A model generated the notes under the pieces. That model searched no databases. It saw only the letters and a program-made list of their open reading frames with translations, and was not told where the DNA came from. Made by a program: the position numbers and the translations under genes. Positions 1-64,000 of a stretch of DNA of 64,000 bases are shown here, piece by piece; positions within the stretch are counted from its first letter, which is position 1; each line of letters opens with the position of its first letter. Source of the stretch: Rhodosorus marinus CCMP1338 (Eukaryota > Plantae > Rhodophyta); contig JAMWBK010000003.1 of the NCBI GenBank assembly GCA_029953675.1, positions 1,736,001-1,800,000 on the forward strand. The letters are read 5' to 3'.

Positions 1-66
1 ATGAAGGCATTTAGTTTAGGAATCCAAAATCCAGATCCCATATCGCCCGATCGGCGAGTATAAACA

Positions 67-291
67 CTACCGCGACGCAATACTTTCCCAACCAACACAA
101 AGCAAACTAAGATTCAGAGAGATCGACGATCTACTAACCAATTCCTTGCCGACTTCTCTTAACAAGCACAGCGCCTTTCGCTCGATCAAACCCTCTTTCA
201 AGCTCACCCCAGCTTCCTCATTCCCGTTCTTCGCCGCATATCTCAAACCCGCAAGCCTCAAAAGCTCATCCTGAGGGATATCTTCCTCCAT
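67..291 (-). CDS. 5' exon of a hypothetical protein, probably continuing through an intron beyond the window start
   Basis: ATG at 291 (MEEDIPQDELLRLAGLRYAAKNGNEE...). It is preceded by a C-rich plus-strand block (~400-480) like those upstream of other minus-strand genes here. No family recognised. Confidence 0.4.
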   Translation of the reverse strand: MEEDIPQDELLRLAGLRYAAKNGNEEAGVSLKEGLIERKALCLLREVGKELVSRSSISLNLSLLCVGWESIASR

Positions 292-1231
292 CCTCACACG
301 ACTCAAAAAAAAAAAAGCCCAGAAAAATTAGACAAAAGCAAACAGATCCAAAGATCCAAAAACTCCCAAAACTCAACAAAAATCAACGCGTCCTTCTTCA
401 CACACACACCAACAACACTTCCTCTTTAACATCAACTCCTCCTTCCCCCCCTACTCCAACCCCCAAACCCAACTTCGCTTTACGCACACAACTGAATAAG
501 AGTTTCACGTCATCTCAGCACGGATAGCTGGCATACGACAAAAAGAGTACTCCGTCGAAAAAGACGTTTTCCATCGGTCTGGATGTTTTGTCTATTTCTT
601 TGAAGAAAAAACTATTCAATCAACATTTACGGGAAGGGACTGATTTTTCGAGGGAATGGTTCACACGGTGGTCAGTTGACGATAGCTCATGAAGGCTGAA
701 TCAATGTGGAAGCTGCTGGCTACTATGACTGGATCTGACTGCCATCGAACTGAATAATGGCATCCTTTTAGCTCTTCAATAGTTGTGGATTTCTCTCCAT
801 ATGAAGTGGTGATGAACAGGCACCTGGCAAAAACAGGGAGGATGTGTGGGAGGTGTTGAGGGGATGTGGGTTGTTCCAAAGAGTTCGACAGGTTTCACCC
901 CTGGCAGGAGAGAAACCAGGACCGGCAGAGCACCCGCCACCTCCCCCACCCCCGCTTTCAGTAAACAAGACCAAGACAGAAAGCACTCAAAGTGCTAGTA
1001 GAGTCTCGCGCCTCCGACGGGAGCGATGCTGGCACCATATCAAAAAAGGATCGCATCATCAAGTAGGCAGGATTCCAAATTCTTAGTGGAGCTCGCCGGA
1101 AGAGTTCATGTGTGGTAAAAGGTTTCTCAGAATTGGCATAGGGCGGTACTTTTGCAGCAAACATCCTCTAGTCAAAAACCAGAAACATCATTTAAATTGA
1201 AATAGACCGTCTGTCATCTTCATAACTTCTC

Positions 1232-1545
1232 TGTGACGTCTCCACCTTCTAGCAATGTCCGGCTATGCAAAATTATGCTCGGGCTGTGCCAAAATCTCTT
1301 CAGGTGCAACACCCTTTTGATCTTTATAGTTATTGCACATCCCGCTGGAGCAAGAGTATAAGTACGATGGGCAAACTCGATATTCCTAGGTTAGCTGGAG
1401 AGAGGAGAAGGAAAAATAAGAAGAAAATAGGAGGAAAAAAGGATAGAATTGGAATATATTACCTAATTAGGGAGTAATTAGGGGGGATAAAACCGGAAAT
1501 ATGGAGTAATTGAGGAATAACCAGCTGGCAGTTTGAGACGTAAAA
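1232..1545 (+). repeat. 5' LTR (314 bp)
   Basis: Starts TGTGACGTCTC and ends GAGACGTAAAA, a degenerate match to the expected GAGACGTCACA. Contains TATAAGTA...GGTTAGCTGGAGAG, similar to the other LTRs in the window, and is followed after 2 nt by the PBS. Confidence 0.75.
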
Positions 1546-1547
1546 TC

Positions 1548-1559
1548 TGGTCTCATCGC
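1548..1559 (+). promoter_or_regulatory. Primer-binding site TGGTCTCATCGC (copy 1)
   Basis: TGG-starting 12-mer 2 nt after the LTR end. An identical 12-mer follows the other LTR 3' end at 2030-2041. Confidence 0.8.
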
Positions 1560-1577
1560 ATGATTGCGATTGAGGAA

Positions 1578-1927
1578 CCGACCCGGAGCCAGAGAACCTG
1601 AAGGACAACGTAAATGAGCCCAGAACCAGAAAACCAGTAAACCTGAGACCCAGGAACCAGAACTAGGATGGCCGCATTGATTAAGATCCAGGCCCCGCAG
1701 CCACGAGCATACGATGGCAGACGGGCCAACTTAAAATACGTTCTGAGGTTGTTCAAGAATGTACTAATGGTAAGCGCGTCCCGTTTGCCATCGTATGCTC
1801 GTGGCTGCGGGGCCTGGATCTTAATCAATGCTGCCATCCTAGTTCTGGTTCCTGGGTCTCGGGTTTACTGGTTTTCTGGTTCTGGGCTCATTTACGTTGT
1901 CCTTCAGGTTCTCTCGCTCCGGGTCGG
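1578..1927. repeat. Inverted repeat of the gag leader and gag start: 148-bp arms (1578-1725 / 1780-1927) with a 54-bp spacer
   Basis: The arms are near-perfect reverse complements with a few substitutions. ORFs on both strands begin MAALIKIQAPQPRAYDG. Confidence 0.95.
1726..1837 (-). pseudogene. gag: Gypsy gag N-terminal fragment
   Basis: MAALIKIQAPQPRAYDGKRDALTISTFLNNLRTYFKL fits the P..YDG.RD....FL..L..YF pattern of retrotransposon gag N-termini. It is truncated by the fold-back. Confidence 0.7.
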
Positions 1928-1948
1928 AGAATCTTTTTCTCTATCTTG

Positions 1949-2041
1949 GATAGAGAAAAAGATAAAAACATAAAAGGGAATTTGAACTATTTTGGATCAC
2001 CAACACACGTTAATACGGAACGTGTCAATTGGTCTCATCGC
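1949..2041 (+). repeat. LTR 3' fragment (ends ACGTGTCA at 2027) plus PBS copy 2 (2030-2041)
   Basis: Aligns with the last ~80 bp of the 4037-4290 LTR (gaaaaagataaaa...ttttggatcac...acgtgtca). Confidence 0.85.
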
Positions 2042-2739
2042 GATAAGTTCTGAGCAATTTATCGACCATTGATTCAGGTACGCAAATACGATGACGTCGA
2101 TAGAGGACGTTATTCCTTTTGACAAAACCCTGCTCCGCATATTCTGCAGGTCGCTGATAGATCGCCGCAAACTCTGGATCGCGTAGGCACGCCTGCGGCC
2201 AGTCCACATCGGTCGTAATCGACGATACAGCCAGTTGCTGGATGGCGTGTCTGCTTAGCGCATCCGCAATGTTGTCACTGCCTTTTCTGTATTCGATAGA
2301 AACCTGGAAGGGCATCAGTCTGTTGATATATCTTGCCTGCCTCTTCGTGAGCTCCTTCTGCCACCGGATAGTTTTCTCTTTCAGCGGGGAGGAGTTGTGA
2401 CGTCCTGACATGACATCTGGCAAAACAAATTGGTGACGAAGAGGTAGGCAAGATATATCAACAAACTGATGCCCTTCCAGTTTTCTATCGAATACAGAAA
2501 AGGCAGTGACAACATTGCGGATGCGCTAAGCAGACACGCCATCCAGCAACTGGCTGTATCGTCGATTACGACCGATGTGGACTGGCCGCAGGCGTACCTA
2601 CGCGATCCAGAGTTTGCGGCGATCTATCAGCGACCTGCAGAAATGGAGCAGGGTTTTGTCAAAAGGAATAACGTCCTCTATCGACGTCATCGTATTTGCG
2701 TACCTGAATCAATGGTCGATAAATTGCTCAGAACTTATC
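2042..2739. repeat. Inverted repeat of pol: ~305-bp arms (2042-2348 / 2436-2739) with an 87-bp spacer containing a PPT and LTR start
   Basis: Minus ORF 2025-2423 and plus ORF 2469-3869 share MPFQ.SIEYRKGSDNIADALSRH...MVDKLLRTY. I counted four substitutions and 3 bp of indel between the arms. Confidence 0.95.
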
Positions 2740-3930
2740 ACGACGAGCCAACGGGAGGTCATTTCGGCACTACCAAAACTCGGAACCTGATCAAGCGCAA
2801 ATACTATTGGGCGACCTTGAGGCAGGACGTTGAGAAACGTCTGAGCACCTGTGCAATGTGTCAAAAGCAGAAGCCGCTCCGATATTCAACCGGCACCCTG
2901 CAACCTTTACCTATTCCCGACGGAAAGCTTCAATCCATATCAATGGACTTCATCGTCAGCCTAACTAAAACGGAGGACGGGTTTGACTCGATCCTAGTCA
3001 TCGTCGATCGGTTCACCAAGTATGCCCGTTTCCTACCGACAACGACAACGGCGACGGCGCAACAAACCGCGAAGCTGTTCTTACGTCATTGGGTTAGGTT
3101 CGCGGGTATACCTAGAGACATCATTTCTGACCGAGACCCAAAATTCACGGGCTTTTTCTGGAGGGAATTGTTGAAGATGCTGCGAGTAAGGCAAAACCTG
3201 AGTACAGCCTACCATCCACAATCAGACGGACAAACAGAAAGAACGAACCAGACCTTGGAAACGTACCTGCGATGTAATTCAACAACCACAACTTGGGCGG
3301 ACGACCTTCCTACGGCAGAGCTGGCCTACAACTGCCAAGTTTCAGAGTCTACGAAGTTCTCCCCCTTCGAGTTGCTTTCCGGAAAGAACCCGACTTTGCC
3401 TCCCGATCTTACAGTCCCCGATGCTAACGGCCCTTCATTGTCATTACCTGAAGCCGCAACCATTATGTTACAACGACAACAAGACCAACGAGACCTAGCC
3501 CGCGCCAACCTACGATATGCCCAAGAACGCCAACGCTTCTACTATGATCGAGGCAAAAGAGACCTCCACTTTGAACCAGCGAATATGTGCTCTTGTCACA
3601 CGGAATCTTCAACTCCCAGATTCAAAAGTTTTTCGGCCCAGATATATGTTGGACCGATTAAAATTTTACGCAAAATTGGTAACGTTGCGTATAAGCTGGA
3701 GCTCACTGGAGATTCTCAGATGCATGATGTTTTTCATGTATCACTGTTACGAAAGTTCAATGGACCTGAACCTGAAGGCTCGCCCGTAGTTCCTGTACTA
3801 CAACCAGCAGTACCACAACGAGAGTTGCGAAGTCAGTATTGGGATATCGACGAGACGAAAAGAACCTAAATGAATACTTCGTCTACTTTGAAGGCGAGAC
3901 AACGGATGATTTGAGATGGCTACCCTACCA
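2418..3930 (+). pseudogene. pol: Gypsy pol 3' part: RNase H end, zinc-binding HHCC, integrase core, GP(Y/F)-like region and frameshifted chromodomain-like tail
   Basis: Motifs: YRKGSDNIADALSR; H..PTGGHFG...C.MCQ; SMDFIVSL; SDRDPKFT; STAYHPQSDGQTERTN; GPIKI...AYKLEL..HDVFHVSLL; EYFVYFEGE...RWLP after the frameshift. There is an in-frame TAG at 2445-2447. Confidence 0.9.
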
Positions 3931-4036
3931 TCTACTACCGCAGAACCGGACCAAGAAACAAATCCGGTATTATACGAATCTCCACAAGGCAGCTTCTTCT
4001 GCCACCGGATAGTTCTTTCCTTTAGTGGGGAGGAGT

Positions 4037-4290
4037 TGTTGCGTCCTGCCCGAACAAGTCAGCTGTCAGGAGTGTAGCCCAAAACAAGGCTAATAATAGA
4101 TAAGTCTAGATCTAATAATAGTACTCTAGCAAACCCAAGACATGAACCGGAAGCCTATAAATACGGAAGTTACGACCTTCCGTCTTAGGATTAGAGCTAG
4201 AGGAGGAGTATCCAAAATAGAAAAAGATAAAACAAAAAGGGAATTTAAGTTATTTTGGATCACCTACACGCGTTGACGGAGAACGTGTCA
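4037..4290 (+). repeat. 3' LTR (254 bp, TG...CA) preceded by a PPT at 4024-4035
   Basis: AGTGGGGAGGAG PPT, then TGTTGCG...TATAAAT...ACGTGTCA. Confidence 0.9.
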
Positions 4291-4420
4291 TGTCATAACT
4301 CAATATCAAGAACACGAAAAATCATGCAGTTCATATCATGACAGGCTAAGGGGGCTTATGAAGACCTAGATGTAAACGCAGTCCCGCACGTAACTCGAAG
4401 GCTGTTAAGGCTAGTCGAGA

Positions 4421-5061
4421 TTAGGCGGGAATCAGCGTGAACAACTTAGAGCTAAGACTAGCGCCCAAGCTCTGGAACCGAGCGAAGGTAGAGGGCAAAG
4501 AGGAGATGTTTCTGGCTATATCGCCAGCCTGGTTTTTGGGCATGTCATGGCAGTGCAGGACCTCCCTCATCGAAAGTATCGTACTCGCGATCTGGCGGTA
4601 CCTCATACCTCTGTTAAGAAGGTGCAGGACGAATGCGAATAGCTTTTCATTTTTCGCGTACACCAGGGGATGCTCTTCGCCTTCCTACCCCTCCTCGAAA
4701 AGTGCCTCTGTGTGAAAGCGAGAGTTTACAGGCATCACAATTGAGCCCCGCGTGGCCCGCTTGAAGATCGACGACAGATCGAAGCCGCCTTCCGTCTTCC
4801 GAAGCTCGGAATGTTTGCATTTGCCCGGATGCTGCTGGGGAATGTGCTTCCTATTATTTGATAGGAGAAATTTCTCTCGCCGGTAGCGAGCGTTGCTCGT
4901 AGGCTTCCGTAGCTTCGCCGCATCGCCTTGGTCTCTTCCAAAGCATTCAGCAGAAAACATATGACGGAATCATCACCGATGCCTCTTTCCGCGGCTCCCT
5001 CAACCGATATGACGGAGTATCTGCCCCTTGAGAGAGGTATTTCCCGAAGTTCCCACTTCAC
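4421..5061 (-). mobile_element. Possible degenerate copia-type gag remnant
   Basis: Broken ORFs. RYRQIASTIL...DIARNISSLPSTFARF loosely resembles the 'L.SLP..Y..F' motif of copia gag. It abuts the gypsy LTR. Confidence 0.35.
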
Positions 5062-5820
5062 GAGTACTCGTACGAGTCATACTTGAGTCTCACTCGCGAT
5101 CCAGACACGGCTTACGCCGCTCGCTCACCAGCCTCCAGCTAGTCCAGAGGATACCGCTCGGTAGATTCGGTAGCTGAGGTAAACGGTCCATAGCAGGATC
5201 TAAATCGTTCAATCACAGCCACCTTAAACAGTCCAGGCCCCCAGTGCGCAACTCACAAAGAGCAGGAAATCGAAAGTGTCAGCTCCACTATGGGACACTT
5301 TTGAGAATTTCAATTTGTCCCATTGTCCCAGGTTCTCCGAGCTTAGAAATTCCAGCTTCTACTACAACGCGGGGCGTATAGATCTCTGGGCAGCAATTCC
5401 AGACCATACAGACACCGGAATCGATGAGCGAAGAGGAAAGATATTTTATCCACTATTCAATATATGTAACCAAACAAATGACTGCTGTCATCATTGGAAT
5501 AGTACAAAGTTGTATTCCAATAGTACATACGCTCATAAAAATTCATAATTCAATATTGGATCCATTCCGATAGATTGGGCGCTGTCTGATTTCTTCGGCA
5601 TTGTCAGGATGGTGGATGAGAGAGGAGGGGGAAAAGGGATGGGTGTTTATCGGTGTGAGTAGGGGAGGATGAAAGGGCCTGGTATTTGGTTGACGGTTCG
5701 GAAGTGGGAAGGTATTTAGGAGTTCACTGAGATTGAGGCAGTGTTAAGAATCTGTGGAGTTGACTTTTGATCTGTTGGTGGTTGTGTTTTGTTTTTTGGG
5801 GAGAGGGGAGGACGGGAAGG

Positions 5821-6283
5821 ATGGGGAGGATGGGGAGAGGTCGTGGGATCATTTTATTGGTTTTGGTTTTCGTATTTTTGTTGGGTGTTGCTTATGGAGG
5901 GGGTCAGCATAGAAGCAAAATAGGAGACTGTTCGCGAGGGGTGAAGGCAAGTAGTCGTCGGCAGGGTTTATCTGGAAAATACGTAAGTTCTGCGTTCAGA
6001 TGTCTTCTGCTGAGGTTGTGGGTCGGACTTGTTTTACTAACGTGTCGCTTCCTTGCTTTGGAATTTTGTGTTATAGGGTAAGACAACCCAGAGAGGGCCT
6101 TCATACCGAGCGCAGAGGCCTGCTGGAAAGATGAAAATGGAGACCAAGTACCACAAAATGCCGGGAACTAACTTGAAGCGGCAAGTACGGACCCGAAGAG
6201 CGACTAGAGGAGTTGGATCACGAATCTGGACCGCTTTTAATAATTTCAGGGAGAGGAGAGCTAGAACTTCTTATGTTGCATAA
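5821..6283 (+). CDS. Possible small two-exon protein with an N-terminal hydrophobic signal
   Basis: MGRMGRGRGIILLVLVFVFLLGVAYGG..., a GTAAGT donor near 5992 and a TTATAG acceptor near 6076, with a G-rich upstream block. No family recognised. Confidence 0.3.
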
Positions 6284-6435
6284 GTCTCAGATCTGAGCGA
6301 CGAATTCCAGCTCTGAACTGCAACTTGAAGACGCATCTCGTCTACTCTTCTTCTCCGAGTCTTCAGGCAGCTGCGCATTTACCGTCGCTACCTGCCTTCG
6401 CCGCTCCCGACGAGGCTGCTTTTACCGCGTCATTG

Positions 6436-8161
6436 TTATCCTCGTGCTTCTTTCAATATATCAGTTAGAAGTTTCTTCTTCTGAATTCGAAACTGTACCG
6501 CAATAGACTTTTTCTTCAGTCCTTCGTCCTCCTCCAAAGTGGTCGGCATGTTCTGTATCATGTGAAAACAACCAGACGCTTAAGTCGATCCTGTTCTTTG
6601 CCTTGAGTCTGTTGAGGAACCATCCTACCTCAAGTTCGCTGAGGCAGACTTGCTCTGCAAAGGGCTTGATTCCGTCCTCGCCAAACAGTTTAGACACTGA
6701 GTTCTGAACGGACTTGTCGAAGTTGAGTGTGCTCTTAAGCAAGACAACTGGCCCGTACTCTTTCTCCTGATCGTTGAGGGTTGTCGAATCGATGTCAAGC
6801 GAATCTAGAACGCTCTGCAGTGTTTCTCCCACCACATAGATATCATGAGGATTATCCTCCTCAACGAATCCATAGTACTGAAGCAGCTGATCGTTGCTTC
6901 GGTCTCCGTAGCTGATGAAAACCTGTTGAGGAAGCGCCGGACTGAGTCGTGCAGAACAAGCGAGAGATCACCCAGCCCATAGCCTTCTCCTACCTGTTCG
7001 CCCTTCTTATAGGGACCCGTCTTAAGCACAAAGCTACTAAAGAAGTACTCATAGGATAGGTCCGATTCGGCTCGGCTGCTGTGGTTGCAAAAGTCAACGA
7101 TCGGGCAAAGTATGTATCGTTTCCATTCCTCTCCTCCGATTGCTTTCTGCACTCGTGGATAAATAAGGTCGTAGCTTAGAAGCGCGATGACTGCTAAGCT
7201 CAATCCGTTCAAGACCTGTCAATCAAGGAAAGCAAAGTTTTACTTCTCAGCTTGCGTACGAGTGGGCTCTCTCAGCGGTGCTCTCGGACGTAGCATTCTG
7301 GGTGCGAGCTTTGATGATTCATCCGAACCAGACTGAAGGCTAGCGGGTGGAAGAATTCCTAAAATTCCCCTTGTCTTGTTCGTTACCTGCTCGGAGTCTG
7401 CCAAATGCAGGGTTAGTGCTGCTACAGAGAGCGCACCGGCGAAAGCAATGGTTTTTAATCTTTCTGCGAACGGCGTAGCCTCAGCTTCGCCGCTGAAAGC
7501 TCGCGAGCGAACGCACTCCAAGGCCCATACAAACTCATCGAATTCTACATTTCGCCCGTCTTTCAGATTCTCCACCAGCAGTCGATGCAGGCGCTTCCAT
7601 TCCTGCTGTTGGTTCACGACCTGTTTTCCATTGCGATTCAGGTCTCTGATTAATACTGAAGTGTAGCCTGAACTGCTGCTTTACCTGCTTCTGGATGGGT
7701 ATGTACTGTGTCTCCTGGAGTTCCTCTGCTGTCCAATGGAAAGGGGTCGAGAAGCTTTTCGGCAGGGCATTGACGTATCCTGAGAGATTCGGCTTCTTGT
7801 CCGTCTGCTTCTGATAGACAAGTCGCAGCGCCAGCCGAACCCACCATCGCTGAGATTTCCAATACGAGCTAGTAACAAAAGCAGGAATTGGGTTCGTTTC
7901 AGGTATTGAGTTCGACTCCAGAACCATCTCCTTCGGAACCTTGACGATAGCACTCGATGCATCAAAGTCCTGTTCCGCGATCATTCCTCTAACATTGCCG
8001 GCAAAAGTATGCAAGTTCATGACGGTCCATTGAATTCCCCCGTCTCTTGCCCAGGACAGAGGTGATGAAGAGGCAGCAGACATAACGCAGCCTTTTTTTC
8101 TCCTCAAGGCCGCAACAGACTTGCTGGGGAGCCCCACTCCAAGAAAGGCACACGTGGCCAT
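6436..8161 (-). CDS. SET-domain (Rubisco LSMT-like) lysine methyltransferase, multi-exon, with a transit-peptide-like N-terminus
   Basis: Motifs: RGMIA, KVP..M, YVNALPKSFSTPFHW, WALECVRSRAF, PIVDFCNH, VFISYG.RSNDQLLQYYGF, and C-terminal TTLEED...RIQKKKLL. GT-AG introns join the ORF pieces. Confidence 0.92.
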
Positions 8162-9311
8162 TTCTCAACCCAGCCCCAATCAGGTGGTCAGATCCGGTGA
8201 TTGCGTAGACAATGATCACAAAAAATTTCTCCTCAGATGAAGCTAGCTCTAGAACGCGTGCTTCGGAAGCCCTCTTCAACTTCAGACAACAACAATGTCG
8301 CACTCTAGTGCTCGCGGCCGTTGTCCATTATCTCAAGAAATCTCCTTTACGAGTAAAAAGCGTCCCACGAGGACTGCTTGCAAGCTCAAGGGATCGTGGG
8401 GACGCAAAGGACTGTGAAAGTCCGATCAAACAAACTAGATCTCAACAAGAACTAATAGCATCGTCTACGCTATCATTCATTAGCACCGAGCAGACTTCCA
8501 GGATAGAATTTGAGATCAACTGATATGGCCGATATCAGTTGATCCTCTGTGCTGGGAAAAATTACTGACTGTTCCTCACACAGGAATCAGTTATTATAGA
8601 AACTACTGAATCTTGCTTCTATGCTATAGAGGAGATATCCAACGCACCACGATGCATGGTAACGTCTCCCTTGTTGCTTTCTCTTGTCGTAGTCACGCAT
8701 GTCGTGGACATCTTCTCTTCACTCAGGTTGTTTCGCCAAACGCCCATCTTCCTCTGGTGCGTAGCAGGCAGCGTACCAGTGGCGTCCAAATCTAGAAAAT
8801 CGGAGGGTATTAGGCGAAAGGGACTTATCAACAGCTTCAAATCTTCTGGCAAAAGCCCGCCTTCGTCCGCGACCAATCCTTGTGAGGCCTTCATCCATGT
8901 ACGACCTAAGCTGGTCAACCCCCGACTACTACAACTAGAACATTTATCCAAAACAAAGGAGAAGAGACATCATTTTTTCTTCATAAAAAACTAACTAAAT
9001 CAGATATTGGTAAATAGTAGACGTAGACAGCGTATAATTGCTCAGATTAAAGAAGACTGGGACACAAATAGATCTAGGCAGGACTAATACCAGTAATCTA
9101 AGACTCTATGTTTATGAAATAGGAATCAAACTCAAAAGTAGAAGCATATTTTGATTGATTTAACGCGTGTCATGTTTTTATTTGTTAAATCTACGGCATC
9201 AAGTATGGCCGTGTTTGATCGCTTTCCCGACACATTGGCCCTTTGGGGGGGCTTTGAAGGATGGGTATCTGAAGCTTTGTGTGGTTCACGAGTACTTATG
9301 TTCTCAATTAT

Positions 9312-10871
9312 TCACATTTCTATGAGCTCTACAACCTCTGTTACGAGTGCATACTTTGGATCGATTCTTTTCAAGTCTGGAAAGTCCATTAGAGACAGCG
9401 CCCCGAGCCCGAAGAAGGTGTGGAATACGTCGGGAATGTCCCCCGGTCTATCTGCAATCCCTCCGTCTGGACTCTATTAGAACAGTACGAGACAGAGGTG
9501 ACAGGAATTATTGGACGTCAGCGGCAGCTGCGGTTGGACCGTCCTCGACTTCTTTTGTGAATCAAATTTGATCGAGGCTGCTCACCTGGCATTGGAGAAT
9601 AAACTCCGTGAGCTTTTCTCTATCTATCCAATCGATTTTGCCAAGCATCGCCATGGAGGACAACACCCACCACGAATAACATACCTGGGTAGCCAAGGAC
9701 AAGATTCAGTAAATAAAGTGTCAATCTTTTGTAAAGAGGGAAAGTACCTACATCTTCTTTCTTGTCGGGTCTCCCGTTGAACCCACCACATGGAAGCTGC
9801 CGCTCACTAAGCCACCATCCAAGCAGGTCCACGTCAATTCTATCCAAGGACTTGGTCAGCGCCAGAGCACCAACGCAGCAGAAAACTGCAGGCAAAAAGA
9901 TGTTTTAAAGCAAACGCTTAGATACAAACAACACAAAAAGCAGTTTTTGCTTCCGAGGTGTCCCGGCTCACTCTGTCCAGCATGAGACTCAGCTCCTGGT
10001 ATACATCCAAAACCGCCGTCAAAGTTTCGGCACCGGAGGACATAGTCAATAGCTTTATCAACGTCAACATCCTCCAGTCTATTCATGATCTTTAGACAAA
10101 GCAAGGCTCCATAGGAGAACCGGGTGTCGACTTCACCCCACTGGTCACCAGAGAACGATCCATCTTCGTTCTGCATGGATTTTATATCTGTCCAGGAAAC
10201 GCTTTAGTTCGCACTAGTTAGAGAAGTAGTGGATGTCTTGGTAGGTCATGTATGTATCCTCGAGAATCACTCGGCTCAGCCAAAACTATGACAGTTTTTG
10301 GCTTCTCTTACATTCGACGACTTTCTCAATATCAAGCCTATCCAATTCATTGTAGATCGCTAGGATCTGAACAGCGCTGAGCGTTGAAAGCAGTTGTGGA
10401 TCTAGCTGCTCATTTGCGCCAAAGCCACCTGAACGTTGTAGTGTTGTGAGTGACCAACACATACTTGCTCTCTCAAGAGCAGGTTGGATCAAAATTTCCT
10501 TCTCTAGAGGATGTCATATGGACAATTTTGCATACCAGAATCCTTGTCATACGTTTTGAACACCCATTCAACGATTTCTTCTTTGGGAAGGTCATCGAGG
10601 CAGTCCATTATTTGCAATGAAGCGAGGGCCCAGTATACCCCGCTGATCTTTCGATGCTCGAGCATGTACATTTCAAAAGATTCTTTCTTCTGTTCGCAGC
10701 ACCCAAAAACAAAATTCGCAATAGAAATCTCAGGCTCGCAGCTCGTGTAACGGACAAGCTTCTTCCACGATTGATTACCTCATAAAGCTGTTTGATGTGC
10801 TCTCGATGCAGAGCAGCCGTAAGCGGACCGACCGCTTTGCTCTCCTCTTCATGATCTCCTTCGGTACTCAT
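9312..10871 (-). CDS. RABGGTB: Rab geranylgeranyltransferase (GGTase-II) beta subunit, multi-exon
   Basis: Motifs: [93 protein letters not shown]...IDP.YAL. Confidence 0.95.
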
Positions 10872-11039
10872 CTATGAAAGCATTGATAGTCTCGATGTTG
10901 ACCCTATCACCCGAAGCAGTTGCCACATGTAGACCGAAAATGCTCATTCCTCCTTTCCCCATAGAAGTCTGCTCGGTGCTAAACCAGTGGCTCCGATCTG
11001 ACTCTTAAGCAGGAGGGCTGATTTGGAACGGGTTTTCTG

Positions 11040-11750
11040 AATAGACAAGCATCTTATGGGGATAAAATTCTTGTCACGGTGGAGCAAAGCGAAGGCAGAA
11101 GTAGCACAAGGAATTCCTGCGCAATTCTCTCTTGTGAAGTTTCTTAGGGACGCTGGATGTTCTCTGGCAGTCCAAGTTGAGCGAGACCGGGTCCAGATTG
11201 TGCTGCCGTGTCTACGAGGTACTAAACAAAATCCTCTGGTAACTGGCCACACGGAGACTAAGAAAGCTAAACGGATGCTTGAAGGACCAAGAAGTTGCGA
11301 GACGTGCGCATCAATATAGCCCAACTCAGTCATCTTTAGTGATTCTATTTTTAGATAGACGCATCTACCTCTTACTTCAACTAACCCAACGGCTTCTCCG
11401 AACGAATCTATGATCGAGGCCTCTCCACCACGGAGAATAACCTGATATCCCTTTTTTAAGAGTACTTTTCCTCACTCAGGTCGTGATTCGAGTCGCCTGG
11501 AGAGTGGACATTGTGTCTTTGCTCGAACCTGGCTGTAAAAGATCAAAAACCATCCAGAACCTTTTCTTGGCCGCCTGGAGTGCTGGAAGAATGTTTGTTC
11601 ATGCTGAAGGTACACAGAAAGGAATTTTCAATCCTTCTCCGCGAGAGAGTGTTACCCGCAGCTTTCATAGAAAGTAGTGCTGTTAGAATGTCAGTCCCGG
11701 TTTGGCTGATGATCGCGTCATTGTTTGTGCTACATATGAGATATGCTTAA
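11040..11750 (+). CDS. Probable multi-exon gene of unknown function, divergent from RABGGTB
   Basis: Plus-strand splice signals (GAG|GTACTAA near 11219, CTCAG|GTC near 11479, GAAG|GTACAC near 11610) bracket open segments such as VVIRVAWRVDIVSLLEPG. The ends are uncertain. Confidence 0.35.
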
Positions 11751-12977
11751 TCAAGCCTGTGCTATAGAGTTGGATCTTGTTAAACGGATTCCTCATCCAA
11801 TTCAACGCTCGTGGAAATGGCTGCTGTCCATGGTAGTCCGTTTCTGAGCAGTTGTGTGGCGGAACTGAAGATTCTCCTCGTGTGCTTGAGGCATCTGCGG
11901 AATGAGTAAACGAGTACGAAGAAGGAAATCCATCTGTGAGATACATAGCAGTATTCTTCGGCGGTCGGAGGAGCTAATAGCACAGCCAGCGAACACAGCC
12001 AGCCCACTTGCTGTTCATCCTAGCTCAATGTTGATCACATACGCGGATGTACAGCGACATAGAAACTAAACCAAACCCAAAAGTCCAAGACAGGGAAACT
12101 CCTCTCTGACTGCTCTATCATCGATCGTGCTCTACGTCATGGCAATCAATTCTCTGCCAACGTGGGGGCGCCCCAAAGAGCCAATTCAAATCGCTTGCTA
12201 ATGGGGAGACTCGCGCTCTTCAGGGTCCTGAAAGTATCCCTTGAAAAAAGGAAGAAGAGTACCATGACCAGAAGCAAAAAAACAGAAGTTCAATCACGTC
12301 GGTGAACTACTCAAGACTCACCCGCCAACCTCCCTTCCACTCCGCACCTCTTTCACTACAATTTCGACACCTTCTGTACGCTTAACCACACGTAAATACA
12401 CGCAATTACATTCAAAACCAACTAAAATACCTCAAAAAACGAATATCCACTCCATTCCCCATCGCGCCGCAATAAACACAACCATTTTTATTTCCATTTT
12501 TCCAAATATGTCATCCAATAAATTTTCATATGACACTGGTCCATCACGAATTTCTAACCCCTATCCTTTTCTCCCTGAAATCAGCGATTAATACATTTAG
12601 AAAATAAATTATCAACTTTTAGATATCTCGTGAGAGCAAAAGAGGAAGCAAAGAAGGGGGGGAGTAAAGAATTTCAGCTTTGGCTTGCAGGGTTTTTATT
12701 GAAAATTTTGAGTCATAGTTGCTTAGCTTAATTTGAGCTAAATGATGGGAAAAGTGACATTGGTTTTCGGGGTTTTTTGTTCTCTAGGAATCGGTTGAGA
12801 TCTGCTTAGGATCCGTTGGATCAATTGTACGACGATCTGTGACGATCTGTACGGTTGTTATGTGGTTGTCGTGTTTGTATGTGAACTGGATAAGAAGCGT
12901 GGAGATGGAGAGATTGAGAGTTTTTTTGAAGGGGATGAAGGGGGGAGTATTGGCGTTTTTGGGTTTAGTGAGCAGGG

Positions 12978-14086
12978 ATGGGGGAGGTGGGGAGATTTCC
13001 AGAATGGGTGGAGGCTATTGTCTTTGACCTGGATGGAACGTTGGTTGAGACGGAGCTCTTGAAAGCCCGTTCTTATGCGAAGGTTGCTCAGGAGCTGCAT
13101 GAGTGTGCACCGGAGGACCGACTTAGACTGCTACAACCGGACTCAGATTGTCAGAAGACTATTCGAGATGTTCAGAGTGAGAAGGGGGATATTTTGCATC
13201 CTATCGTTGCTCCTACAACGATGTCGGAAGGCCAGAAGTGTGCTGATAGGGCGATGAAGGTTTTCCTCACGAATCTCGGGGCGACCTCGGAGTATATTGC
13301 TAGGAAACTGGTTGACGAGCTAGAAATTGAGCCCCTGCTCAAGCCCTCGATGGAGAGGTTTGGTAGGTTAACATGTTCCTAGTCGGTTCCACGCTGAGGA
13401 ATAAATCTCTAACAATTACCAGTATCTTAAACTGACACAGGCGTGGAAGAACCGTGGAAGGCCTTGTACAAGCTCAGAAAAGAGATGTACTACGATACTT
13501 TCGCGACAGAAAAAAATCTTTACGAGTCCAGGTACTTCTCCAAACAATATCCACTGCGTGATTCCTCGCATTGTCACAGCTCACAGCCTGCGATAATGTT
13601 CGCAGGTACCCAGAAGCACTCAAGATTGTAGAAGCAGCGCATCAGTCCGGCATTCCTTTGGCCGTCGCAACCTCGAGCTCAACGAGCGATGCCGAACGGG
13701 TTCTTAATGCCTTAGGAATTCGGTCAAGCTTCAAGTTTGTCGTTGGAAGAGATCAGGTACGTCGCCTCATTGCACTCAGTCTTTTCTCCGTCTTCGGATC
13801 TCAAGCTTGTGGCCCGGATATTATTTGACTTCGCCAGGTTTCGAAGGCGAAACCTGATCCAGAAATTTATCTCAAGGCTGCAAAACTGCTCGGGGCGAGT
13901 CCGGAGAAGAGCTTCGCTTTCGAGGACTCCGTAACGGGGCTTACCGCGGGACTAGCGGCCCGGATGCATGTTGTTGCAATTGCGAGCCCATTCACAAAAG
14001 ACTCCCTCCAAGCACAGGAGCTTCACCCACAGCACCTTGTGGCTTATGACCCTGCAGCGATCTGGAAGGCGATCCACGTTGCTTGA
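12978..14086 (+). CDS. HAD-superfamily phosphatase (beta-PGM/CbbY-like), 4 exons
   Basis: Motif [14 protein letters not shown], motif II VATSS, motif [14 protein letters not shown], motif IV FEDSVTG. Confidence 0.93.
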
Positions 14087-17000
14087 AAATGCAAACGGCA
14101 GCTATCCGGAAGTTGAAAACTTCTGCACAGTATTGCGACCAATCAGCGATTGACGAGGTTGACGAACATTCTCTTCTAGACCAGTTGCGCGAATCTTCGA
14201 CGCAATGTTTCCCTGTCGGGATTGCGTCGTGTGACCGTGGTCGTCCGGCCAGCATTGATGATGATTTGTAAAAATAGCCGACGGACGTGGTTTAGCAACC
14301 AGCGGCAATCAACCGATGGTGTGCATACTTGCGCTAAATCCTGGAATGGTCAGCACCGTGAATGCCGCGGAAGAGGGCACACTAGTTGGGCGAGGTTTCT
14401 AGGTTGCACACAAGAATTATTATGATCTTTCTCAGGTAAAATCAGATTGGGCTAGATTGCTCAAGTTGCACACAACCCTGCTGCGTCGCACCGAATCGAT
14501 TCCTGTAGATTTTGTCTTTTCTTGGCAAAATATACAAAAACCAGGGACCCGTCAACCAGCCACGCCATGGTACTCGGTTAAAAGAAGCACAAAGACGTCT
14601 CAGGAAGTATGTCCGGAATGTGATGCAATGTTGTAAAAATGAAGAGATATCTACTAGTCGCTGGCACGCCTTAAGTTGAGTGTTTCGAGTGACAGGCCGT
14701 GACTAACAACCCTCGCGATTGTTCATGGTCATCAGGAAGGTTGCGGATAAATTATCGAACCAGTTATGAACGCATCCGGACGTGGCGACCAATACCGTTT
14801 ACAAAAAACACAGATAGATACTGGCAAAAAAAGTCGGAGGGGATCCCGGTGAGGCCTGGTTGGAATGCTGACTGTCAACCCTGCAGCCAAGATATTCTCC
14901 ACAGTAGACACCGATCTTTATTAAATCGCCCACACTTCCTCCCCTGAAAAACAGACGGACCGCATCGCACCAAGGAATCCGAGAAAAAAACAACAAACTA
15001 GTTCCAAGGAACTCTACCAGAGCGTCCATGAAGGAAGGCGTTCTTTCAACGGGGAGAAGACCTTAAACTTACGCCAAAAAAAAGAAAAAAGGAGACATTT
15101 AGAAGACCTCAACGCACACCAAAATCGAACGCTAAAAAGTTTCACCTTCCATATATAAAAAAGACGGCCCAAACCTCCCCCCAACTCCCCCCCTCTCCCC
15201 CGCCACCCCAAGCCCCCCTCATGAATCATCCTGCCTGGGTAAAACACTGAAGTCCAATTGGCTTAAAAAGCAAATTACAGTGAAAGGTCCTGTCCATTAG
15301 AGATTGAATCAATCAATTCAACCTTCTTGGCCGGAATTTTTTTGTTTTTGAAGGGCAAATAAAAGAAAAACAGTTCCGTCAATTTTTTGATTTTCCCTAG
15401 AATATTATTAGTTTCCTCGATGTCGTTGGCAGGGAGAGCATTTTCATTTATTTTGCAAATTGTACTTTCTGAATCCGGTATTGAGAATCCCATACCGAGG
15501 AGGGGGGGACAGCATCGACATATTGATTGAGATTCTTCTGGTTAGCTTTTTTGTACCCCCTGCTTCTCATTTCTATTTATACCTTTTATGTAATTTTTGC
15601 TAACGTTTTACAGATTTATTTACCAAATATACCCCGAGCGTTCTTGTAGATAGTTCTCCCTGTGCCCGATATGTAACCCCCCTGCGTCTCCCCTTATACC
15701 CTTCGGGCTGCTCTTATCCGGGGTATTCTAAAGTGTCCAATCGCACAGTAGATATGAAAATCTGACGCCCTCTCATGTGTATCCACTGTCGCGGGATTTT
15801 GCTCAAGCAAAAAATTCCGGCGTTTTCCAAATTATGGAAATCTTTCAAAATCAGGAAACTAGATCTTAATCAAGGCCGTAACCACATTGCGATGGTGGTT
15901 GGGACAAAAGGCTTAGTTTCATTGGAAATCTCAAAATCTATTTTTAGAAAGTGTGGCTCTCAAGAATTCACTTACGAGCTTTTGCATCTGCGCACTGCTT
16001 GAGAGCTCCCTATTTTATGTTTATTTTCAGTGGGTTACAAACGTTAACCAGCTCACATTTTCTATTTGTATACATGAAACCCACCCAGCCCCCTCTCTAC
16101 CCCCCCCTCGTGGTTGCTCTGAGGGTTTTTTCCTATCATTTTCAGTATTTTTGGAAGCAAGGTTCCAAGAACACCGGCGAAAGGGGGGGGGGACTATTCG
16201 ATCATCCAAGAATGGGACAATGCTCGAAACCTGTGTTTTGGAATACGTAGAATATGAATTTTTCTATCAAAATTCATATAACCACGAGGAGATGGAAGCA
16301 AAGCTTGCTGGATGCGGATGGGGAAAATCTATTCATAGAAATACTTCGAAGGTTTGGAAAAGGCGTTTTTTTGCTGATGACCAGGTTTTGCTGATAAAAG
16401 GATTTCCTGATGAGCCGGGTGGGGAGGGGATGGGTGGAGAGGCGTGCGGACTACCATACAGTCACTGACGTGTTTCTACTCGGTTCCAATAACCTAGACT
16501 ACTACATTTACGCCTACCTCGGACCCTAGCGAGGCTTTGCAGAATCGAGTGTCTTCGTGGGGGGACTGTTTTCTATGTCTTCAGCTCCTCTGAACGCTCA
16601 CCCTGTCCCGACTCATCTCGAGGCTAAATGTTGATCTTCATGATATTATTACTCGTACTTGACCGGCCAGACCAAAAAAACTCCTCTCTAACAAAGATCG
16701 TGTTGAGTCGCGATAATATTCAATGATGCTGCAAGCAATGTCCCAGGTAATCAAAGAAGTGACAGTGGGACATCTCAGCCTACAAGAACTTTAGAAGTCA
16801 GTGACAGTGATTTGGGTGAAGCTACAATCCTTGCTCGTACCGAGGACTCATTCAAAGGGGCGTTTGACAAAAAAAGTGCGTATAAAAAGCTAATAAAAAA
16901 TATAAGTGGAGAAACTCACGACGCAGAAGGGGGTCGTTCCACCCACTAAATCATCACTTCACGTGCCGGTCGACCAGGTTTCAGTTGGGAGCCATGAAAA

Positions 17001-19393
17001 TTTCCCTCCAACACGTTTTTTTCTACTCCAGCCCATGGCCACTGACAAAATCAATACCCATTCAGGACCCCTATCCGTGCTTCTACGATCCTCTCGCAGG
17101 CGCCGGGCTTTACTCTTCTACCAGATTAGGCTTTGACGGCAACCTCTGACAAGGCCAATAAGTATGTATGTAGAGGTTGAACAAAAAAGGAAGTTTTTTT
17201 TTCTCCTCTCAGATTTTCCGCGTGGCAGACAGTTAAGGCTTATGACCGAGGGAATCCAGAATACCATGACGGCTCCGCTGTTGATCAAAGGCAAGGCGTG
17301 CCCCCATCTGCGCTACACAAATTAAAATGATAGTTCTTATGAACCCACCCCCCGCCCTAACCTCCACGACCACCCCAATCAAACAAGAAAATTGTTTCTC
17401 CCCCCTAAACCATGCCACCCGAATTCAGCTCCAGACTGAAAATTCGAAATATTGTTCAGCTGTCTTGATACCAATTGTGTCAGCCACTAGGGCGGTTGCG
17501 GTATGGAGACTTTCGTGTTTAATAATTTTTGTATATTTAGCTGTAGTTTGCAGCTCCGTCAACTTTTTAGTCGCTCATCCTCTTTTTCATTGAATTTACA
17601 AGCATTTTTTGTTCGATGCACGGCTTTGTATAGTCTCACGGGGGCGATCCTTCCGCTTACTCTGAAGCTAACAACTTTTTTTTTTCCCCTGTAAGGGACG
17701 CCCCTATATGATCCTAAATGTACACCAATCTTTCGCTTGAAAACCTGTTAAGCGTTAACGAGCGAGGGCATGAAATCTTGGGCGGCAATGTATGGTACAT
17801 CTCCCAACCCCCCTGCAAAAAACAGAGACTGCGCAAACGACCTGTTTTACTGGATTCGGCTTAACTCGGTGCAAATAGAAAAGGGTTGCAACTCCCTGCA
17901 GAGAAAGAGCGGACGAACAAATCTCCTGTTCAAAGTAAGGGGGGAGGGGGGGGAGAAGAGGAAAGGCGTACTTTGTAGGTAGTATCCAGTTCGAGGTGTT
18001 TCGGACATAGTTCCTTTTTGTTATGGAAGCCACCTCGGGCTTTTTTTGAAATCAAGAAATTCTGCGCCAAAGTTCCGTGTTTACTCTGCACAACACGGGG
18101 TTCAAAATAATAATCGGAATAAAAACTTGTTTAAGTCATCAAATACAGTAAGATATTACGACTACAAAAACCATTCTAGGCTCGGTCTACTTTTGCCTGT
18201 GAGAGTCGCAGCAGCCCGATTTCCTTTTTTGCCCGTTCTTCACAAGTGAATGAATAACAACTTGGATTTTTTTTTAGGGGTTTGATTCATTTCTCGTGAC
18301 AATAACTAGAATAAAGAAGAAAAAAGGAACAAAGTCCAGCAGATATATTCCAAAAGGGAGGGGTGGTACTAGGGGGTGTAGACGAATTACTTTGGAAAGC
18401 TGGCTTTATTGAGAAAAAGATAGAGGGATACGGAAAGGGCGAAGGGGTGTGAGGGGGGGGGTTTGGCTATGTACTCAAAGTTGATGGGGTCTCTGTTTCT
18501 TCAATGGGCTTTGTTTATGTTTATATGTTAAATTTAGAGCTATTGATGGAGTAATAGAAAGGATTCATAATTTGGGGAACCGGTGAAAGGGGAGTTTTAT
18601 GGGTGGGGGGGGTGAGGCTTTTTGAGGTGAGGTGATTACAGAATGGAAGTTAGCTTTTTTTCAGCCAAACAGTGTTGTTTTGAGTATTTTTTTATTTATT
18701 TTGGAGGAAAAAAAGTGGTGAGAAAGTTTGGATAGGGAAGAAGACTGCAAGGTGTGAGTGTTTTTCGTCCCCTTGCGAAAGCTGAACATATATACAGTTG
18801 GGTTTTTGGGGGTGTTTTTTTTTCTTTTCTTTTTCGATCGTTTTGGCTCAATTTCGTTTTGGCTGGGTGGTTTATCAGTGGGATGGTCTTGTTGAGACTA
18901 GTGGGAGAGGGCAACAGGAGAGGGGAGTTGGACCACAGCTGACAAGAGGTTGAAATTGTTTGGATGCGGTTGTTAGTGGTGGTTGTGGCGTGTTGTGTTG
19001 AGGTGTGAATGGATTTGTTCAGCGGTTTGTTGGGGAGTCTGCTTATTAATGTACGCGTTGAACGGAACGAGCGTTTAGAGGGGATTTAGGTTTGGATTCG
19101 GGGCGCCGACGTGAACTGCTTCTGATATAATCCGGATTGTTGAGGAGGTCGAGCCTTGCGTGGAAAGACCTCGGTTCTTCTAGGTTGTGTACGGGCTTCG
19201 TGAGATCAAGCTTGACCTGTTTTGTTTTTGTCCCGGTATTGTCTTGATCTCCCACTCTCTTTCAAGGAGTTCGGTAAGAAGCATGGAAACGGAAACATCA
19301 CCTTGAAACTTCATTGTTTCACCTAGTTTTTTTCGTGGGATGTGCTGAGAAACTTTGCTTGGAAACTGAATTGGTCTCTCTCCTTGCTCAACT

Positions 19394-20467
19394 ATGTCCT
19401 TCCTAGGTCTTATCAAGATGAGGGACTTCAAGAAGAACAGACCCATGGCTCTGCAAATTCCTTCCGCTAAGGTAAGGCGGAAGTCGGTTGGTTGGGTTCC
19501 TTTTCTTTGGGTGAGCTAAGAGAACTTTCGCGCTTATTTCGTAGGTGGAATTTTCATCCGTGGAAGATTCTGATATCGGAAGAGTAGAGATGACGGACGT
19601 TATGAAGACCTATGAGTCTAGTGCTCCCCCGCCGCTTTCCGCGCCGGGTATTATGAGCAACCACGACTTCGAAGCTCAATTGCGGGATGCAGTAAATGCT
19701 GCGAGTGGGATTTCGACGGATATGTCCACTGAGTACGGCTTGGGCAGTGTACCAACCAAAATGTCGAGTGTGCCCATGAGTGCTCGAGAATATCGCTCGA
19801 AGAATTACAATGACAAGGTGGTCGTTGAAATCATTGGGGGACTGTTTTCAGCTGTTCAGTAAGGCCTCTGACTTACCGAAATCGCTTTCTATCTACTTCT
19901 TTAGCTCTTTGAAGCGCACAATGACCGGCGTAGTGCACATAACATGTATTCGCTTCTCAGCTCGCCTGCAGACTCAGTCCGTCAAGAGCTGACCAGCAGT
20001 CGTGTTACGTCACCATTAACGTCGCCCCGACCCAACGCGGAGAATTACAAGGAACTCGCTGCTGGGCGACGTCAGATACGTACTTTGTACCGAGCCATGA
20101 AGATGAAGCGGAGCTCAAGGATATCGGCGACTAACATTGAAGCGATTTCGAAGATGATGGCCCCCCCCCCAGATGAGATGGATACTGTCGACAAGAAGGC
20201 TGCTGCTGCCATTAGGAATAGGCAGAATGCAGAGAGAGCGAGGCAAACAACAAAGCAGAACATGATATTAATGAAGAGCGAGAATCAAACTCTCAGAAAG
20301 GAGGTGGGCATGAGTACCTTCTGCGGAAGCATGGGGATGTACCTAGCTCGCGGGTTTGTGCTGACAGGACTTTCTTTGCACTTGCCTAGGTAACTGAGTT
20401 GCATGCGGAGGTCAGCTACTTGAGGGAACAGATTAATGAGCTCACGCACTTGCTGAATCAATCTTAA
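19394..20467 (+). CDS. bZIP transcription factor, multi-exon
   Basis: Basic region KKAAAAIRNRQNAERARQ, then after splicing a heptad zipper LMKSENQTLRKEVTELHAEVSYLREQINELTHLL. The start codon is uncertain (19394 or 19445). Confidence 0.8.
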
Positions 20468-21229
20468 GCTATGGCGAATATTTCTAGGCTGCCGTGTACC
20501 AAATGAAATGGGGCACCGAGGGTTCTGTTTCTGGGGGAAATTGCAGAACTAGCAACTGTACCCCGGGCTGCATGCATGCCTCTTGCATATATGATGTTTT
20601 ATTGGTTCACGTGCACGATCCTAAACTTTATTTCAAACAAATCGTAGTGGTCCACAACGTGTGGGGCGAGAAGCGCGCTCGAGCGAGGTCAGGATTTTTT
20701 CTTTTTTATTAAAGTTGGACCGAACGAATCAACTTGTTGAAAGATCACTGCGAGGAGGCTCAAGGTTTTCCCTGGGTCAGAACAAAACTGGGAAAGCTAG
20801 GAAAGCTATAGAGGGAACATGTGGGAGCTTTCCGTTCATTAATTATCATCCTCATGAGGCAAAGAGCTCGCTTCAAGGGATGAGGCCCAACGGGCGCGTC
20901 CTAACGGGGCCGCCCGAACTCACATCGGTCTTCCTTGTGCGAGATTAGCATCCTCTGCTTTCAACTTCACGGCAGTTGGGAAGTTCGTTATCAAGAGGTC
21001 AGGATCGCCTGGCCTTGAGAAGCCGCGAACCAAAAAATCCGCGTACAGACGATAAGCGTCCAGCAAGTGCCAGAGCAGTTGCTTTCGCAACCATCGGGCT
21101 TTACCCGAATTTGCACAACATCGTGTTGAAACATCAGAGCTGGACTGGACGATTCTCGCTTGGGGCTACTTAGCTCGGAAAGTTGGTTCTATATGACCGA
21201 TTCTGTTTGGCTCGATGTAGAAAATGTGG

Positions 21230-21720
21230 CTATTTGAAAACGTGCCTTTGGCGAACTCCCTGTCGGATGACAGAGGCTTGGGACCCGGAGTTGCTCTGCA
21301 CAAGGCCGTCTTCTGACTCAGCTGCCTAAAGAAAACCCAAGATTCGGTCATACACCCGCTTACCGTAGTAGAACTCACTCGAGAGGATACCTGAGGTCCT
21401 TCTAAAGGCATCCAGTGAGAGGAACTCACTTCGATCAGTTGCACAAACTGCAGAGCATCGACCAGCTCTTTTTCAAAGTCTGTGTCCGCTATCCCGGAGA
21501 AACAATCAAGAGAACATTCGTCTCCGCTACGGGCTTATTTTACCATTGCACTGGTGTGTCCACATCAGTTCTTTGTTGACCGCAGATACAAGATGATGAC
21601 TCAGCGAGAGCCTAAACCACCTGAGTAGTGCAGCTGTCTCTAAATCGTCTTGTTCGAGGCCAGGGCCTGTATTCGACGACGACTCCAACGCAGTGCATTC
21701 TTATGCTGATTTCTGGATAC
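21230..21720 (-). CDS. Hypothetical multi-exon protein (5' end uncertain)
   Basis: Phase-compatible GT-AG joins give ...LETAALLRWFRLSLSHHLVSAVNKELMWTHQCN-ADTDFEKELVDALQFVQLIE... No family recognised. Confidence 0.45.
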
Positions 21721-22027
21721 AAGAGCGTGCGGGGTACAACAGCTTTGCCAGTTCAAGCTTCAAATCCCGCCCGTTGCAGTTAGTTCGACTGACTACCAAA
21801 CCCTCTCAATCACACTAATGCTTTCTCCCGACCCTGGGTATCCATCCGGAGATCTTCGTTTTCTTCTAGGAAAACAATTTTCAGTGGCTTACGTTGGTCG
21901 CCAGATTCAGCTATTTCTTTGGCCAAGCAAACGAATGGGTTGGGGAGGGAAGGAGGGTAACATTCGTACTAGATTTGATGGTTTTTATTTTTGTAGTATT
22001 ATGTTTGATTAGTTGACTTTTGAAACT

Positions 22028-24269
22028 ATGATCTGCTTCTTAAGTGGGATGACACTCCCTCGTAGGAAGACGGTGAGGTTGGCACTGAGCAAGTCTGACT
22101 CATATCGGGAGATGCCTTTCAGCAGGGATGCAGCGTCTAGACTAAACATCTGGATTGAGGTCGACCGAGTACCAGATATTGTAGAGTTCGGGAAGGTTGT
22201 CAGAGAATTGGCATCTAATGGTGATATCGTTTCGATTGAAGAGGCCATGGGATTGCTACAAAGGAATGTAAGCTGTCGTTTTGCTTTCTGAAAGGTTTTG
22301 ATGAGGGAGACACCGACTTTAGAGAGCTAAATTGGTATTGTTTCGTATACTAATAGAATATAAAGCCGAACGCTTATATCATCCTCGAGATGATGAGGGC
22401 TCACCTGAATGATCGGAGAGGTGCTGATGATGAAGGCGCTTTAGCGATCCTCTTGGAGGCGGTAGAGAACGGTCTGGACGTCAACGTCCGACTGTTCAAC
22501 CTTTTATTTTCGTTCTATGGAAAAGAGCGAAGGATAAACCAGCTCGTTAGGCTCAAGAGGGAGATGTACAAAGCTGGAATTGCCGCCGATGAACTAACTT
22601 ACTCGGCTCTGATCACAGCGTTTGCGAAGAGCAAGGAGGTGCGGCTCGGTGAGCGTGCGTACCAAGATATGAAGAGAGACAATATCCGATGTACGGAAAA
22701 GATATACGGTGCTATGCTGGAGCTCTACGGCGGCTCTAATCGGGTCACCGCCGCGGAGAAAGTCTTCCGCTCATATCTGGTAAGAGGATCCACCGACTTC
22801 ACCTGCCGAATGAGGGTCGTGACGGTCGTACTACCTGCTGTAACTGAGGAGTGATTTTACTTTCGTTTGGGGGCGTTGCTGTCTGTAGAAGGACTGTGAA
22901 CCTTCCACTAGAATGTACACGAGAATGATATGCGCGTACGCCAACGCTGGGCAACGGATGAAGGCTTCTCGATGCTTTGAAGATATGAAGAAGCACGGTC
23001 TGGAGCCGACTCAGGTGACTTTCAACGCCCTCCTACGCTGCGAGACTCGATACGGCAGCGTGAAATCTGCTGGGAATATCCTCCTCGCGATGTTGAAAAG
23101 GGGGGAAAAGCCAGACGCGTATACGTTTGTTGCGTTAATTGATGCTTTTGGTAGAGATGGAGACGTTGACAAAGCCCTCGAGGTGTTCATGTTGATGAGG
23201 GAAGCGGGAGAAGTACCAACCACGAGGAGCTTTAACACGGTGCTGACGGCGTGTCTTCGGAATAGTGAAGTTGAGAAGGCGTCGAACGTTTTCGAAAATA
23301 TGCAAAGGTCTGGTATAAAGCCAGATCGTGTAACATATAACCTTCTCATCAGCGCATTCGGAAACCTCGGCGACCTCGACAAGATGTGGCGCGTCTATGA
23401 GATCATGGGGAGAAGCAATGAAAGCCCCGATGTCCACACGTTTACGCAGATGATCGTTGCTTTCACTAAAGCACGGTGGGTGGCTCAAAACACAAGAGGA
23501 ACATTCTCAGCAGAAGGAAGCAGCTAAGCATCTAACCTTTTGTCGACCTTCGCCACTGTGTAGGCGATCGGCTGTAGCTCGACAATTGTTCCAGAAGAGT
23601 CTAAGCAAAACAATGAAAAAGACTCACCCTATGCTTTTCAACGAGTACACGGATGCTCTGATTGAGGCTGAACAGTTTGAGGAAGCACTCGAAGTGTTTG
23701 AGCTGCAGAAGAAGAAAGGTGTCAGACAGAATGCAAAGTCACTTCGACTTAAAAGGACGCTGTATGATAAGTTGAAAAAGTTGAACATTGAAATTGAAGG
23801 CGTTACTGTTGGCGAAGCAGAGGAAGACTCGGCCGAGGCGAATGAAGCCTTAGCGGAAGAGGAAATCTCCCACGATGACGGGTCTTCTACGGTACTGAGC
23901 GGCAAGGAGGCGGATGATGGTGTGAAGGACGCGTATGTCTCGGTTGGCACTTCTGACTTGAATGCTGATGCTGACGAGGATATTGCGTCGATGGAAGTAT
24001 TGGAGAACGAATCGGACTCCGTAACCTCGCGAGTCGAGAGCAGCTCTGACGACGAAGTTGCGGACGATGAGGATATTGATGAGTTGATAGAGCAGTTATT
24101 TGAAGAGGAGGAGGAGGTTTTCGCTCAGGCTCAGGCTGTTCAAGAAGATGACCCAGTCGCTAGCTTGGAATCTGAAGACAACGTCGTGGAAGCAAGAGAT
24201 GGATTTCAGGATAGAGTCGCTGACGGAGGAGCACATGGCAAGGGGTCTGCTTCGCAGCCTCCGAAATGA
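22028..24269 (+). CDS. Pentatricopeptide repeat (PPR) protein with a transit-peptide-like start and an acidic C-terminal tail
   Basis: Tandem 35-aa motifs (LTYSALITAFAK, VTFNALL, YTFVALIDAFGR, VTYNLLISAFG). The last exon is Asp/Glu-rich. Confidence 0.93.
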
Positions 24270-24779
24270 GCTCCAAGTTTTTTTTTTAGGTCTCTCAAAA
24301 GTTTCTATTTTCACCACGCTGACTATTTTAACAACTAGTAGATTAATAAGAGTAAAGGAGTCTAAGGAAAGCGGAAGCCGATGGAACTGGAGGGAGAGGC
24401 GTTTTATTAACTGTGCGTATTGCGAATCCTCAGAATGGGGCTGAGACCCACCTGGCTCCATGGTACACGGGGACGGAGGTCATCGCGCAAATACGCAATA
24501 GGGGAAAAGTTTTTTTCAGATTCGCTTCCCTCCGGTCTATCCCCAACGAAATTCGAAAGGTCAGTGAGGTGGACTGGGGAATAGAGAGATCATTCGTGAC
24601 CCTCAAAGTCACTTAATCACATTCGGATCCACTCAACCGCAGTTCTACAGTCCCAATCTGTGCCGCCGTGTAGTGCCGCCCATCTGCTTGTTGTTTGGGA
24701 CACATTCACCATCGTTTACAAACAGGCTTGAGAAGTGAGAAGACTAGGCTAAACCGAGAGAACTGGCGTCTAAAACGAA

Positions 24780-25400
24780 GGCGGCAGTAGAAAACACAGC
24801 GTAAAACTCAACGAGGAGTGGAAACGTGAGTGAGAAGTTACGCCATGCGTTTTCAAACTGTTGTCGCGGAGATACGACCATCTCTCGACCTAGCGCACCC
24901 GTTCATAGACATCAGCGGGCCGTCCGCCGTCGGTGTGGCCAGTAACCCTATGCGCTTATTGACAGAATCTGGGCTCATAACCTCATCGCGATCGCGAAAA
25001 CAGTCCCGAAGCCATGTCGCGTGTGAACTCCCAATCAGTCAAAAGCCCTATATAACTAGCGGAACGAACTGGATGACGCTTCAGACATTAGCGTTGCCGA
25101 GCTTTGGGAGTAGATGAGGGTCACTAAGAACGTGGGGAGTGGCCCATGTATCGAGGACAAACCGAACGGGGGTGTTGGAAGCAAAGAGACCCTCTGCCAC
25201 CACATGACAAGGGTACATGCAAGCATCTTGCTTGTGTATTGCAGTAGGTCTCTATCTACATTCCACCAAACCGAGTCCACCGCTTGGCTCAGGAGGGGAT
25301 GAATCAGGGTGGGCGGAAACTCAACGAGCCCTACGATGGTCCTGAACTCACCCTGAAGTTGAACGAGGTATGGCTGCAAGCAGCTCTGCCATGGAACGGG
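24780..25400 (-). mobile_element. Possible degenerate hAT-like transposase remnant
   Basis: The minus-strand peptide FENAWRNFSLTFPLLVEFYAVFSTA resembles the 'F..AW....FPLL..F' C-terminal block of hAT-like transposases. The ORFs are broken and this was recognised by eye only. Confidence 0.3.
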
Positions 25401-26042
25401 CAGGCTTAACCGCCCGACGAGTTACAAGACTATTGTTACACAACCTCAATCCTTCTCAGGATGAATCGGTCACCCTATCCACAGCTCTCCAAATGGAAGA
25501 AGTGCCGAGCTTGGATGGAGGCTCTTGGTCTGAAATGAGTGCACTGGAAGATGCGAACAAATGGGAACTAGTTCCGAGGTGTTGTGACTCTGAGCGGATC
25601 AGTCCGAGTGGACGAAAACTCCTACTGATCCGCTCAGAGTCACCTTCTGATGTAGGACATCCTCAAGCAATTTGCGTCTTGGGATCACTAATGGAGTCAG
25701 ATCCATCGGAGACTACCTGAAAGAACTTGTAACAGCCGCTGTTGGTGGCAATTAGCCTTTTAGTACGCAGTTGAAGTATGCTACTTGTGCAAACGAGGTG
25801 CAGGATTAGATCCCTGAAGAAGGAGCCAAATTAGAACTTCAAAGCGTTCTTCCAAGTGGTTCCTAAACGCGGCTATGTCAGGAAGCCCGATACCGTGCCC
25901 AGACTAAGCTGATCTTTTTCAACAGCTCACACTCTGCTCGACCATGCCGGTGGTATGCTCTATGGGAGAGAGGAAAGGCCTAGGGAGTCGTCGATAACAT
26001 ATCAGCCATCACAAAGTGCACAATCCAAACCAAACCAGTAAA

Positions 26043-26270
26043 ATATTCTTTCAGTTCGGAGGTTCATCAAAACAAAACCTGGAACAACACCTTTCCTGTG
26101 AATTCAAGCAGGCACACACAAGCTGAGGAGCGACCGCAGCTATTGTCCTTGCAAGTCATTGATGTGCTCACTCCAACCAAACCACAGATGGTCAGGGATA
26201 TTCTGTCAGTGCGGAGGTTCATCAAAACAAAAAACTGGAACATGGCTTTCCCTCTGAATTCAAACAGGCA
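26043..26270. repeat. Imperfect ~72-bp direct repeat (26043-26113 / 26198-26270), period 155 bp
   Basis: Both copies read atattct.tcagt.cggaggttcatcaaaacaaaa..ctggaaca...ctttcc..tgaattcaa.caggca. Confidence 0.85.
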
Positions 26271-27749
26271 GGGACTGTGTTTCCTCAAACCCTAGTACGT
26301 GATCGAAACCAGTCCCGAAAACCCCACCAACTTGTGTCAGCATCCATTTGATAACCCTTCCTAATTTCTATTTTTAAATGAAGGTCTAACATTGCTCGAA
26401 GCCCCCAGGACAATAGTTTCTGTTTTGGAACACATAAAAATGTACAAAAAAACTAAATTTCCATCATTATCCAGGTTCTGACGAGACAGCCGTTACCCGA
26501 TCCTCGCTTCTTCGGACTCGTAGAGGAGTTTTTGCGGCGGCTCTGGACTTCGCGGCTGTTCTAACAATTGCGATGATTACCAGTCCGCCTTTTAAATCTC
26601 CAGTTAACTTTTGTACTGTCTCCGTTTCTACCGCGACGTTGGTTTTAAACACCCCCCGTTTGTCTTCAGTTTAATCTAGGAGCATTTTTGTTTTTCCTCT
26701 ACCGGTTGTTGTCCCTGAATAGATTATGGTTGTTCTAGACGGATTGCTCTCTCTGTTCCACTTCACCTCACCGCTCGTAGAGTGTCGTTGCGATCATTCA
26801 GCCGGACATAAAATCCTCCCAGCTCTCTCCAAACGACATAATCGGGGATTCTTTTCAGACCTTTGATTTGCGGTAAAAAAACACAGTCTATTTCCAAAAA
26901 GATATTCTTGACTAAATCAATCATTACGACACCTACAGCATTTTTGTGTTTTGAGGATTTGACGAAGGTGATGTTTTGCGCAAAGGCAAGGAGTCGGCGT
27001 ACACGGAGGCGCTTACCAACGCTGACACTTTGCAGTCTGCGCTTGCTCGTCGGTTAGTAACACTGGTTATAGATGTCTTTGGATTCTCAGATAGCGCTGG
27101 GGGTGCCTGGTTGCGGGATTGTTACCGCCACCGCTTTGATGATCGCTTTCCCGACTGTATTCTTCTTTGAGTCTGAATCTCTGGCGCTGTAATGCTGCCC
27201 TAGCTTTGAAGGCGCGCTCTCTACGGCCTTCCGAGAGTAACTCATTCGGGGGCCTCGGCCTCCGATTAAACCGATTGATTGAGTATGATAAAGCGATTGT
27301 TTAGTATGACATGATACCTATGCACTCCAAGCCCAGTGATTTGCAGTAATGAATTGGACTGGAAGGCAGATTAGTACCCGGTCCAATGCCTGCTTCGTGC
27401 TAGGAAGTCAGGAAAGTGAGCAACACACTGAAATTCAGTCGGTGATGTACAAATCCCCAGTTCTGTTTAAGTCTGACTATGAAAGCTCCTAAGCAGGGTG
27501 GTTTAGGGTTTTTTTGAGCAAACAATGCACCTGTATCCCATGCTCCTCGCCAGCCCCATCTCCGGAAAGTCAAGTCGAAATTTGCCAAACAGTGGCTCCC
27601 CGTCACAAGATCGGAAGAGGCGCAGTTTAGTTTGGAGAGCAGCGGTCGGCCGGCGGATTACTTGGTGAACTAGTTGTTAGCTACCCAGATGAACTACGAA
27701 CACCCGCACGTCGATCAACCTCGACCATCGATTGCACTACGAGAATAAC

Positions 27750-28600
27750 TAGTTGAAGCGAGCCTGCACTGGAAACGCAGCCTCGCAGGAGGAACACCGG
27801 CACCAGTCCTCCGCATCACGGACTGGATTTCGCTCACACTCAACAACAAGAGGGGAACCTGCGCTCACCATCCGAAAGTCCCATGACGGTTCAACCCAAA
27901 AACTCCAATCCAACTGGAGTCACCGACGGGCGTTCGAGGAATTGGTGAACAACCCCTCTGCTGAGTGAGACGGTACGTCTTCGCTCATGCACCGGATCTG
28001 GAGGCGGTACCTGGCTGCGAGACATCCCGTCAAGATACCCCCGCGGTCTGGGCGCAGAAGAGCAGAACCTGAATCTGGGACTACCTTCTGGGATGGGCTA
28101 CGCGCTCGGATTGCGCTGCTGGTGTACGAACAATTAATACATGTACAAACGTTGGCAACCCATGCACGAGCCATCCAAGCGCCTTCCCCACTGCGCCAGT
28201 TCTACAGGGAGCTGGACACTGCGACACAACATGGTCCAGGATGCTCTGGCCACACAGCTCAGACAATCGCGACTCGAAGTGACCCTCGAACCGACGGGGT
28301 ACTACCCAGGCCACCACCTCCACACCGACGTTCTAGCTCGACACCCCCGGACCGTGAAGCTGTAGGCAAGAGCCGATTGATGTGAAGGCGACCTCGCAAT
28401 TGAAAAAGACCTACCCACAAAAAGCGTCCTAGGGGCAGGGTACGCCGCACAGTAGGGCACAGAAGTTCAGAGTCGAAATTCCAAGATGCGGTAGGAGCTC
28501 AGAATGACAACATCGTCGTGCCCTTCTGGGTGGAGACGTTCGAGTGGATGGTAGAAGCAAGCTGATCAGTTCTTGAAAGAGCTAGCTTTGCACCTCCAGC
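27750..28600 (+). mobile_element. Degenerate C-terminal part of an RLE-type (CRE/NeSL-like) non-LTR retrotransposon
   Basis: VRLRSCTGSGGGTWLRDIPS (compare ARL.S..G.GAGAWL..P), HCASS.G...RHNMVQDALA..L....EP (zinc knuckle/RHN motif), then PIDV and VPFWVETF of the restriction-like endonuclease. Confidence 0.75.
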
Positions 28601-28779
28601 ACCGATCAACCCACGTCAGCGAAGGACGAGCGATGCTCAACCCGTCCCTGTGGAAGGGGAATGCAGTACTTGGCACTTAGGCACCTCGAGTTCACGAAGG
28701 GAACTATGAGATCGTCCCTCCAGTAGAACGTATGCACACAACGCATCAGGGATTTTTCGTCGCATCTATAGACTCTTTC

Positions 28780-29290
28780 CCTCTTCACTCGCTCCACAAG
28801 GGAGATCTTTTAGTAACGCGTTCACTGCTACTGGCTTCCAAGATCTTCCGACCTCGATACATCGGGCCTTTTGAATTCTACGCAAAATCAACAAAGTCGA
28901 ATACCAGTTCAAGTTCAGTTAAGACTTCCAATTCACCAAACCTTTCCCGTATCACGTCGGCAGAAATTTATGGGGTCGGAACCGGAGATCCATCGGCTAC
29001 ATATACCCGATTCACTTCTGATGACCCAAACTCATCAGATTTTTGTGAAGTCGGTATTATTGAAATGCCTGAGTCCAGGTAACTTGACGAATACTTCGTC
29101 TACACGGAAGGCGAGACGATGACCTGCGATGGCTACCTTATCATCAGCTGACACAAAACGGGAATACCAGGCAGCAAATACAGAATCACATCACGGAATA
29201 CCGTATAAGAATGTTAACTTCACAAAGCGGTTGCTTCTTCGATAGGGCAGTATTTCCTTTCGGTGGGAGGAAATTGACAGGTCAGCTCAA
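28780..29290 (+). mobile_element. Degenerate 3' end of a gypsy element related to 1232-4290 (integrase tail, chromodomain-like region, PPT, LTR start at 29275)
   Basis: gaatacttcgtctac..gaaggcgagac...gatggctacc matches 3872-3926. The pre-PPT/PPT segment ttcctttcggtgggaggaaat precedes TGACAG. Confidence 0.8.
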
Positions 29291-29995
29291 GAGCATTGGG
29301 CGTGCATAAGTTGCACAGCCGGAGGGCAAAAATAGCACAGCCGGAGGGCTCACTCTAAAGGCTCATGGGGAAGTTTCTTACTCGACAGGGATCTGTTATA
29401 AAGCGCGTATTTTCCGGATTTCGGGAATCGGATTTAACGTATTTAATCTGGTTCAATTCAGAAACGTGGATTTTATTGAAAACCTGCCGGTTTAATTCAG
29501 AATCGGAGGTTTTCATCATCATCGAATACCCTGAGGAAGCGGGAAACAAGAGGCTGATGAAGCGCGTCCAAGAGTAAAGCAGGGTTTGAATGGCGGCAGA
29601 GAGTCAAAAACAGCTCCGCCAGGCAGTGAGGAGGCCGTCAAGCGCCCCCTCGGTCGCTACGAAATAGAGACGAAGCCAACGAGAACCCACACTAGCATAT
29701 AAGCCAAAGCACTCGATGGTGAAAGGAACAAACAAAAGGCTTGGGGCTAGGGACCGATTCCAGCCTAACGGCTTTTTCTCGTGCGCCAAGCCTCTTCCTG
29801 AGGCTGCCCCCGGCTTGGGCCAAGCGTTCCTCAACCCCCATCCCATTCACACAGTATCACTGAACTTCGGCTTGCCAGAGGGGTCTTCGGCGGTATTGGA
29901 GGTGGTGATCGGGGCTGCAGACGATGATGATGCTCCACAGATATTGAGCCGCCTCGGAGCTGAAGAACAGAACCCCATCACTGCCTAAGTTTCTA

Positions 29996-30399
29996 TGACA
30001 ACTGTCCTTTGAATCCGGACAGATAATGGCAATCTATTTCAAAATTAAGAAGATTTCAAAGCTAATCATCCAAAATATAGAGCATAGTTGCTAAATATTT
30101 TATGCAAAATCTTTATTGGGGGGTAAGCCTCAGTGACTGGATTCCCCAAAACCGGTTTTAATTGACTAAACTGCCTCAGTCAATTAAAAATATGGTTTTT
30201 TAAAGCTTAGAAAGCACTAAAAGCACTAAAAATCCGTACTCGGCTAGCCTATAAATACCGTAGTTATGGCATCTCGTCCCTGGGTTAGCTCGAGGAGAGT
30301 CAAGAAGTAGAAAGAAAGAATATAGATTTAGAATATTAACCTAAATTGGGAAATATCATATTGAGTTGAAAATTGAATTGAAGAAGAATTAAGCCGTCA
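29996..30399 (+). mobile_element. Solo-LTR-like element (404 bp, TGAC...GTCA)
   Basis: gcctataaatac.g.agtta...gttagctcgaggagag matches the TATA region of the 4037-4290 LTR. It has an internal 12-bp stem (30156-30167 / 30178-30189). No TSD seen. Confidence 0.65.
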
Positions 30400-30821
30400 A
30401 CTCAGTTTCCCAAAATTTGATGACGACTAGTGGGGTCAAAGAAAGAATAAATTAATTGACTGAATCAATCAATCAATCAATATTAATTCTCTCATCGATT
30501 CCGTTGTGAGATTGGCTTTGTTGGCTAGTGTTTCTTTTGAGAGAAATGCAGCACTCGGAGAGAAGGTTCGTATTTCTTCTCGTCTCGATGCTTCTGGCAA
30601 GCTGTTGGGTGCTTCCGGGGTTCTTTGGATGGAGAGTTTCTCTCTCTCTCCCCCTAGTGGATCTGGAGCAAGATATGCATGGGATGGGAGGGGTACATAA
30701 GGATGGAAGGGTGGGGGGAAGGTGGAGGGGGAGTGGGTGATTTGTGATTAGATTTTTCTAGTGTGGTATGCGGTTTGGAGATTTTGGCTCGGTTTGAGGA
30801 TTTGTTGACCTGGCGGTTGGA

Positions 30822-31574
30822 ATGACTTTTGAATCTCTGGCGTTTGTATCTGGAGTTTTTGGAGTACGAGGGAGTGGAAGTCGAAGGCTGATGTCAACGA
30901 TGGCTGCTAAGAAGATCAGGGTTGATGTGACTTCAGATAACATCTGTCCTTGGTGCTACATTGGGAAGCGGTCGTTGGAGAAGGCCGTGGCGTCTATGGG
31001 GGATGAGGTGGACGTTACGGTCAGATGGCACCCGTTCTATTTGAATCCCGGATGGCCAAATGAGGGAGAAGTTTACAGCGCGAAGGAGCATCTTGCTGAA
31101 AAGTACGGGGCGGGGACCTTCGGCAGCATGACGAAACGGCTGGACAATGTAACAAAAGATTATGGACTTGATATCAACTGGGGCTATGATGAAGACAAGT
31201 CCATTGTTTTTAATACCACACGGAGTCATATGCTGGTAGCTGCTGCGTCGGAAGATGGCTACGAAGTTCAGAATCGACTGATTTCCCTGCTGTTCAAGAG
31301 CTACTTTGAGAAGAACATTAACCTCGATTCGCAAGAGACCTTGGAAGCCATTGCGAAGGAGGCCAAGGTCAGCGAAGGTGCTATCATGGGCTGGAAAAGC
31401 GGAAAATTTGAAGACGCTGTGAAACGTAGGACCAAGCAAAACACTGCGAGAGGGATGCATGGTGTTCCGCACTTCGATATTTGGGCTGAAAACAGTAGCT
31501 CGCCTATAGAACTCTCCGGTGGCCAGCCTCCGGAAGCCTTCCAAAATGTATTTAAGTCGTTGATCAGCTCGTAA
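30822..31574 (+). CDS. DsbA-family (FrnE-like) thioredoxin-fold oxidoreductase, single exon, with a transit-peptide-like N-terminus
   Basis: DVTSDNICPWCYIGKR, VRWHPFYLNP, NT.RSH, cis-Pro loop GVPHF, SGGQPPEAF. Confidence 0.93.
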   Translation: MTFESLAFVSGVFGVRGSGSRRLMSTMAAKKIRVDVTSDNICPWCYIGKRSLEKAVASMGDEVDVTVRWHPFYLNPGWPNEGEVYSAKEHLAEKYGAGTFGSMTKRLDNVTKDYGLDINWGYDEDKSIVFNTTRSHMLVAAASEDGYEVQNRLISLLFKSYFEKNINLDSQETLEAIAKEAKVSEGAIMGWKSGKFEDAVKRRTKQNTARGMHGVPHFDIWAENSSSPIELSGGQPPEAFQNVFKSLISS

Positions 31575-34561
31575 GCGCGGGCATGAAATACGCGTGAACT
31601 TTGGACGAGTGAACACGTTTGAAACTCTGGACAATGCCTGGTTCTGGAGTGATAGTAAACACACGTAACATTGCGGTCTGAGAAAAGCAGCACCCTTTCA
31701 TGCATCGCTTTGAGATCCGAATCCGCCTATCGGTTTCATCGGAGTCCACCTGCAATCGTTAAGTCTTTTCAGTGTCCTGAACCCGGAAATGTAGTGCTAT
31801 GAACTACATCCAGGACGCAATCCTTGTGTCCTGTCACGAGGATCAGAATTTCCGGCTCTTCGAGAACCTCAATAGGCTCCATCTGCGCCGAACGAGATCG
31901 ACCGCGAGACAACAGACCTAGCTAAGCACTGGCTATTATCGAACGTATGAGGAGTTCTGCTTCGCAGAGTTGTGCTAGCACAGGACGTCTCCAACGCACA
32001 AGCAGTCCCAGTCGGCCAAGCACGCTGAGGCGCTTCAGTACAACCAGTCGATCCAGCCGCTCTCGTCCAGCACGCACAACAGGGTGGTCGACGACATGTG
32101 CCCTATCATAACAAAAATCAGCCCCTCTCCCTACGTCAACTGCTCGGCCACGAGTGAGACGCTTTCTCAAGACCCTCGACGTACTCCAGCCTCTCGCAAA
32201 ATCTTGCCGTCGGAGGCCATGCGTTTGAACTCCGCATTTTATTCAGAGAGGCCAAACAGCCCCCAAATCAAGTAGGGCTGAGTCAGCTTCAACAAAGTCA
32301 GTGTAGACCGCTCTGGAACCTACAAGCCTAAACCATCAATGATATTCTTCATATTAGTCGGACTGATGCTTCCAACCCGGCAACTGTCCCCCCCACCCCA
32401 TCCACCCCCCCCAAAATTCCCCTCTCACAAGCTTTTCTACAATCCATCCGCAACTTGATCGCAAGACATCTGGTACTATCCATTGACTGATTTGTACTGC
32501 GTGAAGCGTTTGCTATCAAAACATGAAAACACGCTTACGATGAAAAAAAAGAGAAGGGACGTGGAGAACAGCTAATTCTCAAGTTTTTTCAATGAAAATA
32601 CAGAGGTGAATTTCCCACCACAAGAAATATGATTGTTTTTCCGAAGAATTAGGGCAACGTCACCGTCCACGCCCTACGGGCGGCTTTTCCCGACCCCAGC
32701 ATATCGTTCCACTTCGTTCTCCCCCGTGAGGATTATTCTGGAAGATAATTCAATCAAGAGTTCTATATATGTCTCAAACATGAATGGATTATTACCTTTT
32801 CCTTCTATCAATGTTGATTGAAAATAGGGTTTCCCCCCTTTCGTATAAGCTCTCGTTCGCGGCTATTATTTGTTTTTTCATTTTTGAGGCATGATGGCAT
32901 TTTTAAAAGGAAATTTATGTATACGGTGTGTATCGACATAGAGTTTGCCTTTTCGTTCTTCCGGATAGGCCTGCGAACTACAGTCGCCGCGGAGAAACCT
33001 GTTTTTCTGTATACCCCTTGTACGGAAGTTGGAGAATACGCTTTTTCATCGGTCATGAATTAAGAACGATGAAGATAAAGGCAAATTTGAGTGGAAGCTT
33101 CCATGGGTCATCCGTAACGTGGAACTGATCGATTTCAATCACAAAGTTTAAACGATATAGAAAACGATAGACTAACTGCGGATCCAATGATTGGAATCGC
33201 GGGTATTTGTTTGGCGTTAATAAAGAATGCGTGTCAAGATCCATCTAATTGATTGGTGAAATGGGAGGGAAGATCGGATACCATCATCAATATTGATTGG
33301 TTCACCCATGCACATGACTATAAAGTATTGAAATTCATCTTCTCACGCTCCACGATCTGAAGCCTCCTACGCTTTTTTTTAAAAGAAACGAACTAATCTT
33401 CGAAAATTGTTTCGTCTTCAGGAAGAGTGGACAGCAAGACGCCCCCCATCCAAACCCCTTCTATCTCTTCAATAGGCCAGCTTTTCAATATAGGAAAAGG
33501 GGGGGAAACTTGTTCCGCAAGCTGCCCAATGGTTGGCTGCCGAATTTTCGAAATTAAATCTCATATCGGATTTTTGTTTTCAATATAGCGGACCCCCTTC
33601 CAACTCAATTCACTTTCTCAAACCTCGAACCAGAGCTGCATTGTTTCCTGGGGGGTTCCGACGAACGGCATAAAAATCTAGGAGATATTTATTTTTCAAA
33701 AGCCTCTTTTTCAATACGCCTCTCAAACCCCCCTATCCAATTCACAAAACAATAATTGTTCTATTTAATTTCATTAAAATATTCGACGTTTTCTGCCACT
33801 TCACATATATCCAACATACCCCGGCAAAATACTACTTGCGTGACCAACACCACCACACCCTTATGGATAAAGTTTCGTTTTTCAAAAGAAAATTTTATCT
33901 GTCCTCTGTTTGGACGGATGCCATGACGTCTTCCGTCTAGTCCCAAGTCGAGGTTGTACATTCCGTAGTAACCCGCCCGAGTCCTTCACCCCCCCCCGGG
34001 GACTTTCCTTTCTTTATTCATAAAAGGGGGGGGGGGAGAGAAAATCTGATTGAGAGCGAAATTCTGGTTTACCCCCCCTAAAAATCATGTTGGAGTATTT
34101 GGACCAGTTGATGTCTCACGCCTTTTAGTTGAAGAAATTTTGTCTCAAAACGTATAAGTTTGGAGTTTGCAAATGAACAAAAGTTTCTGGCAAGGGGAGT
34201 ATGGACCCTATTCTCTTCTGACGAGCTGAACAGGAATGAAAGGGGGTGGAGAGAGTATATATTTGTTGAGAGCTGAGCTGGGATGGCCGGGAGGGAGGAA
34301 GGTCGCGCGAGGTCAGGTATTGGAAGGTATCTGTAAGGGAGGCTACCTGGTAGAGGTGTGAGGAGTAGAACTGAGGCTGTCTGGTGAGGAGGGAGGGGGT
34401 TGGAAGGGGGTATGTTCTGAGTTTGGTCAGATTAGGGTGTCGGTGGTTCAGAGTAAGTCTTGGATGGTGTGGTAAGCGGGGTTGGTTAGGGTTTTTTCTC
34501 TTGTTTTGGGTTTGAGTTTGGAGGGTATTGAGGTTGGTGTGGGGCCGGTGGAGGCGTAGGA

Positions 34562-36014
34562 ATGGCTACTACCACCATGGCGAGCAGTAGACTTGCTCGA
34601 GTGCCTGTCTACATGCTGAGAAAGACTACTGGCATAATGCTTGATGACTATGCGTCGAGACCTCAAACACCAACAACGCTGAGACAAATGTATGAGCTAG
34701 GGATGAGGACAAATTACGAGAAGATTCTCTTGGGCGCGCAGTTCTTACATGCTGAGCTTCCTATACGCCTCGCGCACCGCGTTAAGGAGCTTGAGAATTT
34801 GCCTTATGACCTGAACAATATGCCTTCGGTTATCAAGGTTCGGCAGGTACGCCTATCGCCGCTGCTAACCGAGCCCGAGCCTAGAGCTTGCCTGCTGTTT
34901 TGGATTCTGACCTTGTACTCTTTTTTGGATTTTCGTCGCAACAGCTCTATGAGAACTCTTTTCAGGACTTGGTGGAGAGGAAGAGACCTGAAGATGAGGA
35001 AGAAGAAGAGCTGTTCACGGACCTGCTGGTTCGAATAAGATCTCGTCACGACGACGTTCACAAGCTGATGGCCAAGGGTGTCATGGAACTGAAAACGGAA
35101 TCTGGAAGGGGAGCCAACGACCTGAAGATTCACGATTTCCTCGACCGATTTTACAGGTCCAGAATTGGCATCCGAACTTTGATAAGCCACCAAGCAGACA
35201 TGCGCTACAGCCGGAAAGGTAAGTTCCACGAGCCTTATACATGTATTCCGGGAAGGAATATGGACCTAATCATCATGTTTTCGTTCAGGCTATGTTGGCA
35301 TAATTAACCCTGTATGTAAACCCGAGGTAATTGTGAGGGACGCTGCTCAAGCTGTTCACTCCATCGCGTACCGTACCTATGGAGACTGTCCCGAAGTACA
35401 GCTGCATGGGAAAACATCCCTTCAGTTTCCTTATATTGAAGGCCATATATTTTTCTGCCTTTTTGAGCTTCTGAAGAATTCTATACGGGCGACAATGGGT
35501 ACGTTAGAAATTCTTGGAGATCTCGCTCACGGCAGCAGCTAACCAGTTTTTTGAATGCTTTGCAGAAACTCACGGGAACAATGTTCATATACCGCCGGTT
35601 AAAGTTGTAATTGCGGACGGGAACGAGGACGTGACTTTGAAGATATCTGATGAAGGTGGGGGTATTCCGAGGTCCGAGATGGAAAACGTGTGGAACTACC
35701 TGTTCACAACAGCGGAAATACCACCGGAGAAGTTGATGGAAATTGAGGAGAAATCTAGGCATGGTGGAGTTGGTTGCGATCCAATCGCAGGGTTTGGGTA
35801 AGTGGAAGCATCGTTTGTCCAGTTGGAGCTCGGCCGTTGTCTGACGTTTATGATTTTCTCGTTTGGGACGGATAACAGGTACGGCCTTCCGTTGTCGAGA
35901 ATACATGCTAGGTACTTCAGCGGGGACCTCAACATTGTGTCCATGGAGGGTTATGGAACGGATGCATATCTTCATCTGAGCAAACTCTGGAACAAGGCCG
36001 AGGACCTGCCGTAA
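34562..36014 (+). CDS. PDK: Mitochondrial pyruvate dehydrogenase kinase / BCKDK family, multi-exon
   Basis: FLHAELPIRLAHRV.ELENLP, FLDRFYRSRIGIRTLI, FELLKNSIRAT, KISDEGGGIPR, GFG.GLPLSR.HARYF.GDL...SMEGYGTDAYLHL. Confidence 0.95.
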
Positions 36015-36911
36015 CAGACTTGTGCGATATTTATAGTGATGATATTTGGCATAAAACTTTTCGCATATTATGTTTATTAAAATGAGTGAATCGGAGGTGT
36101 ACCTATCGCTTGCTTGCCAGTAGACGTAGCTATCCAGGCTTTCGGAGTCCGATGTTTTGAGTCGAAGACGTCATGGATCGACTTCACGAAGGTCAACCTT
36201 GGGTCAACGCTTCACACCAAAGTTGTGCGTTAGATCAATTCGAAGTCCAGAATCTTCTGTTTGCCTTCGTTCACAACTCGACAAATCAGTCACCCACAAG
36301 CCCTCGGAGATTTGCTCTTTGCCGGGTTCAAGCCAGAGAAAGCTATGATTCAATCTAACGAACTGAGTAGCAATCTAACCCTCCCCCCCGGCCAAGAGTA
36401 TTAGTCATCGCTTGAGAGCACAGATGAATAGAGCCAGCAAAGCTCCTACATGAATCTTAACGGATCATCATCAATCTTAAAACGCCTTCGACAGCGGGAC
36501 CTCAACCCTTTCAGTCCTGGAGTGGTCGTAGAGGATGAGGCAGAATGAAAAGCCAAAAAACAAGTCAACATCGGACGCAGCAACTTCTTCAGGACATCCA
36601 CAGCTCCTCAAAGAGACAAGCTCAGCGATTCAGATTCACTAGAGTGTCTCTCTGAAGTCCTATGCAACTGAGCTGTACTGTTGGAATTGTCGTTGCGACC
36701 GCGACCGAAAGTGGTGGGGAGGCGAAATTCTTTCGCGTGGAATCAGTGTGCACACCAGAGCCTCTTTACTGACTTATATCAGCTGAGATTTAGAAACTTA
36801 GCGTCAGGGTTGCCGTTGAAGAGGACGCGTTAAGCCCAACGACTGGAGTTGATCGGGTATTTATTAGTTTGTTTGCAACTGTTGCGGCGTAGGTTTTGTT
36901 TGAATTTCACG

Positions 36912-38033
36912 ATGCCTGATATGCTTGTCAGGTACAAGAAGGGAAAGACCAACTTTGAGATAATTACAAAAGAAGGTTCGGTTTCCCAGTACCGAGAAGG
37001 GACCATTAAGAATACGGACGATGTAAGGAAAACGACTTGCCTGGTTTTCTCAGTCTAGAAGAGTGACTTCTGAGGAAAGCTTCACATCTGTTGTGGTCTC
37101 GTCTTTTTTTTTTGGGGGGGCGTGGCGGGGGTTTGGGTGATTTCAGGTTGTCGTCGCGAATGTCATTTTCACAAATCACAGCAAGGGCGAGCGAGCAAGC
37201 GATGAGCAGTTAAGGTAAGTCCAGAGTATTCTTTTTGCGCACAGAGCGGGTTCACTGAGACGCGTCAAATAAATATCTTGCTGCACCAGGAGCGCGTTTG
37301 ATACGGACGATCTGAGCCAATGCCTCGAGAAAATCCTTCTCACAGGCGAGCCACAGCTCTCTGTAGCCGAGCGCAAGGCCAAAGTTGAACAGAAGCGGAA
37401 GGAAATCGTGGACTACTTCAGGAAGTAAGCACAGACAAATGCTCCGCAAGCTTTTCTCCAGGGTCCTGAGATCGTGTCTTTCTCCGCTTTGAACAGATAC
37501 TATGTCGAACCACGGACCAAACTACCTCTTCCCGCGCAGAGAATCGACGCCGCTCTGACCCAAGCTAAGATTAGAGTGGATCCTGATACACCAGCAGCTC
37601 GTCAGGCTGCTGATGCTGCTTCAAAGGTAGTAGCAGTTATGCCAATGAGCAAGTCAACCTTGGATGGTACCATCAAGATCCCTCACCAATACGTAGGATC
37701 AGCAATGGGATCGGTTAGCAAGTATTGTCAAGTGGTTAAGTAGGTGCTATGAATGGGATGAATGACAACGCGAGTCTCTGTTCAAGTACTCAAACATTTT
37801 GGTCTTTCTTCTCTGATCGAAGGGATGGATATACATCTGAAGGAAGCTCAATCAGCGTCTCAGTTGCTCCGGGAGATTATGATATGCTAATCTCTGATCT
37901 GACCAAGGCAACGAAAGGAAACTTCACGTTCGATATTGAAGGTCAACAGAAGGCTATGGCTTCTGGAAATGAAGCAACGGAGAAGAAAAAAGGTGGAAAG
38001 GTAGGCAAGAAGGGTAAAGGAGGAAAGAAATAG
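36912..38033 (+). CDS. SBDS/Sdo1-family ribosome maturation protein, multi-exon
   Basis: VRYKKGKTNFEI, IFTNHSKGERAS, FGTDD...C.EKIL.TGE.QLS..ERK, YVEPRTKLPLPAQRIDAAL, and a Lys/Gly-rich tail. Confidence 0.9.
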
Positions 38034-39164
38034 GGTTCTTTTTGAGAGAAGAATCGAAGATGATGAAATGCTGTTCAGAGCTCTTGAAACGCATGAGTAA
38101 TCGTTGGGATCTTGTTGGGCCGTTGAATGAACGCCCCTCGTGCATATATACTGTGCATTTCCGGATGGAATGGGGCTTTCCATGCCCGTAGATACCCCTT
38201 GATGGGTTTTTACAGGATTTTTCAGAGCTTGAGCAAATGGCTCGTTTCGCTCAGCCGCAGAAGCGGGTGAAAGCGTTGGAGCAGTTGACGTTCAAGATGG
38301 CAAATTTTTGTTTTTCTTTCTGTCCATTCTCAATACTTGGTCGACGAATTCACAGCCTCGCCGCTCTCCTTGCCGGGTGAACGAGACGGCATGGATATGG
38401 ACAATCGTCTTAAAGACTTACTTCGTGTAAAAAAAAAGTTCTGTTTTTCTTGATTCCATGTCCTTAGTCTCCAAAAACCTATCGCCATTCTCGACGACTC
38501 TCGTTAACGCGTTGTCCCGTTAGTAAGTTGGGTTACCACAGCCACGGATCGCTGTACCAACGGCAAGGAAAAATCCAAACCCAATCGCCCCAGCAAAGGA
38601 GCTCCTCAATGCAAGGCCAACTTTCTACTCCGAAGACATTTACAGAGAAAGACGAAAAAGCAAGGTATGCGAATCCCGCAAATTAAATGGAAAATTTTCC
38701 CGTTCAGCACTTTCGTTTTGACAAAACAGAAGGAAAGCTCCTCGATCAGTTGAATTGTTTAGACAAACTCACCTGTGAGACAGGTATACCCTTATATCGA
38801 AAAGCCTCAAACCCACCAGCAACAGCTCCGAATGTCACGCCGATCGCTGCTCCAAGCGTGGCTCCTTGCTTCATCTTCTGAAGGCACGATCGAGTTTCCG
38901 GTGACATCATTCCTCTCCGAAGCTAATACTCCTCTTCAAGGAAAAAACACACTACAAAAAAGGAAACGGTTCAGAGAATGCATCAAAAAAAAACAAAAAC
39001 AACTCGATTGCTACCTTTCGAAAGGCCTCCTACCTACCAACAAAAACCAACTCAGCCTCCACCCTCCTCAAGAGCAAACCTCCGGATCGCCAGTATTGAC
39101 GCGACGCTCTTGGCAATATGAAGAAAGATCTTGAGAACCAACACAAGCCTGGAGAAACCCTCGC

Positions 39165-39250
39165 GAAGCAGAATCCGATCTGTCCGAAGACTTTAGAAGA
39201 GGAATCCGATCTGTCTGAGGACGTCGGAGGAAGAATCCGATCATCTGTCT
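39165..39250 (+). repeat. Three degenerate ~31-bp tandem units (gaa..gaatccgatctgtc.ga.gac)
   Basis: gaatccgatc recurs at ~39171, 39202 and 39236. Each unit can read EEESDLSED-like, but in shifting frames. Confidence 0.7.
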
Positions 39251-39943
39251 CAACCTTCCGCTGATGTGCCGATTGTTGATCTACTTGTCCACAAAGAAGT
39301 TCCAGACAAAAACTCCCGCCCTGGTCAAGACGAAGAGAAAATAGAATGCAACTATCTATCTTCTGGACGAAAAGAAGTCTTACAACCTTCAGATTGCTGG
39401 TGTGGGTCTATAGATCAACAGTGTGGGACCCCACTTCGATCCCAACGTACCCAACAAAAAAATTGTTGGATGATGATGAGCTTGTTCCCAAAGCTGTTTA
39501 TGTGGCGTTTCCACAGAAAAAAAAAAAAAAAACAGGAATCTGTCTCGTCTCTTTCGTGAGCAAGATGACCGTGGCAAGGACGTGCGGAATGGAAACCAGG
39601 TTTCGTCAGTGCCTTCTGACAACAACAACAACCATCTTTCTTCTCTCAACCGTAGCCAAGAAGGATGGGATGATAAGGAGTTTTCTATAGGTAGGGAAGC
39701 AGTTTCTTGCCGATCCACGAAAAAGAGAAATCTGTCTTGTCTTGTTTTTGAGGGTGGAAGGGACGCAAAGTAGATGTGACAGGAGAGGACATCCGAAGTT
39801 ATACAAGCGTCGGTGAACCTGCTCAAACAAAACAGCTTAGGAGCTTATCTGCAACGGCCCACCCCCGACGCCATTCTCGGCATATGAGGTGATGGGGGGA
39901 AAACAGAAAAACGGGTCGGAATCCCCAGACTGACTAAAAATCA

Positions 39944-40098
39944 CCAACGACGAAAAAAAAAATACGGAAGCCGTGAAAGGAAGAGAATCACTTAGACAAG
40001 ATATACTTTAGAAGGAGCAGTACTTTAGAAGGAGCAGTATATCTTGTCTAAGTGATTCTCTTCCTTTCACGGCTTCCGTATTTTTTTTTCGTCGTTGG
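39944..40098. repeat. Hairpin: 64/63-bp arms (39944-40007 / 40036-40098), with the centre formed by a 17-bp tandem duplication
   Basis: The arms are reverse complements apart from A10 vs T9. TACTTTAGAAGGAGCAG occurs twice (40004-40020, 40021-40037). Confidence 0.95.
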
Positions 40099-40900
40099 AG
40101 ATTTTAATCCATCCCGAACATGCTCGAGGATCAGGTGCCTCTTCCGAAGGAGTGTCCACCTCCTTCCACACAGACCTCAAAACCTTTGAATTTAAAGGGA
40201 AACAGGGGGTTATTCATATATCCAAATATTTCCAAGCACGTGTCTTTGAAAAGGTTTATCGGACTCTTAAAGTACTATATGATCTTCGTACAATTTTAGT
40301 ACAGTACCTGATTTGCCTTCCAGTTTTACATTAGATTAGATTTCGGTATATTAGTATATACTGTATATTGATCTTAAATGTCACTCACAGAATTAGGAGT
40401 TGATGGCAATGGGGGGATTTTGGCTGGTTGTTTTGGTGAGAAGCAGTCAGAGCGCGAAAGTGATGAAGGTAATGTCTCTAGTGGCTGGCAAATAGACGAA
40501 ATTATCAATCTCTAGTTTTAACATCGTCTCGTTCTTCCCCCGTACCCGATAGCATCGATTGCTAGCCCGGGGATCAGCAGGTTTCGGACCGAGACTGGAG
40601 GAAGAAGATGAAAACGGTTGAACAGGCTTAGGCAGCCTTGCGTTGATTCTGAAATCAGAAAGAAAATTTGCTAGCTTAAAGGAGACGAACAACGAGAAAG
40701 AAGATATTATATTTTGCGAGCCTCGGCGATTTCCGAGTGGGGAGATGATGGCACGAGGACGTTGTTGGTACGGCTTTTGGATGGCGTAGGGAGGCCGCAC
40801 TGGTGGAGGTGTTTTTTTTGAAGTTCTGAGGGTTTGTTTCAGAAAAAAACAGAAGACGCTGCGACGGAGGGTACTCCTCCAGACTGTATAGGCCGCTGTA

Positions 40901-43218
40901 ATGTACACAGTAGAGAATACTGTTCCAGCGATCGTGGCGGATTTCGGATCACATACCTCGAAGATTGGATACGCTGGAGAGGACATTCCTCACAATATAT
41001 TTCCGTCGAGGCTTGGTGTGAAAGAGAGTAAGCCAATGAACGATGCAGAAAGGTGGAATTCCTCTCTTTCCGTACCCTTTTTGCCCTCCGCCGCGTACTT
41101 TTCGATGAGCTACTGACTGCGGGTTTTGGTTTCATAGCGAATGGCAAGAAGGACTACATATGCGGAGGAGGACTGGATACGCGAAGGGATGGTCTTGAAG
41201 TGGTTTCTCCCTTTGACCAGGACGGACTGATTCAGAACTGGTACTGGTCATGCTGCAATAGATACACAACCCTCTTCACATCCATCTTAACAGCCTTGGT
41301 GCATTCGAATTCGACTCAGGAACGACATGGAAAAGTTAATAGATTACTCCGTTACGAACGTAGAAACCGAAGACTTCGCGTTCATGCTCGCTGAACCTTG
41401 CTACAATCCAAAGCACTTGCGCGAGAAGATGTGTGAACTACTGGTACGGTATCTACTCTCCAATTATCTACCTGCTACCATCCATCCCAGCGTCCAGATT
41501 TCCATTGAAGGCTTCATTTCCGGTTCCTCGTCTTGTGCACCTCTTCATTCGAGCTGGGACATCGTGCATGATACTTCGGATCAGCTCAAAGCATCGCTTC
41601 TTAACCAGAGCTGGATCTTGTGTTCTGTCATCATCTTTTTGCAGATGATTAGAGCTCTCGCAATTTTTTTTTTTCGCCTCTCTGACCACCTTTGACTGAG
41701 CGCACTCTCATCTCTGTGTGACTTTTGTCTTCCGCAGTTTGAGAAGTATCAATCTCCTGCAGTCTATCTGGGGAGATCGGCGGTGCTCTCCGCGTTTGCA
41801 AATAACCGAACGACAGCAGTCGTTCTCGACTGCGGAGCTTGTTCTACCACTGCAGTTCCAGTTTTCGAGGTACAATCGCTCGCAGACGTGATAACATGTA
41901 AATAACTCTAGAGAGCCCCAATCCGTTGCTTTCGAGCTCGGTTTGTACAGCCCAGACCAAGCAACTCTGAGAGTTGCTTAGTAGAGAATACCTGTCTAAC
42001 TTCTTACTTCCATGAACGCTACCTGGTATGGGCCCTAGGGATCTCTAGTTAAGAACAAGACGCTGCGGACGATGACGGGGGGGGAACAGCTGAATGCCAA
42101 GTTCAAGGAGCAAATTACCGAAAAAGGTATAGAGATCAAGCCCGAGTACTCCGTAAAGAAGACAAGAGTGGATGAGCCAGTTGAGGAGGAGGAGGAGGAA
42201 GAGGAAACCGGCAGCAATGATGAGGAAGCTTCAACGCGCAAATATGAGATTACAGACCTGTCGTTCCCGGGAACAACTGATAGCTATAAGCGCTATCGCC
42301 AAACTGCTCTGCTCGAACAGGTAGGGGGAGATTCCACAGCCTCAGAGAAAGACTGAACGAAACTGTAGTTTGGACTAACGTGGTTGGCTCTTCTCTTCTT
42401 CTGTTTGTTTGTCTCACCGGTTCCGTCTACAAAGAGCAAGGAAGCTCTGTGTAAAGTCAACGACATGCCGTCGGTAGAGCCTGTCCTCCAGCCTACCGAG
42501 AAGTATGAGCTTCCTGACGGGTAAGCAAAAGTCCTGCAGGAACACTAGCCCAAACATTATCTGACTAAGAAATGTAAATACCACATTAGAACTTTGATTG
42601 AAATGGGCTTGGAAAGGCAGAAAGTACCAGAGGCCCTCTTCAGTGAGCTTCTGCTCTCTCCAGTGTCGAACGACTCGGGAGTATTGAAACAGTCTGGTCT
42701 CCCTCCTTCGATGTCAAAGGGACTCCCTGGAATGATACGCGACGTCATTCAGAGCTGCGACAGCCAAATGCACAAGGACATGTATGTTGGTATTTGCTTA
42801 ACTGGTGGGACATCCAATTTTGATGGTAAGGCAGAGGGCATTGTCTTTTGCAAAACTGGTCCCTTGCGCTATCCTGCGCTTAGGTGGCTGATTAGTTGCT
42901 GCCTGTGCTTGACCAGGTTTGTACGAGAGGTTGACTCGTGAACTGCTTGTACTTCACTCCAAAGTGCGGGTTATTGCAGCAGCGGGCAGAGCGGAGCGCC
43001 GATATTGCGCGTGGACAGGTAAGCTCCTGGCCCTGCTAGTAGCTCTGCATCTTCCTAGTTTCAAAAAGGTGTACTGTTCTCATGACGCCGTTGAATGCCT
43101 TATTGGTCGTTCAGGAGGATCTATTCTCGCCACTTTCACGGAGTTTCAGAAATGGTGGCTTTCAAAGGCAGAGTACGAAGAGAACGGCTCGGGCTTTGTG
43201 CACACGAAGTGTCAATGA
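40901..43218 (+). CDS. ARP4: Actin-related protein 4 (nuclear ARP, BAF53/ACTL6-like), multi-exon
   Basis: AIVADFGSHTSKIGYAGEDIPHNIFPS, EVVSPFDQDGLIQNW, LAEPCYNPKHLREKMCEL, YELPDG, ERQKVPEALF, GGSILATFTEFQKWWLSKAEYEENG....KC. Confidence 0.9.
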
Positions 43219-43951
43219 CCGCATTCTGTTGGAGAAGATCATTCTCCTTAGATGTCATTTGGTTGAGCTCTTCCAACGTCCAGACCATTTATTTGGGGAC
43301 TTCGCCCTGTCGTCGCGAAGGGCAAAAGGCGATCCTCCATCGCGCAAACTAAGCAACTGTTTCCGCACGGCTACCGCAGCACAAGCTCGGATCTGGCGAA
43401 ACGATTCCGCTGCAGTTTTGCGGACCGGAGTAATCGACGGAGTACTGGTGACGGCGACTCAGTAACGTGAACTGCAGTTTTTAATAGAAATTGTATGGAT
43501 GTGCAGCTCTTGAAATCCTAAGAGCATATGTGAACAAACAATCAGCAATGAGAAAAGCAACCTTGGGATTGGGCGGAACCAGTAAACGATAAGGAGCAAT
43601 CCTCAGCAAATCAAAAAGGATCTCTCCCATCGCTCTTGCTGTAGGTATCCCTTCCTCCCTTGGCCGCAACAATTAACAAATACATCGGGCATAGAACTAC
43701 GAAAACTCCTTGCTCCTGCTGGAAGAGTGCCAACTTTCAGTGGTTGCCCCCCACTGCGAAGTCAACAAGGACTAATCTTATCTTCGGGAGCTGAATTAAG
43801 TTAACGGAGCTCAACGGAGCTCACTACCGTATGTGAACTATTAGAAATCTTTTCGCCGCCCTGCAGGTACTTGGGCAAAGGGTTATTCCGGGACAGTTTC
43901 TGTACAATCCTTAGTCTTGAAAGATTCATCGTCATTGAACCTCCCAAGCGG

Positions 43952-46523
43952 TCATCTGGTTATCCCGGAATTCACCACCTCCCCTCTCACTGTCCCTGCA
44001 GACTCAGTGGCAGGCTCGCTAATGTCCATCATTGCAGGCGAGCTTTCTTGAGGCTCGTCTCTAGCAAACTGCCCCGCAGCAGCTCCGTTCTCCAGCGGCT
44101 TCGTGTTCTCCATGACAGGGGCGTCCATAGATGGCTGGATAGTCCCAACTCTCGATTCCAATGCATGAGCATCGACATGGGCGGCATCCGAAGCGGCTGG
44201 CTCGGCAATGGCGATTGACGGGGAAGACAGGGTGTCCGGTACTGGTGCATGAAGGGGTCCAACACCAGCTTGTGCAGTCGGTGGTGCAATAGAAGGCGGT
44301 ACTACAGAGGCTGGTGCCGTCGCAGGTGGAGTCGTCGCTGCTGGCGCTGGTGCATTCGCTGGTATTGCGACTGACCCTGGTGCGGTCGCAGGTGCAGTCA
44401 TAGATGCAGTCATAGGTGCCGTCACAGGTGCCGCCCCACCGGTCGTCACAGGTGTCGTCACAGGTGTCGTCACAGGTGTCGTCACAGGTGTCGTCACAGG
44501 TGTCGTCACAGGTGTCGTCACAGGTGCCGTCACAGGTGCCGTCACAGGTGCCGTCACAGGTGCCGTCACAGGTGCCGTCACAGGTGCCGTCACAGGTGCC
44601 GTCACAGGTGCCGTCACAGGTGCCGTCACAGGTGCAGTCACAGGTGCAGGCACAGGTGCAGTCATAGGTGCAGTCATAGGTGCAGTCATAGGTGCAGTCA
44701 TAGGTGCAGTCACAGGTGCAGTCATAGGTGCAGTCGCAGGTGCAGTCGCAGGTGCAGTCGCAGGTGCAGCCACAGGTTCAGCCGCAGGTGCAGCCACAGG
44801 TGCAGTCGCAGGTGCAGCCACAGGTGCAGCCACAGGTGCCGTCGCTGGTGCAGCCACAGGTGCAGCCACAGGTGCAGCCACAGGTGCAGTCGCTGGTGCA
44901 GCCGCTGGTGCAGCCGCCGGTGCAGCCGCTGGTGCAGTCGCGGGTGCAGCCACGGGTGCAGCCGTCGCTGGCAGGGTCGTGGATGCGGCTGCGCGTGCGG
45001 GTGGTCCCGACTGCGGCCCAGTCGATGTCATGCTATTTGCATGAGGGAGTGGCTCAGGTGGACCACCATACTTGGCTAGAACGGGCTCAGGCTTGAACAA
45101 GTTCTTATCTCCTGCAGCGTTCAACCCATGACCACCGCTGGCTGGCGTTTTCTGGTGTCCGTCTTTGTTTGGCATATCAGGGCCACCGCCCACAAGCTTC
45201 TCCTTCTTCGCTTCGATCGGAACGGTGGTGTCAGGATGCGGATGAGATGACGGCGGCTTTATGGCAAATGTAGCCAACTGAGGAGACGGATTGGGTGCCA
45301 TCGGGAAACGAGCCCCTGGTTGCTTTCCCATAGTTGTTGGTGCAACATTAGCGCCCCGAGGGGGAACGAAGCCCGGTCCTGATCCCTTTCCATGAGCCTG
45401 CATATTCCCCGGCATTGACTGCATGGTCCCTGTCCCAGCATTTTGAGGCAAGCTTCTTCCATACTGAGGCCCCGCGTATTGCTGATTCGGTACGGAAAAC
45501 TTGTTCATCTTGGGATGAGCCTGGTTCTTTGCGTGCATCGGCGGGAACTGAGGGGTAGGGTCCTTGAGCTTTGTTATGACGGGACCTTCAGCAGAGTGGA
45601 GAAGAAGCAGTTGGTTAGCCCAGAAAGACCTTGCAGTTTACGAAATATGATAGATCTAGTACCTTGACACGGAGGTGAAAACCGTGGCATGCTCGAACCC
45701 TCGGATCTTCGCGCTGCTTCTCGTTCCAGTCTCTTCTGATATTTTTGTGCATGAGTCCGAACCTAGTCCAAGAGAATCCGCATTAATTAGATGAAAGGTA
45801 TCAAGTTCGTCTATCCGAAAGCCACTTTCAAATAAAAGACCCTTAAGGGATTCTAAGATCTCCTTCATACTTACTTGTTTAGGCGTTCGTGATCGGACGT
45901 AGCGCGAAACTGCTACATAGTTTTTATCACCGTACATTTGACAAGCTCGCAAAAATCGCTGATGCTCCTCTTGAGTCCAATATCTCGTTTGCGACTGTTC
46001 AGTAAGTCTCATTCTGCGGGCAACGAGATCATTCAAATTAGACTGGTATACCGCTTCGACGCAGTTTCCTTAAAATGACAGCAGATACATACCCTTCGTC
46101 ACTCAACAAATCCGTTGACATTGGGGCCTCTCCATGCCCATGTGGTGCACTTTCGGGCATTTGAGTCATTGTTGGCGTCCGCGCCTCAACTATACTAGTC
46201 TCTATCGGGCGACCTAAGTCGCCCGGAATATTCTTCTCGGAAACAGGTTCCTTGGCAGGTGGTATCAACCTGGGGCCATTGTCAACTGAGTTGTTCACCT
46301 TCGGCCCATCATAAAAATTCGCAGAGTTCGCTAGCGAAGGATGAGACGATCGTCCCGCCAAGGACTGTAACGTTCTTATTCTCTCCCTAGTCCTCCGAAC
46401 CTTCTCCTCCAGCTCGTGGATTCTCTTCTGTTGTTGAATGACCACGTTATCCAGTACATACCGTGGGATATATAAATATTCATCGCCGTTCCCAGCGCCT
46501 GACCCTTCCTCTTCGAAATTCAT
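43952..46523 (-). CDS. Single-repeat Myb/SANT (SHAQKY-class) transcription factor with an N-terminal coiled coil and a long Pro/Ala/Thr-rich C-terminus
   Basis: RYWTQEEHQRFLRACQMYGDKNYVAVSRYVRSRTPKQV spliced to RTHAQKY. Upstream exon 46038-46523 and a large final exon 43952-45538. Confidence 0.88.
44379..44966 (-). repeat. Coding 12-bp minisatellite, ~49 units (APVT/TPVT/APMT/APAT/APAA)
   Basis: The plus strand shows blocks of ggtgtcgtcaca, ggtgccgtcaca, ggtgcagtcata and ggtgcagccaca units, in frame within ORF 43952-45538. Confidence 0.95.
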
Positions 46524-48414
46524 ACGTGCCGAAAACCTATCACACAGAATAATTCTTCTTCACCACTATACATCGACAAAGTCCAATCCCCTAACTCCCC
46601 TCCCCCCAAAAAACCCAACTCCCAAACAGCCGAAACCTCCCGCTTCCACCTTTGCAACTACTTCATCCCAACTGAAACAAAAACACAGAAGAATATTCCC
46701 CTATATGCACCTTAGTATACAATTTTAAGTCTCCATTGAGCAGCCTTTTCAACTCACAACAACCCATCCCTCCCACCCCCTTCACGACAACCCTCGCGTA
46801 TCAGAAGCGAACCAACTCCTTTGTCTCTGACAGCAGCCGCGTTGGAGCTTCAGACGTCATCAGAGCAATTGACGGGAAACTCTCTTTCTCCCTCTGTCTC
46901 TGCTCTCTTTCTGTCTTTCCCTTTCTCCTCCTCTTTGGCGAAAAAAAATTAACTTCTCTTTTTTTACCTTTTCGAAGAAAAAACAAAATTGAACAAAGAA
47001 ATGAAGGAATAAACGATTACCATTGGCTATAGAATAAACGGTTCAAATAATACAGAAATACTTTTTTTGAAACACGGGCCCTTGAAATTGTTTTAAAAAA
47101 AGGTCGTGGATGGCCCACTGTTCCAAGTCCCAACGAACAAATAAAACAACTCCCGTTTTTTCCCGAAAGAGATCACGAATTAATGCGAACAGCTGTAACC
47201 CCTATTCCGTTTTCCGCATTCTAGTTTTCCAATGTCTGCCCTAACCCCTATGCAAAAATAGCGAATATTCTCTAAAACCTTGTAATTAGTTTTTAATGTT
47301 AAACTCTGTCCGACTCCTATTGCGCAACGCACCCTCCACAGTATATATTTACCACCCGGGCAGATACGTTTTTCATAGGATTTCATACCCAGGGTAAAAA
47401 CCTACTCGTTTTACCTAAGTCGATATGAATCCAGGAGGTCAACCTCGAGGGAATACCTTTTCTTCAAAACAAAATCGAATGTCTCTTATTGCATCTTTTC
47501 GTCCTGAGATAACGTCTTTTTATTGGTTTAAAATATCGTACGCGTGATTAGTTCGGAAATCAATAATCCACGTCGGTCGACGAACCCGCGAAAATCTAAT
47601 ACAAGACAGCTATTCGAAGCAAGCGAATCTGGCGAATGGACAGCTGTCATAAAAATTGATTGTATTGTCAGGTGAAAGAAGTATTTTGTTTTTTCTTCCA
47701 CAGAGCGCTGGTTGCTGATTTGGGATGCTGTTTGGGGAGTGCGCTTTGGGAGGGAGATGAGGGTGGCTGGGCGTGTGTGTGTGTTTGTGTGTTGTGACTC
47801 TATACAAGAATCGTTTGTTAACTTGAGAAAACGTCGGATCCAAGAAGAGCGCGTGACTTTGCGTTTCAAAGGAAGAATCGCTGGCGTTTACAGGGAAAGA
47901 GCCCGAGGTTTTTTGTTAGAGATGTGTCGGATCGGAAGGGTGGGTCCCTCAAGGCGACGTAGAGCCGGGAACGAGGGGTGGGGTGTGGACTGGTTCTTCT
48001 TGGGAAAGAGAAGGCCTTGATGACTAGTGGGAGTATTGTTGCCGAGGTAAGCGGGTTCGCTCGAAGAAATGCTTGAGGAAATATGGGTGGAAAGTCGAGG
48101 AAAGAATGCAGAGAAGCAAGGTGTTGACTTCAACTGGGTCCGCTTGAACCAGGACATTGTAGCAGCGAGCCATGCACTTCTAGGCAGACTTCAACCAGGC
48201 TGCCTCCAGCTTGCTCTTGGCTCGTTCGGCTTCCGCGGCTCTGCTTCGCCACAGTCCGTTGTCGATTTTTTGTTTTCCTTTGACTGCGGATCAGCATCCA
48301 GCTTCCGGTTTCGATGGGGTTGGTCTGTACCATCGCCTAATAGTCCAAGGCAATCTGCTTTGCTACCTGCATATCCCCATCAGCTTGAGTGACCGCTTTC
48401 CAATCCCCATTTGA

Positions 48415-48747
48415 ATGAATGTGTTTATTGATGGGATCCCGGGGGTTGAATTCTCGTCGGTAGGAACAAGGAGCTCCGCGGGGTGGATGGACTGCCGTCA
48501 TGCCCAGTGTCGGATTTTCCCCAATTTTTTTTTTTCGAGCTCCCCCGCGGAACTCCATGTTCCTAACGTCATGAACCCCGATGAACGCCAGCGTCACTCT
48601 GTCTTCCCTTACCATCTGTCCCCAACGTTGGAAGAAAATTACTCTGCCTATTACGCTCTCTATTGAGAGGGGTTGATCCTGCTGAATATGCTGATGGTCA
48701 ACATCCAGGCGCCCTGTCCACCAGAGGTAAACTGATTCCGAAAATCG
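48415..48747 (+). mobile_element. Degenerate non-LTR reverse transcriptase core fragment
   Basis: With one frameshift it reads VFID...FSSV...W...RQRHSVFPYHL...LE-LLCLLRSLLRGVDPAEYADG (compare RQG..LSPYLF...YADD). A roughly 70%-identical copy by eye lies at ~52260-52380. Confidence 0.55.
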
Positions 48748-49422
48748 GGATCAACCCCTCTCAACAGAGAGCGTAATAGGCGGAGTAATTTTCTTCCAAC
48801 GTTGGGGACAGATGGTAAGCTTTATTGGGCAGCCGCCTAATGCGGCGTAACACTGAGTCTATCACTAACTAGAGAATTACTGACGATAACCCCGCTACCG
48901 GGGTCGCATGCTACGTTCTAAAGAAAAAACAGGGACCACTGGATTGTCCAGCTGGTCCACACGCAGAGCGCCTAGTGCGACTTCTGCGTTCCCCTGCCAA
49001 AGGTGCCTGTTTAGCTGAGCGCGTACGTCGCTCAACTCCTCGCACCTCCTACATCGTTGCGAGGAGTTGAGCGACGTACGCGCTCAGCTAAACAGGCACC
49101 TTTGGCAGGGGAACGCAGAAGTCGCACTAGGCGCTCTGCGTGTGGACCAGCTGGACAATCCAGTGGTCCCTGTTTTTTCTTTAGAACGTAGCATGCGACC
49201 CCGGTAGCGGGGTTATCGTAAGTAATTCTCTATTTAGTGATAGACTCAGTGTTACGCCGCATTAGGCGGCTGCCCAATAAAGCTTACCATCTGTCCCCAA
49301 CGTTGGAAGAAAATTACTCCGCCTATTACGCTCTCTATTGAGAGGGGTTGATCCTGCTGAATATGCTGATGGTCAACATCCAGGCGCCCTGTCCACCTGA
49401 GGTAAACTGATTCCGAAAATCG
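48608..49422. repeat. Nested palindrome A-B-A'-C-loop-C'-A-B: 297-bp arms (48748-49044 / 49058-49354), 13-nt loop, flanked by 140-bp direct repeats (48608-48747 / 49283-49422)
   Basis: Read directly from the sequence. About 3 mismatches between the arms and 2 between the direct repeats. Confidence 0.97.
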
Positions 49423-51199
49423 TAGAAAATCGTCATCCTCGAAAACAGTATGTTTTCGATAGCATAAACCAAAAAAAAGAAATTTTGTTCTACACCAAAT
49501 CCCAGCTAAAAGCCTAGAAAACAGGTGCGTTTTCCTCTCTAAAAAAAAACTCGTCTAGACTTGCTCCGCAGCCAAATGTTCAAGAGACGGGCTGGAGTCG
49601 CCCATTCCCTACTAAAGCAATGAAAACTGTCCCTTTTCCCGATTTCCAAGCTTCAGCAGCGCGAGGGAATCTAGAAAAGCCCTCTCCCCATTTGACCCAA
49701 CCCCACAAATATCCACTTGTGGCCGCTCTAGGAACAGATGAGAACGAGCAGCAAAAACCAGACTTCAGGCTTCATTGGGGTTCATCTTATCCCAGACTAG
49801 AGCCAGAGATTCGATTATACTATTTCTATCGTGATGTCAGCGACAGCGCAAAACAAAATCCTTATAGAAAGCACCGTTTAACCCGCTCACTTCCAAGAAA
49901 TTAAATCTGAAGTCCAATTGTCCCTTAAACAAAATCCGCGACTAGAGGGTTCTCCGTGGCGCCAGCCTCAACAAATGCAAGATGATGACTGTTAGGCGGG
50001 TGGTATGATACTCTTCCACAGCTAGTGGTGTTGGCAAGCAAATCCGCGATTCTCGTTGACCTTGCTGATCTAGTCTTCAGCTTTTGTGGTGCTTTGCGCT
50101 GTCTGTGTGTCAGGGCATCTTTCTATGCCGTCCATAGTACGCGGATATTTTCGTCCAAGCTTTCCTCACGAGGTGTGGGGTGAGATCCCCGCAGTTCTTC
50201 CAGTTGTCCTTCGACCTACAAGCCGGTCCCACCAACCAGAAACTTGCTTTCTTCAGCTTGGGACGAGCCCCAGGGTAAAAACTGTGCGATGCCCAGTGCA
50301 TATACCGTTTCTCGAAAGATGATTTTGTCATGACATGGGGAAAGATTAAAGCTATTCCAGGCAGCGTACCCCAAAATTCGACCGTCATCATAGCCGCCGT
50401 CGTTCCGAAAAATCTATCCCAACACCAACACCACTTTCCGACAGGACCAGAGATCAGCGTTTCTGATATAAATGAAAGATATCTTAGAATGCAGACGATA
50501 GTTTTGTTAAAAATTTGCTCAGACCGATTTCTGTATCTGTTCATGCATCGCTTAGGCGACTCATAGCGACGAGTGATGCAAAAAAAAAACACACTATTTT
50601 TGTCTATATCCCGTTTAAACCCGGTAGGATACTGCTAGACTACCTTAACTACGCCATTAACCAAAACATATATATTTTGCCCAGGATTTCCCCTAAATTA
50701 TATTAGTCCAGACCCGGAATGGTCTTTGCAATAGATTGATTGACTAAATTCAATTTCATGTTGTTCTCTATTAGATTTCGTAATTATCGTAAACTTTAAG
50801 AGTTTTCTTCATCTAAATTAATTTTTTTCATTCTAATTGACGAAGTTTCCGCCGCTTACGAGCTAAAAGTATATTTTTATTTTCAATAGTTTTAGCAGGG
50901 ACAGAGAGAACTGCTTTTTAATGGACAGGCGTGAATGGAAACCTTGTGGTGCCAGCCACGGAGTGACTCTCTGGTAGGGGTGGGTTTTTGTTAGACAATT
51001 GGATTTCAGATTTCTTCGCTCCGAGGTGAGCGGCGGAGAGTGCGTGGCGTTCTATACGGTTGTTGTTTTGTTTTTTTTTGGCTTCAGCTCACCGCAGTCC
51101 TGGTGTTGGGCATGGGTCCAGAATTTTTTGCCTCAGAAGCGTATCTATATCGGTGGACGAGTGTGGAGGGAGGATATTGCACGCCAGCGCAAGTGGGTT

Positions 51200-51500
51200 C
51201 ATCCGACGAATGGTACCAGTTTGCCATCGCCGTGGGAACGAGCACCCAGAGCCGGCCAAAGCTTCACTTCCGTCGTGTAGGAGTGTAGAAGGGCATCTGT
51301 TCCAAAAAATGCAATGCGCGCAATATACTCCTCCATCCAGTTCAGTATTGGTTATGCTCTCAACGCCACTGTAACGGAGCTTACAAAATTTCGAGATTAC
51401 CGTCCCGCTTCCTCCCTCACGCAACAGTTCAGAGCTACCACGCGAGAGGGAGAGCCCACCACTGCTATGCCGACGACAAATCCCCAGCAAAGCTTTCAGT
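51200..51500 (+). mobile_element. Possible degenerate non-LTR RT fragment
   Basis: TAT GCC GAC GAC (YADD) at 51466-51477, with a GV*KG-like remnant upstream. The frames are broken. Confidence 0.4.
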
Positions 51501-52129
51501 AATCACGTGCAAGGGAGTCCGCCACCCCGATGGCGACGACATAATCCAATAGAAAACTAAAACTCGGGTTCCAGAGAATCAAAACAAGAAGAAAGTTCTG
51601 GTGGATGTGGGACAAAAAAAAAATTCACGTGCTAAAGAAAACAACCCATCAAAAGACACACGCTCCCGCTAAGGAAGTCCCTTAGCCCCCGACTAAAATA
51701 ATGATGAAGGAAGTGTCTTCATGACGTTCTTGAAATCTACAGTACCTCATAAAAAGCCCCAAACAGCACATCACGCTGTGTTTGGAGGGGGGAGTATCCA
51801 CCTTTGATCGTCAATGGATTCCTTCCGAGTAAAACTACCCAAAGTACCTTCTCCCGGCAACGAATGGATCGGAGGCACCGGATGGGAAGAAGATAACTTT
51901 TGGAGAGGTTTACTACTTAAAACACTCCGAAATGAATCTAATCTCGATGCGAAAGGTTTTCTCGCATGGATATATAGATTAGAGGGGGATTACCAAAGGT
52001 TAGTTTTCAATAAGGACGACACCACGGTTTTCTAAGCATACATGCCAACGATTAGACGCACGAGCTGGATCTGAGGGTAGTAGTGTCTGAGAGTCGCTCA
52101 TGAGCGGTCGATGAGCGGTCGATGCCTGT

Positions 52130-52390
52130 ATGGCACAACTCCTAAGCGGACTCTCACACTACTACCCTCAGATCAACAAATGGATCTCTTGTGCGGGCAG
52201 AGTTACCCCCTTCTTTACTCTACCCCTATCCATCATACCGTTCTTCGACCCGGCCCGGTATGCCGGAGTCGTTCTGCCTTTGCTCATCGTCTATCCCTTA
52301 AGCAGAATGTAACTACTCTGCCTACTACGCTATATAGAGGAGGGGGGTTGATCCCGCAAAACAACCAAACGGTCAACAGCTCCAACCTTC
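52130..52390 (+). mobile_element. Degenerate non-LTR RT fragment homologous to 48580-48700
   Basis: tactctgccta.tacgct.t.ta..gag..ggggttgatcc.gc and ggtcaaca are shared, and the mostly transition-type similarity extends ~40 bp further upstream. Confidence 0.6.
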
Positions 52391-54459
52391 CCGCCCCTAA
52401 AAGGCAACCCACCGCCGAACCGCGTCTGCCCGCCCCAAGAGTCCCTAATCAGATCCGCAACTCCCGCCCAAACACCCTCTCAAAATAACTTTTATTCATA
52501 AAAGTTCTAACCATTAAGGTACGCCCAAAATTCCCCAAACAATCGAAGAGGACCCAGAATATCCTACTTTTTTCTACTTGAAAACCATATCACGCCTACA
52601 AAGTTCGTTTCGTAAAAATTACTCTACTTCATGACCAATATGTTCAACAAGGAAATGATTTGATCTACATAATTAATTTCATAATTCAATATTGTTGGTC
52701 ATTGGGCAAAAAGGCAAATCTTGCTTTCAAAAATGTACGAAGCCGGGCTAGAATAAAAACGGGGCTTTTGGACGGTTTAGCACCGAAATTAGGATTCATA
52801 TTCTCAAATTTTCTTTAAAATCGGGTACCGCGTCACGCTATCAGATTCTTGAAAAAACTAAATGGAAACTGTCTTGGTCTATGTGGATCCCGTTTGTTTC
52901 TTTTCTATATGAAGAGCACGGAGCCATTCAATCAACTCAATCATATCAGCTTTTACTCTTTTATCTGCTAACACTCTAGAGGGGAAGGTTTCGGATGCAA
53001 TTCGAAGTTTCTTGTTGTTTTTTTTTGTGCTGGTTGGCATTTACGAAATCTTCATATGGCCCTAGATTAATTTTTAGCATTTAGTCTAAAGTCTCCACAA
53101 CTATGTTCTCTGCTGGAGACTAGATAACTTTGGATAGTTTGGATCCATTCGGTTATTCAACGGGAAAAAGACGATTTTGTTTGGAAAACGACCAGCGATA
53201 AAACTTGACAAGAGGCGAGGATATTGCTTCTCGATCCATCTGCAGAGTGAGAGTAAGAGTGAAGAAGTATGGAAGGTATGCACCACCAGAACTAGTTTAC
53301 ACACTTTTCGGTCGTCCCCTTTCGCTCTCGCAGGACACCAACAAGGGAGGGTCCATTCGCTCTCCAGTAACTGAGAACAACTAGCCTAATTTCGACCAGC
53401 AGATAGTGCTTGCGACGCTGACCTGATCTGGGCAACATTTCGCTTTTCATCAATCGTTTTATAAAATTTTCGATGGCTTGTTTGTCCCACGACCTTCAGA
53501 CCTTCATGGGAAGTGGTGGTCTCAGGTAATCATTTAAGAAACTTAAAGATCTTGTCAGTCCCGATCAAGTCCCACGCTGACGTCAAAAAAACCGGGACTG
53601 ATTTATAGAATTTCAATTTTTGCTTTTCTGCACGACCCGACGAGAGGCTTTTTCATCGTTGAAGACAAAATCCAGCACGAGGGGTTTACCTCCCGTTGAT
53701 GAGAAGCACTCCAAATAGGATAGTCACAAGCGGTCTAATAAATTTTCCCTCGGATTGAGTATTGAATAAATGTAGAAAATTATAGTTTGGGTGGCTTGGA
53801 ATCTTATGAAATACTTGTCTGATTAATTGTCCGCTAGACTAGTAGTCAATCATCTCTGGTCTGTAATTCCCATATGTTGAATCATGGTTACTTCTGAGAT
53901 AGACAGGCTGTCCTAAAAATCTAGCAGTTTCTCAGAATGCTCAGATTCAGAAAGTTGGTGCGAGTGGTAATCCTCGGGGGGTGGGGAAAGAGAAGATTTC
54001 TATCGGTCAATCTAACTCTACCGTTGTTGCCCGTTCGAAATGCTCCACCCCGCATTTCTTTGAGCGGTCTTGACTTCGCCCCAATGTTCTGGGCCAGCCC
54101 CGCAGAGTACATCTCCAACACGACTTCAACTCTCGCAGAGTTTATGCTTCTGGGTACGCAGTCAAAAGCTTTTATACAACCAATACCACAGACGCACCTG
54201 GAAACTCTCCGTCTGGAGTTCGTGTGACGGGGTTGCTACTCTCAGTGTCACAGTGGGTCAGTATTGCTGACTGGTCGTGGCTGGCGCTAGTGGATCGTGA
54301 TTTGGGTTTAGGAGAAGGGGCCTTTTCTTGGTTCCGGAGGGTATTCTTGCTGGTTCGAGGGTAGACTGGCGTAAGATTACCTTCTCTAGGGCTCTGTCGA
54401 GCTTCCGAGTTTCCCGAAGCAGGGTGAATTCCAACCAATCAAAATCGTTGATTGAGTAA

Positions 54460-54508
54460 TATCGGACGTCAATCGGTCGTATCGGACGTCAATCGGTCGT
54501 ATCGGACG
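54460..54508. repeat. 20-bp tandem repeat x2.4 (TATCGGACGTCAATCGGTCG)
   Basis: Exact copies at 54460, 54480 and a partial copy at 54500. Confidence 0.95.
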
Positions 54509-54609
54509 ATCTTCTATATTAATTTCTAATTCAGGAGATAGAAACTTATATCAGACGCAAACCAGAAGACTATTGAAAATAATTATTCAAAAATTCATGC
54601 TTTAGCTAT

Positions 54610-54651
54610 TTATATATCTGTGTCCGATAAATATCGGACACAGATATATAA
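54610..54651. repeat. Perfect 20-bp-stem hairpin with a 2-nt loop
   Basis: TTATATATCTGTGTCCGATA-AA-TATCGGACACAGATATATAA. Confidence 0.95.
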
Positions 54652-55549
54652 GTCCAGACTTTTTTTGCCAGCGGCATGGATATGACAACCCTAGACCAAG
54701 CACCTAAACCCCACAAACGCCAAAAAAATATATATATATATCCAACAACGTCTCCTAACGAGGTGAAAACCCGAACATTTCTTTTCAACACATGCCGCGG
54801 CCCACGAGCGAAATAATTTTTAATTCTTTTTTTCAACCTCCTAAAAACAACGTCAAACATAGTCAAGACTAGACCCACTCTTTTTCGTTCAAAATACCAT
54901 ATTTTCTGTGATGTCCTTTTTCTTCCAAAAACCAAACTATGGGACACCCGTTCTGCCTCAAAAAAAAGGAGAAAAAAATCGTGTCTTGAAGACTATTGGA
55001 TTTGCCGGGAGGGTTGGGCCGGTGGGAAAAGGGGGGGGTGGGCCGCGGAAAAAAAAAGTTTCCCAAAAGGCCCCAATAAGCACAACTTGAATGTCTTGGG
55101 ATGTGCCAATTAAAATAGGAAGTCATTTGTTTCTAATATTTTTTGGGAATGGATTTTGCTTTCTGAAAGAATCGGGAGAATCTGTGACCAGAAATCCGGG
55201 CGGGCCCACCGGTGGGAGGAGGATCGGGAGACTTGGTTGCCGAGGCAGTTGGGGGAAATGGGGGTAAAATTTTTTTTTACGTTTTCTGGAGTAGAGAATA
55301 GGAAGGAGAATCTGGAAAAAGAACATTTGCAGGGTTGGTGGTGGGGGACTAAGGTTGGGAGGTGGGGAGGGTTAGTCGTTTCTTTTGTTGGAGGAGGTGC
55401 TCGTGGGAGGAGTTCTCGTAAGTGAGCTCAAAGTGGAGTAAGTTTGGAGTGGAGTAAGTTTGGTTGTAGTCTGTTGGTTGTGGGGGGGGAGGGGCGCGGT
55501 GGGGCCTGCAATTTCTGAGGAGGGTTTTGGGCTAGGCTCGTGGGGCAGG

Positions 55550-57093
55550 ATGGAGAATTTTGCGGACGAAGCGGTTGAGTGGAAGGGCGATGACATACTT
55601 TGTGATACTGTGGACAAGGTCTGGTTTACTAATTCCGGTGATGGAAGGAGGGTAAGGGCTTTAGAATTGTCCATGTCACGTGTACGAGGAAGTCTGGGCA
55701 GATATGTACTGAGTATCGTAGAGGAGCTGACCAGGTTTTCTGTTGTGTCTTTTCTCCGTAGATTGAACTGCACGGAATCAGTCAGAAGTTCCTGGAATCT
55801 GTCGCAGTTCGAGACTTGAAACTCAACTTTAACGGTTATCTTGTGAACGTCACAAGAGTGGACCCAACCAAATGCACGGTTGAATTTGACCCGGAGGCGC
55901 TCCCTACAAATCTAGACATGGACCAGATTCCTGTGAATGTTGTTATTCGGGGGCAGCATATGGACTCGAAATGGGATTACAATCACACCACGGCGGTCGG
56001 GCAGGCTGAGCCAGATCTCCCTGACGCGTCAGGAGCCGACAAGAAGTTGAGTACAGAAGTGGCGAATAAGCAGGAGATGTTTCTGAGACGGCTCCGGGGC
56101 GAGGGGCATATGGGCTACCTGCTTCTGGAGCAGTGTTTGGCCGAGTTACTGGGAACCATGATCATCGTGGTCTTTGGAGTAGGTTCCGTATGCACTGCAG
56201 TCCTTACGGAGGCGCAAGTGGGAATTTGGCAAATCGCAGTTGTATGGGGCTTCGGAGTCGCGTTTGCTATTTACACGACTGCATCGATTTCCGGTGCTCA
56301 CCTTAACCCAGCGGTGAGCTTCACCTGCATTCCTCTTTGATCTCATATGTCTGTTGCTGATAGGCTCTTCATGCTCGTCGGTTGAGCTTCCGCAGGTCTC
56401 GCTAGCTTTTGCAATGTTCAGGCCGCTTGACTTCCATTGGAAGAGGCTTGTTCCTTACTGGATAGCACAGATCCTGGGCGGCATGCTGGGTGGAGCTATA
56501 AACTTGGGTATCTTTAGAAAATGGTACGATCTCAAAGACCCAAACCGGGATACGCTTTTGTACGCTTCGACGTTTGGGGAGTATTTTCCGAACCCGGGCT
56601 TGTGGCCCGACCCGGAGGATCAGAGCCTGATGTACGTCGCGGAATGTATGGCTGTTGAAGCCTGGGGAGCCGGGATTTTGATGTTTATGATTCTCGTCTT
56701 TACCGACCCAAGGAACCAAGCCCTGAAGTCGAAGGACGCGGCTCCGTTCTTAATTGGGTTCACTGTCGCATCGTTAATATCTCTTTACGCCCCATTGCAG
56801 CAGGCAGGGTAAGTTGCTCCTGCTCAAGCTGGATTCACAGTCCCGCGACGATTCCTGGCGCTGACTCTGATAGAGGTGTTCATCCATGACTTTCCCTTAT
56901 TCTCTGTAGGTGGAATCCGGCGCGCGACTTTGGCCCGCGAATTATCGCCGCAATTGCCGGGTATGGGACGATGGCTATCCCGGGACCTCGAAATGGGTTT
57001 TGGGCATATATTGTAGGCCCGCTTATTGGGGCTCCTCTAGGAGCTCTCGTGTACGATGTCATCCTTGCAAGAGGCTTGCGAAAGTATGACTAG
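55550..57093 (+). CDS. Aquaglyceroporin (MIP family, GlpF/AQP3-like) with a long N-terminal extension, multi-exon
   Basis: CLAELLGTMIIVVFG, SGAHLNPAVS, and a second box WNPARDFGPR. The Asp after the second NPA is the aquaglyceroporin signature. WAYIVGPLIGA follows. Confidence 0.93.
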
Positions 57094-57340
57094 TCATATC
57101 AACTTTTTTCGTTTGTGCGGTAGTGATAAAAGTATCAACTGAGTATTCAAGAAGCCAAAGGCCGGTGCTATCTTTCTATTGCCGTCGCAGAGTTGAGGCC
57201 AGCAATTTCCACTTTACACTAGAATCTTTTGCAGGACAAAACGAATGGAAACCAAGCCAGCCCACATATTTTCTGAAGTTGTGGCTTCTCAGCCCGACGA
57301 ACCCTGGTCCTCTCAATACTAAATTGGTTTGCACTCCATT

Positions 57341-58391
57341 CTACGATACAGTGGCCTTCATCACCTCCTTAATAACTCCGGTCATCGAGGCCACTCCGAC
57401 AACCTTGTTCTCTTCGTCAATAACCCAGATGCGGTGTGCGCCTGAATATGCCAATGGGAGCATGATCTCACCGAATCTGGCGTCAGGTTTGAGGCTCAGG
57501 GGCCTTCCGGCGCCTCGAGCCTCCTCATCCTCGAGGAAGGTCATCGCCTCCAGGAAAAGATCTACCAGCATTAGCGTGGAAACACCTTTCAGATCGGACT
57601 GAGAAAACGTTCCCGCGAGTTCACCCTTTCCGTTCAGGAGCGGAACAGCCGTCATGTCGTGCTTCTCTAGAGTCCGGAGAATCTCAATAGTCTACACGTG
57701 AAGAATACAATGTATGAGAATTCGAAGCAATAAGGTCAAACCAATCTTCGATGTATCTCACCGGCGTTGTCGTTTTGGCATGGACAATGTTGGGCATCAA
57801 GTATCCGAGCTGATCTCCCGTCTTCACCATGAGATCCTCTGGAATGGAGGACGGGTTATCCTCCATGAACTTGAGCATGTCATGTTGGCTGAACATATAT
57901 TCAGCAGCGCCTTCTTCATCTGTGACGAGAACCTTATGCTTACCAGCAGAGAACTCCACCATCACCTAGCCGACCAAGTGAGGGCAAGAGTCAGGACAAC
58001 CATGAGCTAAATTGAGCATGGATACAGTGTTCGTTCTGAGGAATCGTACCCCAACAATGGAATCGGTCTTCTTGAAAATAGGCAGCCTATATCTCCTCAG
58101 GCCCTCGGCGACGACGTTGGCAACTGGCTCTTTCAATGCGGGCACATCCTCCGGGAGGAGAGACCCAGGACAATCCGCCGGCAGTTTACCCAACACAGCA
58201 TAGCTAATAAGGTCGAAAACGGACAATAAAGCACAATACTCCCCTTTATCATTCTTGACTGGGGCAACCGCGAGTTTCTCGTTATCCAACCAATCCAAAG
58301 CGGCTCCGATCTCCATCGTAGATTCAAAGAAATTCAACGGAACCCTCGTTCCCGAACTCTCCGCCACCTCAGATATGCTTAACTTGTCCAT
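57341..58391 (-). CDS. CBS-domain protein (AMPK-gamma/SDS23-like, probably four CBS repeats), 3 exons
   Basis: LAVAPVKNDKGEYCALLSVFDL, HKVLVTD...FSQHDML, TAVPLLNGKGELAGTFSQSDL, HRIWVIDEENKVVGVASMTGVI. Confidence 0.88.
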
Positions 58392-59917
58392 CACGCCACC
58401 CTAATTTTCTTCGTCTTCTTCTCTGTCTCTGTCTAAAAAAAATTCGGTATTCCTTCTTCGATAACAATCAATTCCTCATGCAATATTAGAAACATCCACT
58501 CCCAACCAACCCCTCCCCCTCCCCCTCCCTCCCCCGCTCCCGCCCCCCCTTCTCCCTCCCCACCTAAAACCTTAAACCTATTCCTTTTCAACTCTATCAC
58601 CCGATCCACTTCGAGATTTAGTCATGTATCTATCTTGCCCTTCTCGCCACCGTCCAAACCTCCCACACCGCCTCCGCCCTCGAAAAGAAAACGAAAAAAC
58701 CGCTTACCTTACCCGTCTTAAAACAACCAAAAAACCAAAAAACCTAACCTTGATAAAAACTAATGAAAAGATAGTTTCCAACGCTATCTTGTCCATTTTC
58801 TTAATAATTGCAATAAATGATCTCGATTCCAGAGGTTTGGAAAACATAATTTTAGTCCTAAGATCGGACTATTTTGTTTTTAATACTAACAAATATCTTT
58901 CTAGGGTCGGAGGTCCAAGGGGGGGAGGGGGAGAGGGAATAGGCGGAATGTATTGTTGAAGAGTTTCACGGCCATCGTTCTCCAGAAAATCAATCAATTA
59001 TACATTGTTGTTTTTAGTTTATTTGAAATGCATTCAATCAACATATGATCTTTTCTTCAGTGACGGAATTGAACATAGGGGGTGTCGAAAAAAATGGGAC
59101 TTGTAATTGAACATTTTTGGCAAGGGGTTGTGATAGTTTCTTAATGTAGATAGATGATACAATACCAAATAAATAGTATTTTTTTATGACGTGAGTATCT
59201 GGAAAGGGCATGTTGTGCCAGGGGTTTGACAATACTCGAACTTGGATTCTACGTGTATTCTGTACCCCCTCTAAAAGAGGGAGTTCTGTTTGACTTGAAA
59301 TATTTAAGATCTTGGATGGATCTATTATGGATTAAAATTCATTTAGAAAGGAACAGATGAATTTTGATGAAATTCAATTTTTGTTTTTTGGTTTGGATTA
59401 CGTTGGACTGGGATAATCGGGATCGCCGAGCGGCATTGGTTACGTGACGATGATGAGGGCGTGGCCTCGACCAGAGAAGAAGACAAACGTGAGAGCTCAC
59501 TTGACTGGACTTTACCGGCGTATCCTCAAGTCCAGCACTAGTTAGAGTTTTGTCTGTGAAGAAGAACGCTACTTTTTGAGCCGCCGTTGTTCCGAGTTTT
59601 CCGCTCGTACGCTTTCATACGGATCTATCCGGAGTAAAACGACGAGCTCTCTTGACTGGTGTTGTCTATGAATTCATTGGCAAACCGTGCTTCCGCCCCG
59701 TTCTCAGAGCAGTGGACCAAACACAAAGAGCTTCAAAGGTTTTCAGGAGCTTTTTCATTGTCCGAATGCTTTTTTAGGACAACCGCACGGACGCCCTTAA
59801 CATGCAGCGGGAAGGAGACAATGAAGCTGTTCTAATGCTGTTCTAAAGCTGACGAGGAGAGAGGCAGAGAGAGAAAGAGAGCAAGAGCGAGAGACAATTA
59901 TCTAAGACCTGGAGAAA

Positions 59918-61177
59918 TTGGAAGAATGGTGCTTGCAGCGAGGAGTCAGCATAGGCAAAGTGCGCGTAAGCCACTTTCCTATCACTGGGAGGGGAATGGC
60001 TGCAACTGGAACCATACAACCTGGGGATGTGCTTCTGTCAGTACCCCTTTCTGCGATCTTCTCACATCATGAGCTATGCGAAGGTAGTGGACCTGTCGAG
60101 CTTGCACCGGCGTATGCGTTGTTAGTGGCGATTCTGCTCGAGTCCCGCAAAGGTCGAAAATCAGCTTGGTATGAGTATCTGAGGCTCCTTCCCGAACAGG
60201 AACACATTCTAGCAACTTGGAAGATGCAAGATATCGCACTACTTCAAGACGCGAAGCTGTTTGAGAGCGCCATGGCGGGGAAGCGCAAGTGGAAGGAAGT
60301 GCTCTCTACATGTCAGCAGGCAGTTCCCAACTACTCGAAAGACTTCACCGTAGATGACATAGCTTGGGCTTGGTCTATTGCAGCTTCTAGGAGTGCCTAC
60401 ATGGAAAAGAAGGCTTGGAAAGAGTTGGAACACAGTCGAAAGCCCTCGAGGAATAGCCACTCCGAGCGTGGTCCGGGATGTACGTATGATGGCGCCGGAG
60501 TTGGCGTTCTGATTCCCCTACTAGATATGTTCAACCATAGTTGTCGACCCGTGTCGACAGCTGGGTATAATCCCGAAAGCGATTCGTACGATTTGATTGC
60601 TGATGCGGCATACGCTGAAGGGGAACAGGTCTTTATTCATTACGGACCGCTTTCTAACAGAGAGCTGGTAGAGCACTGGGGGTTCACGTTGGAGGATAAC
60701 CCTCATGATTCCATTATCCTCTCGATGTCCGAGATTACGCGAGTTGAAAGCACCACCCTGACTCAACCAGAATTGATAAGCGCGGCCCGGATCCTTGGTA
60801 TTGAGAATCCGCTCTGTGCGGATGCCTCATACACTGTTGGGATTGCCCAGGCTAAGGCGTCATTCTGGGATTCAGTACCGTGGCAGCTGACCACTAGCTT
60901 GCAGCTTTCAGCTCTGGAGGCTCGAATTTGTGATTGTGAACATGTCGATCTCGTCGAGACGCTCGCGAATGGAGTAGTGGCATGTGCATGCATAGAGAAG
61001 CTGTGCATATCCCAGCTTAGAGATGCTCTTTTGGACAGGCATACTCGCCTCCAGGCGTCAATCACTAGGGCCAGCACTGCCGCAGCTTCCGATCATGTCA
61101 AAACCGCGGCAACAAGCTACTTAATCAGTCAGGACTGCATCGTGCAGAGCATTCTGCGCACGTTGACTGGGATTTGA
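59918..61177 (+). CDS. SET-domain (SETD3/SETD4/LSMT-like) methyltransferase; one long exon, 5' end unresolved
   Basis: TGRGMAAT, LLSVP, WYEYLRLLP, WAWSIAASRS, LIPLLDMFNHS, EQVFIHYGPLSNRELVEHWGFTLEDNPHD. Confidence 0.9.
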   Translation: MEEWCLQRGVSIGKVRVSHFPITGRGMAATGTIQPGDVLLSVPLSAIFSHHELCEGSGPVELAPAYALLVAILLESRKGRKSAWYEYLRLLPEQEHILATWKMQDIALLQDAKLFESAMAGKRKWKEVLSTCQQAVPNYSKDFTVDDIAWAWSIAASRSAYMEKKAWKELEHSRKPSRNSHSERGPGCTYDGAGVGVLIPLLDMFNHSCRPVSTAGYNPESDSYDLIADAAYAEGEQVFIHYGPLSNRELVEHWGFTLEDNPHDSIILSMSEITRVESTTLTQPELISAARILGIENPLCADASYTVGIAQAKASFWDSVPWQLTTSLQLSALEARICDCEHVDLVETLANGVVACACIEKLCISQLRDALLDRHTRLQASITRASTAAASDHVKTAATSYLISQDCIVQSILRTLTGI

Positions 61178-62282
61178 ACAAGCTCATTGTTAAAGGTGCT
61201 TACCCAAGTACGTATCTGATCAACCACGAACAAATTCAGTTGTCGGGTGATCGAGCGCTGATCTCACGCCAGATGCTTAGCTGCCTGATCAATCTGTGGG
61301 CGGCGGTCCGTTTTCTCACCACAGTAAGAACACCTAATATCCCCGGTAAAGGTGAATAACAGGCTCTGCAAAAAGCAATCGCACATCGGAATATTCAGTC
61401 TTCAAGTGGAAAGCAATCCTCCCTCACGCGCCTACAATCAACACCTAGATTGTGTGAACGGAACCGTGCTCGAATCATCATGGGTTGGTGCTCACGGAGA
61501 CCAGTCAGGGCGCTTTTTTTTTACAACTCGGCCGCTGCACCTCCGTTCGTTGATTTTATGTAAAATCGGATGGGTAGGATACCCTACATCGTTTACTCAT
61601 ATACGGCAACCCTAGCAGGAAGGAAAAGAATCCAGGAGGAAGAAAGAGCCTGCGGGAGAGGGGAGGTAGGTTGGGATGAGGGACTCTAAAACGAAACCGG
61701 CGTTTAGAACGCCACATGCCCAGAACCACAAAAAAAAGAAGCGCAGGTAGAAGAGAAAGACGGGAGCAAGTTGTTGCGATCTCTAGAAACCAGTCGCGAA
61801 GCCAAACCAGGACAGACTTTTCTCCGAATCCGGAGGCCTCGATGTGAACATCCCGTAGTCTCAATCAAAATAACTCCTAAATGATTGAAATTTTACGTCA
61901 ATCAAAAATTCAGTCATTTAAAGATCTCTTGGCTTTGTGGACTCTAGTGACAGGCTGTCAAATGGAGAAAGGGCACAGGGTATAGGATTGGAGACACATA
62001 ACGGACTTTAGGGGGACTGAAGGGGGGGGGAGCTGAGGGTGGGGAAGGTGGGGAAAAGGTGGGGGGGGAGGGGCGGTGGCAAAGGAGTAAGGAGTGAGCG
62101 GGGGGACTAGAGCTTTTCTTTTATTATTTGTTGGCATAAAGATTTAGTTTGTGGTTTTATTGGGGTATATTGAGAAGCTGGGCAGGTAGAAAAGGGACGT
62201 GAGAGGTTTTTTGTTTGTTTTGGGGGCCGTGCTGTGGGAGAGGGGAGAGGAAGAGAGCGGAGGTTTGGGAGAAAGTATTAGC

Positions 62283-63458
62283 ATGGTGAGGGTTAGGGTT
62301 GAGGAAGTTCCGTCTTCGGAATGTGGTAGTTTTTTCGTGGAAGGAGGAGGTTTTGAGTTGGCTGGTTTGGAGGTTGTGAAGGAGATAACTGGAGCGTTTG
62401 GTATTGAGGAAGGGGATTTTTTCTTGACGAAAGATGGGAGGCTGGTTGACGGTGGAGAATTTTTTGAGGATGGGTGTGTTCTTCGGCTTTGTGTCCGAGC
62501 CCGGGGAGGGAAGGGCGGATTTGGTAGTATGCTTCGAGGGCAGGGTGGGGCGAAGAAAACAACAAACTTCACCGCTTGTAGAGACTTGTCTGGTCGGAGG
62601 TTGAGGGCGTCTGACAATCAGGAGCGCTTGGCGACATGGAGGGAAGACCAGGATAAAAAAGCTGGCGAGAAGCGGAAGGCAGACGATGGTGAAGCGTCGA
62701 CTTCGCGTTTGGCGGAGAAAACACCTGAATTCGATGCGGAAGGATTCCACGAGAAGCTTACGGCTGTTGGGGGAAGAATTTCTGAGGCACTGGAAAAGGG
62801 TTTTCAGGAAGACGCAAAGAAATCTCAGTCTCAAAAAGTTGCCAAGGCCACTGAAGAACTGAAGACTAACAAGCTCCTGAAGAGACGACGAACGTACATG
62901 GATGTCGACGACGATAGCGGCAGCGACGAAGAGGACGAGGATGTGAAGCTTGCACCAAAGCCGCAAGAGCTCGATGGAGGCTCTTCGAAACAAACTCCGT
63001 TACGGTTCGAAGCGCCTTCGAGGACTTCTCGAGAGCCTTCACCCATTGTCTCGTCTTTGGCGCAGTCCATTTCTACTGAGCCTGTGTCTGATTGTGGTGA
63101 CTCGTCATATGCCCATTCGGACCCAATCACCGAGCCCATTGCAGAAACAGAAGCGGTGGCGCAGCAGGCTACGGCTAGAGACATCGCGCAGGAAACAACT
63201 GCGCGAATCGTGAACGCTTCAAGTGTGGACGAAGGATCGGAGCCCAAGATCGATCTCAAGAGTTACGACTCGGCTTCTGCTCTAGAGAGCCTGGGCTTGG
63301 AATCGCTCAAACATGAGCTGTCCAGTCGAGGTCTGAAGTGCGGCGGAACTCTGCAGGAGAGAGCGAGCCGCCTATTCTTGTGCAAGGAAGCAGACCCTTC
63401 TTCACTCAATCCAAAGCACAGAGCACGTCCAAAGGCCAAGCCCCACGGCAGAGGCTAG
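62283..63458 (+). CDS. SDE2: SDE2 homologue (ubiquitin-fold N-terminus, C-terminal SAP-like motif)
   Basis: LCVRARGG|KGGFGSMLR, TNFTACRDLSGRRLR, and LESLGLESLKHELSSRGLKCGGTLQERASRLF. Confidence 0.95.
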   Translation: MVRVRVEEVPSSECGSFFVEGGGFELAGLEVVKEITGAFGIEEGDFFLTKDGRLVDGGEFFEDGCVLRLCVRARGGKGGFGSMLRGQGGAKKTTNFTACRDLSGRRLRASDNQERLATWREDQDKKAGEKRKADDGEASTSRLAEKTPEFDAEGFHEKLTAVGGRISEALEKGFQEDAKKSQSQKVAKATEELKTNKLLKRRRTYMDVDDDSGSDEEDEDVKLAPKPQELDGGSSKQTPLRFEAPSRTSREPSPIVSSLAQSISTEPVSDCGDSSYAHSDPITEPIAETEAVAQQATARDIAQETTARIVNASSVDEGSEPKIDLKSYDSASALESLGLESLKHELSSRGLKCGGTLQERASRLFLCKEADPSSLNPKHRARPKAKPHGRG

Positions 63459-64000
63459 CGCAACGGCATTGATCGAATGTATCAAGTTTTAATTAAAATA
63501 ATCGTACCCAGCACGTCTTTGCACCCTAAGAGAAAGTCACAACATCAGTCTGTCTTATCGTGGCCATTCGTCTGCGCGTTGGTCTCCGTGCTCGCCGCTT
63601 GCGCCCGCATTTTCATCCTGCTAACTCGGATCGCCAACACCATCGTCCTCACGCTAAGGTTAACCTGGAAACGGAAGAACGCCGGTTGCATTGAGTTTAG
63701 AGTAGAGTACAATGCATGGCTAGAGGATCGGTATGCTTACTAGAATGACGTTTGCAATCAAAAGAAGCGGTCCAGCAAAAAAGATCATCGCGAAGAGCCC
63801 GTTTCTATCGAAATAGTTCTGCGTAGAGAATCTTGGCCAATTTTGTCTGCCCCAGTTGTTCAGCGGCTCCGCAAAGAAGACTGAGACAGCTTTGTGGGAG
63901 TTTACAAAGAAATTACAAAGACCAGGATTTAGTGTTTGAACATCCTGTTTTTGAACTACCGCGAAATTCTACTTTGAGGTTGAGGATGTTCCCTAGGGGG

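What the first reader, a model, noticed from the sequence alone, without database searches (positions are those of the whole stretch)
1928..2750. Gypsy element scrambled at its replication landmarks (LTR end, PBS, pre-PPT region, LTR start)
Seen: the order here is LTR 3' fragment, PBS (2030-2041), ANTISENSE pol (2042-2348), sense pre-PPT/PPT, the first ~20 bp of an LTR (from 2396), then SENSE pol. The PBS junction lands where sense pol reads ACGACGAG-CCA (2740-2750), a 9/12 match to the reverse complement of the PBS (GCGATGAGACCA). The next junction uses CAGAAG(G/A)AGCT microhomology with the pre-PPT region (compare 3990-4004). Established: during LTR reverse transcription, plus-strand strong-stop DNA ends in a PBS copy and must strand-transfer. 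Inference: the strong-stop DNA mis-transferred onto a cryptic anti-PBS within pol, followed by further template switches, and the aberrant cDNA was then integrated. The result is a ~305-bp-stem hairpin of RNaseH/integrase sequence.
Basis: partly seen in the sequence, partly recalled or inferred. Interest (0 to 1): 0.8.

Follow-up and report, generated by a model that had tools for sequence, protein, structure and literature searches.

The report
Scrambled dead retrotransposon with two hairpins
A broken Ty3/gypsy retrotransposon copy in the red alga Rhodosorus marinus is folded back on itself three times, with one junction exactly at the end of its primer-binding site; it is most likely a fossil of faulty reverse transcription, but it is one dead copy with no shown function.

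Summary
In window 1928-2750 the order is R-U5 fragment, exact 12-nt PBS, 307 nt of antisense pol, pol tail/PPT/first 12 nt of U3, then sense pol. The stem is about 305 bp at 98% identity. The PBS junction sits on a 9/12 cryptic anti-PBS (position-specific p about 0.005), and the product keeps the PBS letter at all three informative positions.

The whole element (1232-4290) holds a second 148-bp hairpin (1578-1927), a 15-nt mini-palindrome (1931-1963) and a second PBS (1548). Its pieces come from three diverged LTR types. It has no canonical target duplication and lacks most of gag plus all of PR and RT. The claimed microhomology at the second junction is not significant, and "~20 bp" of LTR is 12 bp.

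Best reading (about 0.45): DNA synthesis that switched strand and template on retroelement replication intermediates. The junctions fall at the PBS end and at U3 +12, the known plus-strand initiation pause in HIV-1.

Main rival (about 0.3): post-integration fold-back template switching. Two similar hairpin loci with no retroelement match in any test run lie in the same 64 kb.

No other copy or independent assembly could be reached. Interest is moderate.

The parts
1220..1227 (.). Left copy of a flanking 8-nt direct repeat, TCATAACT. It lies 4 nt before the 5' LTR. The wider match is TGTCATCTTCATAACT at 1212-1227.
   Evidence: The same 8-mer lies at 4293-4300, 2 nt after the 3' LTR. My own estimate of chance for an 8-mer within +/-10 nt of both ends is about 0.006. 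This is not a canonical 5-bp TSD.
1232..1547 (+). LTR-a, the 5' LTR of a diverged subtype. It starts TGTGACGTC and has TATAAGTA at 1347-1354. It ends ..GTAAAATC, without a terminal CA.
   Evidence: Colinear but weak similarity to LTR-c (offsets 152-211 vs 148-207; score 27 vs shuffle mean 19.1, sd 2.4, max 31). Its R region resembles the LTR of the relic at about 30250-30340.
1548..1559 (+). PBS copy 1, TGGTCTCATCGC. It forms a stem-loop (1551-1575) with the leader.
   Evidence: one of two exact copies. (fold).
1560..1725 (+). Leader and putative gag start (ATG at 1668), sense. The hairpin-1 left arm is 1578-1725.
1726..1927 (-). Loop (1726-1779) plus the hairpin-1 right arm (1780-1927). On the minus strand this reads as contiguous leader and gag: MAALIKIQAPQPRAYDGKRDALTISTFLNNLRTYFKL.
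   Evidence: Arms are 148 nt with 4 mismatches. The minus-strand ORF 1553-1837 carries the gag-like motif through the loop. Fold of 1548-1970, which also includes the PBS stem-loop and the mini-palindrome: -353 kcal/mol, z = -37.
1931..1963 (.). Perfect mini-palindrome ATCTTTTTCTCTATC-TTG-GATAGAGAAAAAGAT. The right arm is the first 15 nt of the b-type LTR fragment. 1928-1930 (AGA) is unassigned.
1949..2029 (+). b-type R-U5 fragment ending ..CGTGTCA (2027), plus a 2-nt spacer AT.
   Evidence: 81.5% identical to 4216-4290. D1.
2030..2041 (+). PBS copy 2, exact. The junction to antisense pol is at 2041|2042.
2042..2348 (-). Antisense pol arm (end of RNase H to start of integrase), the reverse complement of 2436-2739. 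It keeps CAG where the sense arm has TAG.
2350..2407 (+). b-type piece: last 7 pol codons, stop TAG (2369-2371), PPT GGGGAGGAG (2386-2394) and the first 12 nt of U3 (2396-2407). Position 2349 is unassigned.
   Evidence: 86% identical to 3991-4048. The pol C-terminus is fixed by the P0002 alignment, which ends at 4009.
2408..4012 (+). Sense pol: RNase H end, integrase (HHCC, DDE core, SH3-like) and chromodomain-like tail. Decayed: TAG at 2445-2447, frame disruption with indels (probably paired frameshifts) at about 3590-3650, and a frameshift at about 3820-3830. The hairpin-2 right arm is 2436-2747. The cryptic anti-PBS is 2740-2750.
   Evidence: Pfam PF17921, PF00665, PF24626. Translations and homologue alignments.
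4027..4035 (+). PPT of the 3' end, GGGGAGGAG.
4037..4290 (+). LTR-c, the 3' LTR (TG..CA, 254 nt, TATAAATA at 4156-4163).
4293..4300 (.). Right copy of the flanking repeat TCATAACT.

Best explanation
[quoted passage not shown] On the + strand it is a zig-zag:
- LTR-a, PBS, leader and gag start (sense)
- gag to leader (antisense)
- 15 nt of R (antisense)
- R-U5-PBS of a second LTR type (sense)
- 307 nt of pol (antisense)
- pol tail, PPT and U3 +1..+12 of that second type (sense)
- pol to LTR-c of a third type (sense)

I think the scramble arose at the cDNA level, before or during fixation in the chromosome. Nascent DNA ends produced by reverse transcriptase stopped at natural stop or pause points. 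These were the end of the PBS copy, 12 nt after the PPT, and possibly the 5' end of the RNA. The ends then snapped back or annealed to other retroelement RNA or cDNA strands.

The clearest step is a DNA ending in the PBS that primed on a cryptic anti-PBS in sense pol and copied it backwards. That made the antisense arm.

The mosaic was then fixed without normal integrase processing. The ends carry extra nucleotides, there is no 5-bp duplication, and there may be an 8-bp flanking repeat.

Shown: the anatomy, the junction positions, the PBS microhomology with retention of the PBS letters, the three LTR types, and the decay.
Inferred: the polymerase, the order of events, and the route of fixation.

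Today the copy cannot transpose. If it is transcribed from LTR-a, the RNA would carry 148-bp and about 305-bp double-stranded stems against the gag leader and the RNase H/integrase region.
For: - PBS junction: it lies at 2041|2042, exactly at the PBS 3' end. Complementarity is 9/12 plus one gap, and 0.46% of positions do as well. All three informative positions are the PBS type, as expected for a primer terminus.
- U3 +12: the b-type PPT piece ends at U3 +12 (+12 to +14). This matches the pause of PPT-primed plus-strand synthesis after 12 nt in HIV-1 (PMC3185654).
- Foreign pieces: the two b-type pieces are exactly the two ends of a genomic-RNA-like unit, R-U5-PBS and tail-PPT-U3 start. They come from a copy 14-19% diverged from the flanking 3' end.
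- Mini-palindrome: it is centred 53-60 nt downstream of the TATA box homologue, so a fold-back at the RNA 5' end is possible.
- Hairpin-1 arm: it stops 2 nt beyond the PBS stem-loop.
- Near-symmetric fold-backs: there are three, with offsets of 54, 3 and 28+58 nt. Random deletions in nested copies cannot explain this.
- Outer ends: they are LTR termini with 4 and 2 extra nt, flanked by TCATAACT.
- Precedents: RT template switching makes complex LTR elements (PMC1950507). Ty1 replication intermediates are captured at chromosome breaks (PMC11372161).
Against: - Three LTR types, each needed on both strands, are more than two co-packaged RNAs can supply.
- The 5' and 3' LTRs differ, which normal reverse transcription never produces.
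- Only one of six junctions has significant microhomology.
- The R start is not known, so the 'RNA 5' end' coincidence is untested.
- The +12 match was noticed after the fact and rests on HIV-1.
- Two other short-spacer inverted duplications lie in the same 64 kb and matched nothing retroelement-related in the tests run. One of them is a direct-inverted-direct zig-zag. This shows a DNA-level process, or an assembly property, that makes the same kind of structure.
- No other copy, read set or second assembly could be examined.
Confidence: 0.45

Rival explanations
1. Post-integration DNA-level rearrangement. Replication or repair template switching (fold-back, ODIRA/MMBIR-like) acted on a pre-existing cluster of nested or recombined a-, b- and c-type fragments. 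Gene conversion then kept the arms alike. The PBS junction is merely a microhomology-guided landing.
For: - The same window holds a 297-nt, 99% palindrome with a 13-nt spacer that runs into a direct repeat (48608-49422). This is a direct-inverted-direct structure.
- It also holds a perfect palindrome of at least 54 nt at 39954-40089 (palindromic span 39937-40105). Neither locus matched a retroelement protein or domain.
- Replication template switching at short inverted repeats is a documented source of inverted copies (PMC11790251).
- Genomic copies offer both strands of any number of subtypes.
- Five of six junctions lack significant microhomology, as in end joining.
Against: - It explains the inverted arms but not the sense-oriented a/b/c mosaic, which needs extra nested insertions and precise deletions.
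- A junction exactly at the PBS 3' end with all PBS letters kept, and another at U3 +12, would be coincidences. My rough estimate is under 1% each.
- The primer's 3'-terminal mismatch (C opposite A at 2740) would be removed by a proofreading polymerase.
- Three fold-backs within 1.2 kb is far above the background of two loci in about 60 kb.
Confidence: 0.3
2. One reading: one plus-strand strong-stop DNA of one element mis-transferred to the cryptic anti-PBS, made two more switches, and the cDNA was integrated normally.
For: PBS-end junction with 9/12 complementarity. The piece spanning the PPT/U3 border comes next.
Against: - U3 is missing upstream of the PBS, and a 15-nt snap-back and an antisense leader are there instead.
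- Donor pieces are 14-19% diverged from the element's own 3' end.
- The LTRs differ.
- There is no 5-bp TSD.
- The second junction lacks microhomology.
- It does not cover 1548-1963.
Confidence: 0.08
3. A pre-existing non-autonomous b-type element with the structure R-U5-PBS, antisense pol insert, pol tail, PPT, U3. Its RNA paired with pol RNA of the autonomous element. Minus-strand synthesis on the latter jumped once (pol 2408 to U3 +12) and ran to the 5' end of the b RNA. That single jump would give junctions J6 to J3.
For: 1949-2407 has exactly the layout of a retroelement transcript from its 5' end to 12 nt into U3. One jump replaces four.
Against: - The insert is 98% identical to the neighbouring pol, while the b-type ends are 81-86% identical. 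This would need later gene conversion.
- No such element was found. The only annotated protein from the insert is a singleton cluster.
- It leaves 1548-1947 unexplained.
Confidence: 0.08
4. Assembly or polishing artefact of the Nanopore/NextDenovo/Pilon assembly.
For: The assembly is ONT-based and polished with short reads, which map ambiguously in inverted repeats (PMC10250338). Several hairpins lie in one window. There is no second assembly.
Against: - The structure is mid-contig in a 3.35-Mb contig with unique flanks on both sides.
- The arms differ by substitutions and an in-frame 3-nt indel, not homopolymer errors.
- The b-type inserts are not copies of anything nearby.
- From my own knowledge, not tested here: read-level fold-back chimeras give whole-read palindromes, not 15-300-nt arms with foreign inserts.
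Confidence: 0.06

Closest known systems
Ty3/gypsy chromoviruses (Metaviridae; Tf1/sushi-like integrases with an SH3-like domain and chromodomain tail)
   Same: Integrase zinc-binding, DDE core and Tf2-1 SH3 domains. The pol tail is 81% identical to a MMETSP red-algal transcript over 64 residues and ends at the same residue. It has a TG..CA 3' LTR, a PPT, and a TGG.. PBS 2 nt after U5.
   Different: Most of gag and all of PR and RT are absent. The LTRs are unequal. There is no 5-bp TSD. The best protein relatives are only 67% identical, so the family itself is undescribed.
[quoted passage not shown]
   Same: A daughter element fused from more than one parent RNA before insertion. It is a mosaic of family members.
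   Different: As I read that abstract, the fusion of two parent elements is colinear (two elements sharing an LTR). Here the segments alternate in orientation and form hairpins, and the junctions sit at the PBS end and U3 +12.
Self-primed (snap-back) strong-stop DNA and hairpin-primed second-strand cDNA synthesis by retroviral RT (my own knowledge: HIV-1 TAR-dependent self-priming; classical cDNA cloning)
   Same: A perfect 15-nt palindrome with a 3-nt loop sits at the start of an R-U5-PBS fragment. A DNA ending in the PBS copy is then used as a primer.
   Different: Only 15 nt of the return arm remain. The RNA 5' end is not mapped. These are in vitro or in virion products, not known as fixed genomic copies.
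Capture of Ty1 cDNA replication intermediates at chromosomal double-strand breaks (PMC11372161; Moore & Haber 1996 and Teng et al. 1996 from my own knowledge)
   Same: Non-integrase fixation of incomplete cDNAs. There are extra cDNA-only nucleotides at LTR ends, an LTR-end bias, and no canonical TSD.
   Different: As far as I recall (not checked in the papers read), those yeast inserts are mostly simple fragments. A seven-segment zig-zag bounded by two LTRs has not been described there.
Replication template switching: ODIRA and DUP-TRP/INV-DUP (PMC11790251)
   Same: Inverted copies next to their source, short spacers, and a zig-zag order. An example with no retroelement match lies at 48608-49422 in this window.
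   Different: Those events copy local sequence only. Here two inserted pieces come from a different element copy and end at retroelement replication landmarks.
Transposon- or virus-derived inverted repeats that feed RNAi (Mu killer in maize, my own knowledge; rearranged endogenous pararetroviruses in tomato, PMC9868043)
   Same: A rearranged, partial, inverted duplication of a mobile element that could give long hairpin RNA against its own family.
   Different: Transcription, small RNAs and the RNAi machinery of R. marinus were not examined. This is a possible consequence, not a finding.

Membership tests
Ty3/gypsy (chromovirus) LTR retrotransposon | Integrase with HHCC zinc finger, DDE core and C-terminal SH3-like/GPY-F domain, downstream of RNase H | tested here: met
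   PF17921 (2.6e-20), PF00665 (5.2e-9) and PF24626 (4e-13) on 2469-3866. Homologues align from the RQARW motif at the RNase H end.
Ty3/gypsy (chromovirus) LTR retrotransposon | Chromodomain at the integrase C-terminus | tested here: inconclusive
   Pfam finds nothing in the 46-aa tail. Most homologues carry PF00385. The tail aligns at 81% with P0002 to its last residue.
Ty3/gypsy (chromovirus) LTR retrotransposon | gag, protease and reverse transcriptase present | tested here: not met
   tblastn with 120 homologues, several of them with PF00078, hits only 2031-2522(-), 2307-4009(+) and a relic near 29100. Only about 19-37 gag-like codons remain. This is a deleted copy, not a different family.
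Ty3/gypsy (chromovirus) LTR retrotransposon | Two near-identical LTRs with TG..CA ends, and a 4-6-bp target-site duplication | tested here: not met
   LTR-c is TG..CA. LTR-a starts with TG but ends AATC, and is only weakly and colinearly similar to LTR-c. The 5-mers at the ends are TTCTC and TGTCA. Only a displaced 8-mer, TCATAACT, is shared.
Ty3/gypsy (chromovirus) LTR retrotransposon | PBS complementary to a host tRNA 3' end next to U5; PPT next to U3 | tested here: inconclusive
   TGGTCTCATCGC lies 2 nt after U5, twice. PPT GGGGAGGAG occurs twice. There is no tRNA gene in the window to match. No Tf1-like self-primer complement is present in the LTRs (best 7-8 of 12).
Product of plus-strand strong-stop DNA mis-transfer | Junction at the 3' end of the PBS copy, on a partly complementary acceptor, with the primer sequence retained | tested here: met
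   2041|2042; 9/12 plus one gap; frequency 0.0046; PBS type at 2033, 2037 and 2041.
Product of plus-strand strong-stop DNA mis-transfer | A complete U3-R-U5 upstream of that PBS, from the same element as the acceptor | tested here: not met
   Only 1949-2027 (R-U5) is present, preceded by a 15-nt inverted copy. It is 81.5% identical to LTR-c, while the pol arms are 98% identical.
Self-primed minus-strand strong-stop DNA | Palindrome centred on the first nucleotide of R, with the return arm running through U5 into a PBS copy | tested here: inconclusive
   The palindrome 1931-1963 and R-U5-PBS are present. The centre lies 53-60 nt after the TATA homologue. The transcription start is not known and cannot be tested with these tools.
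Replication-based fold-back (ODIRA / DUP-TRP/INV-DUP) | Inverted copy of adjacent local sequence, often as the middle of a triplication, with junctions at short inverted repeats | tested here: inconclusive
   Both long arms are local copies. There is no third direct copy. The b-type inserts are not local. The control locus 48608-49422 does fit this pattern.
Hairpin-RNA (RNAi trigger) locus of the Mu killer type | Transcribed long inverted repeat of a transposon that yields small RNAs | not testable with these tools
   The inverted repeats and an upstream LTR with a TATA box exist. No expression or small-RNA data were available.

The most novel reading that the evidence does not exclude
The locus is a genomic fossil that records, junction by junction, failed reverse transcription in a red-algal chromovirus. 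A snap-back strong-stop DNA ending in the PBS primed on a cryptic anti-PBS. A PPT-primed plus strand was abandoned at +12. The pieces were joined with other intermediates and fixed at a chromosome break. The resulting double hairpin now serves as a heritable dsRNA source against that family.
Probability: 0.12. Interest if true: 0.65.

Novelty: new variant of a known kind. Interest (0 to 1): 0.38.

Why it matters
If the cDNA-level reading holds, this would be a rare natural record of where reverse transcriptase stalls and mis-primes in vivo. The stall points would be the PBS end and +12 after the PPT, in a lineage (red algae) whose retroelements are almost unstudied. It would also be an example of how a self-targeting hairpin locus can arise in one step.

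If the DNA-level reading holds, the wider point is different. Short-spacer fold-back duplications would be unusually common in the R. marinus genome (three loci in 64 kb), which deserves a genome-wide census.

Either way the copy itself is dead, and no function is shown.

Tried and rejected
1. Antisense coding of the pre-PPT piece. On the minus strand, 2350-2407 reads ..IRWQKEL and joins the RQARY motif, and 5 of 8 b/c differences fall on third positions of that frame. Rejected: the piece is the sense C-terminus of pol (..HKAASSATG*, aligned to the last residue of P0002). The position bias is not significant (about 0.09 before multiple testing). Similarity to pol 2400-2435 is at chance level.

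2. Microhomology at the other junctions. J5 gives p = 0.3-0.5, J6 gives 0.1-0.27 and J2 gives 0.04. None is convincing.

3. Nested insertions plus random deletions. Rejected, because three near-symmetric fold-backs cannot arise that way.

4. Autointegration. Rejected, because no junction is at an LTR terminus (CA/TG).

5. Tf1-like self-priming. There is no complement of the PBS in any LTR.

6. tRNA match for the PBS. There is no tRNA gene in the window.

7. Other copies or an independent assembly.
- The integrase search gave nothing above 67% identity.
- Exact-protein look-ups found only the source contig or nothing.
- The 128-aa ORF is a singleton cluster.
- A metagenome scan for U5-NN-PBS gave 20 chance hits with no homology.

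8. Pfam on the gag fragment and the chromodomain tail found nothing.

9. LTR-a as non-LTR DNA. Rejected on its colinear similarity to LTR-c and to the LTR of the relic at about 30250-30340.

10. I built no full-length family consensus. No other copies were reachable, and the junctions could be mapped piece by piece on the element's own sense copies.
Full report
**Source and context**

The window is JAMWBK010000003.1, about 1,736,001-1,800,000, of assembly GCA_029953675.1. This is the nuclear genome of the red alga Rhodosorus marinus CCMP1338. It was assembled from Oxford Nanopore reads with NextDenovo and polished three times with Pilon (PMC10250338).

The element lies between a divergently oriented RPN7 gene, which starts about 940 bp to the left, and a small called gene at window 5821-6283 on the right. 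It is the only sizeable retroelement in the 64 kb. Self-BLAST and tblastn with 120 homologues find nothing else, apart from a heavily decayed relic at about 28.8-30.4 kb.

**Check of the observation**

The described order is there.
- 1949-2027 is the R-U5 end of an LTR, 81.5% identical to 4216-4290, and ends ..CGTGTCA.
- After 2 nt comes TGGTCTCATCGC (2030-2041), identical to a second copy at 1548-1559.
- 2042-2348 is the reverse complement of 2436-2739, with four substitutions and one 3-nt in-frame indel. Read on the minus strand it encodes the RQARY...ADALSR...YHDE stretch between RNase H and integrase.
- 2350-2407 is 86% identical to 3991-4048.
- From 2408, sense pol runs to a stop at 4010-4012.

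P0002, a MMETSP transcript product, aligns at 81% to 3821-4009 and ends at the same residue. The 'pre-PPT' stretch is therefore the last seven pol codons, the stop and a 14-nt spacer before the PPT GGGGAGGAG.

The stem folds at -640.9 kcal/mol, against -226 for shuffles.

Three details need correction.
- The LTR start after the PPT is 12 nt long, not about 20.
- The LTR fragment begins at 1949, and 1931-1945 is its perfect inverted copy.
- The second junction (2348|G|2350) has no microhomology beyond chance.

**The PBS junction**

Sense pol 2740-2750 reads ACGACGAG-CCA, against the anti-PBS GCGATGAGACCA (9/12 with one gap). Only 0.46% of positions in the window score as well. The site is not unique, however: about 20 end positions in 2408-4034 score as well, and one scores better.

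At the three positions where the PBS and the pol complement differ (2033, 2037, 2041), the locus carries the PBS letter. That is expected if a DNA 3' end terminating exactly in the PBS copy annealed to sense pol and was extended. The terminal C would face A at 2740. A polymerase without proofreading tolerates that mismatch.

The scramble spans 1232-4290. The segments are, in order:
- 1232-1547 is an LTR of a diverged type (LTR-a). It has the same start, TGTGACGTC, and a TATA box and a downstream block colinear with LTR-c (local score 27 against 19.1 +/- 2.4; offsets 152-211 vs 148-207). It is closer to the LTR of the relic at about 30250-30340.
- Next comes the PBS (1548), the leader and a putative gag start.
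- At 1725 the sequence turns. 1780-1927 is the inverse of 1578-1725 with 4 mismatches.
- The 54-nt loop is contiguous with the minus-strand reading (..YDGKRDALTISTFLNNLRTYFKL), not with the plus-strand one.
- The right arm stops 2 nt beyond a natural PBS stem-loop at 1551-1575.
- After AGA comes the mini-palindrome 1931-1963.

In total there are three fold-backs, two PBS copies and seven segments of alternating polarity.

The hairpin arms are 97-98% alike. By contrast, the R-U5-PBS and tail-PPT-U3 pieces (b-type) are 14-19% diverged from the element's own 3' end (c-type), and LTR-a is far more diverged. At least three source copies contributed.

The copy lacks most of gag and all of PR and RT. 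Sense pol has a stop at 2445-2447, frame disruption with indels (probably paired frameshifts) at about 3590-3650, and a frameshift near 3820-3830.

The five bases outside the two LTR ends do not match. An 8-mer, TCATAACT, lies 4 nt before LTR-a and 2 nt after LTR-c.

**Mechanism**

Three near-symmetric fold-backs rule out nested insertions trimmed by random deletions. Junctions away from LTR termini rule out autointegration. What remains is DNA synthesis that switched strand and template. The open question is whether this happened on retroelement replication intermediates or on chromosomal DNA.

- One junction is exactly at the PBS 3' end, the natural terminus of strong-stop-type DNA.
- The b-type PPT piece ends at U3 +12 (to +14). 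This is where HIV-1 RT pauses after extending the PPT primer by 12 nt before removing it (PMC3185654). This match is a lead found after the fact, not a test.
- The mini-palindrome sits where a transcript start could be, 53-60 nt after the TATA homologue. This is untested.
- The foreign pieces are the two ends of a transcript-like unit.
- The outer ends are LTR termini with a few extra nucleotides and no 5-bp duplication, as in captured Ty1 cDNA intermediates (PMC11372161).
- Template switching that fuses parent elements before insertion has been proposed in Triticeae (PMC1950507).

For the second reading:
- The same window contains 48608-49422. This is a 140-nt unit, then a 297-nt inverted arm, a 13-nt loop, and the other arm running into a second direct copy of the unit.
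- It also contains a perfect palindrome with arms of at least 54 nt at 39954-40089 (palindromic span 39937-40105).
- Neither locus matched a retroelement protein or domain.

Fold-back duplication is therefore a general feature of this genome or assembly. Replication template switching is a documented cause of such structures (PMC11790251). That process, however, explains only the inverted arms. It does not explain the sense-oriented three-type mosaic or the two landmark junctions.

**Consequence**

The copy cannot transpose. A transcript from LTR-a would hold two long double-stranded stems. This is the arrangement that triggers RNAi in other organisms (PMC9868043). Nothing here shows transcription or small RNAs.

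The genome annotation calls a 128-aa protein on the minus strand (2025-2411). It is just the antisense arm read in the pol frame, and it is a singleton cluster.

**Limits**

No other family copy, raw read or second assembly could be reached.
- The best integrase relatives are 67% identical.
- Exact-protein look-ups returned only the source contig.
- The metagenome scan gave chance hits only.

The family's intact structure, its transcript start and its primer tRNA remain unknown.

**Verdict**

This is a real, more complex and partly mis-described structure. The full story is unresolved, and an origin that does not involve reverse transcriptase is a serious rival. It is a new variant of known kinds of rearranged retroelement, of moderate interest.

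Noticed in passing
window 48608-49422: Zig-zag repeat with no retroelement match. A 140-nt unit (48608-47747 in order: 48608-48747) is followed by a 297-nt inverted arm (48748-49044), a 13-nt loop, and the other arm (49058-49354). That arm runs into a second direct copy of the unit (49283-49422, 98.6%). The structure is direct-inverted-direct, as in replication template switching. Part of the unit is 75% similar to 52311-52378.
   Followed up: partly
window 39937-40105: Perfect palindrome with arms of at least 54 nt (39954-40007 / 40036-40089). Its centre holds a tandem 17-nt duplication (TTTAGAAGGAGCAGTAC x2). It lies in DNA with no Pfam-recognisable gene nearby. Only sub-threshold Rfam hairpin hits were found.
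   Followed up: partly
window 28798-30400 (+): Second, much more decayed chromovirus relic. It holds integrase C-terminal and chromodomain-tail remnants (63% identical to P0002), a pol stop, a PPT-like GGTGGGAGGAAA (29264-29275) and a long LTR with TATAAATA at about 30251. The R region of that LTR resembles LTR-a. This shows that several diverged subfamilies exist in the genome.
   Followed up: partly
window 2025-2411 (-): The public annotation calls a 128-aa protein here (P0243, in NCBI nr and UniRef). It is the antisense pol arm read in the pol frame, fused to the reverse complements of the PPT piece and the PBS. It is a singleton at 90% clustering.
   Followed up: yes
window 1220-1227 and 4293-4300: The shared 8-mer TCATAACT lies 4 nt outside the 5' LTR and 2 nt outside the 3' LTR. 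It may be a non-canonical target duplication with filler nucleotides. The TG after the 3' LTR could be an unprocessed U5-PBS spacer.
   Followed up: partly
window 1551-1575: A natural stem-loop pairs the PBS (TCTCATCGC) with the leader (GCGATTGAGG). The right arm of the first hairpin stops 2 nt beyond it, as if synthesis paused at this structure.
   Followed up: partly
window 6436-8161 (-), 9620-10176 (-), 59918-63458 (+): Host genes with introns: a possible SET-type methyltransferase-like gene (assigned by eye, no Pfam match), a prenyltransferase beta-like gene (assigned by eye, not tested), a SET-domain gene and SDE2. Their products are about 87% identical to 'Rhodosorus marinus' MMETSP transcripts, so the MMETSP strains are quite distant from CCMP1338.
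   Followed up: partly

Follow-up and report, generated by a model that had tools for sequence, protein, structure and literature searches.

An 815-bp nested palindrome in a nuclear contig of the red alga Rhodosorus marinus that looks like a repair scar

DUP-TRP/INV-DUP rearrangements of human genomic disorders were reportedly described by Carvalho et al. in 2011, and plant tandem duplications with filler DNA arising after break repair are said to have been described by Gorbunova and Levy in 1997 and by Schiml et al. in 2016. The plant duplications originate from adjacent single-strand breaks or from double-strand breaks. A further system in which inverted and direct segments meet is the 5' inversion of L1 by twin priming, reportedly the finding of Ostertag and Kazazian in 2001. 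Cases related to DUP-TRP/INV-DUP have been documented (PMC5120786). Break repair in yeast gives rise to local fold-back inversions, and the inserts recovered there include two fragments from one distant locus, placed in inverted orientation with short gaps between them and with 0-4 bp of microhomology at the outer junctions; the explanation given for these inverted inserts is that displaced single strands underwent fold-back synthesis and were then captured by end joining (PMC11724301). The scars of SD-MMEJ and of polymerase theta come from the same kind of process (PMC2943611, PMC5728401, PMC5068794). Long inverted repeats are in themselves frequent in the genomes of eukaryotes (PMC8728187).

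Here we analyzed a window of 64,000 nucleotides (64 kb), about 1,736,001-1,800,000 of nuclear contig JAMWBK010000003.1, in the assembly GCA_029953675.1 of Rhodosorus marinus CCMP1338 (PMC10250338); positions below are those of the window unless the contig is named. The assembly was built from Nanopore reads with NextDenovo and polished in three rounds of Pilon with Illumina reads. The initial annotation of the window had described a nested palindrome at 48608-49422, which corresponds to about 1,784,608-1,785,422 of the contig, in the interior of its 3.35 Mb and between unique flanks. All coordinates and lengths listed for this architecture hold. The features of the locus and of its surroundings are as follows.

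End near 46523, minus strand: set of open reading frames with a Myb domain, the nearest upstream coding signal
48449-48579, no strand: older imperfect inverted repeat in the upstream flank U, with 33-nt arms that are 82% complementary and 59 nt between them
48588-48607, plus strand: U tail (about 20 nt), the end of the upstream flank U, colinear with the paralogue and marking U/A1 as the putative native junction
48608-48679, plus strand: A1 (72 nt), first direct copy, with the putatively ancestral bases at both variable sites
48680-48747, plus strand: B1 (68 nt), loop of the alternative A1-B1-A2' hairpin, ending at the blunt B1/A2' junction
48748-48819, minus strand: A2' (72 nt), inverted A, the outer 72 nt of the left arm, with the putatively derived site-1 base in common with A3
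48820-49044, minus strand: C (225 nt), left copy of the putatively foreign segment, reverse complement of C'
49045-49057, no strand: spacer (13 nt), CCTCCTACATCGT, asymmetric, the center of the palindrome
49058-49282, plus strand: C' (225 nt), right copy of the putatively foreign segment, its right end forming the putative C'/A3 breakpoint
49283-49354, plus strand: A3 (72 nt), third A copy, the outer 72 nt of the right arm
49355-49422, plus strand: B3 (68 nt), second B copy, running on into the AT-rich flank D
49415-49433, plus strand: perfect 10-nt tandem repeat GAAAATCGTA in 1.9 copies, straddling B3/D; B1 breaks off directly after the first GAAAATCG
52068-52174, no strand: imperfect hairpin upstream of the paralogue, with 27-nt arms and a perfect 11-nt tandem repeat ATGAGCGGTCG (2.3 copies) in its loop
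52263-52424, plus strand: old paralogue of the unit of about 160 nt, matching the U tail, A and B; sole relative of the unit in the 71 kb searched
Start 55550, plus strand: aquaporin (MIP) gene, a gene call, the first downstream of the palindrome

Across 48608-49422 the segments follow one another in the order A(72)-B(68)-A'(72)-C(225)-13 nt-C'(225)-A(72)-B(68), B being present twice and C as one inverted pair. The three copies of A (direct, inverted, direct) and the near-perfect 297-nt arms reported earlier are both present: the main inverted repeat, 48748-49044 against 49058-49354, is 99% complementary, with 3 mismatches in 297 nt (48765/49337, 48869/49233 and 48882/49220) and no indels, and homopolymer runs have equal length in both arms, which differ by substitutions only. 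A second inverted repeat pairs 48608-48679 with 48748-48819 over 72 nt with 2 mismatches and 68 nt between the arms. The direct repeat, 48608-48747 and 49283-49422, spans 140 nt and is 99% identical, its 2 mismatches being T at 48645 against C at 49320 and A at 48723 against T at 49398. The whole structure is thus a 140-bp direct duplication (A-B) around a 535-bp filler (A2'-C-spacer-C'), the outer junction B1/A2' being blunt with 0 nt of microhomology. Flank D has a G+C content of 33% (49423-49522) compared with about 50% in U, A, B and C, and the step is sharp and falls exactly at B3/D. The palindrome is far beyond chance. The predicted RNA folding energy of the 815 nt is -676 kcal/mol versus -253 +/- 7 for shuffled copies, about 61 standard deviations beyond them, and the predicted DNA energy of the A1-B1-A2' hairpin is -89 kcal/mol versus -22 in shuffles. 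By these energies the main hairpin and the alternative A-B-A' hairpin, the latter already proposed in the initial annotation, are both predicted to form. As a purely physical prediction, the locus could extrude a cruciform or, if transcribed, give a long hairpin RNA.

Set beside the described systems, the locus resembles DUP-TRP/INV-DUP in its three copies of A with an inverted middle copy and in the duplicated B at its flanks. It differs in scale, which is 72-140 bp here and not kb to Mb, in having no pre-existing inverted low-copy repeats that could have mediated the first switch (none older was found at the switch points), and in that C, 225 nt with no local source in 71 kb, makes up most of the palindrome. 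The short direct duplication of 140 bp and a filler composed of scrambled local and apparently foreign DNA are like the plant filler duplications; unlike plant filler, which is usually tens of bp long, the filler here contains a near-perfect palindrome of 607 bp, and this is unusual. With L1 twin priming the locus shares the placement of an inverted segment immediately before a direct one that has a fixed 3' terminus, but the upstream part is inverted there and duplicated here, and the locus has no retroelement sequence, tail or target-site duplication. The inverted copy of break-adjacent sequence (A2') is also a feature of fold-back templated insertions, although here a 140-bp direct duplication accompanies the insert. 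Like the yeast inserts, the locus has an inverted pair that appears to be foreign, with a gap of 13 nt as compared with about 2-20 bp in one yeast mutant and 30-119 bp in another, and an outer junction within the range of 0-4 bp of microhomology, the value at B1/A2' being 0; its arms of 225-297 nt are longer than those of the yeast fold-back inserts, which have medians of 50-150 bp (PMC11724301). A pair of long inverted arms of high similarity around a short loop, and a predicted capacity for long hairpin RNA, are properties of the loci collected in LIRBase as well; the arms are below the 400-nt cut-off used there, and the origin would be a local rearrangement and not two adjacent transposons (PMC8728187). 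By analogy with these systems, the locus looks like a repair scar of a recognised type, left by error-prone break repair or by error-prone replication.

The surroundings of the palindrome are poor in coding signals. No gene was called in 49996-55550, and a search of 46.6-55.3 kb for conserved protein domains found none. By this evidence the palindrome lies in a gene-free gap of about 9 kb flanked by two divergently oriented genes. On the minus strand, 43952-45538 holds an open reading frame of 528 aa consisting mostly of a 12-nt (4-aa) tandem repeat, APVT/APAT/APMT, in more than 40 units with a core at 44247-45100; it has no Pfam match and corresponds to no complete protein on record, and it probably belongs, as an exon, to the Myb-domain gene next to it. 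The gene-free interval that holds the palindrome also contains a perfect 20-nt tandem repeat of 2.5 copies at 54460-54508 and, 100 nt past it, a 42-nt hairpin (95%) at 54610-54651.

The ancestry of the A-B unit can be followed through its paralogue 3.7 kb away. The ancestral unit would have been about 160 nt long, 48588-48747 corresponding to 52263-52424, and the match is weak but real (nhmmer E = 3e-7, core about 75% identical); BLAST found it as well. In ungapped colinear comparison the head of A agrees with the paralogue at 17/29 positions (empirical p about 1e-4 per position) and the tail of B at 23/43 (p about 6e-5). Over the last 20 nt before A1, the only part of U to match in this comparison, 13/20 positions agree with 52263-52282, whereas the end of C', the 20 nt before A3, agrees at 6/20. 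Beyond the unit of about 160 nt the same comparison found no similarity further upstream or downstream, and the end of C', D and A2' each lack colinearity with the paralogue. A test of the upstream homology by local alignment with harsh penalties was not significant. Since the paralogue matches the tail of U and not the end of C', U/A1 appears to be the native junction and C'/A3 a breakpoint, which suggests, on short and modest support from these alignments, that upstream-A-B is native and that C is foreign to the locus. The same conclusion had been drawn in the initial annotation from a homology at 52260-52380 said to continue upstream of the first A; that homology is real, but its span is rather 52263-52424 and it extends about 20 nt upstream.

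Beyond this paralogue no further copies of the A-B unit were found in the 71 kb, and the unit matched no Rfam family, also in a relaxed search at the paralogue. A coding origin of the unit was considered and rejected: a stop-free frame of 134 aa over the paralogue was searched against 1.84 billion representative proteins without finding a homologue, and its Pfam matches did not rise above noise. The A/B junction carries a 12-mer, GGTTGATCCTGC, at 48671-48682 and 49346-49357, and the paralogue has GGTTGATCCCGC at 52348-52358. The conserved 5' end of 18S rRNA in eukaryotes has the sequence GGTTGATCCTGC as well; a relic of this rRNA at the junction was rejected, no SSU model matching at E <= 10, and the identity is probably a coincidence. 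A scan of prokaryote genomes gave no match to a 34-mer across the A/B junction, and a metagenome scan none to the conserved motif of A. An unrelated imperfect hairpin lies a short distance upstream of each copy of the unit of about 160 nt (48449-48579 and 52068-52174).

For segment C, the window and 7 kb beyond it (71 kb in total) contain no other copy, and an exact-word search with a 25-mer of C gave no match in metagenome and viral collections. Nine open reading frames of the composite locus matched nothing among 5.8 billion proteins, including transcriptome (MMETSP) open reading frames. Alone, C' is predicted to form a row of short hairpins, with a fold better than that of 200/200 shuffles (z = -3.5). 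A weak similarity to C' was seen at 28616-28732 (nhmmer E = 5e-4, roughly 60% identity over 117 nt); this stretch has diverged much too far to have served as donor of C, and the similarity may be due to chance or to a distant relative of that donor.

We consider it fairly probable that the locus is a genuine complex rearrangement of non-coding intergenic DNA, in which fold-back synthesis together with end joining made a 140-bp duplication around a 535-bp filler. The ancestral order would have been U-A-B(-D). Break repair or the restart of a stalled fork would have joined a foreign piece, spacer plus C', to a second A-B, by which the C'/A breakpoint would have arisen; a free or nascent 3' end would then have turned back on itself at the spacer and used its own strand as template for 297 nt across this breakpoint, giving A'-C; and a blunt junction of the end-joining type would have sealed the excursion to the end of the first B. 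This would be the most economical course; we infer all three steps, and several orderings are possible. That the C'/A3 breakpoint recurs in mirror image as A2'/C implies that the chimeric junction predates the inverted copying and that the fold-back ran across the breakpoint. At the site 48645/49320/48782, A1 and the paralogue have T, whereas A3 and A2' have C, and at the other variable sites A1-B1 retains the state of the paralogue. This pattern fits A1-B1 being the original copy and A2' having been copied from A3. The order of events rests on the one shared substitution, and gene conversion from arm to arm could give the same pattern. The divergence of about 1% between copies (3/297 and 2/140) means that the events are not entirely recent, and it does not allow their ages to be told apart. 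Purely replicative template switching would seldom leave a blunt return junction, a point against the explanation that we prefer.

Serial template switching or fold-back, which the initial annotation had put forward, is the best available mechanism, but the target-primed reverse transcription offered with it has no positive evidence. The proposed route would not need a reverse transcriptase (RT). The annotation had also placed the palindrome inside the remnant of a non-LTR RT and had seen it as centred on RT catalytic-site sequence, reading the peptide LLCLLRSLLRGVDPAEYADG as the approach to an RT YADD motif. This peptide is indeed one reading frame of A-B, but the frames of A-B matched neither RVT_1, the profile against which the annotation had proposed to check them, nor any other Pfam family even at E <= 10, and 'YADG' is a four-residue coincidence. 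The six frames of 48000-50100 gave noise only (E <= 1) and no RT, endonuclease or transposase domain; the same three kinds of domain were absent by Pfam from the open reading frames of 47.5-55.8 kb and, at E <= 0.01, from 268 stop-free segments of at least 75 aa scanned across the window. That scan returned ordinary cellular domains and one Ty3/gypsy integrase (2448-3866). The flanks of the 815-bp element have no poly(A) tail and no short direct repeat or target-site duplication, the only repeat being that of 10 nt in 1.9 copies at B3/D. Given the negative Pfam scans and the missing tail and target-site duplication, the locus does not lie inside a recognisable RT remnant. Template jumps by retroelement RTs are blunt, as is the B/A' junction, and the two direct copies share their end point; since LINEs classed as CRE/SLACS make up 9% of the R. 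marinus genome, one could imagine target-primed reverse transcription of a retroelement RNA with its 3' end at B, with snap-back self-priming and end-to-end template jumps. This course of events is highly improbable in our view, not only for want of an RVT or endonuclease domain, of a tail and of a target-site duplication, but also because the paralogue makes U/A the native junction, so that A-B would already have been present at the target, and because the unit has a single old paralogue in 71 kb.

Other explanations bear on whether the palindrome exists in the alga, where C came from and whether the hairpin does anything. An assembly built from Nanopore reads with NextDenovo and Pilon could contain chimeric fold-back reads, or an error of either program, in place of a palindrome that is absent from the alga, and look-ups of a DsbA-like and of a SET-domain open reading frame from the window each led to this one NCBI contig only, no independent assembly of the locus having been found and the protein and DNA scans having given nothing. 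Yet artefacts of fold-back reads have arms of read length and not of 297 nt. Unique sequence flanks the palindrome, which lies in the interior of a 3.35-Mb contig, its 3 substitutions with 0 indels even in homopolymers look like well-polished, truly diverged copies, and several unrelated internal palindromes of similar quality occur in the same window; an artefact is therefore unlikely. It is similarly improbable that C-spacer-C', or more of the locus, is the captured non-coding constant region of a mitochondrial minicircle inserted by end joining. Abundant NUMTs and recombinant minicircle concatemers have been reported for R. marinus (PMC10250338), and C' is rich in hairpins and apparently foreign to the locus; however, such an origin would leave the copies of A unexplained and would only name the donor of C. 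Published minicircle primers for R. marinus cover coding regions only. As a source of C within the fold-back and end-joining scenario, with which it is compatible, minicircle DNA is a fair candidate.

A near-perfect stem of 297 bp would be an ideal Dicer substrate, and long inverted repeats that give siRNA are common in eukaryotes (PMC8728187), so the locus might be conceived as a long-hairpin RNA (siRNA) gene, or else as a transposon of the foldback/MITE type. An Rfam-type search of the window found no known RNA reaching its gathering score and no tRNA, and a relaxed search with RNA models gave only miRNA-precursor matches to the perfect stem at 61 bits against a gathering score of 90; we attribute these to the perfection of the stem, which makes it a generic hairpin. 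C has no known target, and the open reading frames of the locus are without match in the protein searches described above, MMETSP included. Against a mobile hairpin stand the lack of a target-site duplication and of other copies in 71 kb, and the fact that the arm ends repeat the local sequence next to them, as the ends of a transposon would not. Both forms of this proposal seem very unlikely to us. The palindrome shows no sign of function and we regard it as a neutral scar.

The palindrome is not the only one in the window. Self-complementary loci number 10 in the 64 kb and cover 2,334 bp (3.6% of the sequence), while 20 block-shuffled copies contained 0; 3/10 exceed 300 bp, and of the nine besides the 815-bp locus 3 are longer than 150 bp. 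A near-perfect palindrome of about 720 bp (98%, 87-nt loop) at 2029-2751 has arms at 2034-2136/2645-2747 and 2142-2348/2436-2642. Its right arm is the start of the 5'-truncated Ty3/gypsy integrase frame 2448-3866, which has no RT upstream and for which the protein collection searched contained no R. marinus genomic paralogues; in its loop, 58 nt are 86% like 3991-4048, and its left flank 1954-2027 is 84% like 4219-4290. It looks like a second product of fold-back or template switching, located at the truncation point of a retroelement. Close by, 1578-1927 is a palindrome with 148-nt arms (97%) and a 54-nt loop, followed by a hairpin with a perfect 33-nt stem at 1931-1963. The 12-mer TGGTCTCATCGC occurs at 1549, just left of the 1578-1927 palindrome, and again at 2030, at the outer end of the next one, and may represent microhomology at a switch point. 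At 39937-40105 a hairpin has 54-nt arms that are 100% complementary, weaker outer pairing, and a 28-nt loop region containing a tandem duplication of about 17 nt (ACTTTAGAAGGAGCAGT twice); tandem duplications in loops are thus seen in two hairpins of the window, this one and that at 52068-52174.

RAD52 is reported to be absent from the Stylonematophyceae, and its loss has been linked by the authors to microhomology-mediated recombination in mitochondria (PMC10250338). On account of a lineage reported to be without RAD52, of minicircles shaped by recombination and of 10 palindromic loci in one window, we put forward, tentatively and as a rather doubtful reading, that the locus is one case of a genome-wide habit, the nuclear genome of R. 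marinus being unusually prone to repair by fold-back or template switching and unusually tolerant of long, near-perfect palindromes with short spacers. By itself a single locus matters little, and the attractive link to an RT active site is not real. What it would offer is a natural case clean enough for the sequence to reveal the order of steps, from a chimeric junction to a 297-nt fold-back copy across that junction and finally to blunt sealing; if C were minicircle DNA, the locus would in addition link the capture of organelle DNA with palindrome formation. Only the genome-wide question is of more than routine interest: the palindromes in these 64 kb raise the question whether fold-back inverted duplications are in excess in Stylonematophyceae compared with other red algae, and such an excess, if found, would be informative about the formation and tolerance of palindromes in eukaryotes.
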